Below, piece by piece: positions 1-64,000 of a stretch of DNA of 64,000 nt. The stretch is from the NCBI GenBank assembly GCA_964188305.1, contig OZ076901.1. One strand, written 5' to 3'. Positions within the stretch are counted from its first letter, which is position 1. Each line of letters starts with the position of its first letter. The stretch is from Podarcis bocagei (Eukaryota). Under the pieces are notes generated by a model. It was given only the letters and a program-made list of their open reading frames with translations, made no database searches and was not told the DNA's origin. Both the position numbers and the translations under genes were made by a program.

Positions 1-1360
1 ACCCGCCTGCCCCCTGTCCCCCAAAAACAGTACTTCTGTCTTCTCCGGATTCAACCTCAATCTGTTAGCCGCCATCCATCCTCCAACAGCCTCCAGGCAC
101 CCACACAGGACCTTCACCGCCTTCACTAGTTCTGATTTAAAGGAGAGGTAGAGCTGGGTGTCATCTGCATACTGATGAACACCCAGCCCAAACCCCCTGA
201 TGATCTCTCCCAGCGGCTTCATATAGATAATAAAAAGCATGGGGGAGAGGACGGAACCCTGAGGCACCCCACAAGTGAGAGCCCAGGGGTCTGAACACTC
301 ATCTCCCACCACCACTTTCTGGACACGGCCCAGGAGAAAGGAGCGGAACCACCGTATAACAGTGCTCCCAGCTCCAAGCCCCTCTAGATGGTCCAGAAGG
401 ATGTTATGGTCAATGGTGTCAAAGGCCGCTGAGAGATCCTGCAGAACTAGGAAACAGCTCTCACCTTTGTCCCTAGCCCGCCGGAGATCATCAACCAGCA
501 CGACCAAGGCAGTTTCAGTCCCATGATGAGGCCTGAATCCCGATTGGAAGGGACCCAAATGGTCCGCATCCTCCAGGCGTGCTTGGAGTTGTCTGGCAAC
601 CACCCGCTCAATCACCTTGCCCAAGAATGGCAGATTTGAGACTGGGTGATAGTTGGCCAAATTGGCTGGGTCTAAAGATGTTTTTTTAAGAAGCGGTTTA
701 ATGACCGCCTCTTTCAGCGGGTCTGGGAAGGCTCCCTCACCGAGGGAAGCATTCACCACCCTGCAGAGCCCATCGCCCAGCCCTTCCCGGCTCGCTTTTA
801 TCAGCCAGGATGGGCAAGGATCAAGGAGACAGGTGGTCGGTTTCACTTGTCGAAGCAGCCTGTCCACATCCTCGGAGGTAACAGATTGAAATTGATCCCA
901 TGTAACAGGACTAGACAGAACTCTAGTACTCTCCCACCCTGGCCCTGCTCCCACGGTGGAGTCTACCTCCTTCTGAATCTAAGCGACTTTATCTGCAAAA
1001 AACTTTGCAAAAGCATTGCAGGAGATCTTGGGGTCCCTACCAGGCCCCGGTGGTGCAGGTGGTTCCGATAGATTGCGAACCACCTGAAAAAGTCTCCTGC
1101 TGCTGTTTTCTGCAGATGCAATGGAGGCGGCGAAGAAGGCCCTCTTTGCCATCGCCATTGCCACTTGGTAGGCTCGACGTTGAGCTCTAGCCTGTGTCCG
1201 GTCTTATTCAGAATGAGTTTTCTGCCACCGGCGCTCTAGCCATCTCAACGATTGTTTCATTACCCTCAGCTCCGGGGAAAACCACAGGGCTGTCCGGGCT
1301 CCATGCAATCGGAGAGGGCGCTTCGGAGCCAGACAGTCAATAGCCCTGGTTAACTCCGCA
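1..1360 (-). mobile_element. L2-clade LINE ORF2 fragment (reverse transcriptase region)
   Basis: Minus strand reads RT motifs GVPQGSVLSP (~241-270) and VHQYADDTQLYLS (~143-180); CpG-retaining, so relatively young; runs off the left edge. Confidence 0.85.
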
Positions 1361-1361
1361 T

Positions 1362-1395
1362 GAATGAATTAAGTTCTTAACCCGAGGAACCACTG
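1362..1395. mobile_element. Right terminus of a Tc1/mariner(pogo)-type MITE (family A), probably interrupted by the L2
   Basis: aattaagttcttaacccgaggaaccactg-TA matches the end of the copy at 7987-8214. Confidence 0.65.
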
Positions 1396-1707
1396 TACTC
1401 ATTTTTCACTTTATTCTGACAAATCTCCCAGGCGCCTTTCCTTTCAGTGGCTTCCCTTCACTATTTATCACATTTATTAGTCACCCCATGCCCAGGAGGA
1501 TCCCCTGGGCAGCAAACAGTTGAAACAATTTAAAAACACAAGTCCAATAAAGCGGATGAGTTTTCATGTTGCCATTATTTAGACTGTAGCCTTGCTGGCT
1601 GTGCTGTGCTTATTTTATACCATGTGTGACTCCCAGCTGTTTTTAGATTCCTAAGAAATATGCATTGTTTCTGTTGGTGATGGCAACACCCTCTTACCTC
1701 TCTGCAG

Positions 1708-1811
1708 ATTACTCCTGTGCACTTCAAAGAGACATTCTCCTGCAGGGCCGACTCTACCTCTCTGAAAACTGGATATGCTTCTATAGCAACATTTTCCGCT
1801 GGGAAACACTG
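1708..1811 (+). CDS. GRAMD1B: GRAMD1B exon, GRAM domain (D)YSCALQRDILLQGRLYLSENWICFYSNIFRWETL
   Basis: tctgcAG acceptor, GTgggt donor; peptide matches the GRAMD1B GRAM domain as I recall it. Confidence 0.96.
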
Positions 1812-1929
1812 GTGGGTGCCTTCCTTAGCCCCTCTACCAATGGGCTTATTTCAGGACCATTCTGAAAACGCTGCACTCAGTCGGTTTGCTAACACTTTCC
1901 TTCATCTCCTTTATTTTGTTTTTGCACAG

Positions 1930-2025
1930 TTGACTGTCCGTTTGAAGGACATCTGCTCTATGACCAAGGAAAAAACTGCACGGCTCATTCCTAACGCTAT
2001 CCAAGTTTGCACTGACACTGAAAAG
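1930..2025 (+). CDS. GRAMD1B: GRAMD1B exon, GRAM domain LTVRLKDICSMTKEKTARLIPNAIQVCTDTEK
   Basis: tttgcacAG / GTgcgt, phase 0-0, continues frame. Confidence 0.96.
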
Positions 2026-3330
2026 GTGCGTGCCGGAATCGTCAGTTCTTGACACATCCGAAGAATCGAGTGCAGAGGGCTCTGCTGGTAGACAGGGAAC
2101 CTGCTCTGAACTCTTGAGTTGAGACAGACAAGAGTTGGCCCCAGGAATTGACTGACACGGTGCAGAATTCCTTGGGGTGCATTTGACAGCTGCAAAAAGA
2201 AAATTTACTAGTAAAATGAGCATAAAGGTAGCCTGGTGGATCAGGTCAATGGCCCATTTAGTCCAGCATCCTGTTCTCAGTTTGGAGTGAGACAGTAAAG
2301 TTTAAGGATGCTTCCATTTGAGGCCTTATGTCACAAATGGGTCATTCAGACCCAGTTGTCCTGTATATACATTTGGCACATTCACTTTCTCTCATTCCTG
2401 GTTTCTCAGTTCAGGCTGGCATTTTTGAGACAATGACAAAGTGTGGGTGCTACGAAAAACACATGTTCTTAAGTGGCACCAATTCCACAGTAAAGCTCCC
2501 ATCTGGAAGAGAGTTGAAAGTGCCAGGGTATTTATATTTGTCTTGTTGTTCCTTGAACCAAGCAAGTTTTTGCAGAGTTTTGAGACAATGCAAAGCACTG
2601 CAGGATGTGTTTACTGTAGGTAAATTTGGGGTGTATTATATACAAACAATGAGCAGTGATCCTTCACTCAGTTCTACAAAAACCATCTAGGCTCATTTGC
2701 CCCTATGAAGCCTTTAGCAAGTTCCCCTTGGACCCAATTCTTGGTCCTTGAAATGGCGACTGAGAGTGCAGTCCTACAACCATGTACCTGGGAGTAAGTC
2801 CCATTGAATTCAGTGGGCTATATGTCTGAGTAGACATGTATAAGAATGCGCCTGTGCCTTTGCTCATTCTCCATCACTTGTTCCTCTCTTACTGTTGACA
2901 TTTCAATTGTAGATTCCTTGGGTAGAGGCTTGTTTCTCTTGCTGATAAAAACTCTCAAAAGTTTCACTTATGGCGCTGAATACCTTAATCATAATTTAAT
3001 GATGTGTGCTGAGGGTGGTGTATCACAGGCTGTCGGTTTGGCAGAAACAGTTAAATGCAGAGGTCAACAGGTGAAAAGAACACTTGGACCAGCTCTGTGA
3101 CATGCATACTGTTCCCTGGACCACCCTAGCTGTGGAAAAATAAATTCAAGGCTATGAAACGGATAGTGTAACAAAGGGGTGTTATGTAAGTAGCTTACTG
3201 AGTCTAAGTTGCATAAGTAATGCATTTGCTCGTTTTGCCTTACTACCACCAAGCTTCTCAGTTCTCATATAATTTGATCGGAAAATAGCAAGCTCTCTGC
3301 TTCACTTTGCCAAATCTCTGTTCTCCACAG

Positions 3331-3411
3331 CACTTTTTCACTTCCTTCGGCGCCCGAGACAGGACATACATGATGATGTTCAGGCTCTGGCAGAATGCCC
3401 TCCTTGAAAAG
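3331..3411 (+). CDS. GRAMD1B: GRAMD1B exon HFFTSFGARDRTYMMMFRLWQNALLEK
   Basis: ctccacAG / GTaaat; conserved peptide; missed by ORF track. Confidence 0.96.
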
Positions 3412-3907
3412 GTAAATGGAGATGTGGGGACGCTCCTCACATAGATATGAATCTGTTTATTTATATGAAAGGTACAAACTCTTCCCTTTTGCAATACTTT
3501 GTCAAAGAAGCTGACAAACAGTCAAACTCACATACTATAACGGAAAAGCAATTAGAACAGTACAGGTAAAAAGGACACTAACCACACGTCAGCATTCTGA
3601 ACGTGAGGTACCACAGCAGAAAAGGCCCCAATATTTTGAGTTTACAATTTTTGAGTGCTCCAAATACTGTGTCTTAGTGATGCTTACAGCACTCTTATAA
3701 AGTTCACCCGTATTGCCGGGTGTGATGTATGAGAAGCGGTAAGTTGATTAAGAGAACCCATTGATGATAATTGAACTGGGTACATCCTTGCTCATGGCTC
3801 TTTGGTTTTTTTAAAAATAAAAAGGCTACACTGCACCACCTCTTTAATTAAACTTTTCCCATCTGAGGTTTGCTTTGTCCTGGACTATGAGCTTTGTCAA
3901 GCCTCAC

Positions 3908-3957
3908 CAGAAGTTCATCTTGTTCAGGAAGACAGAAGTTCATCTTGTTCAGGAAGA
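3908..3957. repeat. Perfect 25-bp tandem duplication
   Basis: cagaagttcatcttgttcaggaaga x2. Confidence 0.9.
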
Positions 3958-4702
3958 ATGCACCGGGTTTTTATTTTTTAACAAATGGTTTCTTTTTATC
4001 ACCCTCTTTACACAATCTCGCCTTTCCTAGCCTCATGGTTTACAAACCGCAAGCTTCTTTCTGAATTCCAACATTGGTTAGAAATTTTAAGGCCCTGTTT
4101 TGATGATGTGATTATGACATGCCTGCCTGCGCACATCCCAACAGCTGTTTGGCTTGGCTTTCAAGGACGTCTTTCTCTTTTCCATCTCCCCTTTTTAGGG
4201 CTACCAGTGCATTTGACCCTTTCACATATTAACTTTTGAGAATCCAGCTCTTCGTGTACAAGGCTTCCATTGTTTCAGTCTAAAAGCCTCAAGGGAAATA
4301 TATATACATGCATATATGCATAGATAGCTACCAGAGACTGTAGCCTGCTTCAGATCACTTTTTCTTTAAAGTATTGTTGGTGACGTGCAGTTGGTTTGTT
4401 TTTTTAAATAAACTCAAATCATGATGTTATTGACAATGGCTACCTATTCTACATTTGTCAACATAGGAATTCTCTGCACTGTGGCTTCCAAACCAAGGCA
4501 TTGGTCGCAAGAGCCTTGCATGATTTTCACATGTGATGACACATACAGTTTTTTGTTGGTGCATTTAGTACAGATCTTGTGGTGGAAAAAAATAGGTAGA
4601 TGTCATAATTAGGTTTGGAGCCATAAGCAAGCGTAGTTCGTCTGCTTGGGTTTTGTCACCTTCCTATGGAGAGGTCCCAATCCACAGTGTTTCTCTCCAC
4701 AG

Positions 4703-4818
4703 CCCCTGTGTCCAAAGGAGCTCTGGCACTTTGTGCATCAGTGTTATGGCAGTGAACTAGGGCTGACGAGCGATGATGAAGACTACGTGCCTCCTGACGA
4801 TGATTTCAACACGATGGG
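4703..4818 (+). CDS. GRAMD1B: GRAMD1B exon PLCPKELWHFVHQCYGSELGLTSDDEDYVPPDDDFNTMG
   Basis: ctccacAG / GTacgt, ends phase 2. Confidence 0.96.
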
Positions 4819-5074
4819 GTACGTTGAGCTAAAGCGTGCGGAGACGTGTCAAACAAACTTTAGCGCACAAGGGTCAGAAGCTGGATCTGCCTCAGGCACT
4901 CGCGTGGGCCAGGAATGCTGGATCAGGCCAGGGTGGGAAATATGCTTCATTTCCTTCTGACCTTACTATGTGCAATTTGCCACCCCCACCATGTATGCCT
5001 GTAACTTCATGTATCTGAGGAAGTAGATGGTAGTCCCCAAAAACGTATTCCATAATGCATCTGTTAGTCCTTAA

Positions 5075-5570
5075 GATCATGGAATCATAGGATTGTAGGG
5101 TTGGAAGACATCATCTTCCCCAAGCCCCTCCAGTGCAGAGATCACAGCTAAATAATCCTTGACAGATGGCCATCCAGCCTCTCTTTAAAAACCTCCAATG
5201 AAGTAGAGTCCCCACCTTCCAAGGTAGTCCGGTCCACTGTCAAACACATCTTGCAGTCAGAAAGTTATTATCTCCTTTCTTGTAATGTGAATCCTTTGCT
5301 TCAGATCCTACCCTCTGGAGCAGCGGGGGGAGGGGGGAAGCTTGCTCCATCTTCCACGTGACAGCCCTTCAGATATTTGAAGACGGCTATCGTATCACCT
5401 CTCAGTCTTCTCTTCCCCAGGCTAAATGTGCCCAACTCCCCCAGCCGTTCCTCATAAGGCTCGGTTTCCAAACCCTTGATCATCCCGGTCACCCTCCTCG
5501 ACGAACATTTCAGCCTGGAAATGTCCTCCTTAAACTGTGGTGCCCAGAACTGGACACGGTACTCCAGGTG
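5075..5570 (-). mobile_element. CR1 LINE 3' fragment
   Basis: Minus-strand [18 protein letters not shown]...RRLRGD...FKYLKG (CR1 ORF2 C-terminus) plus (attctatg)-type tail at ~5075-5095. Confidence 0.85.
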
Positions 5571-5737
5571 GGGACAATGATGTCACAAGGTTTCTTTCTT
5601 GTCCTGGCTGCAACAGACTGCCTGAGCTCCCCTACGGGATTTTTTTTACTCCTTTGGTTTCACTCTCCGGTGCTTTTAGCAGCTGACTGATGTGAGGGCT
5701 GGCGAAACTCAACGTTCGTTTCTGCTTGTTCTTTTAG

Positions 5738-5897
5738 CTACTGTGAAGAGATCCCTGTGGAAGAAATTGAGGTGAACGACAGCTCCTCGAAAAGCAGCAT
5801 GGAGGCCAAACTGGAGGCGAGCCCTCAGTTTCCTAAGAAGTCTGTCACCAATAGTAGCACATTGACACCAACAGGAAGCAGCGAAGCTCCAGTCCCA
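5738..5897 (+). CDS. GRAMD1B: GRAMD1B exon YCEEIPVEEIEVNDSSSKSSMEAKLEASPQFPKKSVTNSSTLTPTGSSEAPVP
   Basis: cttttAG / GTaggc, phase 2-0. Confidence 0.93.
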
Positions 5898-6504
5898 GTA
5901 GGCATTTTTTCCTCTTGCAGAGTTGCATCTTTGATCTGACCCAATGCATTGGTAGGCAGGGGACTGCTATTTAACATAGCTTCCCCAAATTAATTTTTGT
6001 CTTTCAATATTGGTTTTTAGCTTCTAAATGCAGGGAAAGCAGTAACCGCCATGGTTCTCTTCCCTAAATAGAGAAGGAATCTGGATTGTAATTAATCTAA
6101 ATATTCAAGTTCCCAATGGATTTGGGTTGGGACACTGATGGTGGCTCTCTTGTAATCAACCTGGTGTGTGTATTTTGTTTTTAAAGCTGTAGATGGTTTT
6201 CTTTGTAGATAGTCCTTAATTGGTTTATAGTGGTGGATTTGGTTTTTTTAAGTGTATTTACTTTTTAAGCATCGGTCTTACTATCTTCCACATACAAGTT
6301 CTGCAGCTGGGCAGATCGCCACTCTCATTCTAAAGCTGGGTGCTGAAACATTTTCTCACAAAGACCTGCCCACATCCTCAGAGCGCATTCCTCAAACGGC
6401 ATGGCCAGTTCCTTCTCACTCAGTTGCCTTCTCAGCGCCATAGTCTCAGTGTCGTTCAGAACAATGTCCTCTCCCTAGACAGTCTTTTCCTTTCCTATTG
6501 TAAA

Positions 6505-6788
6505 TTCAGGGCAGGTAAAATAAAGTCCTTCTTCCCGCAGCGTATAGTTAAACTATGGAACTCGCTCCCACAGGATGCAGTAAAGGCCACCAACTTTGAT
6601 GGCTTTAAAAGAGGATTGGACAAATTCATGGAGGGCAAGGCTATCAACATCTACCAGCCACGTGGCTATGCTCTAACTCCACTGCCTTCTGCCAGGGCCC
6701 GGCTTGCCAGTTTCCCATGGGCAACTTGGTGGCTACTGTGGACTGGATGAGCCACTGCAGGGCTCTTTGTAGGTTTTTATGATCTTAC
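6505..6788 (+). mobile_element. CR1-type LINE 3' fragment
   Basis: FFPQRIVKLWNSLPQDAVKATNFDGFKRGLDKFME motif and degenerate (ttcttatg) tail. Confidence 0.75.
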
Positions 6789-7049
6789 TGCTTACTTTTC
6801 TAATTTTATTTTTAAGAAATATTCCTCTCTTCTCTCATTCCCCCCTTCTTTTTTCAGTTTTGCATGGAAAACTTGTGCTTCCTCAATGCTTCCATGTACA
6901 TTGGCCAGTATGGCCAAAACATCTAGGGGGCTCCACATTTTCCCCATCCCTACCATAAGTATACAAAAGGAAGGTGCCCCAATATAAATGGATGTAATAA
7001 GAACATCTTGCATATAGTGTGATGGTTGCATATGTTTGTAGCCCAGTGT

Positions 7050-7305
7050 GCATAAGAGCACCAGAAGAGTTCCAGCTGAAGGTCTGCCTGGTCCACCAAC
7101 CTTCTTCCCACAATGGCTGATCAGATGCCTCTAGGAATCCCATCAGCAGGCCATGGAAGTCAACAACTCCCCTCTCCTGTTTTTGCTTTCCAACAGCTGG
7201 TATTCAGTGTCATACGGCCTCTGAGCATTGAAGCTCCAATTATCCCTTTTTGCTAATATCCATTGATGGACCTTCCTTGAAGGATTTATCTAATCCCTTT
7301 CTAAG
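7050..7305 (-). mobile_element. CR1-type LINE 3' fragment (old)
   Basis: cataagag...gtccaccaac...tggtattcag...atttatctaatcc resembles the reverse complement of 6505-6788-type tails. Confidence 0.55.
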
Positions 7306-7575
7306 GACACAGGTCAATATAAGTAAGAATTGCATTTGGCCCCAGGCTCTTTGAAACTCGCGCTGTAGTCCCACAGGTTGCAAAACCATCTTAGTCCACA
7401 CGGAAAGGGAATCGTGCCGCTTTTTATGGAGCAAGCCTAGGTCTTTCCGTTTCCACAGGGAACAATGGGAAATCGCTCACCTTGACCCCATAGAGTTTCA
7501 GCCATGCCTGACAAGCCTCAGCATGACCCCCCTTAAGGCAGCAGTAACACCCTGATCTTTCTTGCACCCTTCCAG

Positions 7576-7762
7576 TATGAAGGAGTAGTTCCCGAGGAAG
7601 AGGAGGTCATTGACGTCCCCTCAGAGAAGGAGCTGACAATCGCAAACCTTATTGGAGACAAGATTGAGATCATTGCCCCCATTAATTCCCCCTCCCTGGA
7701 CTTCAATGACAATGAGGACATTCCAACTGAACTCAGCGATTCCTCAGAAACTCACGATGAAG
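7576..7762 (+). CDS. GRAMD1B: GRAMD1B exon YEGVVPEEEEVIDVPSEKELTIANLIGDKIEIIAPINSPSLDFNDNEDIPTELSDSSETHDE
   Basis: cttccAG / GTgtgt; conserved SPSLDFNDNEDIPTELSDSS. Confidence 0.95.
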
Positions 7763-7803
7763 GTGTGTGACTGGCGGCTGCAGGTATTGTGGTGGGTTTA
7801 ACA

Positions 7804-7939
7804 CAGGCATCCCCAAACTCGGCCCTCCAGATGTTTTGGGACTACAATTCCCATCATCCCTGACCACTGGTCCTGTTAGCTAGGGATGATGGGAGTTGTA
7901 GTCCCAAAACATCTGGAGACCCAAGTTTGGGGGTGCCTG
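7804..7939. mobile_element. hAT-type palindromic MITE
   Basis: TIRs caggcatccccaaact / agtttgggggtgcctg; perfect 8-bp TSD GTTTAACA (7796-7803, 7940-7947). Confidence 0.9.
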
Positions 7940-7986
7940 GTTTAACAGCTCCTGTAAGTGTCCTCCGCCCCCCATCTTAAATACTA

Positions 7987-8214
7987 CAGTGGTACCTCGT
8001 GTTACAGACACTTCAGGTTACAGACACTTCAGGTTACAGACTCCGCTAACCCAGAAATAGTACCTCGGGTTAAGAACTTTACTTCAGGATGAGAACAGAA
8101 ATCGCGTGGCAGCGGGAGGCCCTGTTAGCTAAAGTGGTACCTCAGGTTAAGAACAGTTTCAGGTTAAGAACAGACCTCCATAACTAATTAAGTTCTTAAC
8201 CCTAGGTACCACTG
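7987..8214. mobile_element. Tc1/mariner(pogo)-type MITE, family A
   Basis: TIRs cagtggtacctc...aggtaccactg, TA TSD; homologous copies at 30476, 58555, 62882. Confidence 0.9.
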
Positions 8215-9090
8215 TATGAAAACTAATTTGGAAGGCTCAGGACTTCCAAGCTCAAAGTCCATCTGCTGGATTTCCAATGATGTTTAATATTCCTTTGTTC
8301 TTCTCTAGGTCGCATGTATTGCTTGATTACTTTTAGAGTTTGCATCATCATTAGGTTAATGGTTAGACAGTCTCAGCACTGTCCGCCAAAAGCAACTCCC
8401 AGACAAGTCTTCATTGATTTCATTAAGGCTTGTGCAGGAGATGTTCCTAGATTAGTAGGGGGTGGGATTCACATGAGACTTTTTAAATTGATTTCATAGT
8501 ATAACCAGATAAGTAATAACATAAAGTCAACTTAGTGTATAAAAGCAAGGCAAGGCATACAAAGTTATAAGCATGAGGAATAATTACACCCAGAAGTAAC
8601 TCAATACAGCCATATTTCTCTAGATGATGCAGGGAGATGTTGTTGCATATCCAGATCTGAAACGTAAGAAATAAAACACCACCAAACAGAATAGAAATGT
8701 TCAGGGTCAGCCTTCTCTTTGGAGACATGTAGTTCACATGAGACTTTTGACTACTCAGGAACCAGATCAAATGGCAGAGATGTTAGAGTTCATTGAGTCC
8801 TCCTGAAGATCTCCTCTCACCTTTTGCATTCATGCATTCATGGATCACTTTCTGAAGGGATCCCACATGGAAATGTGACATCAGGTTTACTTAACTGTTT
8901 CAGGGATGAATCTGTGAGCAGGATCAGAGTTCCCTTTGGGGTCCTGCTTGCGGGATCATCTCTGGAACTGACAATCTCAAAATCAGCGTCATGTTTGCAG
9001 GCATCGTTAAGTGATCCCCTGAGCCCAGGTGTGCATCCAGGTGTGTCAGGTGAAAGACTGCAACGTTAAGCTCTCTGCTTCTTTATACAG

Positions 9091-9234
9091 GGGAAGTTCA
9101 GGCCTTTTACGATGATCTGAATGGACGGCAGTACATGAACGAAGTCTTCAATTTTAGTGTGGATAAGCTGTATGACCTGCTCTTCACAGACTCTCCATTC
9201 TTGAGGGACTTTATGGAGCAGCGGCGGTTTTCTG
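9091..9234 (+). CDS. GRAMD1B: GRAMD1B exon, start of VASt/ASTER domain (G)EVQAFYDDLNGRQYMNEVFNFSVDKLYDLLFTDSPFLRDFMEQRRFS
   Basis: ttatacAG / GTaagc, phase 1-1. Confidence 0.96.
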
Positions 9235-10644
9235 GTAAGCTTGGGAACTCCTTGCCTTTTACATCAGTCAGTAGTACTCTTTGGCACCGGCTAACATCAT
9301 TTTTCTTTAGTCAAGCCCATCCAGGTATGTGAAATGTTGACACTTGTCTCAACCTGTTTTTAGCTTCCTGTTGATTTTTTTTGTTTCATTTTAATCTAAC
9401 TGTTTCTAACTGTTTTTACTGATGATTTCATCATTTTAGACTTTCTGTAAACTGCTTTGTGGTTGTTGTTTTTTACAATCAAGGGCTATATAAATTTTAA
9501 TAAATAAAATAAAATGTTGCACATCCGTACTACAAATCTGAATCAGTTTGAAATGTCAGAATGGCATGCCACACAACCAAAGGTTTTTGGGGATTTGTAG
9601 TTCTACAGCAGTTGCTCAAGATCACCAGCAAACCATTCTCTATGCCTCTCACAACATCGTAGTTCCCAAAATTTGGGTCAGAAAATGTGGTGGGGAGGGT
9701 GATCTTCCTGAATTCATTTTGTAACCTTAACCCTCAGCCAAAGTAACAATGAGGGTTTTTGTCCTATTGCCTGAGTTCTGTATAATGGTTTTTATTTTTT
9801 ATGACAATGGAAAACCAAGAAGAAGAAAATGTTCTTGCTGGTGGGAAAAGGACAAAACTCCCACAATTCTTCCACCCCACCCTGCCCAGCACCTAATTTG
9901 TATTTTATTTGGAGCATTGATATCACACATTTTCCTCCAAGTAGCTCAGATTGGGATATTGACTCGGAAGGGACATTGCCACACCTTCAGCAGAGATGCT
10001 CGTGATTAGTGGGGTTCTCTGGAGTTGTTCAGCTCCCCTGGGCAACTCCACCAGACTTTATCAAAACTCCTCCTAAGTTCTGCCAAACCCCTGTGAGAAC
10101 ATGTGCAAGTCTAATTGAAAACCTCCCTGAAAACATTTCCTATAGAGCTTCACCAAAACCTCCCCAAATTCCCTTTAAAATTTCACTTAGATAAACTACA
10201 GGTACCTGAAACCCACCTGAGGACCATCCGGCCGATCTCATCAGATTGCATCACCTCGCAAATTAGAGGGGCCTCAGTGTGAATCCAGCCGTGGTTTGGC
10301 TCAAGTAATGTGAACTTTGGGCCTGAAAGCCCTGAGATGAAATCCCACCCACCCCTCCTCTCTTTGTGGCCTTGGGTAAATTACTATTTTTCGCCCTCAG
10401 TTTCCTGTTTTGAAAATGGGAACTTTTAATGGCCCACTTGATCAATGAAAGGGAGAACAGGATTTAGGATAAAAGGCACCACATCGGAGGCATACCAAAC
10501 AATAAGCCTTCTGTGTCCACCCTGCTGAGTCTGCCAGCTGGGGTGGAGGTGGGGCTGTGGCTTGACTTTGGTCATGGGAGTAATTTTTATTTTCCCCTGG
10601 GAACTGCGTTGTGCTTTGCATTCTCACCCATTGGCCTTTGTTTT

Positions 10645-11530
10645 GAACATAAGAGGAGCCTGCGGGATCAGTCCATTGGCCCATCTAGTTGCACGTCCTG
10701 CTCTCACAGTGGCCAGCCAGATGTTGTGATGGGAAACCCACAAGCAAGACTTGAGCACAGAAGCCCTCTCCCCTCCTGTGGTTTTCAGTAGCTGGTATTC
10801 AGAAGCACTGCTGCCTCCAGGTCATAGCTGTCAACCGTCCCTTATTTGGCGGGAAACTCCCTTATCCCAGGGCCCTGTCCCGCTGCTGTCCCTTATTGAT
10901 TACGTCCCTTAAATTTCCTGGGTTTCAAAGGAAGCAGCTCCTCTCCCTCCCTCCCTGCTGGCCAGGGAGGAGGGAGGCTCCAACTGTGTTGCTTGGCTGT
11001 GTTGCTTGCCCAATGAGGAGTCTGAGAACGACTGTGGGGTGGAGCTTGTATGCCTTGTGCCGATCAAATTGGCCGCATTGCCTGGGAACTCGCCTTTGCT
11101 CAGCGCTTCCCAGAGGAGAGGTGGCGGTGGTTTTCCTTGCTGCATCCCCTTGGCCAGGTTGCTGCGCTGTGGGAACCACCGCTTGAGGCTTCGTTTGGCT
11201 GCTGGCTGGGCTTTCTGCCTTTGGCTTGGAGGGGCTCAGAAGCTGAACATACCTGTGCCTGAAAAATCCCTTATTTTGGCTGCTGATCCCTTATTTTCGA
11301 GGCTGCTGGTCCCTTATTTTCAAATCTGTAAGTTGATAGCTATGCTCCAGCTGTGAAGGAAGAGTATGTCCATCCTGGCTGGTAGACATCAGTTGCCTCC
11401 TCCTCCATGAATTTATCTAATCCTCTTTCAAAGCCATCCAAGTTGGTGGCCATGAGCTCCTCTTGTGGCAGAGAGTCCCAGTGTTTAACTGTGCGCTGTG
11501 TGAAGAAGCACTCTTCTTTCATCTGTTCCT
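10645..11530 (-). mobile_element. CR1-type 3' fragment split by a nested hAT element
   Basis: Tail at ~10645 (gaacataagag); ORF2-end FFTQRTVKHWDSLPQE...DGFERGLDKFMEE at 11345-11520; the two parts rejoin across 10823-11344. Confidence 0.75.
10823..11344. mobile_element. hAT non-autonomous element
   Basis: TIRs catagctgtcaac / gttgatagctatg; 8-bp TSD CTCCAGGT/CTCCAGCT; subterminal tcccttat repeats. Confidence 0.85.
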
Positions 11531-11544
11531 CTCTCTTTTCCCAG

Positions 11545-11663
11545 ACATTGTCTTTCATCCCTGGAAGAAGGAAGAAACTGGCAATCAGAGCAGAGTTATC
11601 CTTTATACTATCACCCTCACCAACCCTCTAGCCCCCAAAACTGCCACTGTCACTGAGACTCAG
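11545..11663 (+). CDS. GRAMD1B: GRAMD1B exon (D)IVFHPWKKEETGNQSRVILYTITLTNPLAPKTATVTETQ
   Basis: ttttcccAG / GTgaga. Confidence 0.96.
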
Positions 11664-11732
11664 GTGAGAAGCCCGAGGCCTACACTGGGCTGTTCAGCTT
11701 GAAGTAAGGATGGTTCAGTTAAGGCCGCAGAG

Positions 11733-12010
11733 GCCCCATTCACATTATACATTTAAAGCATTACGACATCACTTTAAACAGTCATGGCTTCCCCCAAAGA
11801 ATTCTGGGAGCTGTAGTTTGCTAAAGATTCTGTGAGTTGTTAGGAGACCCCAATTCCCCTCCCAGAGCTGCAATTCCCACAGTGGTTTTATCAGTCAGTC
11901 ACTCTAAACTACAGGGAACTCTAAGCTACAGGTCCAGAATTATTTGGAGGAAACCATGACTGTTTAAAGTGGTGTCATAGTGCTTTAAATGTTTGTCGTA
12001 AATGTGGACA
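11733..12010. mobile_element. Palindromic MITE
   Basis: Long inverted arms acatttaaagca...actttaaacagtcatgg / ccatgactgtttaaagt...tgctttaaatgt. Confidence 0.7.
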
Positions 12011-12505
12011 TAGCCTCTGAGTTCATTCAGACATGGTGTATATTGTATTAATTTTCCTGATAATGTTAGCACTCCTGTCTCATTTTCTAACGTTCCTTTC
12101 CTGCTGCAGTACCTGTTGCATTATGGAACTATGGCTTTTTTACCGATATACCAGCACATCACGCTAAATTTCAATCACACGTGGTGTTGCACAGCAACTA
12201 ATGTCATTGGACAGCATTGCTACTCTCCCGCCCTGTCCACACATGCCTGCTTCTGTTCCCCCATGTTTCCCCCATGAAAATGTCAGGAAAGAACTGTGTG
12301 CTAGTATAGCATCATTTTATGAAATAAATTATGAAATAAATATATTGCCCCAAATTCTGACACTTTACTCCCATGATTTTCCAGGTTAAAGGGGTTGCAA
12401 CCCGATTTCCCCCCCTAGAATCAAGTAACACTAAAATGAGCATCAAACCCATGCTATACCCCACTAGTTTTCCGAAAGCGACTCTTACATCATGTGAAAG
12501 ATCAG

Positions 12506-12822
<317 letters not shown>

Positions 12823-13179
12823 TGAGTACAGCAGGGCTATAGCTTTGCGATATTAGCAAGGACTGTGATAAATGGAGTTGAATGACACCTGCCCAGATAG
12901 GTTGCTGCTGCTCATATTTCTAAGCTTGGAAATACAAGTCTCAGAGGCTAGTGACACTCAGTTTACTCTAAGCCAGGAGGGCAGGAGATGTTTTTCAGCC
13001 AGAGGACTATGTGGTCTCGAGAACTTCCCAAGAGCTGCATGCCAGTGGAGGGTGAAACCAGAGGCAAAAGCAGATAGAGCGACAGATTTAGGATTAAGAT
13101 GATTATATCGTCACCATCATTGATTTATTCATTGCCTTCTAAACCATTGTCTCAAGGCAATTTACACTTAAGAAAATTG

Positions 13180-13963
13180 AGAAAGCCACTCCCGACATCG
13201 GGGGGGTGGGTGGGTTGCGGGCTCACGCCCACTAACATCCGCGCGGGGCAGGCTGCAGCCCCGTGCGATCAGGGGAATCCTCGGGCCGCATCATACCCTG
13301 GGCCAGCCAATCGGCTGGCTGCAGGGGCGGAGCTAGCTGGGGTCATTTAAGGACGGCGCGGCCCGAGAACCCCCCTTTTCCTCTTCATTTCAGCTGCGGT
13401 TTCCCACCCACCCTCCCTCTAGGTTTCCCTCTGACTTTGCTATGGACCTCGGTTGGTCACCGCAAGGGGCCTGGTAGGAGTTTTTCCACTTAGCTAATTG
13501 GCATTGTTTTTTAAAGCCATTTGGTTTTTCTGCCTACCTCGTAGCAAAGCGTCACAACTCCTTGGTTTTGGCGGTTAGGCATTGGTAGGGGTATTATTAT
13601 GCTGATGAGTCGGGGAGGGAGGAGCGCCATCACCTCCCCCAAATATTTAGGGGTAGTCCGATAAAGGATTCCGGGGGGCGTTGCCTCGTCCGAAACCTAT
13701 GGAGGCTAGGGCCTAAAGCGTGCTCCCGAGTGGTGACCCCTCGGGGAGCGCCTAGGGATGTGCATCTCAGGGGCTCCCCCTGTTGGTGTTAACCCCTTCC
13801 GGTTTTATCCTGCATAGTCTGATAGGACCAATGCCTAAAGCCAATACTGCTCTTACCTGTAACCAATAAAGTTGTGGCCATTTGTTGCCCATTAACCTTA
13901 AATTCTGGTGTCCAGTGTCTTTATTTTATTCCAACTGGTGGGGGACGGGAATCACCATGCAAC
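13180..13963 (+). mobile_element. CpG-rich LTR-like or DIRS/Ngaro-like retroelement remnant
   Basis: CCAAT (~13307), TATA-like catttaag (~13344), AATAAA at 13865 followed by gttgtggcc and a GT-rich tract; high CpG against an AT-rich background; no clear TSD. Confidence 0.55.
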
Positions 13964-14211
13964 AGCTGAAAACAAAAGACAGCAATTTAATACACTGCTG
14001 AAAATGGTGCAAGACCTCTTAAGAAAGACAGACAGAAAGAAAATTCCTTGAATTTGGAGCAAGGAGAGTTTTAACTGTAGTTTCAGAGGTATACCATGTT
14101 TGGAAAACGTTTCATGTTGCAAATCCAAAAGCAGGTAATTGGTTGTAACAAATGCTCATGAGGCCAAAGTTAGGGCTCTTGGAAGTGACCTCTTCTTTCT
14201 TTCTTTTTCAG

Positions 14212-14315
14212 GGTTTCTACAGAGCTACGATACAGGAAACAGCCATGGGGGCTGGTGAAATCTTTCATTGAGAAGAACTTCTGGAGTGGCCTAGATGATT
14301 ATTTCCGCCATTTAG
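14212..14315 (+). CDS. GRAMD1B: GRAMD1B exon VSTELRYRKQPWGLVKSFIEKNFWSGLDDYFRHL
   Basis: ctttttcAG / GTgaga. Confidence 0.96.
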
Positions 14316-14672
14316 GTGAGATCTCGCTAGAGCAAGGGTTGCGGAATCTTTGGCCCTCCAGATGTTGTTGCAGGCCAACTCCCATCAGCTTCAGCCAGCC
14401 TGGTCCAATGATCAGAAATGATGGGAGTCATAAAACAACAGCATTTGGACTGCAGACCACAGATTCCCTGACCCTGAGGTAAAGCATCTAGTTACGTTTC
14501 CATTTGTTTGCTGTGATGGCATATGACGGAACTCCATAAAACTCAACCAATGGAGTAGATAAAACCGAGCCTTTGAAACATTTGGGATTGTCAAAAGGTT
14601 TCCTTTTAGTATTTTAGCCCTGCATGCTAATACTAAAGGTCTCCATTATTATCCTAATATTATTATATTATT

Positions 14673-14995
14673 ATACCTGAAGGAGAGTCTCCACCCCCAT
14701 CATTCATCCCAGACACTGAGGTCCAGTGCCGAGGGCCTTTTGGCGGTTCCCTCGCTGCGAGAAGTGAGGTTACAGGGAACCAGGCAGAGGGCCTTCTTGG
14801 TAGTGGCGCCTGCCCTTTGGAACACCCTCCCAGCAGCTGTCAAGGCAATAAACAACTATTTTACTTTTAAAAGACAACTGAAGGCGGTCCTGTTTAGGGA
14901 AGTTTTTAAATGCCTGATGCTGTATTGTTTTTAATATTCAGTTGAAAGCCGCCCAGAGTAACTGAGGAAACCCAGCCAGATGGGCGGGGTATAAA

Positions 14996-15048
<53 letters not shown>
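14673..15048 (+). mobile_element. L2 LINE 3' end with (TTG)n tail
   Basis: RAFLVVAPALWNTLP...TFKRQLKAVLF motif; gccgcccagag...gggcggggtataaa; (ttg)n at ~14996-15048. Confidence 0.85.
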
Positions 15049-15049
<1 letters not shown>

Positions 15050-15998
15050 ATCACCACCAGTATTATTAAAAATTGGTATACTGCAGATCTCAGGGAATTT
15101 CCAACATAAAATTACAATATAAAAACCACAAAATACATAATAAAAATAAGAACAAAAGCAAATCAATAACCCCCCCTCTCCCACAACATATTTAAAAGAG
15201 CACCAGATGTCAAACAGCCAAAGGCCTGGTTAAAGCGGAAATGTTTTCACCTGCCACCTAAAGGTGAATCTCCCTGGGGAGAGCTTTCCACAAATGGTGA
15301 ACCAATGCAGAAAAGGCCTGTTCTGATATCGCCTCCCTCTGGACCTCTCGTGTATTAATAATAGTATTGGTATTATTAAATGTATTACCCACCCTTCAGC
15401 AGCAGGTCCCAGAGCATGTTATGCTGATTTAAAATTCAGAACTAAAAACAGTTTAACAGATTACAATTGAAGAAGTAAGAGTTGGCCCCTGAAAACACAC
15501 ATCTTAGGTGTCAACGAGGTATGTTCTCATCATTCCCCAAAAGCTATATAGTGAGGGTTTGGGGCACACCTCTGCTGGGAGCGAGTTCCACAACTCAGGG
15601 GCTACCACAGAGAATGCCCTGTCCTGGGCCATCGCCACCCCAAATTTCTGAGGGAGTGAGGGGGTTTCTATGGAAGGAGGTAGTGTCTCAGATATTTGGG
15701 GACTGTGTTATTTAGAGCTTTAAACACTTTAAACACCTCAGATTGGGCCCTGAAATGAACTGGCAGTGTATATGTACAGAAAAACAGCAAATGGCAGTTC
15801 TTCGGGTTCATTATATGTAAATGTATTTCTGTCCCTTGAAGCTACTGGCTCAATGGGGTGGGGTTGGGGAGGCTGAAAACAGGTGCTGTTGTGATGATGC
15901 CTGTGCCCCTGACTGTAACCCCTGTTGTGGCTGAAGTGAAAGCGGTGCCTTCTCTCCATGACCGATACCTGCCCCCTCCCCCCGGCTTTCCCTGGCAG

Positions 15999-16202
15999 AG
16001 AGTGAACTGACCAAAACAGAGAGCACATATCTAGCCGAGCTCCATCGAGAATCCCCCAAAGTGAAGGCAAGCAAGCAATCCACAGTGCGCCGGAGGAAGC
16101 GGCCCCATACTCACCTGAGGGGGCCTCACCTGGAGGAAGTGCTGAGCCCTGTAACCACCCCCACAGACGAGGAAGCTGTAGGTCGAATCAAGCGTGTGGC
16201 AG
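15999..16202 (+). CDS. GRAMD1B: GRAMD1B exon (E)SELTKTESTYLAELHRESPKVKASKQSTVRRRKRPHTHLRGPHLEEVLSPVTTPTDEEAVGRIKRVA
   Basis: cctggcAG / GTaagg, phase 1-1. Confidence 0.95.
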
Positions 16203-16359
16203 GTAAGGAGCACCATGTGCAAATGGGGGTGTGCGGGGGGGACATGCTTAGGCTTGGGGGGACATGCTTGAGATGGACAGAGGCCCCAGATCCCTCTGAG
16301 GTAGTTTCGTTGAGGGTGTGGAATAGGGGTCCCTGAGGGGAAATGGTTTTCCTAGAGTA

Positions 16360-16714
16360 AGGTAAAGGTAAAGGGACCCCTGACCATTAGGTCCATCCGT
16401 GGCCGACTCTGGGGTCATGGCGCTCATCTTGCTTTATTGGCTGAGGGAGCTGGCGTACAGCTGCCGGATCATGTGGCCAGCATGACTAAGCCGCTTCTGG
16501 CGAACCAGAGCAGCACACAGAAACACCGTTTGCCTTCCCGCCGGAGCGGTACCTTTCTATCTACTTGCACTTTGACGTGCTTTCGAAGTGCTAGGTTGGC
16601 AGGAGCAGGGACTGAGCAATGGGAGCTCACCCCATTGCGGGGATTCGAATCACTGGCCTTCTGATCGGCAAGCCCTAGGCTCTGTGGTTTAACCCACAGC
16701 ACCACCTGCATCCC
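16360..16714 (-). mobile_element. Sauria-type SINE, full length
   Basis: (aggtaa)n tail, tRNA-like head; 13-bp TSD TTTTCCTAGAGTA (16347-16359, 16716-16728). Confidence 0.92.
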
Positions 16715-17428
16715 TTTTTCCTAGAGTAGCACTTCCCAAATTGTGGCGCAGGGTACGCGAAAGGGTTTCAAAGGGTAAATGGCAGACTTTTTCACTTGAC
16801 TGTATCATAGATGAAATAGTATTATTAAAACTACCCCGAAATTATCTTTGCCTGAGAAGGGGTACCCCAATAAGACTAAGCTCTAAAATGGGGCATGTGG
16901 TTATTGTAAGTTTGGGAAACACTGTCGTACAGCGTTGTTGATATTAAATCATAGCGTGGTTGATATGTATTTATTTTATGGAATGCATAGACCACTTGAT
17001 TGTAAGGGGGAGGGGGGAACCATGAAATAAAACTATGAAGTTATCAGTAAAAACAAAACAAAACCACACTTAAAATGGCTATTCAAAACATTTTTAAAAA
17101 ATTTAAATCAGTGAGAAGCTAAAAACAGATTTAAACAAGTCTCAGTGTTCTACATTTCTGGATAGGGACTGCCTTAAGCAAAAAATGTGTTTAGCAGGCC
17201 CCGAAAAGAGTACAGGGAAGAAGCCAGCTAGGCATCAATAGGCAGGGAGTTCCGAACTGTGGTTGCTGCCACGTCAAAATATTGATTTATTACAAATGCA
17301 GAATGAGTATTATGTGGCATCTGTAACGATGCCAGTTCTGCAGATCGAATATATGGGACATATGCTTTTGGGTGTGTTTAAGGGAAGGGACTTGACCTCT
17401 TCAGTGTAAAACGAACGCTGCTTTCCAG

Positions 17429-17519
17429 GTTCCACTCAAACACGGCATATCCCTGAGGAAAGTCCCAGCGGCTTCCACCTGCAGAGCGTCTCCAAATTGC
17501 TGCTCATTATCAGTTGTGT
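17429..17519 (+). CDS. GRAMD1B: GRAMD1B exon (G)STQTRHIPEESPSGFHLQSVSKLLLIISCV
   Basis: ctttccAG / GTaagt, phase 1-2. Confidence 0.95.
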
Positions 17520-18504
17520 GTAAGTGATTCTTCGACCTGGTTTGTCAGTTTCCTTGTTCTGTTACTGCGCTCTGTCTCTCCCTCTCTCTCCCCCTCCCTC
17601 CCTCCATTTTAGTCTGCAGTCTAGTAGGATTATAATAGTGTTAAGATTTTTATTTTTTATTTTTTGGTAAATTGATCCCTCCCACCCAGATTTTGAGGTA
17701 TCCCAAGTCCATTCCCCTCACCCTGAATCAGGTCCGCATTCCTGGGGATCCTAGGAGGTGTTTTGGTATTAATAGATGCTGAAGAGGGAGTGGTTGTTTA
17801 TGTGGGCAGGGGAAGAGCTGGGGCAGGGCAGATGGGGAGGGAGAGAAAGCCAAGAAGCAGCTGTGGAGAGGATTGCAGAATGAACTGCTTCTTTGCCAAG
17901 TATCAATTGGGGAAAGACCCAGCATGTTTGGGAAAGAGGAATTCAAGGATTGAGAGGGTTCAGGCTTCTGCGGAGCTTGCTTATGGTTGGTGATGTGATT
18001 GTGTGCCCCCCTCCTCCTCTCCAGAGAAAAATGCTGTGGCCCGTTTTTGCACAGGAAGCAGAGGAGTATAACTCTGCAACACATAAGCATTTAAAGTTGT
18101 TGTGACGATAATATGCTTTGCTCTGTGGCGTTTCCTGTTTTTTGTTAAGTTTGGGGACCTTTTAGCCACAGACTGGTCCAACTTTGGAGGCAATAAGTTG
18201 TACCAGCTGAATTACAAGCAAGGGAAACCCCACCATCCATCACCTCCCAAGCTTCAAATTCACCCATCCAGCATTTTAAAATGCTGCACCTGTTGGTTGG
18301 TCTGGAAGAATGTTTACATTCTTTTTTAAGCAGAACTGTGTTTTTTTAATAAAATAAAATAATGCCAGATAAATTGAACTCTACAGAGTTTTGGAATGAC
18401 TTGACCATTTGCTGAATAAGACTCTGAATGAACACACACAAATGTGTGAATCTAGGAACTCATCTGCACCATACATTTAAAGCAGTGTCCTACCACATTA
18501 GAAT

Positions 18505-19130
18505 GAATCTTTATTTGCGTCAGCCATCGGCCATAGCAATAAAACAACAATACAATATACAAAGAATAGAAATAAAAGGTCAGTTTTATAAAATACATTT
18601 TGGGGTTTTGAATCAATAGTTAATGGTGGATCTTATTCTGATTGCCCCAGCTAAAAACCTTGCAACCTTTGCTGTCACCTGCTTATCTTGATCTGCCAAG
18701 ACAAAGGACACTGTGGCAGTGGTTGGGTGACCCGGAATGGACAATAAAAGAGGGGTGATAACCTCATTCCTCAAGTCTTTATAAAGAGTGCAAGCCCAAA
18801 GGGCATGCACCACCGATTTGAGACTGCCATCTCCATAGGGACATAAGCATTTTTCTTGTGGAATCTGTTAGAATCGTCCCTCAAGTACAACCAAGGGCAA
18901 TACATTCAATCTTGTGAGCGTAAAAGCACATCTATATTTTAGAATTGCTAGGTTATGCAGATAGGTTGCCAGAGAGTTGAAATGGGAAGATGGAAAATAG
19001 TCATACCATGGGCAAAATTTCCTTATTGTGGCCAAGTTGTTCTGATGCTCAATATCATTTAGGCATCAACAAATTAGACTGTTTGCTTTCCTAAAACCCA
19101 AAGTGAGTAGCTGTTGTGGCGATAAACTAC
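18505..19130 (-). mobile_element. Non-LTR LINE ORF2 C-terminal fragment (possibly RTE-X-like), inserted in an older MITE
   Basis: Minus strand AFTLTRLNVLP...LEGRF*...CLCPYGDGSLKSVVHALWAC zinc-knuckle-like motif; flanks 18465-18500 and 19170-19345 resemble the MITE at 11733. Confidence 0.6.
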
Positions 19131-19369
19131 AAGAGTGAAGTTTTTGATAGACAATTTTAGTCCAGGCACTCTTAATTTTTTGTGGCTTCCTCCAAACAAT
19201 CCTGGGAACTGTAGTTCAAAGACCCCTACCTCTACTCTCCTCCTGCAGCTACAATTTCCAGAGTGGCCTAACTATCAACCCCTCTTTAAAGAGATAATTG
19301 GGAATTGTAGCTCTGGGAAGGGAATCGAGACCCCCTAATAACTCACAGTGCCCTTAAAAAATGACAGCT

Positions 19370-19690
19370 CCCAAGGAGTAATAGTACCACTCTTATTCTG
19401 CCTTGGTCAGACCACACCTGGAATACTGTGTCCAGTTCTTGTTGCCACCATTTAAGAGGGATGTTGACAAAGTGGAATGAGTGCAGAAGAAGGCAACGAA
19501 GATGGTCAGGGGTCTGGAAACTAAGCCTTATGAGGAACAGTTGAGGGAGCTGGTTATGTTTTGCCTGGAAAAGGAGACTGAAAGGAGATATGATAGCCAT
19601 CTTCAAATATCTCAAGAGTTGTCACATGGGAGATGGAGCAAGCTTGTTTTCTCCTGCTCTGGTAGATAGGTCTCAAACCAATGGCTAGCT
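19370..19690 (+). mobile_element. CR1 LINE fragment
   Basis: [17 protein letters not shown]...ATKMVRGLETKPYEEQLREL motifs. Confidence 0.85.
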
Positions 19691-19742
19691 GAAAGTCTAG
19701 CAACAAGACTAATTTGACTGGTATGCCGTACAGCCTTAGGTA

Positions 19743-20077
19743 CAGTGGTGCCCCGCAAGACGAATGCCTCGCAAGACGAAAAACCCGCTAGACGAAAGGG
19801 TTTTCCGTTTTTTGATGCGCTTCGCAAGACGAATTTCCCTATGGGCTTGCTTCGCAAAATGAAAAAGTCTTGCAAGTCTTGCGATTTTTTTCGCCCCCCC
19901 CTTTTTCTAAGCCGCTAAGCCGCTAATAGCCTTTTAGCCGCTAAGCTTTTAATAGCCGCTAAACCGCTAATAGCGCTAATCCGCTGAGCCGCTAATAGGG
20001 TTGCTTCGCAAGACGAAAAAACCGCTAGACGAAGAGACTCGCGGAACGGATTAATTTCGTCTTGCGAGGCACCACTG
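19743..20077. mobile_element. Tc1/mariner-type MITE, family B, with internal (GCCGCTAA)n repeat
   Basis: TIRs cagtggtgcc...ggcaccactg, TA TSD, repeated cgcaagacgaa motifs; inverted homologue at 63088-63411. Confidence 0.9.
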
Positions 20078-21123
20078 TACTTTGTTTGGTTCAGTTGCAG
20101 GCTGTCTCTACAAGCTGATGTCTCAAACAGTGCCACCTGCTGGTGGAAATCACAACCATCAGAGGCTCTGCCATCTAAGTCCACATACATAGCCTTGGGG
20201 GGGGGGGCAGGTTCTGCAAATGAGATAAATCAGATATATATCCTTAACTTGCATACCAGGTTTTGATTGACACAAAGGCTTTGTTTCTGTACGTGCAAGC
20301 GGTTGTTGTTTACTGGTTCTGTTTGTTTTTGTTTTTTTATGGTGCTCAGGAATTGGGCAAGAGAGTATTTATTTTCATTTACCTATTATCTTTCTACCCC
20401 ACCTTTTCTCCCAAGGGGCTCATGGTGAAGGCATACATGGTTCCCCCTTGCATTTTATCCACACAACAGCCCCATGAGGTAGGCTAGGCTAAGAGTGTGG
20501 CCCAAGGAAACCCAATGAGCTTCGTGACTTTAGTATAGATTCAAATGCTGGTCTCTCCCAGGTCCCTGTTCCAACATGCTAGCTACTACGACACATGGAA
20601 ACCATGTCCTTGTTGTTGAAGGGTAGACCAGTGACCATGCAGGGGAAAGGGTCCTTAGGCTCCTGGATAGCAGCCGGAAACTGCTCCTCAAAGATGTCTT
20701 AGTCTCACCCTTGCCCCCTCTTGTAAAAAGACCCCCTTCCCCACTCCACGTGCCTAGTTTTTCTTCTCATTTTGCATCAACTCCCCAAGGAACTCTGTGG
20801 TTTTGCCTCTTGACACTGAGTGCTGGTTACATCCTGCCTTTGCTATCCTAAGCTTCTCAGGATTTGGAGTTAGCCGTGCCCTCTGGTACATGGCATGACG
20901 AGTGCTGTGCACCTCCCTGCCCCTTGCCCCACTGCCGCATCACCAATGTTGGGTGTCTTCTTCTTCTCTCCTCTTCGCATGCTCTGCAACCCCTCTCCCC
21001 AATATGTGTCTGTTCTGTGTCCTTTAGAAGAACTACCCCCCCTTGCGGTTTTCTCCTCTCTCAACTCTAGTTGTGTTTCTAACCTTCGCCTCCTCCATCT
21101 TTTCTCTTCCCTGCTCCCATTAG

Positions 21124-21135
21124 GATTTGTTTCAG
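21124..21135 (+). CDS. GRAMD1B: GRAMD1B 12-nt microexon (V)ICF(S)
   Basis: cattAG|GATTTGTTTCAG|GTaccg, phase 2-2; gives ISCVICFSLVLLVIL, matching GRAMD1B as I recall it; branch point tctaac 21078-21083. Confidence 0.9.
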
Positions 21136-22037
21136 GTACCGTCTCCTCCTACTTCTTCTTCACCTTGATTTCCTCTCACCTGTCTCCTTCCTCCTCCCAG
21201 CCTGCTGGACTTTTGCTTTTTTTTTTTTAACGCTGTCTGTCTGTTTGATCTCTGCTCAGATCCTCCTGGGCTGTGCTTCTTTCTCTTCCCTTTTCCGTGT
21301 CATTTTGTTGCTGCTCCCCAAAACTTAACAAAGAAGCCCTCTTTTCCATTCAGCTCTCAGGTGAGGGTGGCTCTAGCTGTGCTGCGTTATTTCTGTCCTG
21401 CTTTAGAAAGCTCGTGCAGCTTTCTCCACCTGGGCTGAAAGATGCCTCCAGAAGATGAGACGAGGGGGCAGCAAAAGAGGAGGGGGGCCTCCTTTTCTGG
21501 CTCCTGATCCATCTGATCAGTTTCAGAAAGGAGGGTGGAGGGGAGCAAGTCACTCCAACAAGGGGGCAGGTTCAGCCCAGGGACTCTTGACTTGCCGAGC
21601 TCCCAATACTGTTATGCATGTTGTGTCAGAAGGGTGGGGACTGTGGGCTCAGCATCTCCTACAAGGTGGGCTTATCCTCACCTTGCCCCCAAATCTGCTT
21701 TACCCACAAAGGCTCAAGGTGGCTTACAATAAATGCTGGGGTGTCAGGCAGACTAGATGTTTCTATAGTAAGTGAATACTTTGAAGCTCTTCTGCTCAGG
21801 GTGTTGAAACTGGGGCATGTCTGATCATGAATAAGATCTCCACAGTGCATCCATAGAATGGGTTCAGCATGCACAAATGCACAGGGCTTCATTTCATCAC
21901 ATAAAAAGGACAGTGCGTATCTGTCTGAGGCTTTTCAGAAAAGGGGTCCTCCTGGTTGTTGGGGCTTTGTGTGTGAGTTGGAAGAAGGGCCCCAGTCCAG
22001 GTTGCATGTATTTCATTTTTCTTCTTTCCCTCTCCAG

Positions 22038-22145
22038 CCTGGTGCTTTTGGTAATCCTCAACATGATGCTGTTCTACAAACTCTGGATGTTGGAATACAC
22101 TACTCAAACCCTCACAGCATGGCAGGGTCTACGGTTACAGGAAAG
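22038..22145 (+). CDS. GRAMD1B: GRAMD1B exon, TM helix LVLLVILNMMLFYKLWMLEYTTQTLTAWQGLRLQER
   Basis: tctccAG / GTaaca. Confidence 0.97.
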
Positions 22146-22164
22146 GTAACACACCCTACAAGCA

Positions 22165-22784
22165 AAATTTCTTTTTTCTTTTTATAATAATTTTTATTAA
22201 TTTTAACATATAAATTATAATCCATACCTCAAAACTTCACCACTTATACAATCTTTTTTTGGACTTCCATCAGCACCTCTGATCATCCCCCGTTTTAACC
22301 ACTTCTTGTGCATTTCTTAAATTCATATTGCCTTTAATTATCTTAACTAACCATCCTCCCCTTTATCTATTTTTGCAATAGTTCCAATAATTCACCTCAC
22401 AAAACTTCTTGCAAACCTACAAATGTAGTCTGATCATCACAATTACTTTTCAAATAATCTGTAAATTTACACCAGTCTTCTGTGAATTTCTGCTCCCGCA
22501 GATTTCGAATCCTTCCTGTTGATTTATCTAGTTCTGCATAGTCCATTAATTTCATTCTCCATTCTTCTTTCATCGGTAATTCTTCTTGCTTCCATTTTTG
22601 TGCCAATAATATTCTTGCTGCCGTTGTTGCATATAAAAACAGCTTGCATTCTTTTCTATTTATATCACTTCCTACGATGCCCAGTAAAAATGCTTCTGGT
22701 TTCTTTATAAATGTATATGTCAACATTTTTTTCATCTCATTATATATCATTTCCCAGAAGCTTTTCACTTTTTTACATTCCCAC
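22165..22784 (-). mobile_element. L1/Tx1-type LINE 3' fragment
   Basis: ORF2 C-terminus FWEMIY...AARILLAQKWK...EEW; T-rich tail at 22168-22200; ~11-bp TSD CCCTACRAGCA (22154-22164, 22785-22795). Confidence 0.85.
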
Positions 22785-22887
22785 CCCTACGAGCACCCCT
22801 CTTGTGGCCAAACCACCATCGAAACCCAATAATATAAAAAATATGCACTGCCTTCCAGGGCTCATCTTTCCTTCTCTGCCCTGACAG

Positions 22888-23005
22888 GTTACCCCAGTCC
22901 CAGACTGAATGGGCCCAGTTATTAGAGTCCCAGCAGAAGTATCATGACACAGAGCTTCAGAAGTGGCGGGAGATCATCAAATCATCCGTGATTCTCCTAG
23001 ATCAG
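22888..23005 (+). CDS. GRAMD1B: GRAMD1B exon LPQSQTEWAQLLESQQKYHDTELQKWREIIKSSVILLDQ
   Basis: ctgacAG / GTgaga; missed by ORF track. Confidence 0.97.
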
Positions 23006-23883
23006 GTGAGAACTTGCTTCTAGAACCCTGGTATGGATGTGACTGACCTTTTCCCCTGCATAACACCAATTGAAATCACAAACCATTTTCCAGAGGCACA
23101 GGGGGATAATTACTCATGGAAGGGAGATTTGAACAGAAAATAAAATGCTCCAGAATCAAGAAGATGGGAAATCATTATTTTTGAACTTCAGTTAACTTGG
23201 CTGCTGATCTTGAAGCACAGATTTCCCTTCACCCTCCCCAAGAGAACCTTGCACACTTTTTTAAACCGAAAGTGCTATCCCGGGGCTTCTAGCTTTTGCC
23301 TTGGGGGTTGTTAATTGCATATCCTTTCTCCAGCAAATTAGAATACATTTGTGTGGCTGCAGACTCCCCCCCCCCCCGGGCACCCATATGTCTTTCTGTG
23401 TGCTGTAACTTAATGGTGAAGTGTTACTCCGCTCGCGCACTAAATGCACATAGCCAGTGGCTCTGATCCACCAATTTGCTTTCTCTGTGTGTAGAGCATA
23501 TCCCAGTGTGTGGTGACTTGGAGAGCCATATAAAGGCATCATTCACCTCAGAGCAATCAGCAAACAGATGTTCAGCCATCATGCTGGACGCATGTGAGAT
23601 GACTGGACCCATGTGCGTGCGTGAGGGAGACAGCTATTGTTTTTAAGACAACTAAACTGTGTAGTACCCTCACTTGGCAAGCTATAAGGAAATGGGGTCT
23701 TGCCATCAGGAAAGGAAAGCCCTCGGAAAAGTGGGCACTTCAGGGAACCTCTGCCTACAGAGCTACGTCAGCTGCAGGAGCTATTCAATTTCAGTTGCAT
23801 CTCCCTTTGCTTGTGTGGCGTTTCCTCCATTAAAATGAACAGGGAAGTCTATATATGCAAGTATTTATTTATTTATTTATTTA

Positions 23884-23933
23884 TACATACATACATACAT
23901 ACATACATACATACATACATAGATACATACATA
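23884..23933. repeat. (TACA)n microsatellite
   Basis: Visible tetranucleotide run, preceded by (TATT)n. Confidence 0.9.
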
Positions 23934-24116
23934 CCCCACTTTTCCCCAGAACCGGGACCTGAGGCAGCTTGTGAAAATTAAAACGGAATGCTAAAAAATC
24001 ATGCAAAAGATGATAGTTAGAAAGTAACTGAACTATAATTGAATTAAAACAATGTCAAAAGCAAATCTGTTAAAATATGGATTGCAAAAACAGCACAGCA
24101 GTATTTGAAAGCTTCC

Positions 24117-24701
24117 TGTCAGGGGTTTAGGAGCAGAGGCACGGGCAAGGGAGGAGACAGAGAGCGAAGGGGAGGAGGCAGAAGAAAAGATGAGTGATGA
24201 CGACGACCCGAGATCTCCCAGTCTTTCCAGTGAATCAGAGGATTCACAGAAAGGAGCACCAGTGGCCAGGGCAAGGGGGGAGTCTAGGGGGGCACCCCAG
24301 GAAGATAGAGCCAGAGGGGACTCAGGGGGGAGCAGCTGGAAATTGGGACCAGCGTCACCGCCAGGAAGCAGGGAAGAGTAAGGGAACCAGGTCCTAAAGC
24401 CCGGCGCAAGGAGGCAGGAGGGTCCGGGTCAGCGTCAGAAGAATCCCGGAAGGAAGAAGCCCCGGGGGGTAGAGGGACCCAGAGGAGGACAGTCAGGCGG
24501 AAAAGGTGGAGCAAGGCTAGGATATTAAGTTGGTGCACACGGGGCGGAGACTCAGACGGAGCTTCGCCGATCTAGCTACTAGACGTAGAGTTTGCGCGCA
24601 GCAGCGTGAGAATGGAAACTGTAATTCAATAAAGACTTTTACTTAATGATCGCTGGCTAGCGTGATCCTCTGTGAGCTAGGATCTTCAAGCAGCTCTGAC
24701 A
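24117..24701 (+). mobile_element. Solo LTR (585 bp)
   Basis: TGTCAG...CTGACA termini, perfect 5-bp TSD CTTCC (24112-24116, 24702-24706), AATAAA at 24628, CpG-rich. Confidence 0.9.
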
Positions 24702-24729
24702 CTTCCCTTCCCATTTTTTGGTCTTGCAG

Positions 24730-24819
24730 ATGAAGGACTCACTAGTTAACCTCCAGAATGGAATCGGGTCCCGTGAATATCGGCCGGAGCCAGACGAGAA
24801 ACGGAAACGGTTCCACTAG
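24730..24819 (+). CDS. GRAMD1B: GRAMD1B last coding exon MKDSLVNLQNGIGSREYRPEPDEKRKRFH*
   Basis: tcttgcAG acceptor; stop TAG 24817-24819; resembles the mammalian C-terminus. Confidence 0.95.
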   Translation: MKDSLVNLQNGIGSREYRPEPDEKRKRFH

Positions 24820-27800
24820 CAGACAGGAACCCAAGAGCGGCCAGAGGACTGTGTGCAATACATGTACATAGAATATATAAATATATATATATACAGAATA
24901 TAAATATATATATATTATATACAGATTTTAAAAGAGAGAGCGAGAGAAAAATGAAGCCTACGTACTGAGAAGAGAGAGTGGTGTGTTGATCCGACCTCCA
25001 GCACTGGATGAAATGGAGCGTCATCTGGGATAGGGGCAGGATGCGGCCGGGTTGTGCTCTCCCGGCACTGAGGCATTGTGGGAAAGTGCAGCCCGTGCCA
25101 TCCTGGGGCCCTCCCCCACACCTCTCTTAGTATCTGTTTGTCCGTCCGTCTGTCTGTCTCCCTCTCTCTCCATCTGGGGTGTGTGTGTCGGGGGGTATTT
25201 CACCCAAAGGGAAGAATCAGAAGGCGTGAGATCCCACCCACTCACCCTCTCCTCCACATTTTACTGAACTCAAGAAGCTGCTTATAGGAGATACCATCTA
25301 CTCTGGCTCTCAGGATAGTCGCTGAGGCTGGCAGGATGAACCCTCTTAACTGCTGCTATCACTTTTTTTCCTGGCAAGCTCTGTTGGAACGGCTCTGGGT
25401 AGCCCATCAACCAAGTGTTTGCTTCACAGCCTCCTTTTTACAGGGTTATCCTTTTAATGCTGACCTGGCTTGGTGCATGCTTCCCGTACCCCTTTCTGCA
25501 ACTCCAGTGGAAAATATGTGCCCCCCAGGAGGGCGTAGCAACCTCATTGTGTCCTGGAGTGAGTTTTGCAATACAGGTAGCCAGGGACTGCTTCTTGAAC
25601 ACTCCCAGGTTTAGCTCAGTCCTTGACGCTCATTCTCTTCCATGGGAGGAGTTAGGTGAATGTATACCCCCCTCGTTTTAGTTTGACAGTGTCCCCTTTT
25701 GGTGTCGGAGACCCCTCTGATCATTGTGCATTTGCATTTCCATCTATGTATATCGTAGGAAACTGCTGCTTCACTGAAAGGGCTATACACATATATCCTT
25801 ACCGGACTGGGGGGTGGGTCCCAAAGCAAGTTTCACATAAAGAAAAACCATTCCCCGATTTCCCTCTTCCCGAAAACAAATGAGTTGATGGTACCGAGCT
25901 TGGATGCTTGGAAGTCCTCGTCCCGGTTCACGAGCTCCTTTTGCATGGGTTAATTGCATCTTTTGTGTCCCGCTGCATCCAGGAGAAGTGTAGAAAGAAA
26001 ATCAGCCCCTTACTACTAAATGAGGAAATTGCTACTGCCTAAGCAGAAAAATGGATCTTTTTGGCAGACGCAGCTGCCTCTCAAATGCATGACTGTCTCT
26101 AGGATAAGTTATAGGGACTAAGAATAGTCTTGGGGTGATGTTTCAGGGTGGGCAGGTTGGTAGGCTGCTGACGACTCTTTTTAATCAAGTGAAGCCCTCA
26201 AACACCCTTTGGTAGCAGAATCAAGGCCAGTGTTGGTGACCTAAAGCAAAACAAACAAACCAACCCTGATAACTCTGGAGAAATACAGAGTTTAGACCAT
26301 TTCCTGGCCACTGCTTTTGGGAAATGACATGCAAAACATCCAATTTTAAGATGCTGGGAACTTTTCAAACAACAAATTAGAATGATCTGGAATAAGTTGA
26401 AGTCAAATGACAGTTCTATATTTTAAAAGCTTTCTTTTCTTTTTAAGTGGCAATTATATAAGTCGGGGCCCCAGAAGATTAAGCTCCTGTAGGGTTTACT
26501 TTGTTTTGCAAGAAGAGGAGGAGGGAAGATTGTTTTTCCACCAGTATAAGCTTCACAAGAAAGTGTGGTTCACTGGTTTTTCTAACATATCCTTGTCAGC
26601 AAGAATCATTCCTGGTGGTTTGAAGGACAGGTTGGAAAGGCACCCCCGTCCCACTTTACAGGCTAGGTCCTAGTTCAAGGGCTGTTTCCCCCCACAACTG
26701 AGAACTGACCCAAAATGGCTGCCTCCTTATTCCAGTGAGCAACATGTCAAACTCTTTAAGAGGGTCATGGTTGTTCTTTAAAGATCCTGCCACTGCCCCC
26801 ATGGTTGGACTGTGTGTTTTGTGAACAAAGTAAGGCACACGGAAGGTGGGAGGAGGTGAGTTTTACTTTCCCCCTCTCTCTGAAGTAATGTCCACATTGA
26901 CCCCATAGAGTTTTCCCATGGCTGGGGAGCTTTGACTTACCGACTGTACAGGAAGGCAATAGATATCCCTGTCAAAGAGCCCTGAACCTGCATGCATAGC
27001 TCCTGTGTTCAGAACCACCCTGTTAAGTTTTGCAGAGCAAGCAGATTTGCAAGGACAAAGGAATATCCCTGTGTCTCTGCATGGCGCTGTCCTTGCAGGT
27101 GGAGGAAAGGCTTCTGCTGCTCTGGGGAGACAGGATTAAGATCCTAATTCGGTCTTACTGAGGCACATTTAATTTGGTTTTTTTTTTTTAGGGATGGGGG
27201 CCCAGTTACTCTCTAGGCATTGTTGGGACCTCATCTCTCATCAGCTCCGGCCAGCATGACCAGGGATGATGGGAGTTGCAGCCTGACAATATCTGGAGGG
27301 TCGCAGGTTTCCCCATCAGAGACAGGAAAGATGATGTTTTCTCCCTTTGAACTGAGTTAGAGCATATAACTACCCTCCCTGCTGGATTGGTCATTGATGT
27401 TGCAAGGTAAAGATGTGCTGCCTTCTCCGTATTCTTAAGGATGCTACACTCTGGTTATCATTTGATGAGTTAAAGGTGCAATGAGGATGCAGGATCTGTT
27501 GTACCTGTGCTCTTCCTGCATCCCACCCACCTCCTGGCAAACCATTCCTTTGAGGAAGGACATCCTTAGAGGACACTTGCTTTGCGACCGATTAGTTGCA
27601 TTCTCCTGCCCCCAGTTGATACTGAGATTTCATCTCCACTGAGTTCAGCATAGCTGCAAAGGATGCCAGCAGACCTATAAAGGAATCACCCTTGGGGCAC
27701 AGATCAATTTGTTGTTCTTTTCTCAGGCCCATTGTCACCTTCTCACTTTCATTAATTGGACTGACTCAAATACTTTTCTTTTTTTTAAAAAAAGCCTAAC

Positions 27801-28784
27801 AAGTTATTGTGGAGGAAATGCTAGAGCTGAACACCCAGCCTGCACAATGGCCTTTCTGTTGCACAAATTGGGGGGGGGGGTTCTCAGATTTTGTTCTCCA
27901 TGCCCCCCCCTCCTAATTTCTTCTCTCATTCTCTGGCATCTCCCTCATGCTTACCAAAAGCACAGGTGACTCTTGTTTTTGTGCCATAACACCCCCTTCC
28001 TAACCCCTCCAGATGTGCTAATCAGCCAAATTGGAGTGTTACCACTCACCCTGACTTGCTGAGCTTCAGCTACACACCTTGTTGAGAAAGAGAGAGAGAG
28101 TGACCATTTCATCTCTAGCAGATTCTGCTAGGATATATTCTCCCCTCACCACTGGAAAAGAGGCGAAACCTGGTAGCAATTCACCTTTCTATGCATTCTG
28201 CCCTTCTTCCACTTCCTTCCCTTTCCCTCGAGTTCCCAGGCTTTTGGCACCCTCTAGGGCTGGCCTGGCGCTGCCCCATACTTTTCTTTCCTCCCCACGT
28301 CAGCAGTGTCTTCTAAAATGAATGCGGCGAGGGAGGCAGACTCCCTTCCGAAGGAATCACATTCGCACATGGCTCAGAGTATCTTCTCTCTCTGACCCAT
28401 CTTTATTATTATTATTATTATTAATTACCTCACTTTATTTTGGCCAGTTTTTGTTGCTAAGGTTTGAAGGACTGGCTTCCCAACCTGAGCTTTGCATTGG
28501 ATTTTTTTTTTGGGGGGGGGAATATGGTGGCATAATGTAGCAAAGGATTGGAAGCTGCTTGGGTGGTTTCCCCATTGTTCAATCTCCTCTGGAGTTTGGG
28601 AGAGTGATTTCTGTGACTGCTTCCTTGAGAAATGAGCAGCCACTTCATTATAATGTTCCCTGTGTGGTGGTGATGATGACCTTAAACCCACCTCTCCCCC
28701 CCCCACCTTAAGCATGAACATCTGGCTTAGTTACTGACAATTGTTTCTCAGATGTGCAAGTTTTCCTGACTACATTTCAACACC

Positions 28785-28790
28785 TTTATT
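28785..28790 (-). terminator. Candidate SCN3B poly(A) signal
   Basis: Minus strand AATAAAggtgttgaaatg. Confidence 0.45.
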
Positions 28791-29013
28791 GGTGGAGGGG
28801 TGGGGGGGTTGGGGGGAGTGGGGGGGGGGAGAGACATAAAGGGAACAGACCAGAGGCCCCAGCCCTTCCGCACCTCCCAAATATTTCCCACAGCTGGAAG
28901 GGTCTGTGGTAGGAAGACAAAATTCTGGCATTGGGCTGATGTGCAGAAGGACACCCCTGGTTGTGTCTGTAGGAGTTGTCTGGCTGTGTCTGTGTGTCTG
29001 ATTCTGTAACTAT

Positions 29014-29019
29014 AATAAA
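29014..29019 (+). terminator. Candidate GRAMD1B poly(A) signal
   Basis: AATAAA on the + strand, preceded by TGTA. Confidence 0.35.
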
Positions 29020-30475
29020 AAACTTTGCGCTGTGCGCAAAGTCTAGTATACAAATTGATTTAAAAGGAGGAAAAAAACAACAACCACAAACTTGACTGCT
29101 AGAAACTAGGAGTTTAAAAAAGGCTACAAAGCCAAAATCTTAATGTAAAGTAGCTAGGGGGAGAAATGGAATAAGAGTATGAATAAAATATAATGAACAA
29201 AAGAGAGAGAGAAAGCATCATGTGGGTTCTTTTGCTTTTTATTTTGCTGTCTGTTTTCTACATCTCCTGTGCCTTTTCCACACACATCACAGACAGAAGA
29301 CACAGTCTACCTTTTGAGTTGAAGACATCGTACACGGTTACCTTTGTGTGCCCATGTAAGGCATCCCACCAAGGGAGGTTGTATTCACTGTCAGAAATCC
29401 CATATGAACTACTGCCTTAGAAGGCAGGCGAAAGAAAGTGTTATTTCTTAAAGAATTATGGAAGTAGTTGTGGTATGGGAGAGAAAACGTTAAAGGGTTT
29501 ATCTTTACCATTCATTCTTCTGAAGCTTTCCTGGTTCCAGAACTGCTACTTAATTGCTCCACCTCAAGAGCTGAGGGTGTTACCAGATTCTATTATATCG
29601 GGTAACGAATGCAGAGGCTGGATTTAGACGCAACTGGATTAGGGTCAGATAACTTCCCAAGGGTTAAATGGCAAATCACGGGCAAAATCAAGAAGGAGGC
29701 CTTAGTGCGAAGAAAGCTCCTCCATTGTTACTTTCTGCAGGATGTGATGGAGTGTGCTTAAATTGGACATGACAGCTGGACCCTTCACCATGTGGAATTA
29801 TGGGTGCTGCTTTGGTTCACAATTTGAGTAACTCCACAAAGCATGACATGTTGAAGAAGGTGAGTTACAGCTCTAAGCTTCAGATATAAGCTTCATAAAT
29901 AAGATTAATGAATTAGTACAGGTATATGCTTGCTGAGTAGCATCAGCATTGCTATATTTGGAGGGGGGGAGAGTAAAAAAAAAAAAAAAAGCTTACAGTG
30001 TTGCTCCAAAAATTACTGAGACAGGGACCTGGTTCACACACAACACTAAGCTAAACCATGATGTGGTTTGAATGAACCATTGTGGGCTCCTAGAGAGGAA
30101 TCGTAGACTCATCGAATTTTAGAGCTGGAAGGTCCCCCACAGGTCATTTAGTCCAACCCGTAATGAAACCCTGGCACATGGCCACGCAACCTCTGTTCAG
30201 AAACTTCCAATTGCAGCCCCGCTCGTTCTGCTGCTGTTTTGATCTGGGCTCATGGATTAGCTCTCCCCAGAGAAATCGGAAGCATGGCAGAGGGAGGGAA
30301 GGAGGCCTAACCCTGCCACTCATATTTGTAGCAACAAACCCTGGTTTGCCATTAAGTCTACAATGAGGCTTAGTGGTGGATTGTGGTCTTTAACTACAGC
30401 AAAGTACTTTGCTATTCATGCTTTTTCTAATACTATCATTTGCTGTGAAAGAAAATAATGCAAGTCTAGGCAATA

Positions 30476-30717
30476 CAGTGGTACCTCGGGTTAAGTACTT
30501 AATTCATTCCGGAGGTCCATACTTAACCTGAAACTGTTCTTAACCTGAAGCACCACTTTAGCTAATGGGGCCTCCTGCCGCTGCCACGCCGCCGGAGCAC
30601 GATTTCTGTTCTCATCCTGAAGCAAAGTTCTTAACCTGAAGCACTATTTCTGGGTTAGCAGAGTCTGTAACCTGAAGCATATGTAACCTGAAGCGTATGT
30701 AACCCGAGGTACCACTA
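30476..30717. mobile_element. Tc1/mariner-type MITE family A, within the probable SCN3B 3' UTR
   Basis: TA-cagtggtacctcggg...cccgaggtaccact(a)-TA. Confidence 0.9.
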
Positions 30718-32907
30718 TAATCTGATCCTACCAAACAGCTAGGCTTAATATTTGCCCCCCTGCACAGTCTTCAGATTCCTTTGCTGAAAAGAAAAATTGT
30801 GCTCAGTGTTCTACCCCACCATAAAACAAACCATTACCAGATAGAAGTTTAGATTTTATTTATGCAGACCTTCTAATGGGTGGGTGGCCTTTTTACTGGC
30901 CCAGAGGGACAAACCCACCTTGGCCCAACCCTCCAAGGACAACTTGTGGCTGTGACCACCCCATGCTGTCTTATGCACATAGGCAGACAGCCTTCCTCTT
31001 CAGCTGATCTGTTCAGATCAGTTAAGGGTGATGGCAGTGGGCTTTGCTTCCTCTTTCTTCATTGAAGTTGGTCTGATGACCGGGAAGTGAGAGATTTGCA
31101 TCCCTATCTGGGTGTTATTTCCCATCTTTGCTGCTGCCAAAATTGGTTGGGTCTTGGAAGAGGGGGCAGCAAAATATGATAGTGGGGGCAGATCAGGCCT
31201 GTGAACCTGGAATTACACCACCCCTGCCTGATAATAGTATATGGCAATTGGAGGGCATAACATGCTCCTGGCAGTGGCAGGCTTTGTTTGAGATTGGAAT
31301 AGCTGAATAATTTTTTTCAGTGCCGTGCAGTTATTAAAAGCACAGTGCTCCTCTTTGAAATGGAAGGTTCACGTTGCCATCTTCCTCTGATCCTTCAGTT
31401 AGAATTGTCCATCCTGCTTCAGTCTCTCAAGTACATGAAAGGACACCTGACCCGACTTAAAGCCCCTACAATTCTGGGCATCTCGGTCACTGCGTCAAAC
31501 ACTAAGGAGAATTTAAACTTTCATCACAACATCATGTTTTGCAAAGTGGTTATTTGCCACTGCCCTCTGAATCCTGCTGGAAATTATTTTAGAAGTTTGC
31601 TGCTTGGGTTTCACTAAATCACAGAATGCCCAAATTAATGACTCTTGTCCTATTTACACACAGTATATGACATACTATGGAGTGTTGCAACATGGAAATC
31701 ACATACGATGCAAAGAGAGGGTGCTTCATGGCCACACTCTTACCCCAGGGCTCAATCTAGTATCTATAATATCGCCACTCTTTTAGCAGTGCACTTTCCT
31801 CGGAAACATCTCTCACTCGAGCATTTCCTCCTGTGCCACAGGTTCATGAAAAACTAAACAGTACAATTACTGTATTGCTTCTGCCTGGCTTTCCATTTGC
31901 TCCTGGAGGTATTGGCCAAAACAGACCCACTGTTATCTGCTTCCCTAGGAAAATCTGGGGCATGTTCTGTGACATCACTGGGGCATCATACTCAAATTAA
32001 CACCAAAAGCAATGATGACTAAATGAATGCCACTTAATGCTGAGGAAGCTGTGATGTCTGAATGCACCCAAAGGAAAGTCTGTGTTAGCGAGAGATGAGT
32101 GAGTATTTACAGAGTCGTTGAGGCAATGGGCAACAGATGAGGTAATGCACCTCTTACCCCCCCCCCTTGACTTTGCATGCCTCAAAGGAAAGTCTTTAAC
32201 AAATGGGCTGATCGCTCAAGGAATGAGAGCCATGAAGTCAAAGCAGTGCGATGTTCCAGACAAACGGAAACAAATTTACACTTCCTCGTGGTTCCTGGTC
32301 TTGGGCTCCTGCAAAACTTGGCTGCAGTGACTTACTCCTTGTGTCTGCCTAGTCCCTGAAAACAAGGAAAAAGAGCCAGACTGTGATTCACCTTCCACTT
32401 TCAGAAGATTAGATGAAAACCTGCATGAGCAAAACACACCACCTGCTTGTAGAAGTCACACATAGGAGAGGAGTTTTAGTGCATCACCAATTACCTACCT
32501 TTTGGACCACCTAATCTTGTTTTATGTCTCTTGTACTTTGAATTCTCTATCAGGAAGACTGCTTTGGACTCTTACCTTCAGCAAAATACATACAAGGGGG
32601 GAAATCTCAAGATGGCACCATGTCTTCTACTCCATAATCCCTGGAAGAGTTCTTGCTGTTGGAGTCACTTGGAACCATTGCAGACCTGTCTATGGCAATC
32701 CACATTCCATCCACAGATCATATCTGAACATTTTCAAATATGCTCAGTAGCTTCCTTGAGCCTGGAGATCATGAATGACCCCCATGGTGGTGCCTGCACA
32801 CAGATTTGGATTTGCTAGGCAGCCAATGCCCTCCCCCGCTGCCATGTGATTTGCACAGAGCTTTTTCACCTTTTTTTGCACACTGTACGCCTACGTGGTT
32901 TCATCTT

Positions 32908-32974
32908 CTACTCCTCCTCCACTGGCACAGCACAATTCTCCTTGTTTTCTGAAGGGATGGCGAGGTAGTCAGTC
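32908..32974 (-). CDS. SCN3B: SCN3B last coding exon (A)TDYLAIPSENKENCAVPVEEE*
   Basis: ctctccAG acceptor; YLAI motif of Nav beta1/beta3; stop TAG 32910-32908. Confidence 0.96.
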
Positions 32975-33539
32975 CTGGAGAGCAAGGTGAAAAGTGTACT
33001 TCAAGGAGAAAGTCCTGAACTGGCAATTTTAAAAAGAGGTTTACATGGGGAAGGACACAACAAAACACCAAACATTAAAATCTTCCTGAAACAGATGTGA
33101 TGTTGATAATGTAGCTCACTTTTGCTTAGCTGTTTGTTGTTGTTTTTAAGCCAGCATGGGAGGTGGGGAGTCAGATTTGGACCGTGGTGTGTATGTGTCT
33201 GGGGTTAACCATTCACCTCTACCATCCGATAGAAATCCTTACAGCTGCTACACCTGCTGTTTGAATGAGAGAAAATGGCTTTCCTCCCATTGCAAGTAGC
33301 TGGGCACTAGGATGTGTGACTGGATTCAGATTCTGATTTGGCAGGGGCAAAGTTTAAAGCTCCCCCCCCCCCAAGTTCTAGTTCAAGGTACCTGTATCAG
33401 CTCCTGGATTCATCTTCTTTTGGACAGAGATGATTTTGCCACCGTTTTAAAATTGTGGTTTTATGAACTCCGATATGGAATCTTAGCCAATCATCTGCCT
33501 GCTGCTTGTTGGACCAGCTGCAGTTTGTGAGCATCACGG

Positions 33540-33767
33540 AGCAGAAGGCTATCAATGGCTGCTAGCCACAACCCTATGCTCTCCCTCCACAACTGGAGGC
33601 AGCAATGCTTCTGAATACCAAGTGTTGGAAACCACAGAAGGAGAAAGTGCTGTTGCACTGAGGTCCTTCTTGCATGCTTCCCTTGGGGGGCTCTGGATGT
33701 CAACTGTGAGAGCAGAACGCCGGACTAGATGGGCTCTTAGCAGGGCTATTCTTATATTCTTATGTTC
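33540..33767 (+). mobile_element. CR1-type 3' fragment abutting the SCN3B donor
   Basis: ggctatcaatggctgctagcc...ggactagatgggc...cagggctattcttatattcttatgttc tail. Confidence 0.75.
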
Positions 33768-33772
33768 ACTTA

Positions 33773-34030
<258 letters not shown>

Positions 34031-35134
34031 CTATATCTTCCTATATGGAAATAATTTGTCATGCAGAAACTGAGCGGTTCTCTTTTCTGGCTCGGACTGT
34101 AAGCTCTGTGCCAGCTCAGTAGGCAGTTGCATGCCTATTGGCTCTTATGGAATGGATTGGGCCAACTGGAAAATTACTGGTATCCTGCAGCCAGGAACCT
34201 AAACACACACAGTTCCCATTCACCAGCTGGTGGCTGCAAACTGAGCAAGGATCCCACTGTACCACACCTCAGTAGAACAGTACAACCTCAGGCTATTTGC
34301 AGAGCAATGTATAGAATTTCTTTTCCATAGACCATAGTGCCCCCATATCATTCTTTACAATCTGGATGAAATACTCATGCAGAACATGATAATCAAACAC
34401 TCCCAAGTGTTGGGAGGATCAGAGCTTTTGAATAAGCAAAAATGTTGAGAGGCTAAATGAGGTGAAAGCAGGATTACCACTAGAACTGGGTGAGACAACT
34501 GAGGTTCTACCATCTCTTAGAAGACTTTGTGGTGCCACCCACTACACCATTGGCAATAAGGCTGACATTTGCACATGCACTTTAGGTGCAATTGAGGGGG
34601 TTGGGCTAGATGACCCCTGGGGTCCCTTCCAACCCTATTAGTCTATGATTCTATATGTTCTCCTTAGCGCATGCGCAGACGTGCAGAGTTGCTCAGATGA
34701 CATACTTTGCTTGGGACAAACAGAGCTACGTCTGTGCCCATCCTGGAACCCTGACAGGCTCTCCTTTTGTTTCCTGTTTCTTTACTTCCCCATTTGCAGA
34801 TGTTCTATATTGTGCTGAAGACAAGGAAACAGAACCACCAAGAAACTCAGGGAGGGATCTTCAGCAAGGGAAGGAGACAGAGGGAAAAAAGGACACAGAG
34901 AAAGGGGTACACAGCTGTTGGCAGAGGGGGAGAGAGAGAGAAAACAATATAGACACAGCGTAAGGAATGAGATGCAACAGGAGGGAGCCATATTTAGTTC
35001 AACAATCATTTGGCGCTGCTTCTGTTGAAACTGACAGTCTCAGCAATCCATTAGAGAACAGCCTACGGACAACCCTTTCCCCTCAATGAGCCCAGTTTTG
35101 ACGACTCATTGAAATAAACTAAATGATGATGTGA

Positions 35135-35326
35135 TTCCCTACAAGGACTTGGGACTTTTTAGTTCAGAGAAAAGACAAATAAGAGGTGAGATAGTGGGCA
35201 TTTATAAAATTATGCTTGGCATGGAGAAAGAAGAGGTTTTCTCCCTCATAACACTAGAATTAATAGTCATCCTGAATGTTGAAAGATTCAGGATAGATTT
35301 GAGAGAGAGAGAGAGAGTGGGTGGGG

Positions 35327-35369
<43 letters not shown>

Positions 35370-35615
35370 TTCCTCCAACAAGAGGCAGTGATGGTCACCA
35401 ATTGGAATGACTTTAAAAGAGGATTGAGCAAATTCATGGAAGAGGAGGTTTTCAATGGCCACTAGTGACCTTCATGGGTGGAAGCTGTAATACTTATTAT
35501 GCATATAAGTTGCTGGAAGAGGAGAGCGCTCCTGCACTTGAGGGTTTTCCACAAGCATCTGTGAGCACAGGATGCTGGAGTAGGTGGGCCACAGGCTCTT
35601 CTTACATTCTTATGA
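35135..35615 (+). mobile_element. Degenerate CR1-type fragment interrupted by (GA)n at ~35301-35367
   Basis: LGLFSSEKRQIRGEIVGIYKIM motif and gactttaaaagaggatt...aaattcatgga. Confidence 0.65.
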
Positions 35616-36523
35616 TAAACATTGTGGTGAACTGAGTTTAAATCTGGGGTGACTGGAGGTGGGAAAGAACCTCTACTATTTTTGCAGGTAAACAAACTCT
35701 GAACTAAAACTATAGTGCCATATGGAAGACATGAGTTTCCTAATGACCCAAAAGTTTTGTGGGAGTGGGAGGGTTCTGTTTTAGAGGGTAGACAGAAGCA
35801 AAAGTCTATAGTTTTTGAATTAAGGGACTATTTTAACATTTGGCCTAAAACATGGCCAGTGTGGAATACAATGCCATATACATATTATTACACCAAGTCC
35901 ATCACAAGCCCCATTTCATTACATTCTGCCTCGGCTCCTCAATAGTCCCTTGTGGGGAATGGTGATAAAAGGATGGTGACATAAAACTCCAAAATAAGCT
36001 TTGGAACCAAGTTTTCTGAAGGCAAAACTGTACACATGCAAATATTGCTGCTCGTTTGTTCATGGAGTGAAAATCATTCAAAAAGATTTCAGGCCTAATT
36101 CTGCCACTAAATGTATACCTTGTATTTAAAAGGAAGTAAGAAATGAACAGGCCCTTGCAAGTTTGAACTGGGTGTCCCTTCTACGGATCAGAGCAAATGT
36201 CCACCCCCCCCCATATAGTGGTCAGAGTAGTTTAAGGGTTATTTGGCATGAAGGCTATAAAACGCCATCTGTGTTTAACCAGCCCCAAAGCAAGTGTCTC
36301 TGGACCACCTAGGAAGTCATCCTTAATTTGTCCCTTGACAAACCCTTCAGCCTGCTTTACGGAATGCAAATGTGGGAGAAACTGCTTGAAACTTGAGGAG
36401 TCTCTCCCCCCCCCCTTCCTTACACAAAATACCAACTTCTGCATCACCATCTTGTGTGTGACTGCAAGAGACCCACTGCCAAGAGGCACCAGAATTAAGG
36501 GACATGCCCGTCACCCTTCATAC

Positions 36524-36749
36524 CCTCCTCCACCACCGTGAGACGGATCAGTGTAGAGCGCGTGACAACTGGTCGATGAACCTCGAAGTTGAATTCCCGA
36601 GTGACATTGCAGGTGTAGATCCCCGAATCATTCAAAGAGATGTTGAGCACGGAGATGGACACATCCTGCATGTCTATGCTCCCGTCCCATTGGAGCCGAC
36701 CACGGAAGCGGCTCCCAAGTTCCTGCTTCTCATTTTCGTACTTGTAGAT
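36524..36749 (-). CDS. SCN3B: SCN3B exon, Ig V-domain second half IYKYENEKQELGSRFRGRLQWDGSIDMQDVSISVLNISLNDSGIYTCNVTREFNFEVHRPVVTRSTLIRLTVVEE
   Basis: ccctacAG / GTatga; 226 nt; DSGxYxC Ig motif; missed by ORF track. Confidence 0.96.
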
Positions 36750-37758
36750 CTGTAGGGAGCAGAATAAGGAAGGATGCTGTCATTTTCAGACCTTTGTGCT
36801 GTCTTCTGTTGCAAGGAACAAAACCAGACTGTTTAAAATGTTTCTTTGGAAAAGTCTTCTTTTAAAGATCTTCTTCAGAGCCCTCCCTATTCTTAAACTC
36901 TTCTTCCCTGCTCCAATGGATATAGAATACAAAAAACAACAAGTGACAAATGCATGTGTGGATTGGCATTTAATACGCTCCCTTTGAACAAGAAAATAAG
37001 GTGGCAATAGTGCAGAGCAGGAGAGAATGACACATGATCCCCAAGAATAAAAATGGACAGATAGTCTCTTTGGATTATGCTACAGGGGCATCTCAACAGT
37101 AGTGTGGCCAACACTGGGTGCTTTGCCAGGTGTCATAACTGAGGTCTAAAAACAGCTGTGGAACAGCTGTCCTTGTGTGTCAGAACAGAAAAAGAGGAAG
37201 CAATGCAAAAGCATTTATCACACCAATATGTTTTCTTCAGCTGCTCTGTGAATAAACTGGAGTTTAGCACTTTGCTTTGCCAGGATGATGACTTCCCAGA
37301 CCAGTAAATATTTTGGAGAGCTTCTGAAAAGATGTGTGAACAGCATTTAAGCTCTCAGGACATTTAACTTTTCTGATCTAGCCTGCCTGAAGCTGATGGT
37401 TGGTAAGATTCCTGCTCAGTCCTTGCAACTCTTTTAGGAAAGCAGATCTGACCTCCTCGCAGCAAAGCCCCCTGTGCAGATCACCTAATAGGGTTTGAGG
37501 ACCCAGATGAGAATCTTGTTGGGAATAGCACCCTCATCAAAACATCTATTAATAAATGTCTAGTTATAGGCGAAGACCTATACATTTGCAAATGATCCTC
37601 ATTTTGCTGGTTTTCCCTGACACCCATTACCTGAGATTGATCCTTTTCACCTTATTTCCTCCCACCCTTTATCAAGGAAGAGAATAACGTCTCCTGGTCC
37701 CTTTTTCCATTTCTCATCTCACAGGCTCATAGCTAGAGGCACCCAGTGTAATACTTAC

Positions 37759-37922
37759 AGGCTCATCTATGCCCCCTTCGGTCTTATAGTACCACTGAAC
37801 CAGAGTGTTGGCAGAAACCTCCTCTCGCTTCATGCAGGAGATACACAGCAGCTTCATGCGCGACCCTTGGACTGCCTCTGTCTCTGACGGTACTTCAACG
37901 CAGACTGAAGAGCAGACACCCA
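37759..37922 (-). CDS. SCN3B: SCN3B exon (V)GVCSSVCVEVPSETEAVQGSRMKLLCISCMKREEVSANTLVQWYYKTEGGIDEP
   Basis: ctttccAG / GTaagt; 164 nt; VCVEVPSETEAVQG and CISCMKREE are beta-3 signatures. Confidence 0.97.
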
Positions 37923-40070
37923 CTGGAAAGCCATGGATCAGCAGCCCAGTTTGGATATGTGAGCATATAGTGCAATTGGGAGAGGGACCCATTTCCAAGA
38001 AGGGAAAAAGGCAGAGGAAGACACAAACACATGGAGAGGGGGTGGAGCGACACAGAGAACAATCTGTTATTCAAGACGCTTGTGATTCTCAGTGAAAATA
38101 AATCTCTTAATTCAACACTGGCATTCATTGAGAATGGATTAAATATCAGGATTTGCAAAAAACCTTCCATCCTATGCTGATCTCAACCAATAATCCACAT
38201 TAAATAATAACTTGGTGCTGAATTTACTAGTGCTTTGCAGATTTATGCAGTGTCCCATCTAATTCCTCCAACACAGAAATCTGAATTGTGAGATTTCAAT
38301 GTTGCTTTGATTATTTCGGCTACAATTGAAGCACATGTGACATACAGTCAACCAACCAGAAGTTATATAATCCAGAACTGCAAGTTATTTTTTGAATCAG
38401 AAAGGCAAATGTCACTTCCCCACTCCCTCCCAGGTTCTTTTTTTTAATATTATGTTTGTTCTTTACATTTCCCCAGAGACCCTGCAAAACACATTATGAA
38501 AACCTGTATTTCTATACACACACGGCATCTGTAAAAGGCTACTTCATCCTAAAAGCTCACAGCATTTAAAAAAGGCAGAAGCATAAAATATGAATGATAA
38601 AATGCCCCCCTCAAAAGTCCTATCCCCAACACAGTATTGCAGTCTACCAGGCTCGACAGAGCTTTTCATCACCATTCTTATGTGAGAATTAGGATGCCAG
38701 AATTAGTATCATTCTGGTTCTCTTATACATAGCACAGTTTGCGCAAGTCCATGTGAACAGCTGGCACCAAGTCAGATTCTACTCAACAGTTTGAATGTTT
38801 CCCTCTTAAGTGCTACTAGCCAAGCATGTAGATAATGCTTACTGTACCCTTTCTAACTGACACTGAACAACGACAGCTTCTTTTTGCTAAGCAAACAGTG
38901 CCAGTGTTTCCCCAAGAGACATGGGGTTCAGGAAAAACATCTCCGACTTCCTTGAGCCAAGAAGCCTGCACATTGCTCTGGGGTTTCATTTACTCTGAAG
39001 AGCATTTTTGCACAGAACTCTGAAAGCATTTCTGAATCTCCTCATGTACCATTTCTGTACACATGTGAGAATGTTGTTCAGGGAATGTAGAAAAGAGAAG
39101 ACAGCCATTTTAAAACTGAATGCACATTTTAGCCAAACTAGGGAATTGCAGATGTGGGGGGAGGGGGAGAGAGAACCAATGCACCCCAAACAAACTGTTA
39201 AGTATGGCATGTGAAAATGCTTTCAACTCTCAAAAGTGCACAGAATTGACTGAAGAGCAAGGATGTAATTGTCTGTGCATTCTGCCCTCCCACAATGCTT
39301 TAAATAAAAGTTGGCACAAAAAATTGCACTTTCACAAACATGTTCTCCTTCAATGAGGCACAACCCTTTCCCTGTGACACTTCCAACACCTGTTTATCCA
39401 TTTTTACAGGCTTCATTCCCAGCTGTTCCTCTGTTGCCTTGGGATCCACAGTTTAACTGGGCGGTCTGACAAGGGACAAATCCACAGTCTAAGGGGTTGT
39501 TTCTCTGTAAGGCTTCCCAGCCAAACTGCTGTGTTCTAAGATACAGCATGGAATCCAAAGTCTTGCCTGAATACTGCTGGATTCACTATTGCAGCTGTAT
39601 TTTGGAGGTAAAATGTAAAAAGAAGAAGAAATGGTTGGAAGCCCCTTGAAAACATCTTTGAAACTCAGTTTTGACATGGGAATTTAAAGGTACTTGGGCT
39701 GTTGCCTCCTTTTCTAAACACTCCCTAGAGAGAAAGCAAGCTCCAAGTTTAATTCCTAGCATCTCCACCAGCCAAGCAGAGCTGGAAGAAACTCCTTGCC
39801 TGAAATCTTGGGACAATATTGATTTACATAGACCAGCGATCTGACTGGTAGAAGGCAGCTCCCTAAGGCCCTCCTTGAGGTGGAGTGGGGTGGGGGGAAG
39901 GAAAGTTAATATGAAAGTCATTGCAATTCGCAGCCAATTTTCCTCCGGCTTCTCTTGATATCGTGCACGTGCAGATCCAAGTGCACGAGGCCCATGGTTG
40001 CGCTTTGACTCTGTCCAACCGGGAAACAACCACAACCCTCCCCTTACTTAATTAAAGTGGTGCACAATAG

Positions 40071-40084
40071 CTCGCCATGGCAAC
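40071..40084. promoter_or_regulatory. Candidate RFX X-box in the SCN3B intron
   Basis: CTCGCCATGGCAAC versus GTTGCCATGGCAAC consensus. Confidence 0.35.
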
Positions 40085-40258
40085 CCTTCTCTCTCTCTCG
40101 AGGAGCTGCTCAGGCCCCCGGGGCAACTCGGCAACTAATGACTTCATAGAGGACCTTCTCAGGGATCCTTCCCACTGAAACGGAACCCCTCTCTCTGGCT
40201 GTCTCACAAATACACACGTTTCACATGGTTTCCTGGACCACAGGCGGGAAGCACCTAC

Positions 40259-40316
40259 CGCAAAGGACCACCACCAGCAGGGAAGAGGCGGCGGCCACCT
40301 TCGTTAGCGCAGCCAT
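40259..40316 (-). CDS. SCN3B: SCN3B first coding exon, signal peptide MAALTKVAAASSLLVVVLC
   Basis: Strong Kozak GGAGCCATGG, hydrophobic signal peptide, phase-1 donor G|GTaggt joins the next exon in frame; total CDS 654 nt = 217 aa + stop. Confidence 0.88.
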
Positions 40317-40528
40317 GGCTCCTGGAAAGGCAGACTCGGCTGGGTCTCCTTTCTCCACCAGATCTAGTAGCTTAGTCGCCGCGCAACTGGATCCGGGCGG
40401 GAGGAGGAGGAGGCGCTGGGTTGGAACCGACCGATGGGAGCAGCCGGACCAGGAGGAGGCAGGGATCAGGGAGGGCAAAGGTGCACCGTTCAAAGTCCCT
40501 TCCTGGCACTCCTCCTCTCGCAAGGGTT

Positions 40529-40549
40529 TTCAGCACCAGGGAGAGAGCC
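40529..40549 (+). promoter_or_regulatory. RE1/NRSE (REST site), copy 1
   Basis: TTCAGCACC AG GGAGAGAGCC, canonical 2-bp spacer. Confidence 0.75.
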
Positions 40550-40681
40550 CGCGGGTCGCCGCCGTCTTTGGACAGCTCCGCGCTGGAGTAGGCGCTGGGC
40601 TGGAACTCGCCGATGGGAGCAGATGGGGTTCCCGTAGGGCAGCGGTGCACTTTTAACTGACGTGGCTCCCGCGTAGCGGGT

Positions 40682-40702
40682 TTCAGCACCACGGACAGCT
40701 CC
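40682..40702 (+). promoter_or_regulatory. RE1/NRSE (REST site), copy 2
   Basis: TTCAGCACCACGGACAGCTCC, 20/21 to consensus TTCAGCACCACGGACAGCGCC. Confidence 0.92.
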
Positions 40703-43700
40703 TGCGGGTCGCCGCCCTCTTTGGACAGCTCCGCGACGGGCGGGCAGGGTCGGGGTTACCTGGCGAGGGCGACAGCGCCGGCTGTCCCTTCCCAGCTGTG
40801 GGCATCACCAGCCCCTTGGAGGCGCCTGCGCTGCGCTGCCCTGCCCCCGCCTGTGCTCAGTCCAACGGTTCGGGGGAAGGGAGGCGAGCGACAGAGGACA
40901 GCAGGGGTCTTTGGAGAGCCGCTGGGCCCGCTTCCTACAGCCCTGCGGCGCGAAGGGAGACGGGGAGAGGCCGGAGATGGAGGGGCTCCGCAGCCACCAA
41001 CCCTCGCCGTCGCCACCCTCGCCGCCACCTCCAGCTCCGAGCCTCCCCACAGGAACAATGCATCTCAAGCCGTGTGCTGGAGCCCAGCCTCCTGCGCCGG
41101 CTCTGCGTGGCTGGGAAGGCTTGTGCCCGCCTTACGAGAGCGCGAGGGTGGGTGGTGGAGGAGGAGGAGTGCCGCCGCCTCCCTTCTCCGAGCCGTGCCT
41201 GGATTGGGAACAGCCCCTCAGGACAAGCATGCGCAGACCTCTCTTTGGCAGAAGCAGGCGTCCCCCTCCCATCAGGAGAGCGAGACTCCCTTTTCCCGAT
41301 GAATTGGGGGTGGGTGGGGCGTTTCCTGCCTCTTTCCAAGCCAGCTGCTCCCAGAGCCTCTTCACATCTACACCAACCCTTCAGGGTTGTGCACGGGGGC
41401 GGGGAAGGAACCATGTGCCACCTTTATTTCCTTGGATAAAAGGTGGGATATAAATCCAGCCAATCCATCACTAATTTAAATGTGCTTTGAATGTATGGTG
41501 TGGATGTAGCCAAATCCACGGTTCACTTTCTCTGCTGAAATCTTTCATAAGCAAACAGCAGCAGGCAAAATGGAAAAAAGACCCTTTTCTGGAACAAAAT
41601 GAGTCTGGCATGGAGAGGAAAAGAGAAAGAGAGGGAGGCTGAAGGGACTGCTGCCTCCATAGCCCCCAAAGTGCCCATCATCCTAAATGATTTCCATGCA
41701 ATCTGATGGGATGTTCTTCAGTGTTTGAGTGCACAGCAATGCCTGGCATCCTGCCAGTGTTCCCTGGCAGGGGAGCCATGCTTTTCTGCTGTGGTCTCCT
41801 AAAGGTGGTAGCTAGTCGGGAGTGGCAGCAGTGGCCTGTAACAAGTCCATGTGACTGCCATTGGGAAAGCTCCAAAGGTCACTCTTGCAGCTGGAAAGGC
41901 TGAGAAAGCCTCTGTTCTCATAGATCCGGCTTGTGCCCAAAGGGTTTAGTGGCAGGAGCTGGCTGGGTCTCTTCCATCTGGAGAGGAGCCACGATTCCCA
42001 TCACACGCATCTCCAACTCTGCAGGGCAGTCTATGGTCAAACCTGAATGGATTTAGGAGGAGGGGATGCTCATTAGATCAAGCCAGGGTAGACGGGGATA
42101 TACTGACAGATTGCTGGTTGATTTGCAGTAAATTGGCAAGAATTGCAGACTCTCAGTTGTTTAACAGCAACAGGAACTAAATGACCTGCTCGCACCCAGT
42201 TGCATTGCTGGAATGAAGAAATATGTTGATGCTGCTTGTGGTTATGAAAGTGGCAAAAGTGGAGTGGGCATTTTGTGTGCTCAGTTCTGTTTTAGTACCC
42301 AAATCATATTCCTGGGCTCAGAACTATTTAATTTGTTAATAAGTGTTTATCTTTTGCATCCAGCTTCAGCTGATGGATTTGGCTTGGGGGGGGGGGGTCC
42401 TAGTAAAACACACACACACAAAAAACCAACCAAATTGAGCAAAACTCTCCATTAGATGATTTTGCAACCATGTATTTCAACCTCTCTCTCTCTTCTGCTT
42501 TCATAGAAGTAGAAAGTTCCCACCACCTTGTCTCTGGCAACAATAAAGTGCAGGAAGGGCCACTGGATGGCTGGCCTCCAAACTAGACCTGGCCAAGAGA
42601 GAGGGCTATTCTCAGAAACCCTAAGCATACCCAGCTGTCGTGTCTCTTTAAGCCAAGCCTACACATCAAAAGCAGTTCTCAGAATAAATGTATTACGCCG
42701 TAAATGTTACTCCCTTCCCTGGAAAGCAGTTGCTGCTATCTGAAGCAAGCAGGCTAGAAAACAGAGTTATATCCCTGCCTGGGGTTGGCTTTTAGAAGGC
42801 ATCAATCAGCTCTACATGCCTGTCCTCAATGCAATTTCCATGTCTTTCGTACCTGGTTGTGTTTGTGGGCTTCATTGCATCTCAAGGCACATATTTACAT
42901 AAGAGCAGATATGTGCCAAATACAAGGGATCATGTTTGCTTAAACAACACATTTTGAATTAATGTTACATGGCACCCTGTTCTTCGGTTATGTAAGATAA
43001 AACGCACATCTCCCTGAACATCTGCCAGGGGTGCCATAATTACTTGGTTGAATGCTGCCTGCTGATCCTGAATTCACTGTCCATGATGGCTGGGACTGAT
43101 GGGAGTTGTATTCCTCAAGAACTTGGAGGGCTGCAGGTTCCTCATCTTCTTAAGCCCTTTCAGCTCTGTCATTCTATTAGTATTATTTACAAATTCTTAA
43201 TCATTTTATGCATACCAATTACATTTATTTAAAAAAAAACTTCCATTTTTTTCTTCCCTTGGAGATATCATCAAAACTAAATAAAGCCTGGGAAACATGT
43301 GATCATCTATTTATTTGTTTTTTCTCTTGGAGTCATCTGCATTTTGTCTGCAGTTCACCTCATATAATCTATCCTGGGCCTAGTGGGTGGATATTGCTCA
43401 GCACTGCTTTATATAGATCTTCAGAATCTGTTAAATCAGGTGGCTTGCACTCTTGTCTGACAGCCATATGCTCACAGAAGCACTGTGAAATCATGTCTGT
43501 TTGCAGCAGGCCAGGTTCCTGTCAGGAAATGCAAGCCCCTGGATGTGAGAGGGGATGTGGGCCAGCAGAGAGCATTCATCACAGAGCAGAAGCAGTGAAG
43601 AAAAGACAGGATGTTTTCACCTGTGATTAAGAAAGAACCTGGATGGAACACTCTGACTCAACTCCTATAAATGGCCTACTTTCACTCCCAGGAACATGGC

Positions 43701-44557
43701 AAATTTTGGCTCTCTGGAGTAAACTGTTCTGTCCCCAAGTCCAAGGCATGGTGAGTCTGTGGGTGCCAGGCAAGAATATATTTCCTGTTCAAGTTGTTCA
43801 TGGCAAACGAAGTCCAGTAGGAGTTGTTTGTCTTACACCACCCTTTCAAAAGGTGCCCAGTCATTGTGAACAAGCAGTGATGTTTTGGAGGGTCCTTTGA
43901 CAAAAAACTTATTCATGATCCACCTTCAGTGAGTCCACCTTCTGACCACCATTATAATCAGCTCCACCTCTTCCTGGCCACCACAGTTTTCTGGGCCTGA
44001 GGAAGAGGCAGGGCAACAAGCAGCCATTTATTTATGTACAGCATTTATCATTACATATCTACCCTTCTTTCATCTTAGAAGGCATACATGGCTCTCCCCC
44101 CCCCTCCATTTTATCATCATGACTGCCCTGTGAGGTAGGGTTAGGATGCTGGACTAGATAGGCTGCTGGTTTTCTTATGTTTTTATGTGCAGATTTTTTT
44201 GTTGGCTGATTCTCACTGTTTTAATACAGTGATCACACTTGTTTTCATTCCATCCGACTGACATTCTGTGAAGAAAGAGCCAGAAGCTGTCATTAAAGTC
44301 ATTGCTATCCACTCCCCATTTCCTCCAGCCTTCTGTATGCTCATTAAGCAAGTGCTCTTTTGCAGGAGAAAGTTTTCCCCCCACCCCACCAAAGGGCAAG
44401 AGGTCCCTGTAAGGCTGGTGAAGGCTCAGCCCTCTTTGGTCTTTCAGCCAGAGATAGCGTGTGTGCGCGCGCACACACACACACACAGTGTGCACTGGAA
44501 ACATTGATGAATATGAATTGTGAATGCTACAGAGAGCGGAACCGCTCTTTGTCAGGG

Positions 44558-44571
44558 GTTGCTATGGGAAC
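44558..44571. promoter_or_regulatory. Candidate RFX X-box upstream of SCN3B
   Basis: GTTGCTATGGGAAC between two (CA)n tracts. Confidence 0.4.
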
Positions 44572-47500
44572 ACCATCCCAGCCAGGGCAACACAGGCACA
44601 CAACACACACACACACACACACGGTCTGACACTTCTGTAGCAGAATGGGGGGGGGGATGATCAAAGATGCCCAACATTTCTGCCTTCAACAATTCCTCTG
44701 ATTTCTCTGTGATGCCTTATTATAGGCTGGAATCAAGAAAGAAAACCTGAGCAGGGATGCCTGGGCCTCATGCAGTTACTGGCAGATGGCTTCCCTGTCA
44801 ACCATTAGAACAATTGCAGAAATGCCTTTCATTGTGCAAAGAGAAATATTAGCCATGCCTTGCACTCCTGGCTGCCAGGGGGTTGAGAGAGACCCAGATC
44901 TATCAGCAGCTGCTCACCATTCATCATGTACTGGTGGGTTACTCTTTCAGCTGCTTAAATCTGGGGATAGGACTGTCCTGAATAGAGTCTGCCTTCTTCA
45001 GCAGAGGTCTCTAGGGCACACAAAAAGTACAAGGGCTCCAGCAGCAGAAGGGACCCATTTCAGTGGTGGAGGATCTGCCTTAGCATGTGAAAGCTTAGTC
45101 CCTGACAGCAACTCTAGGTAGGGCTGGGAAGAGACCCCTGCCTCAAGCCTTCTACTGGTCTGACTCAGTAGAAGGCACCTCCTTATGCTGCTCCGTACTA
45201 GACCAGGGCAAGAGCCCAGTGAGAAGGGCAAAGAATAAAGGGGAGGCTACTGTGCCCCACCTTCTTGTTCTTTCCTATATCTTTCCAACAAAAAAAAATT
45301 TGCAGATCATTTCCACAAAATAGTGAGGGTGCTTTCACACTGTAGCTGTTTTCAGGTGGTATTTGGCCACACAGTAGCAAATTCAGGGCACTCTTTTAAG
45401 TTGATTTGTGCAATAAATCAGCATCCCCAAAAGATGGGACTTCTTGTGAGATGATTTGTTTCATGTCACCTCTCACTCGCCCTTTCTCTAAACTAAAAAG
45501 TCCCAAATGCTGTAACTGTTCCTCATATGGAAGTCACTCCATCATTTTAATTGCCCTTTTCTGAACCTTTTCCAACTCTACAACCAGAACTGTACACAGT
45601 ATTCTTTCATGACCCCTGGCCTCAGGAAGTTGTGGGTGTTATTTGGAGGCACTCGCTGCCAAAAGAAAGGAAGAGAACTCCATGTTTCTTGTCTGTGTGT
45701 CTCTAGACAGATGGACCACCGGGACTTTCTCAGAAATATACAGAGAACAAACACCACATCCCATGCTTTGAGGAACAGTTCCATATGAAGCCATCTGTTA
45801 GCATGGCTGATATTAGCCCATTCTTCCACCTATGGAGACTACAGGTGCTGGAAGAACCTAGTGGTGCTTATCATAAAAAGAACGATCACCTCTGTTGTGC
45901 TTTATCAGTGCAGCTCTGCATCTCCATCCATAGAGGGTGCATGAAGACTCAGCAGGTGGCGCTGTCTCTTCCCTGAAGCTTCCTTTGTCTGGCAGGATGG
46001 CTACAAAGTTATGTAGTGAGCCTGATGTGAGTCATCAATAGTGCTCAGGTCAGGGCAGGTCTTATACCTTTCAAATTTCAGTGGTGCCCTGTGCAAGGCC
46101 AAAATTCAATACACACACCCCACTTCTTGCATTTTCTTCTGTGCATGCTCTACAGCACCCCTCTCAGTGTGATGCCCAGTGTGCAGAAACTGCCCTAAAT
46201 CTGCCTCTGCACAGGTAGCCATCAGCATCATGTGAAAATATGCCTGAAGGTTGCCAGGCAAAGTTGAAATCCCAGGTACAATGAAACATACAAACAGAAA
46301 GCCACTGCCTCACCAAATTAAAAAAACATCACTTTCCAGCTCACTTACCAACAACCAGTCTGAACAGAAATACCTTTCAGAGCCACAGTCTCTGCACTAA
46401 TCCGGGAATTTGCCTTCCAAGCACAATATTTTCTTTCCACAAATAGCCAGTGCAGGTCCTCTGATTCATAACAGGAGGAGCCTGTCCTCAGGGGGGGTCA
46501 GGGACTGTAATTCTCCCCCCCATGCAGTGGACCCTTGTGTTGCCATCTCCATGGGGAGAAGCAGCTCCTATTGAAGCAAATTGGGGCTCCCCCCAAGGCC
46601 AATAGCAGGAGTAGAGGAGGGGAAATCTGGAAATCTGGAAATCTGGGGGTCTAGATTCAGAACTGGGGCCCCCAGATAGGCTATTTTTGGAAGAATGAAA
46701 GAAAACCTTACATTCAAGAGAATACCAAAAAGTTCCAAAATGCTGTTACATTTCCTTGCAGGGGAGCTGCTGCAGTCCCTTGGTCATTTTGGTTGTGCTT
46801 GACTGATTTAACCCATCGGCTTCTATATACCCTACTGTACCAAAAAAGGTGAGTTTTTCTTAACCCGGCATCTAAAAGGTTGGATTGAGACACACTTCAG
46901 TGAAGAGGTAATTTCACAGGCATGGAGGAGACATCCCCTAAAAAGATCATACATTGACAATTCCAGGAATTCAGAACTGCCAGATCTCCTATCGATGAAG
47001 AAATGCCACTTATTTTTTCTAAATATTGTGTGAGAAATGTGCTTCATTGGTTCCTTAGAAATATTAAATTTAATAAAAGATGGGAACAGAGAGATGGCAA
47101 GAGAAATGATAGCAGAAGGCAGTGTGTGAGAGAGATCATAGGCTGAATTTGTGCTTCAGGTAAAGAAAGTGATGGGGACTGGGGATCAGAGATAAATTGG
47201 GCTCTTCAAAAACATGAAAGATTCAGATTCCAACATGGGATGAAATCCGCCCATAAGTATTATGGTAAACAGAAAAGACAAGAGGAGGCAATAACAGCAA
47301 ACCCAAAATCAATGTTCATGGTTAACTAACAATTTCTAACAGCCTAATACAACCTGGAAATGCTTCGATGCAAGTGAAATTCAGCATTTAGCCACACAGA
47401 GGCAGCAAGGAGCAGCATGAAAGGATTCCTACGGGCAACCATGGGTCTCATGCCATTGTCAGGAAGAATGCGGCAACAAAAGGACAACCTCTGGTCTTTT

Positions 47501-48537
47501 AGCAACAATTCTCAAAGTTTTATGCTATCCTTCTTCTGGGCATGTTTTTTAATGAGACTGGACTAATAAGACAAGCATTTCCTGATAGCAGCAAAAGTTT
47601 GTGCATCTCATGAGTGCTGAAACGAGTTTTTTTAAAGTGATCCCTCTTTGGGAAACTCTAACCTGAGAATGTGAAGTGCTTTTGCAGCACCGACTTCTAA
47701 ACATGTTTATAAAGGTTACAGCAGCTATTATGAGAGCTAGTCTGGAAGATTCATGCGTGCAAGGAGGGAGGGGCTCATGGCTTACTTACCATTTGGCTCA
47801 AGCAGATTTTTAACGACTCCAGAGTGCTTAAAATCCCACCAAACAGCTGGTTTGAAACACTTATTAAGAACTTAAGAGCCACCTGCTGGATCAGACCAAA
47901 GGCCCATCTAGTCCAGCAAGATGTCCTCACAGTGGCCAACTAGATGCCTGTGGGAAGCATGCGAACAGGACCTGAGTGCAACACAACTTTCTCCCCACCT
48001 CTGATTCCCAGCCACTGGCCTTCAGAGATATGCTGCCTCCAACAGTGGTGGGAGAACACAGCCCTTGTGGCTGGTCGCCACAGATCAGTGCACCCTCCAC
48101 AAACTTGTCTAAACCCAGTAGTGGGCAGTGGGATGGGGTGACACTAACCCCACAGCAGCTGACCCGGGCGACACTGGGGCAAGGCAGGAGTGAGACCAGG
48201 ATTGTGCAGGTGCACAAGTGGAGCCCATGTGGCACACTTGCCGGTGTGTCTTCACAGCCACACCCATGTCAGAGCCCTCCCATGTCCCCGTGAAGTGCAG
48301 TGTTGGGAGCGGGTCTCAGCAGATCTGCCCCATCATACTGACTGCTGCTGGATATTAAAGCAGTCCTGGTTGGTGGCCATCACTGCATCCCAAGTGACTA
48401 AATTCCAAAGGTTAACTGTGAGGTGTGTGAAGAAGTCCATCCTTTGGTCTTTCCTGGATCTCCCAAGAGTCAGCTCATACAGAGACTACAAAGGAAGTCC
48501 ACCCAAGCTGGTCACTGCAAGTATGAAATAGGCTGAA

Positions 48538-48686
48538 ATCATAGAATCATGGGATGGTAGAGTTGGAAGGGACCAGAGGATGATCTAGTTCAACTCCCTG
48601 CAATGCAGGAATCTTTCAACCAACAAGGGGGTTGAACCCATGACCCTGAGATTAAGAGTCTCATGCTTTACTGACTGAGCTATCCC
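48538..48686 (-). mobile_element. tRNA-Lys-derived CR1-tailed SINE
   Basis: ...ccctgagattaagagtctcatgctttactgactgagctatccc is the reverse of the tRNA-Lys head. Confidence 0.85.
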
Positions 48687-48696
48687 TCCACCCAGC

Positions 48697-49118
48697 TGTT
48701 AGGATTCTTGCTCCGTGTTTGCAGTCATGGGATTGTTGTCTATCACATGATGGTGTATGTTTTCATTCCACAGAGTGGGAAGTGAAGGAGACAGGATGTT
48801 TTGGTATTACTGTGTTCTGTGAAGTGGGACTATTTTCCTTTGTTCTTTCTCTTTGCTGTATGATGAGAAAGAGGAAGGAGCTAAAACAGAATGCTCCCAG
48901 TGTATTAGCCAAATGCTATGCTACTGAGTTCTGTTACGCAAACTGCGAATACTCTGTGGATCCCTAAGTGTGCTGATGCTTCTTGGTATCAGTCGCTATG
49001 ATGTTTGGGCTGAAGAAAGCTTTTGAAGCTCCCGAATGAAAGACCAGGAGGGAGAGAACATGCCAGTTGGGCATGTGTCTCTACCAGGGTTCTACACAAG
49101 TGTAGGATGATCCTAACA
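48697..49118. mobile_element. Probable solo LTR
   Basis: 9-bp inverted termini TGTTAGGAT...ATCCTAACA; TSD imperfect (CCAGC/CCATT). Confidence 0.55.
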
Positions 49119-50015
49119 CCATTGACCCCTTCCACAGCTGACAATGGACTCTGCTCATATTTCCTTCAGTTTGGGTAGCTGTTTTCTTCCTCTTCCCCCT
49201 CCCCAAACTCTACATTAATCCAGGGCTTCAGAACATCTGCTGCTTCACCAGCTCCAAGGAGTCCCAAGGATCCGAAAAACCCTCTCATAGGAGTGTTGAA
49301 GTCATGGTTGGGAGAGGGGAGACCAGCTCCTACTTACTGCTGCCATGATCTCAGTTCTCTCCTGACTCTAACAATTGCTGACCACATTTTCAACTGGCCT
49401 ATTGACCACTGGGCCCTCTCTCTAATACACAGTCATTATATTCTGCTAAAGGTGATGCGTTACAAATAGGCAGATCACAGATTCTACACACACTGACTAT
49501 TGCTGGAGTGTTATGTGTCGGGGTTGGAAAAAATGACTGTAAAACAGATAAGTGGGATATGGTCAGAAAAATCTGGGAGCGGTTAAATTTGGTTCAGTGA
49601 AGAGAGATGCTGAAGAGCAGAGAGAATCATCAGGTGCAATTAGATAATTGGTGCCTGTTAACAGCTTATGGAAAAAGAGAACTGGAAATAGTGTTGGAAT
49701 GGGTGACCTATTTTTTTCAAAGATATAATTTGCAAAGTGGGGAAATCTCATAGGTATAAAAAGGGAAAAAAATGCTTCCTTCCCCTTCTTAGCTGTTTTG
49801 ATGTTAAAACAAAGGTATGTGTGGAATTGTTAATATTTGGTAATGTTATAAGCAAATCTATTTTTGTTTGTTTGTATGTATTTTTTCTGAAGAACAAGTC
49901 TGAATGTGTATATATATATATGTATATATATATCTCCAATATATATATATATCTCCAATATATATATATATCTCCACATTAACATTAACTTAACCATACA
50001 ATGCACAACAGCTTA

Positions 50016-50366
50016 AAAAGGTAAAGGGACCCTGACCATTAGGTCCAGTCGTTGCTGACTCTGGGGTTGCGGCGCTCATCTCGCTTTATTGGCCGAGGGA
50101 GCTGGCGTACAGCTTCCGGGTCATGTGGCCAGCATGACTAAGCCGCTTTTGGCGAACCAGAGCAGCGCACGGAAACGCCGTTAACCTTCCCACCGGAGCG
50201 GTACCTATTTATCTACTTGCACTTTGATGTGCTTTCGAACTGCTAGGTTGGCAGGAGCAGGGACCGAGCAACGGGAACTCACCCCATCGTGGGGATTCGA
50301 ACCGCCAACCTTCTGATCGGCAAGTCCTAGGCTGTGTGGTTTAACTCACAGTGCCACCCGCGTCCC
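50016..50366 (-). mobile_element. Sauria-type SINE, full length, young
   Basis: Near-identical to the 16360 copy; TSD CACAACAGCTTA (50004-50015, 50372-50383). Confidence 0.92.
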
Positions 50367-50610
50367 TCTATCACAACAGCTTACTACATTGTTAAATGAG
50401 AAAATACACAAACAGGCTAAATACATCCATTTAGCAACCACCATCAGGGGCTGCAGATACCCGAGACGCCTTCTTGCATTATGTGGCTGATCAGCTTGCT
50501 GTAATACAACTGCAAATTCTACATAATTTTTTTTTTTTTTTTGGGGGGGGGGGTTAGATTTATGGTGCAATGAAATTATTTTTTCAAAATAAATTTAAAT
50601 GCCACTGTTT

Positions 50611-50756
50611 GGGATAGCTTAGTCAGTAGAGCATGAGACTCTTAATCTCAGAGTTGTGGGTTCAAGCCCTACGCTGGGAAAAAGATCCCTGCATTGTAGG
50701 GGGTTGAACCTGTAGATGACCCTCACGGTCCCTTCCATCTCTATGATTCCCTGATT
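50611..50756 (+). mobile_element. tRNA-Lys-derived CR1-tailed SINE
   Basis: gggatagcttagtcagtagagcatgagactcttaatctcagagttgtgggttcaagccctacg plus gtcccttcc...ctatgatt tail. Confidence 0.85.
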
Positions 50757-51081
50757 ACACAGACATACAAATACCAATACCCATTTGCCTCTCTTCTCCA
50801 CTGCCCTCTCACACCACCCCAGCCCTTTCTGCAGCCTCTCACCTTTCACTGCTCTTGTGTCTCCCTTTGTTATCACCTTCCCACCCCCCACTGCCTTTTA
50901 TCTCTCCCTGCCATTGCTCAGGTCCCCCTCCCTTTTCCCTCTGGACTCTGACCTGTAGTGATTCTCTCTACCTTCCCTTCTTCCATTATCCCACAGTCCC
51001 AATGCCTTAGTCTCTCTCCCACCCTTCTCTTACTGCCCTCACTCACCTCCAGCCACACCCCTCACTTTCTTCTTTCGTTTA

Positions 51082-51343
51082 CAGTCATACTTCGGGTTAC
51101 AGATGCTTCAGGTTGCATTTTTTTCAGGTTACAGGACTGCTGAAACCCGGAAGTACCGGAACGGGTTACTTCCGGGTTTTGGGGGTTGTGCATGCGCAGA
51201 AGCGCTAAATCGTGCTTTGCGCATGTGCAGAAGCACCGAATCACAAACCATGCATGTGCAGATGCGCCGCTGCGAGTTGCGAATGCTGCAGGTTGAGAAC
51301 ATGCATCCTGCATGGATCACATTCACAAACTGAGTGTCCACTG
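51082..51343. mobile_element. Tc1/mariner(Tigger-like) MITE
   Basis: TA-cagtcatacttcgggtt...actgagtgtccactg-TA; internal aacccggaagt/acttccgggtt inverted motif. Confidence 0.65.
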
Positions 51344-51993
51344 TATTTGTTTGTTTTTGAATATTTGCACCCCTCTCTCCAGCCAAAAAGGCTTCCAGAG
51401 CAGCTTACAATCAAAACAAGACAGCCTCTACCCTCAGGCTTACAAGCTGAAAAAAGACAACACACAAGGGAAAAGGAACTGGGAGGGAAGAGGAAAATCA
51501 AAGCACCAATTTCTAAACAGTTGTCTAAACAGCTTTCTAAAGAGTTGTTTCAGGTGCAGGCAGTAGCAGGTGGAGCAGGGCTTCTGGCAAAGCTGATGGA
51601 ATGAGTCTTCTGCTTCCCATCTTTCCCACTGAGGCAGTCTGAGGGAATGGCTGTTCCCAGGTGATGGTAGAGGGAGAGTTGATTACTTATCAGTAACCAA
51701 GGGGAAAAGAACTCCCATTTTCACAAAAAAGCACACTTCATAGTCCCCCTGATGACTCTAGTAGGCAATATACAAATCCATTTGGACTTAAATATGACAA
51801 GCTCAGTCTAGAGCTGGAAGAAGCCAGGGGGGAAAAAGAGGCACATCTAACAAATACTGGAATAGCTGGGGATGGGGGAGGAACTTGATTCAGATTGCAT
51901 TTAAAGGTGAATCTATCAAATTCACTTTTGCAAAACAACATGAGAACCAAAAAACTGTTGTTCTTCAAAATTCACACTTCTCTGACTAATGTT

Positions 51994-52028
<35 letters not shown>

Positions 52029-53838
52029 TCATATACTAATATATATGAATATATTAGGGTGTGCATAGAAATGACTATATTAGTGAAAACAATATGCACA
52101 AAATTGCACTATATTAAAAGCAATTGCTTGCAAAAAAAAAAAAATGTGTACACTGGTGACCACTGCAATTAGGTGAAATTTGCAGTAAAATCCTAGTGAA
52201 TTTTCATAAGGATTCTCCTCCTCCCATCTCCAAAAAAACCAAATTGCTGCAGAACTGTGGAAAACTTTAGATTGGAGAAATAATGAGAAAGTGAGAAAAG
52301 CAAAATTGACAGAGCCTCCCACTCTTGACAAAACATTCCATCCCTAACAGCACAGGATAAAAAGGGACATCATATCTCTTTCCAACACCCTCATAGCAAA
52401 CCAGCCCCAGAGGCGAATTTAGGGGAGCACAACCAGCTTGGGTGCACTGGGCGCAGAGCCTTGGGGGTGTTGCAGAAGACTCTGCAACTATTAGGTAGAA
52501 TTGAGTGCGAGAGGTGGGGGGAAGCTGAATTTTGGTGTTGCACAGGGCACCACTGAAATTTGAGGCCCCAAGGACTCCCACTGCCAGCTGGCTACTGCAA
52601 AGTCAGAAAAGAGAAGCCCATGCCTACTGGTGGCTGCATACAAGCAGCAGGCAAGGGCAGAGGCCCGAGGTGGGCAAAGCAAATGGATATGGCTCTTACC
52701 TTTGTATGGTAGGTGATGTCCCAGCCATGCAAAAGGCAATGAGGCTCCTCCATGCAAATCTCTCCATCCACACAAGCAAGAGGCACCACCCTGGTGAAAG
52801 GACACCTTCTAGATATGCAAAAGCACTCGAGGAGGGAGCCACTGAGAGGCGTGGCTTAGGGAGACGGGGGTGTGGCCTGGGGAAGAGTGGGCGTGGCCTG
52901 GGGTAGGTCCTGAGGGTCAGTCAGAGAAGGCTGGAGGGCCAATTTCAGGCCCCTTCCTGAAACTGAGGATTCCCACCTGTAGGCTAGATGGGCAAATATC
53001 TCACCTAGCCAGCTTACAAATGCACAGTGAGAAGCATATCTATACCTATATAATTTCAGGCTTAGTATCATTACCCTCTTCCTGTCTCCCAGTTGTTCTT
53101 TTCGCAACCTGCATTTGCTAGGAAGATGCTTGGTCTCCTGTCCCACTGCCTGGGGAGGATGCTTTGTAATTGCATTAAAAATAGATTGCAGGCTGCGTAC
53201 ATTTACCGAGCAGCACGAGCCACACCTTTCAACATCGAGGCAGGCCAGCCATGTGAAACATTGTCTTTGGCTACAGTTAGGCAACTTGACGCGCTGTAGG
53301 GAGTGAATCATTCACTGCTGATATCCAAAAGCTCTTTGTTTCCTTGAATGAAATTATCCACTTTTCTCTCTCCACACCCACCCTTCCCCTGGTCTCATGC
53401 ACAACATTTATTTAGGGCTGATAGTAGGGCAAGATCTGCCTCTGTGGCAGATAAGTGGAATTCAGACGTGACGCTGCTTCCAGCATTCGTAAGGTATAAA
53501 CAGGATGGAGATTTTTAAAGTGACTCATGACTGGCAGCCATCGATTTTGGAGGGCACAGGCAGGACAGTCAACGGTATTTAGGTCGTTAGTCCAGATCAA
53601 ATGCATTTAGCAGGAATAGACGACCGTTCTTATTTGTTGGCATTATGTGGCCTACATTGTTTTGGGTCAGTAGGTTCTGCTGGGGCAAGGAAGCATTTGC
53701 CATTTACCCTCAGTGAAGCAAGGAGTTAGGGAGACTTATTCAAGCCAAGGGCTGCAGTCTCTCAGGGAGAACCTTCTGGAGGGTCACACGACAGCATAGG
53801 CAGGGCTAGAGGAAAAATGGGTGAAATAATGGGTGTGA

Positions 53839-54186
53839 GGGGATGCTGGTGGCGCTGTGGGTTAAACCACTGGGCTTGCTGATCAGAAGGTCTGAGGTTC
53901 GAATCCCCGCGACGGGGTGAGCTCCCATTGTTTGGTTCCTGCTCCTGCCAACCTAGCAGTTTGAAAGTACGTCAAAGTGCAAGTAGATAAATAGGTACTG
54001 CTTCGGCGGGAAGGTAAGCGGCATTTCCATGCACTGCTCTGGTTCGCCAGAAGCGGCTTAGTCATGCTGGCCACATGACCCGGAAGCTGTACACCGGCTC
54101 CCTTGGCCAATAAAGCGAGATGAGCGCCATGACCCCAGAGTCGGCCACGACTGGACCAAATGGTCAGGGGTCCCTTTACCTTTACC
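53839..54186 (+). mobile_element. Sauria-type SINE
   Basis: (tttacc)n tail; 12-bp TSD TAATGGGTGTGA (53827-53838, 54187-54198). Confidence 0.92.
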
Positions 54187-55634
54187 TAATGGGTGTGAAT
54201 TTCCCCCTCCTCCTCCTCCTTCTCATTCTTAGCCAAGTAAGATTGTCTTCCATAAACATAGTCTTAGTGAGTACATAAGTGACTGTGAAGGCCAATCCTG
54301 GATCCACACGTCCTTCCACATTGGGGACATAGGTTTCCAGGTGGGAGTTGATCATTGTGAGGGTTTGCTGAGCGTGCCTTCCTCTTAGCATGTCCTGAGT
54401 TTGAGCGTCTTCAAAGCCCATGACACCTTTGGTAAAGGCTGCTCTCCAATTGGAGTGCTCGCTGCATGTGAATTTCCTCTGTATGCTTCTGTTTACACAC
54501 CTCCATCCAAGTAAACATTAGGCCGTTTAACTGCTTAGACACATTTCAGCAGATCTAGTGAGGGGGCATGACCTAGGAAGACTTCTGAGGGTCAGCTATA
54601 GGGGCCCTGGAGAGCTGCAATTGGCCCACAGAGGGGAATTTCCCCACCTCTAAGCTACAGCAATGAATCAAGGTTACATGGAATTCCCTTGTTGCAGTAA
54701 AACCCTTACTATGCTTTGATTAACTTTTGCAAATGACAAAACAGTTATTATAATTGAATAAGTTAATATAAAGAAATGAGAAACATCTAAAGAAGGCAGT
54801 TAAGGAAAGAATAACTCAAATTGAGGTGGTGGACAGAAGTCAACACAAAAGGCTAGAGTGCTTAGGTCTGATAATTCAGAATAATAATCATGGGTTATTG
54901 GTGGAGGGAAAGATATTTAGTTATTATGCATTTTTAATTCTTAGTTTTAGTTTGAATTTTGGATGGAATTTATCTGTGTATGTATGTAAAGCAAAACTCA
55001 ATATTAATTATTTTAAAAAAAGAAAAAAGAATTCCCCTGGGAAATTTCACTCCATGCTCTTGACTTATCTTGAAATTCTGAAGATGTTTTCCTTGAATGG
55101 CAACCATTAAAATTGGTCCTACTTTTGACCAAACCTGGGTGGTGCTTTCCTGGTCTGTTTTACAGCTGGCACTGCAGTGGCTAACTTGAGCAGATCAATG
55201 ATGCTGGGCTAACTATCAGAACTAATATAATCTTGAAGGGCTTTGCCTGATGCACCTCAGCGAAAACTCTTAAATAGATGGAACACATTTTATTCAGTGT
55301 CGAGAGAAAGAAAGACCAGAAAATGTGGGGATGACACAAAGCAGTCAGTTGCAATGCTCCCATGAAGGACATTGTTTGCTGAGGCACAGCCGTGGCCTTA
55401 CATAAGGTGCAAGGCAAGCTATCAGTCTAATGGGATCAAGGCACGGGCATGTCTGCCTGTCAGTACCTGCTCCTTTAAGTGGCATTGGCTTCCTGTAATT
55501 CATTCATTGCCAGATGCTCAAACAATATTCCTACACAGGTCTTTCCCCTCTTGCTAAACACATAATCGAGGAAGGAGAATGATTAGGAAACCTAAAAAAA
55601 TTCACGGGAGGAACGAACAAGCATTGAGATCACC

Positions 55635-55995
55635 TTCTGAGGCCCTCCTTCATGTGCCCCCTCCTTGAGAGGTCCGAAGGGTGGCAAGATGAGAATGGGC
55701 CTTCTCTGCAGTGGCTCCCCATCTGTGGAATGCTCTCCTCAGGGAAGTTTGCCTGGCACCTTCATTATACACCTTTAGGCGCCAGGCAAAAATGTTCCTT
55801 TTCAGCCAGGTCTTTGGTACATCCTATGCCCTTTTAAAATGTGGGGGTTTTTTTTGGGGGGGGGCTATTGAGTTGTTTTTATTTTTATTATGTGGTCTTA
55901 TATCTGGATTTTTGTTCTATGGGCTGCCCTGGGACCCCCAGGTATGGGGCAGTGTATAAATTAAACAAACAAACAAACAAACAAATAAATAAATA
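55635..55995 (+). mobile_element. L2 LINE 3' fragment
   Basis: APHLWNALLREV...TFRRQAKMFLF motif, (AAAC)n tail. Confidence 0.7.
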
Positions 55996-56165
55996 GAGAA
56001 CTTGTATTAGTTATTATATATTCATATATTTTCTGTATTTTGGAAAGTGAGGACAGTTTGGCTGTTGCTGTTGTTGTTTTTTTACCCACCCTTTACTCCA
56101 AGGTCCCAGGGCAGGTTACAATGATTTAAAATGCAACATTAAGAAAAATTATTAAAACAACTGAG

Positions 56166-56522
56166 GGCTCAGCCACACTTTTTTGCTTGATCCGCATTTT
56201 GATCATAGCGTGTATCAATTGGTTTCTTATTGTTCCATGTAAAAATCCAAAAATCAGTGAATATGCTCAATTGGTTCTTTATCAGAAAAGCAGAAAATCT
56301 GAGAAAAGATTTTGCTTAACCAACCTTCAATTCAGCGGGTAAGATCGTATTTTTTTTTGCAGCGTACGGCTGCAAAACTAGGAGAAAAGCCCTTGTATCC
56401 AGTAGAATTAACTGATACACAATCTGATCAAAATATGGTTTGTAAGATGAGTACCTACAATCACAGAAATAAGATGGGTGCTGAAAATATGCACCTCCCC
56501 TTCAAAAGCAGGGGGCTGAGCC
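56166..56522. mobile_element. Possible PIF/Harbinger-like MITE
   Basis: Inverted termini ggctcagcc / ggctgagcc. Confidence 0.4.
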
Positions 56523-56554
56523 AGTAGAAGCAATCACTGAATTGCTTTTCATAG

Positions 56555-57040
56555 AATTGCACCACACACTAGGACCCTCGTACCTAAGGGACCGCCACTC
56601 TTGGTATGCCCCACGGAGGACCTTAAGGTCCACAAATAACAACACTTTGGAGGTCCCAAGCCACAAGGTGGTTAGATGGTCTCAACTAGGGCCAGGGCTT
56701 TTTCAGTACTGGCCCCGACTTGGTGGAACACTCTGTCACAAGAGACCAGGGCCCTGCGGGACTTGACGTCTTTCCGCAGGGCCTGCAAGACAGAGCTGTT
56801 CCACCTGGTCTTTGGTTTGGACTCAGACTGGCCCTTATGTTTCCCTCGCCTTGTGGTTTTGATTTATGGACTACTATTCAAATGAGGCTGCATTTTAAAT
56901 TGTATTTTAACCTGTATTTTAATAAACTGGGGTTTTTTTGTCTGTCTGTTTGTTTGCCCCCCCATTATGTTTTATTGTAATTTTATTGGTGTTAGCCACC
57001 CTGAGCCTGGCTCTGTCCGGGGAGGGCAGGGTATAAATAA

Positions 57041-57088
<48 letters not shown>
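56555..57088 (+). mobile_element. L2 LINE 3' end with (ATT)n tail
   Basis: LGPSYLRD...RAFSVLAPTWWNTLS...FRRACKTELF; (att)n ~57043-57088. Confidence 0.85.
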
Positions 57089-57133
57089 GTAATAGAAACG
57101 TAGCCTTACAAGGGACCCAAGGGTCATCTAGTC

Positions 57134-57608
57134 CAGTGTTTCCCAACCACTGTTCCGCGGCACACTAGTGTGCCGCGAGATGTTGCCTGGTGTGCCGCGA
57201 GATGTTGCCTGGAGGGAGGCGGGCGAATCGGGCGGCGAGAGGCGGGGCGGCGAGGAGAGGCCGCCCAGCGCGGGGCTCTCGCCGTCTGCCTGCCTGGCTG
57301 CCTGTGAGCTTGGCGGGCAGCGCCTCCGTCCGCAGCACCCGCCTCGCGGCTCTCATTCCCTGCCCCTGCCAAAGCTCTCCCAGCCAAGCCGCGCTCTCCT
57401 TCCTGCCTCGCTTTGCTGCCTCCTCCCACCCCCACAGCTTGGAGGTTCCCCGGCAAGGGGGAGGGGAAAAAATTGAAACTTACACTTTCGTGTGTCCCTC
57501 CCGGCGTGACGCTGCGTGCTGACGTCACAGGGCTGTAATGGTGGTGTGCCTCAAGATTTTTTTCATCAAACAAGTGTGCCTTTGCCCAAAAAAGGTTGGG
57601 AAACACTG
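57134..57608. mobile_element. Young CpG-rich hAT element inserted into a CR1/SINE tail
   Basis: TIRs cagtgtttcccaacc / ggttgggaaacactg; perfect 8-bp TSD ATCTAGTC. Confidence 0.92.
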
Positions 57609-58554
57609 ATCTAGTCCAACCCAAATCAGTGGTCCAGTAGTGAGCATCTCTTTTTGGCTGGTGCCTGGGTGATGGACTCCTGCTTTGTTCATCCCATCTG
57701 GAGGCAACCAGATGCAAAGGAGGAGGTCAGGGCACCTGCACCTCGAGGGTTGTCCTGCAGGGAGGATGCTGGCAAATGCAGCATGCCAGGTGAGTGTTGC
57801 TGAAACTCCCTTTGCTGAAACTCCCTGGGCCTGTCTTCCTCTGCACCTCCACCACCCTGATTCACAGTTCAAGGAGCAGCAGCAGCCTGGAAGCCTGGGA
57901 GGAAAGTGTAGGCTGTGCTGAGAATAAGGCCAGGATGGCCGGGACACTGCAAAGCAGGAAGGGAGATCAGCTGCTCCCCTTTGTCCCACTAGCAGCAGAT
58001 CCCACTATTAGCCTTGGCACAGGAAAGGGAGGCTTGGAAAAGAGGAATGCTTTTTCCTGCCGAAAGGAGGCCAATCTGGGCCTGGTTTCAGCTGGCATTT
58101 CCGATTGCAGCAGCAGCAGCAGCCCCGAATGCAATGTTCCAAGCCCAGCCCTGCAGCGATCAAGTTCTTGCCTCACGTGTGACCTCCTTTTCTTTTTTCC
58201 AGGGTGAAGATCTCTCTAGGGAGGGGCAAGAATGGTAAGCCGGCACACACAGCTCCCCTGATCAGCTTCCCAGCACTTTGCAATTAGGTGATTGCAGCCG
58301 GCAGGCTGGATCATGCGCCTTTCACGTGCCTCACAGCAGCCCTCTTGGAATGGGAAAACAGGCACTAAGTGGGCCACCCACTTGAGGCGAGAGGTGGAGG
58401 AAGAGGAGAGGGCAAGGAATGTATCATTATTGGGATATATTGTTTTCCTGCTCACATCCCTCTCTCAGGTGGAGAATGCTCACTTCCCCAATCAGTTCCC
58501 TCTCCTGATTTTGCAATTAGCACCAGAGGGGAAAGGGACAGGATGGGAACAGTA

Positions 58555-58801
58555 CAGTGGTACCTCGGGTTAAGTACTTATGGTAATTCGTTCCGGAGGT
58601 CCGTTCTTAACCTGAAACTGTTCTTAACCTGAAGCACCACTTCAGCTACTGGGGCCTCCTGCTGCTGCCACGCTGCTGGAGCACGATTTCTGTTCTCATC
58701 CTGAAGCAAAGTTCTTAACCTGAAGCACTATTTCTGAGTTAGTGGAGTCTGTAACCTGAAGTGTATGTAACCTGAAGCGTATGTAACCCAAGGTACCACT
58801 G
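58555..58801. mobile_element. Tc1/mariner-type MITE family A
   Basis: TA TSD, TIRs as at 30476. Confidence 0.9.
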
Positions 58802-58886
58802 TATTGCAGATGGGTCCCAGAATAGCAGAAGCAGGCAGAGCTTCTGCTAGCGTTGGGTGGAAGCATGCAGCTTGTGAGCGAGCCAT

Positions 58887-59022
58887 CAGTGGTGGCCAAA
58901 CTGGGGCCCCCCAGCTGTTTTTGGACTACAACCCCCGTCACCCCTAGCTAACAGGACCAGTGGTCAGGATGATGGGAATTGTAGTCCCAAAACAGCTGGA
59001 GGGCCCAGTTTGGCCACCACTG
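58887..59022. mobile_element. hAT-type palindromic MITE related to 7804-7939
   Basis: cagtggtggccaaact...agtttggccaccactg with ggactacaa/ttgtagtcc arms; TSD not evident. Confidence 0.75.
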
Positions 59023-59371
59023 CTCTAGGTGGATGGGTGGACAGCATTGGTGGAAGGATATGCCTGGGGAGAGTCCTGACTCCATAGAGCCTGGCTAAAA
59101 GGTTTATATTTGCCTCATGGGGAGAAGTCAGTACATTGAATTCAGGGGAACTCCAGTGTTGGCTACCCATCTTGGGCTGCAAGAAATGTGACACCTTGTG
59201 ATTTTCTGAGGGTTATAACCCTAGGTTTACTTTCAAAAATATGCCAAGGACTAATGCTGCAGGCATTAATTCTATTATACATTCTTATGGAGGTTTTTTT
59301 GTTTTGTTTTAAATGCTATGGTCAGTTTACTAACTGACTGAAGCTGTGGAAGGACAAGGTCTTGTGAAGTA

Positions 59372-59625
59372 CAGTCGTACCTTATTGGTTGAATAAGGTA
59401 CGACTGTACTTACGTTTTGGCTCCTGGACGCCGCAAACCCAGAAGTGAGTGTTCCAGTTTGCGAACATTCTTTGTAACCCGAATGTCCCACACTGCTTCC
59501 GAGGCTTCCGATTGGCTGCAGGAAGCTCCTGCAGCCAATCGGAAGCTGCGCCTTGGTTTTCGAATGTTTCTGTAAGTCGAACGGACTTCTGGAACAGATT
59601 CCGTTCGAGAACCAAGGTACGACTG
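59372..59625. mobile_element. Tc1/mariner-type MITE with rearranged left end
   Basis: TA-cagtcgtacctt...aaggtacgactg-TA; extra internal inverted TIR at 59392-59406. Confidence 0.8.
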
Positions 59626-60609
59626 TAAAAGACTTCACTTCCAAGGCAGCAAAGACAAGCCTTTTGCAATGTGCAGTGAAGGAAGGCAAGGCAGTGGTCC
59701 TTAAATGCCCACCCAGTCTACAATTGGCTCCTCATTTTCACCCGTGAAGTGTTGGATCCCCCTTGTAGCTTTACAGTGACCTGGCGTTGTTCTGGGTCTG
59801 TTCAAAGGAGGGCATGCCTCATCCATCCTTTCCCCTCATGTATAGATTTATGGAGGCTGGCATTTGCTATTTATGAACATGCTGACACCAAAGAACTTTA
59901 AATATAGGCCAACTAGTCATGCTATTGTGATAAGAAAGCAGCATGCATTCACACTCTCCCTTCCCTTCCTGAAACACACACAATGCTTGGCTGCATGGAC
60001 ATGACAATGGTAACAAAGATGCAAACCTCCATCCTTGCCCACTTCAGAAATTCCCTTAGACAGTCCCATGGCATTTGTTGCCCCATCAGATTGTTCAAGG
60101 ATGTGCACAGCCTTCACCTCCCTCCCGAGTGACCTACATATCAGACCCAAACAAATTAAGAGCTGACTAATAGTCTTGTTGACCGTAGGAGGTTGACTTG
60201 GTTATTTTGGGCTTAAGAAATTGTCCTTGTCTGCTTCCTGATGGGTGAACCTAAATGAGCTGCAGGCAATATAGGCTCAGTAAGAAATACATACAGCACT
60301 TGAAATGAGTGCTGTAGTCCATGGCAATATAGAAATGGATTGTCAGGGAATGGGGTGGTGTCTCTCACATATTCTGACTTTTTTCCCAGGCTTTTGCCTG
60401 TGGGGTGACATCACGCTCCTTGTTTGTTTCAATCGAGCCAGGGCTTTCTCATCAAACAAAAATTAAAAAAGAAAAACTTGGAAAAAAAGAAAAAGAAAAG
60501 GGAGAAGAAAAACAGGTTTGTTGAGTTACAGTCATGGAAGTTGAATCAGCCGCATTTGTGTGGAGCCTTAGAAGTGCGCGAGGGTTTTTGACATTCTGCA
60601 AACTCATTT

Positions 60610-61160
60610 AAAAAGTCAAGTTTATTTCTACAAAACAATACAATATAAAACATAAAAAGGAGGGAGAAATAAATGACAAGAGCAATGCAATATACAGGGA
60701 ACACTGAGACTTCCTCAAAGAATAAAAAGTTCCAGAATTCATGCTACATACATTGCCAAATATCTATAACTGCCAGTGCTCTCTGGTTCTGTAAGTCTTT
60801 GTTGAGTGCATATGTAATAAAGTTTTGCCAGGCAGTATGAAATGATTGTGGGTTCTTTTTTCCTTGCACAACTCAGATTTTCTGTACCATTTCTTCTGCT
60901 TTTGCTGTCCAAATCATTCTGTACCATGCTGTTAAGTTTAGGCTATCCAGATTTTTCCACTGCCAAGTGATGGCTTGCTTGGCCAGAATAGCAACTGTGA
61001 AATCACTTCCTTCGAACTGATATCCTTTTTAATGTCCTGTAAACAGAGGAAGCAAAAATAATTCTGCAGTAAATTCAATATCATAGCCTGTCATACTAAT
61101 CAGTTTCTTACGTACATAGGACCAAAACTTTCATTTCGGAGTGCATTCGCACTGGAAAGG
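60610..61160 (-). mobile_element. Degenerate L1/Tx1-like 3' fragment
   Basis: Minus strand FWSYVRK..., AKQAITWQWK motifs. Confidence 0.5.
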
Positions 61161-62639
61161 GACATTCTGGAAGTTCATTAAAAACAAAACAAAAGCCAAG
61201 ACCATCATTTGATAATCTAACTGGGAAATGCTATAGAAAGATAACATTTAAATCAGGGATGACTAACCTTTGCCAGCCATGTTTAAGGTTAGGCAACTCT
61301 CTGAGGGCTACAGATCATGCACATACTCTTACACACCACGCACAGACACTCACCAAACGTATAGCAAGCACAAACCCACACACAGGAACATAAGAAGCTG
61401 AGTCAGGCTACTGGCCTATCTTGCTCAAGGCTGTCAACACAGACTGGCATTAGCTTTACATTCCTAGCCCTACCATGAGATCCAAGGACTGAATCTGGGA
61501 CCTTCTCCATGTAGCTCAAATGCTCAACCACTGAGTTACAACATACACATACATACAGGAACATTCTCTCTCACCTCCTCCACCCTGACCTTCATCCTAG
61601 CAGAGAGCTAAGAAGTTTAAACCTCTCTTCCGCTCAGTGCTGGGATTCAAACACAGGTCCTCCCCCCCCCCCCATTCAACAGATGATGGATCTGGCGATC
61701 ATGCAGTGGATCGATTTCTGTCTTCACAAGGCCAGGATCTCATACTGTACAAAATAAATAAATAGTGTGCACTCCCATGAAAAAGACGCATAAGACAAAA
61801 CACAGCATTTGATCGCCCCAAGGTCATGTGGCTCAACTGGTAATATGAGAATCATACAATCACAAAATTGTCAAGTTGGAAGGGACCCCAAGGGTCATCT
61901 AGTCCAACCCCCTCTAGCACCACCTGAGTTTCCTGTGCATCAATGAAGCTAATTAGTTTAATTTGAGCTTCTGGCTTGGTTTTCCTGACCTGGTATATTA
62001 ATTTTATTTCCTGGTTGTGATGTGCAAGGGTTGCATTTGCTTTTGTTTCCTGGGTAGACCCTTGACCTCGGGATGGTGCATAATAACAGTACATTTCTTG
62101 TGGGGGGCGGGGACGAGGAATGTCAGAGAATTCTAATGAAAACGGAAGTGGAAATTGCTATTGTTCACTTACTGTATTTGTCCCCATGTCCAGAATGGAA
62201 ATCAGTCCAGCAAATATGATCTGTATTTGCTGCTGCTGCTTTCAGTCTGCAAGCAGTGCACAATCTGTCACATCCACCCACCCTGCCATTTGAATAGCAT
62301 TTCCTTTGAACTGAAATGAGTGGGGTGGAACAATGTAACAGCAATATAACTTACATAATTTATGTAATCACGCAAGAGGGGTAATTTCCACCACAGTTGA
62401 CAGAGAGACGAACGACGTGGTTTTGGCAAAAGGAGAACTGCAGCGGAACGGAAACCTCGCTGCATGCAGCTCATGTGGGGCAGAATGGAAAGTGATGCCT
62501 CCTTACATCCCTAGGAGGGACTGGCTTCTCCAGCTGTGGGAAGAAGGGGATAGCTGAAAAATGATGGAGCTCAGATCCGAGGCCCGAAGATGACTATGAT
62601 GGGTAGGCTCAGCCTGGCCCCATTCTGAAGGTGCACACG

Positions 62640-62835
62640 GGAAAGACCAAGGCTCAGTGGCAGACCATCTGCTTTGCAGGTGGGATCTGGTCCCAAGTCT
62701 TATCTCCAATGGCATCTCTAGGTAGGGCTGGGAGAAATCTCCCCCAGGAAACAATAGAGAGCCTCTGGCAGTCAGGGTAGACAGTTCTGAGTTAGATGGA
62801 CCAATTGATCTGACTTGGTATAAAAGCTAATACTT
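62640..62835 (+). mobile_element. Older tRNA-derived SINE (similar decayed copies ~39710-39870, ~45050-45190, ~61385-61540)
   Basis: ggctcagtggcagaccatctgctttgca A-box-like head; ggtagggctgggaga...tagatggaccaa body. Confidence 0.55.
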
Positions 62836-62881
62836 CCTGTATTCCCATGCCATGTTTGAAAATGATGGGGGAATGCATGTA

Positions 62882-63433
62882 CAATTGTACCTCGGGTTAC
62901 ATATGCTTCAGGTTACAGACTCCGCTAACCCAGAAATAGTACCTCAGGTTAAGAACTTTGCTTCAGGATGAGAACAGAAATCGTGCTCCGCCAGCGCAGC
63001 AGCAGCAGGAGGCCCTATTAGCTAAAGTGGTGCTTCAGGTTAAGAACAGTTTCAGGTTAAGTATGGACCTCCGGAACGAATTAAGTACAGTGGTGCCTCA
63101 CAAGACGAAATTAATCCGTTCCGCGAGTCTCTTCGTCTTGCGGTTTTTTCGTCTTGCGAAGCACGGCTATTAGCGGCTTAGCAGCTTAGCGGCTATTAAC
63201 GGCTTAGCGACTTAGCGGCTATTAATGGCTTAGCGGCTTAGCAGCTTTTAACGGCTTAGCGGCTTTAAGAAAAAGGAAACAAACTCACAAGAACTCGCAA
63301 GACGTTTCGTCTTGCGAAGCAAGCCCATAGGGAACGACTCAAAAAATGGAAAACTCTTTCGTCTTGCGCGTTTTTCGTCTTGCGAGGCATTCGTCTTGTG
63401 AGGTACCACTGTACTTAACCCGAGATACCACTG
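62882..63433. mobile_element. MITE family A containing nested MITE family B
   Basis: Outer termini caattgtacctcgggtt / aacccgagataccactg with TA flanks. Confidence 0.88.
63088..63411. mobile_element. Tc1/mariner-type MITE family B (nested)
   Basis: TA duplicated at 63086-87 and 63412-13; (TTAGCGGC)n core. Confidence 0.9.
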
Positions 63434-63474
63434 TATATACCACAGTCATTCAAATGAATACAACAACTACATTT

Positions 63475-63950
63475 GAGCTGGTGTGGTGTAGCAGTTAGAG
63501 CAGGGGTCAGCAACCTTTTTCAGCCGTGGGTCGGTCCACTGTCCCTCAGACCATGTAGTGGGCCGGACTATATTTTGAAAAAAAATATGAATGAATTCCT
63601 ATGTCCCACAAATAACTCAGAGATGCATTTTAAATAAAAGCACACATTTTACTCATTTAAAAACACACTGATTCCCGGACCATCTGCGGGCTGGATTGAG
63701 AAGGCGATTGGGCCGCGTCTGGCCCACGGGCCTTAGGTTGCCTACCCCTGAGTTAGAGCATGGGACTAGGACTTAGGAATCCAGGGTTCTGGCCCTTACT
63801 CAGCCATGAAGCTCACTGAGCGACCTTGGGCCAGCCACCGCCTCTCACCCTAACCTACTTTGCAGGGTTGTTGTGGGGATTAAATTGGGGGAGGGAGAGC
63901 CACGTATGCCAGCTCGAGCTCCTTGGAGGAAAAGGTAGGATGTAATTCAG
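63475..63950 (+). mobile_element. tRNA-derived SINE interrupted by a hAT MITE
   Basis: gtgtggtgtagcagttagag|catgggactagg...cagccatgaagctcactg...gggttgttgtggggattaaa. Confidence 0.7.
63501..63750. mobile_element. hAT MITE
   Basis: TIRs caggggtcagcaacct / aggttgcctacccctg; perfect 8-bp TSD AGTTAGAG. Confidence 0.9.
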
Positions 63951-64000
63951 ATAGATAGATAGATCAAGCAAAACAAACAAACAAAACAATAAACTTAGCA

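What the first reader, a model, noticed from the sequence alone, without database searches (positions are those of the whole stretch)
40524..40735. Duplicated RE1/NRSE module in the SCN3B 5' region: two full REST sites plus extra half-sites
Seen: a ~58-bp unit occurs twice, 153 bp apart (40524-40582, 40678-40735). Each unit has a full RE1 (40529 TTCAGCACCAGGGAGAGAGCC; 40682 TTCAGCACCACGGACAGCTCC), then gcgggtcgccgcc, then a further right half-site GGACAGCTCC (40570, 40723). More GACAGC half-sites lie at ~40770-40790 and ~40896. Known: RE1 binds REST/NRSF and silences neuronal genes, including sodium channel genes. Inference: a local duplication multiplied REST sites, and the motif-bearing core was kept while the flanks diverged. 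That suggests selection for a strong or cooperative silencer restricting beta-3 expression.
Basis: partly seen in the sequence, partly recalled or inferred. Interest (0 to 1): 0.72.

Follow-up and report, generated by a model that had tools for sequence, protein, structure and literature searches.

The report
Duplicated REST silencer before lizard SCN3B
Just upstream of the start codon of the sodium-channel beta-3 gene (SCN3B) of a wall lizard lies an ancient binding site for the neuronal-gene silencer REST that wall-lizard relatives have duplicated in tandem and kept in both copies; it is a real, tidy example of a known kind of regulatory element.

Summary
SCN3B lies on the minus strand, with its ATG at 40316. 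A unit of about 150-177 bp (40406-40582 and 40585-40735) is tandemly duplicated 213-419 nt upstream of that ATG. Each copy has a 21-bp RE1/NRSE (40529-40549, one mismatch; 40682-40702, none). Each also has a right half-site, GGACAGCTCC, 20 nt further on.

These two RE1s are the only matches in the 64 kb window. The duplication is not an assembly artefact or a transposon. It appears in read-derived contigs of two species labels and in the independent Zootoca and Lacerta assemblies.

Nine other amniote genomes were scanned. Seven have a single RE1 at the same place and in the same orientation: snake, amphisbaenian, iguanian, anguid, gecko, turtle, falcon and marsupial minus the two lacertids. 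The site is therefore amniote-wide, and the proximal copy is the ancestral one. The distal copy is a lacertid addition, much older than the Podarcis/Lacerta/Zootoca split.

Motif positions are far better conserved than the rest of the unit, both between species (P = 2.6e-4) and between the two copies (P = 0.002). The extra half-site is ancestral (gecko to lacertids, and turtle), not a product of the duplication. The half-sites at 40769-40794 occur only in Podarcis.

REST binding and any cooperative silencing were not tested. Human SCN3B is already a ChIP-verified REST target. The scan's first readers also noted paired RE1s at KCNT1 and CACNG3 in this genome; I did not check those.

The parts
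40529..40549 (+). Proximal RE1/NRSE, TTCAGCACCAGGGAGAGAGCC (GGAGAG type). It reads antisense to SCN3B, at -213 to -233 from the ATG. This is the ancestral copy, orthologous to the single RE1 of other amniotes.
   Evidence: one mismatch to the consensus; all 21 bases are identical in Zootoca and Lacerta, and seven other amniotes have a single RE1 at the same relative place and orientation. One search aligns it with the Rhineura and Elgaria site; it is covered by RNA contigs and RNA reads, so it lies in the 5'UTR.
40682..40702 (+). Distal RE1/NRSE, TTCAGCACCACGGACAGCTCC. It matches every specified consensus position and lies at -366 to -386 from the ATG. This is the lacertid-specific extra copy.
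   Evidence: no mismatches; present in Zootoca and Lacerta with a change only at position 6 (C, G or A), and absent from Rhineura, Elgaria, Naja, Sceloporus and Heteronotia. One search shows it as a clean insertion of about 153 nt relative to Rhineura and Elgaria.
40570..40579 (+). Solitary right half-site GGACAGCTCC, 20 nt after the proximal RE1.
   Evidence: The exact 10-mer sits 19-20 nt from the RE1 in Rhineura, Sceloporus and the lacertids. It is GGAGAGCTCC in Elgaria, lies 9 nt away in the gecko and 48 nt away in the turtle. No column varies among the three lacertids.
40723..40732 (+). Solitary right half-site GGACAGCTCC, 20 nt after the distal RE1.
   Evidence: 0 of 10 columns vary among lacertids.
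40406..40582 (.). Proximal tandem unit (177 nt). In gene orientation it runs half-site, spacer, RE1, variable middle, D2 block.
40585..40735 (.). Distal tandem unit (151 nt), with the same order of parts. It has deletions of 11 and 15 nt in the middle relative to the proximal unit.
40406..40443 (.). D2 block, proximal copy. It is a conserved 38-nt block with no RE1 and unknown function.
   Evidence: 87% identical to 40585-40622; it is recognisable in Rhineura.
40585..40622 (.). D2 block, distal copy.
40259..40316 (-). Coding part of SCN3B exon 1 (signal peptide MAALTKVAAASSLLVVVLC, then the first base of the next codon), followed by a GT donor at 40258-40257.
   Evidence: ORF; spliced RNA contig X15 record 11 ends at 40259 and continues with exon-2 letters; the N-terminus is identical to Podarcis SCN3B proteins P0066 and P0118.
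37759..37922 (-). SCN3B exon 2 (start of the V-set Ig domain, VCVEVPSETEAV...). Included only to fix the gene's identity and strand.
   Evidence: The loose-end letters of X15 match its start.

Best explanation
This is a pair of REST/NRSF silencer modules in the 5'UTR and proximal promoter of SCN3B, inside a CpG island.

Ancestral state (shown). Amniotes carry one 21-bp RE1 130-300 nt upstream of the SCN3B ATG, reading antisense to the gene. In squamates and a turtle it is accompanied by a solitary right half-site.

Duplication (shown). In the lacertid lineage, after it separated from amphisbaenians and well before Podarcis, Lacerta and Zootoca diverged, a tandem duplication of about 153 bp copied the whole module. 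Both copies have since kept their motif positions while the rest of the unit decayed.

Mechanism (inferred from established knowledge of REST). In non-neuronal cells and neural progenitors, REST's zinc fingers bind each RE1. REST recruits the Sin3/HDAC and CoREST complexes, which keep the SCN3B promoter silent. When REST falls in neurons, the gene is released.

Effect of two sites (inferred). Two strong sites 153 bp apart, plus two weak half-sites, should raise occupancy and make silencing more robust in lacertids than the single site does in other squamates. That gain is not shown.
For: Motif match:
- these are the only two matches in 64 kb, with 0 and 1 mismatches.
- The proximal GGAGAG type is the same type as the experimentally used SCG10 NRSE, TTCAGCACCACGGAGAGTGCC (PMC2854381). 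That sequence is identical to the Elgaria SCN3B site.
- The distal site matches the canonical TTCAGCACCACGGACAGCGCC (PMC3529185) at 20 of 21 positions.

Gene context:
- SCN3B is on the minus strand.
- The RE1 of human SCN3B is occupied by REST in ChIP-PCR (PMC6386196).
- Scn3b is upregulated when REST is inhibited in mouse (PMC6965066).

Conservation:
- Naja, Rhineura, Sceloporus, Elgaria, Heteronotia, Mauremys, Falco and Antechinus each have one RE1, in the same orientation, 130-749 nt upstream of the ATG.
- Zootoca and Lacerta have two, spaced 152-153 nt apart.

Constraint:
- Among the three lacertids, 1 of 62 motif columns varies, against 46 of 260 in the rest of the units (P = 2.6e-4).
- Between the two copies, 1 of 27 informative motif positions differs, against 37 of 124 elsewhere (P = 0.002).

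Age:
- K2P distance between the copies is about 0.31, against 0.05-0.12 between genera.
- The proximal copies form a clade with 95/96 support.

The duplication is real:
- One 4974-nt contig of X11 spans both copies, and X2 contigs tile them.

Precedent:
- Tandem canonical RE1s lie near two of the most REST-responsive genes, Snap25 and Celsr3 (PMC2573930).
- A synthetic 2xNRSE restricts expression to the nervous system in zebrafish (PMC3529185).
Against: - No binding or expression data exist for any lizard.
- The proximal site has G rather than C at position 15. That lies within positions 12-17, which Jothi et al. call critical.
- The distal site shows C, G and A at position 6 in the three genera. 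This suggests relaxed constraint there and possibly a weaker site in Zootoca.
- The constraint test rests on three closely related species (about 94% identical overall) and on short sequences.
- The spacer and the D2 block, which are not REST motifs, are also conserved. Something other than REST is therefore constrained in the unit as well.
- Half-sites alone bind weakly and do not repress effectively (PMC2532738).
Confidence: 0.78

Rival explanations
1. Only the ancestral proximal RE1 works. The distal copy is a redundant by-product of a neutral tandem duplication in a slippage-prone, GC-rich CpG island, and looks conserved only because the whole 5' region evolves slowly in lacertids.
For: - The 900 nt upstream of the ATG are 94-95% identical among the three lacertids, so resolution is low.
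- The distal RE1 has three different bases at position 6.
- Non-lacertid squamates manage with one site.
- Nearby GGA/CTC microsatellites vary in length, which shows local slippage.
Against: - The two copies have diverged by about 25% plus 29 gapped columns, yet only 1 of 27 informative motif positions differs (P = 0.002).
- Within the distal unit, the 58-nt core has 1 variable column among lacertids, against 12 of 59 in the adjacent middle part.
- The distal site is the better match to the consensus.
- Position 6 lies outside the positions reported as critical (7-9 and 12-17), and the marsupial orthologous site also has A there.
Confidence: 0.15
2. The conserved blocks act at the RNA level in the SCN3B 5'UTR (structure, translation control or a small upstream ORF), and the resemblance to RE1 is secondary.
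For: - The proximal unit is transcribed. RNA contigs cover 40259-40679, and RNA reads with their first mate on the + strand cover 40212-40615.
- An open frame on the minus strand (40372-40692) runs through both cores.
- The spacer and D2 blocks are conserved without being REST motifs.
Against: - The RNA fold of 40318-40740 on the gene strand is no better than shuffles (z = -0.83; 19 of 100 shuffles fold as well).
- The open frame is not in frame with the SCN3B ATG and has no ATG of its own.
- The two D2 copies are 179 nt apart, which is not a multiple of 3.
- Elgaria has a 1-nt deletion in the spacer, and the gecko spacer is 11 nt shorter.
- What is conserved across amniotes is exactly the 21-bp RE1, with variable flanks.
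Confidence: 0.04
3. The repeat is an assembly duplication or a transposon-borne RE1.
For: Logan contigs of X2 and X15 break inside the region, as happens at repeats. TE-mediated spread of RE1s is known in mammals (PMC4499139).
Against: - A single X11 contig spans 39000-41128 with both copies.
- Both copies are present in the independent Zootoca and Lacerta assemblies.
- DNA word depth over 40515-40817 is single-copy level. By contrast, the true repeat at about 41475-41507 reaches 826.
- The unit is orthologous to single-copy 5'UTR sequence in Rhineura and Elgaria.
- There is no other copy in the 64 kb window.
Confidence: 0.01

Closest known systems
The RE1 of mammalian SCN3B (REST ChIP-PCR target in human neural progenitors, PMC6386196; Scn3b upregulated on REST inhibition in mouse, PMC6965066)
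   Same: It belongs to the same gene. The marsupial Antechinus has a single RE1 301 nt upstream of the ATG in the same antisense orientation. The lizard proximal site is therefore most simply the ortholog of the mammalian one.
   Different: I did not compare with human sequence, so orthology to the human ChIP-verified site is inferred through the marsupial. Squamates use the GGAGAG variant of the right half. Lacertids have two full sites instead of one.
SCG10 (STMN2) NRSE, TTCAGCACCACGGAGAGTGCC, the classic functional NRSE used in reporters (PMC2854381)
   Same: Its 21-mer is identical to the Elgaria SCN3B site and has the same GGAGAG right half as all squamate proximal sites.
   Different: It belongs to a different gene. 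The lacertid proximal site differs from it at positions 11, 18 and 19, which carry little information.
Natural tandem canonical RE1s near Snap25 and Celsr3 (PMC2573930), and the engineered 2xNRSE cassette (PMC3529185)
   Same: Both have two full RE1s within 1 kb of a promoter. In mouse stem cells such genes are among the most REST-responsive. The synthetic pair restricts expression to neurons in zebrafish.
   Different: Here the origin of the pair can be seen: a dated tandem duplication of about 153 bp of an older single module. Each RE1 also brings a solitary right half-site with it.
Lineage-specific gain of RE1s in mammals, often through transposable elements (PMC4499139)
   Same: A lineage gains an extra RE1 at a neural gene.
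   Different: The mechanism here is a local tandem duplication of unique promoter and 5'UTR DNA, not a transposon. The gain adds a site to a gene that was already a target rather than recruiting a new target.

Membership tests
RE1/NRSE (REST-binding element) | 21-bp bipartite motif: left half TCAGCACC, 2-nt spacer, right half GGACAGCGCC | tested here: met
   0 mismatches (distal) and 1 mismatch (proximal) to TTCAGCACCNNGGACAGNNCC. They are the only matches in 64 kb, against 0.30 expected by chance.
RE1/NRSE (REST-binding element) | Intact critical positions 7-9 and 12-17 (Jothi et al., PMC2532738) | tested here: met
   The distal site has ACC and GGACAG, both intact. The proximal site has ACC and GGAGAG, with G at position 15. 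That is the same variant as the functional SCG10 NRSE, so I count it as met with that caveat.
RE1/NRSE (REST-binding element) | Lies at a neuron-specific gene known to be a REST target | tested here: met
   The gene is identified as SCN3B. Human SCN3B RE1 ChIP-PCR is reported in PMC6386196.
RE1/NRSE (REST-binding element) | Conservation of the motif at the orthologous place | tested here: met
   ten other amniote genomes carry an RE1 in the same orientation just upstream of the ATG; motif positions are conserved above the flanks.
RE1/NRSE (REST-binding element) | REST occupancy in vivo | not testable with these tools
   No lizard ChIP or CUT&RUN data were reachable.
RE1/NRSE (REST-binding element) | REST-dependent repression of the linked gene | not testable with these tools
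   Needs reporter assays or REST perturbation.
Local tandem duplication of a cis-regulatory module | Two head-to-tail units, homologous over their whole length | tested here: met
   40406-40582 against 40585-40735, E = 8e-19; the D1 and D2 blocks are in the same order.
Local tandem duplication of a cis-regulatory module | Single copy at the orthologous place in outgroups | tested here: met
   one unit in Rhineura, Elgaria, Naja, Sceloporus and Heteronotia. The window shows a clean extra stretch of about 153 nt.
Local tandem duplication of a cis-regulatory module | Present in independent data, so not an assembly artefact | tested here: met
   X11 spanning contig, X2 contigs; Zootoca and Lacerta assemblies.
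Transposon-borne RE1 | The unit is multi-copy in the genome or matches an interspersed repeat | tested here: not met
   DNA word depth over the units is at single-copy level, unlike the repeat at about 41475-41507; the unit is orthologous to unique sequence in outgroups.
Non-canonical RE1 (half-sites with altered spacing) | Left and right halves separated by 0-1 nt or by 7-11 extra nt (PMC2573930) | tested here: not met
   The solitary right half-site starts 32 nt after the end of the left half, and 9-48 nt after the full RE1 in other species. That is outside the reported spacings. It is a separate half-site, not part of a stretched RE1.

The most novel reading that the evidence does not exclude
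The solitary right half-site is a working partner of the RE1. Together they would form a composite 'full site plus right half-site' module. It has been kept at a 19-20-nt spacing across iguanians, anguimorphs, amphisbaenians and lacertids, and is also present in a gecko and a turtle. It might capture a second REST molecule or a different factor.

Lacertids then doubled the whole composite into a four-site array one nucleosome-length apart. This would give them a measurably tighter or differently timed silencing of beta-3 than other squamates have. That would make a natural, dated experiment in how the dosage of silencer sites evolves.
Probability: 0.2. Interest if true: 0.55.

Novelty: new member of a known kind. 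Interest (0 to 1): 0.4.

Why it matters
RE1/REST silencing of neuronal genes, including SCN3B, is textbook biology, so the element itself is not new.

What this locus adds is a clean evolutionary series. Most amniotes sampled have one RE1 at a fixed place upstream of the SCN3B ATG. Squamates and a turtle add an old, conserved solitary right half-site beside it. Lacertids have a dated tandem duplication of the whole module, with both copies held under constraint.

That makes it a convenient natural system for a question usually studied with synthetic constructs: does a second full RE1, or an adjacent half-site, change REST occupancy and the tightness of silencing? It also shows a route other than transposons by which RE1 number grows.

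Tried and rejected
- Coding repeat. On the minus strand the cores translate to similar peptides, and an open frame (40372-40692) spans them. I rejected this reading for four reasons. The frame is not that of the SCN3B ATG. The D2 copies are out of frame, at 179-nt spacing. Elgaria and the gecko have frame-breaking length changes. There is no ATG.
- Third, older unit at 40736-40940. The local match has E = 0.94 and the alignment is unconvincing.
- RNA structure in the 5'UTR. z = -0.83.
- Transposon or assembly artefact. Rejected.
- Word search with exon 3 alone. It gave only four fragments, though one of them (Naja, P0004) opened the way to full-length orthologs.
- Look-ups of P0125 (Lacerta isoform X2) and P0062 (Pelobates) were not on record. 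No amphibian or fish locus was obtained, so conservation deeper than amniotes is untested.
- The tree could not place Rhineura relative to the two lacertid copies. A duplication before the lacertid-amphisbaenian split, followed by loss in Rhineura, is not excluded.
- No REST position weight matrix was available offline. Scoring used consensus mismatches instead of FIMO.
- I did not fetch or compare any human sequence.
Full report
**1. What is in the sequence**

The region 40000-42000 is a GC-rich island: GC is 0.64 and 0.56, against about 0.45 elsewhere. One search finds two direct-repeat families:
- D1: 58 nt at 40525-40582 and 40678-40735, 88% identical, spacing 153.
- D2: 38 nt at 40406-40443 and 40585-40622, 87% identical, spacing 179.

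These are parts of one tandem duplication. A sensitive self-comparison aligns 40406-40582 with 40585-40735 at 68% identity over 177 columns with 26 gaps, E = 8e-19.

I searched both strands of the 64 kb for the pattern TTCAGCACCNNGGACAGNNCC with up to three mismatches. It matches only 40529-40549 (one mismatch) and 40682-40702 (none), against 0.30 matches expected from shuffles. GGACAGCKCC occurs four times in the window, three of them here.

A third unit further upstream is not supported.

**2. Which gene, which strand, and where relative to the transcript**

Six-frame motif searches locate SCN3B exons on the minus strand: VCVEVPSETEAV at about 37870, the transmembrane exon at about 33830, and the last exon at about 32960.

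The first coding exon starts with the ATG whose A is at 40316 and ends at 40259. This is shown directly by a spliced RNA contig of run X15. It covers 40259-40404 and then continues with letters that match the start of exon 2. The N-terminus MAALTKVAAASSLLVVVLCVGVCSS... is identical to the annotated SCN3B of Podarcis lilfordi and P. raffonei. The window is therefore from Podarcis or a very close relative.

The proximal RE1 lies at -213 to -233 from the ATG and the distal one at -366 to -386. Both read antisense to the gene.

RNA contigs of X15 cover 40259-40679. Three raw RNA reads of X24 cover 40212-40615 with first mates on the + strand, as expected in most stranded libraries for an RNA from the minus strand. 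The proximal module is therefore inside the 5'UTR. Whether the distal RE1 is transcribed is open. X15 has no contig over 40717-40817 but does again over 40851-41747.

**3. Real duplication, not an artefact or a transposon**

- One 4974-nt contig of DNA run X11 (organism E, about 2% diverged) spans 39000-41128 with both copies.
- Contigs of X2 (organism A, another study) tile the region. One bridges 40553-40733.
- DNA word depth over the units is at single-copy level. A true interspersed repeat at about 41475-41507 reaches 826.

**4. Comparative evidence**

A word search with exon 3 found a partial Naja naja protein. Using it as the query returned SCN3B of many vertebrates. A third search and a cluster look-up gave the long lacertid isoforms. 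I fetched ten loci with 10 kb of 5' flank and scanned them the same way.

Species with one RE1, always antisense to the gene and just upstream of the ATG:

| Species | Distance upstream of ATG (nt) |
|---|---|
| Naja | 177 |
| Rhineura | 173 |
| Elgaria | 212 |
| Heteronotia | 172 |
| Sceloporus | 749 (CT microsatellites lie in between) |
| Mauremys | 272 |
| Falco | 130 |
| Antechinus | 301 |

Zootoca and Lacerta have two RE1s, 153 and 152 nt apart, as in the window.

The proximal lacertid site is identical in all three genera. It shares the GGAGAG right half with every other squamate. In a multiple alignment it falls on the Rhineura and Elgaria site, and the window shows a clean extra stretch of about 153 nt upstream of it.

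Three conclusions follow:
- The RE1 is at least as old as amniotes.
- The proximal copy is the ancestral one.
- The distal copy is a lacertid addition.

**5. Age of the duplication**

On the same columns the K2P distances are:
- about 0.31 between the two copies;
- 0.05-0.12 between genera for orthologous copies;
- 0.23-0.32 between either copy and Rhineura.

In a maximum-likelihood tree the three proximal copies form a clade (95/96). The distal copies and Rhineura are unresolved.

The duplication is therefore several times older than the split of the three genera. It falls near, or after, the separation from amphisbaenians. A still earlier origin with loss in Rhineura cannot be excluded.

Each copy retains different ancestral features seen in Rhineura. 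The proximal copy keeps CAGGAAGGGACT and GCCTCCTCCTGG. The distal copy keeps GTTAAAGGCGCGC. This is what is expected if both descend from a Rhineura-like single unit.

**6. Constraint**

Among the three lacertids, 1 of 62 motif columns varies (two RE1s plus two half-sites). In the rest of the two units 46 of 260 vary (one-sided Fisher P = 2.6e-4). In all non-coding columns of the 900-nt alignment 113 of 855 vary (P = 0.002).

Between the two copies in the window, 1 of 27 informative motif positions differs, against 37 of 124 other aligned positions plus 29 gapped columns (P = 0.002). Three of the four differences inside the 21-mer fall on positions 11, 18 and 19, which carry little information.

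Caveats:
- Only three closely related species are compared.
- The sequences are short.
- The 20-nt spacer and the D2 block are also well kept, so REST motifs are not the only constrained parts.
- The single variable motif column is position 6 of the distal RE1, which is C, G and A in the three genera. That position lies outside those reported as most critical (7-9 and 12-17; PMC2532738). The marsupial orthologous site also has A there.

**7. The extra half-site**

GGACAGCTCC follows the RE1 at these spacings:
- 19-20 nt in both lacertid copies, in Rhineura and in Sceloporus;
- 19 nt in Elgaria, as GGAGAGCTCC;
- 9 nt in the gecko;
- 48 nt in the turtle.

It is missing in Naja, Falco and Antechinus. 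In the 625 kb scanned (both strands of the ten loci), the exact 10-mer occurs only three times away from these modules.

The half-site is therefore an old, conserved companion of the RE1 rather than a product of the duplication. Published ChIP-seq work finds that solitary half-sites are bound weakly and do not repress effectively on their own (PMC2532738). Right half-sites alone make up about 10% of REST-bound sites (PMC2573930).

The further GACAGC motifs at 40769-40794 are changed in Zootoca and Lacerta and are probably chance. The one at about 40897 is conserved among lacertids, but so is most of that region.

**8. How it most likely works**

Shown:
- motif quality;
- position relative to the gene;
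- orthology across amniotes;
- the duplication and its relative age;
- constraint on both copies.

Known from the literature:
- Human SCN3B carries an RE1 occupied by REST (PMC6386196).
- Scn3b rises when REST is inhibited (PMC6965066).
- The GGAGAG-type NRSE of SCG10, identical to the Elgaria site, is a functional silencer whose GG at positions 12-13 is essential (PMC2854381).
- NRSEs work in non-mammalian vertebrates, and a pair of them restricts expression to neurons (PMC3529185).
- Tandem RE1s lie at some of the most REST-responsive genes (PMC2573930).

Inferred:
- In lizards REST binds both sites and silences SCN3B outside neurons through its usual co-repressors.
- The second site raises occupancy or robustness.

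**9. Rivals**

- Redundant distal copy: about 0.15.
- RNA-level function: about 0.04. The fold z-score is -0.83, and the upstream frame is broken in other species.
- Artefact or transposon: about 0.01.

**10. Verdict**

This is a real and well-behaved regulatory feature. The element type and the target gene are already known. What is new is a lacertid-specific, old and constrained tandem duplication of an amniote-wide RE1 module, together with the observation that a solitary right half-site has travelled with this RE1 since early squamates.

I rate the interest as moderate.

The scan's first readers also noted paired RE1 motifs at KCNT1 and CACNG3 in this genome. I did not check them.

**Limits**

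There are no binding or expression tests, no PWM scan, and no loci from amphibians, fishes, teiids or other lacertid subfamilies. The transcription start site is unknown.

Noticed in passing
window 41475-41507: A short stretch with DNA word depth of 826 (X2) and 514 (X11), against about 10 around it. Many different loose ends lie on both sides. It is a fragment of a high-copy interspersed repeat about 1.2 kb upstream of the SCN3B ATG.
   Followed up: no
window 40851-42000: Run X15 has an 885-nt contig over 40851-41747 at depth 17. Its depth rises to 65-100 over 41727-42000. That is higher than over SCN3B exon 1 (47) and intron 1 (about 6), while DNA depth there is normal. This could be an upstream non-coding exon, a long 5'UTR or a divergent promoter transcript. 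The strand is unknown.
   Followed up: no
window 40406-40443 and 40585-40622: The D2 block (in gene orientation CTGCTCCCATCGG..TTCCA.CCCAGCGCC) is kept at 87% between the two units and is recognisable in Rhineura. It contains no REST motif and its function is unknown.
   Followed up: partly
window 40564: The window has G here, where all four runs laid on it read C, including one with the same species label. Zootoca has the matching base. This is a private variant or a consensus error. With C, the two D1 copies would be 52 of 58 identical.
   Followed up: partly
window 40548: C>T at position 20 of the proximal RE1 in the RNA data of organism E (X15, X24), but not in a DNA run with the same species label (X11). 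It is a polymorphism inside the motif.
   Followed up: no
window 40769-40794: GCGACAGCGCC and, on the other strand, GGGACAGCCGG form a near-palindrome carrying two GACAGC cores. Both cores are changed in Zootoca and Lacerta, so they occur only in Podarcis.
   Followed up: yes
window 41148-41170 and 40397-40414: GGA/CTC microsatellites vary in length between runs (insertions of 6 and 15 nt, and a 1-nt indel at 40405) and between lacertid genera. In Sceloporus, CT-rich arrays have pushed the RE1 to 749 nt from the ATG.
   Followed up: no
L002 14692-14712 (Rhineura, SCN3B intron): A second RE1-like 21-mer with one mismatch, TTTAGCACCTTGGACAGCTCC, lies on the sense strand in an intron. It has no counterpart in the window at up to 3 mismatches.
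   Followed up: no
proteins P0128-P0135 (birds) and P0130 (Hemicordylus): Some annotated SCN3B proteins are 241-337 aa instead of about 215. These may be N-terminal over-extensions through the GC-rich, stop-poor 5'UTR that holds the RE1.
   Followed up: no
proteins P0118, P0136, P0127, P0137 (lacertids): Lacertid SCN3B is annotated with several isoforms of 197, 199, 217, 234 and 242 aa that differ after the Ig domain. This suggests alternative 3' exons.
   Followed up: no
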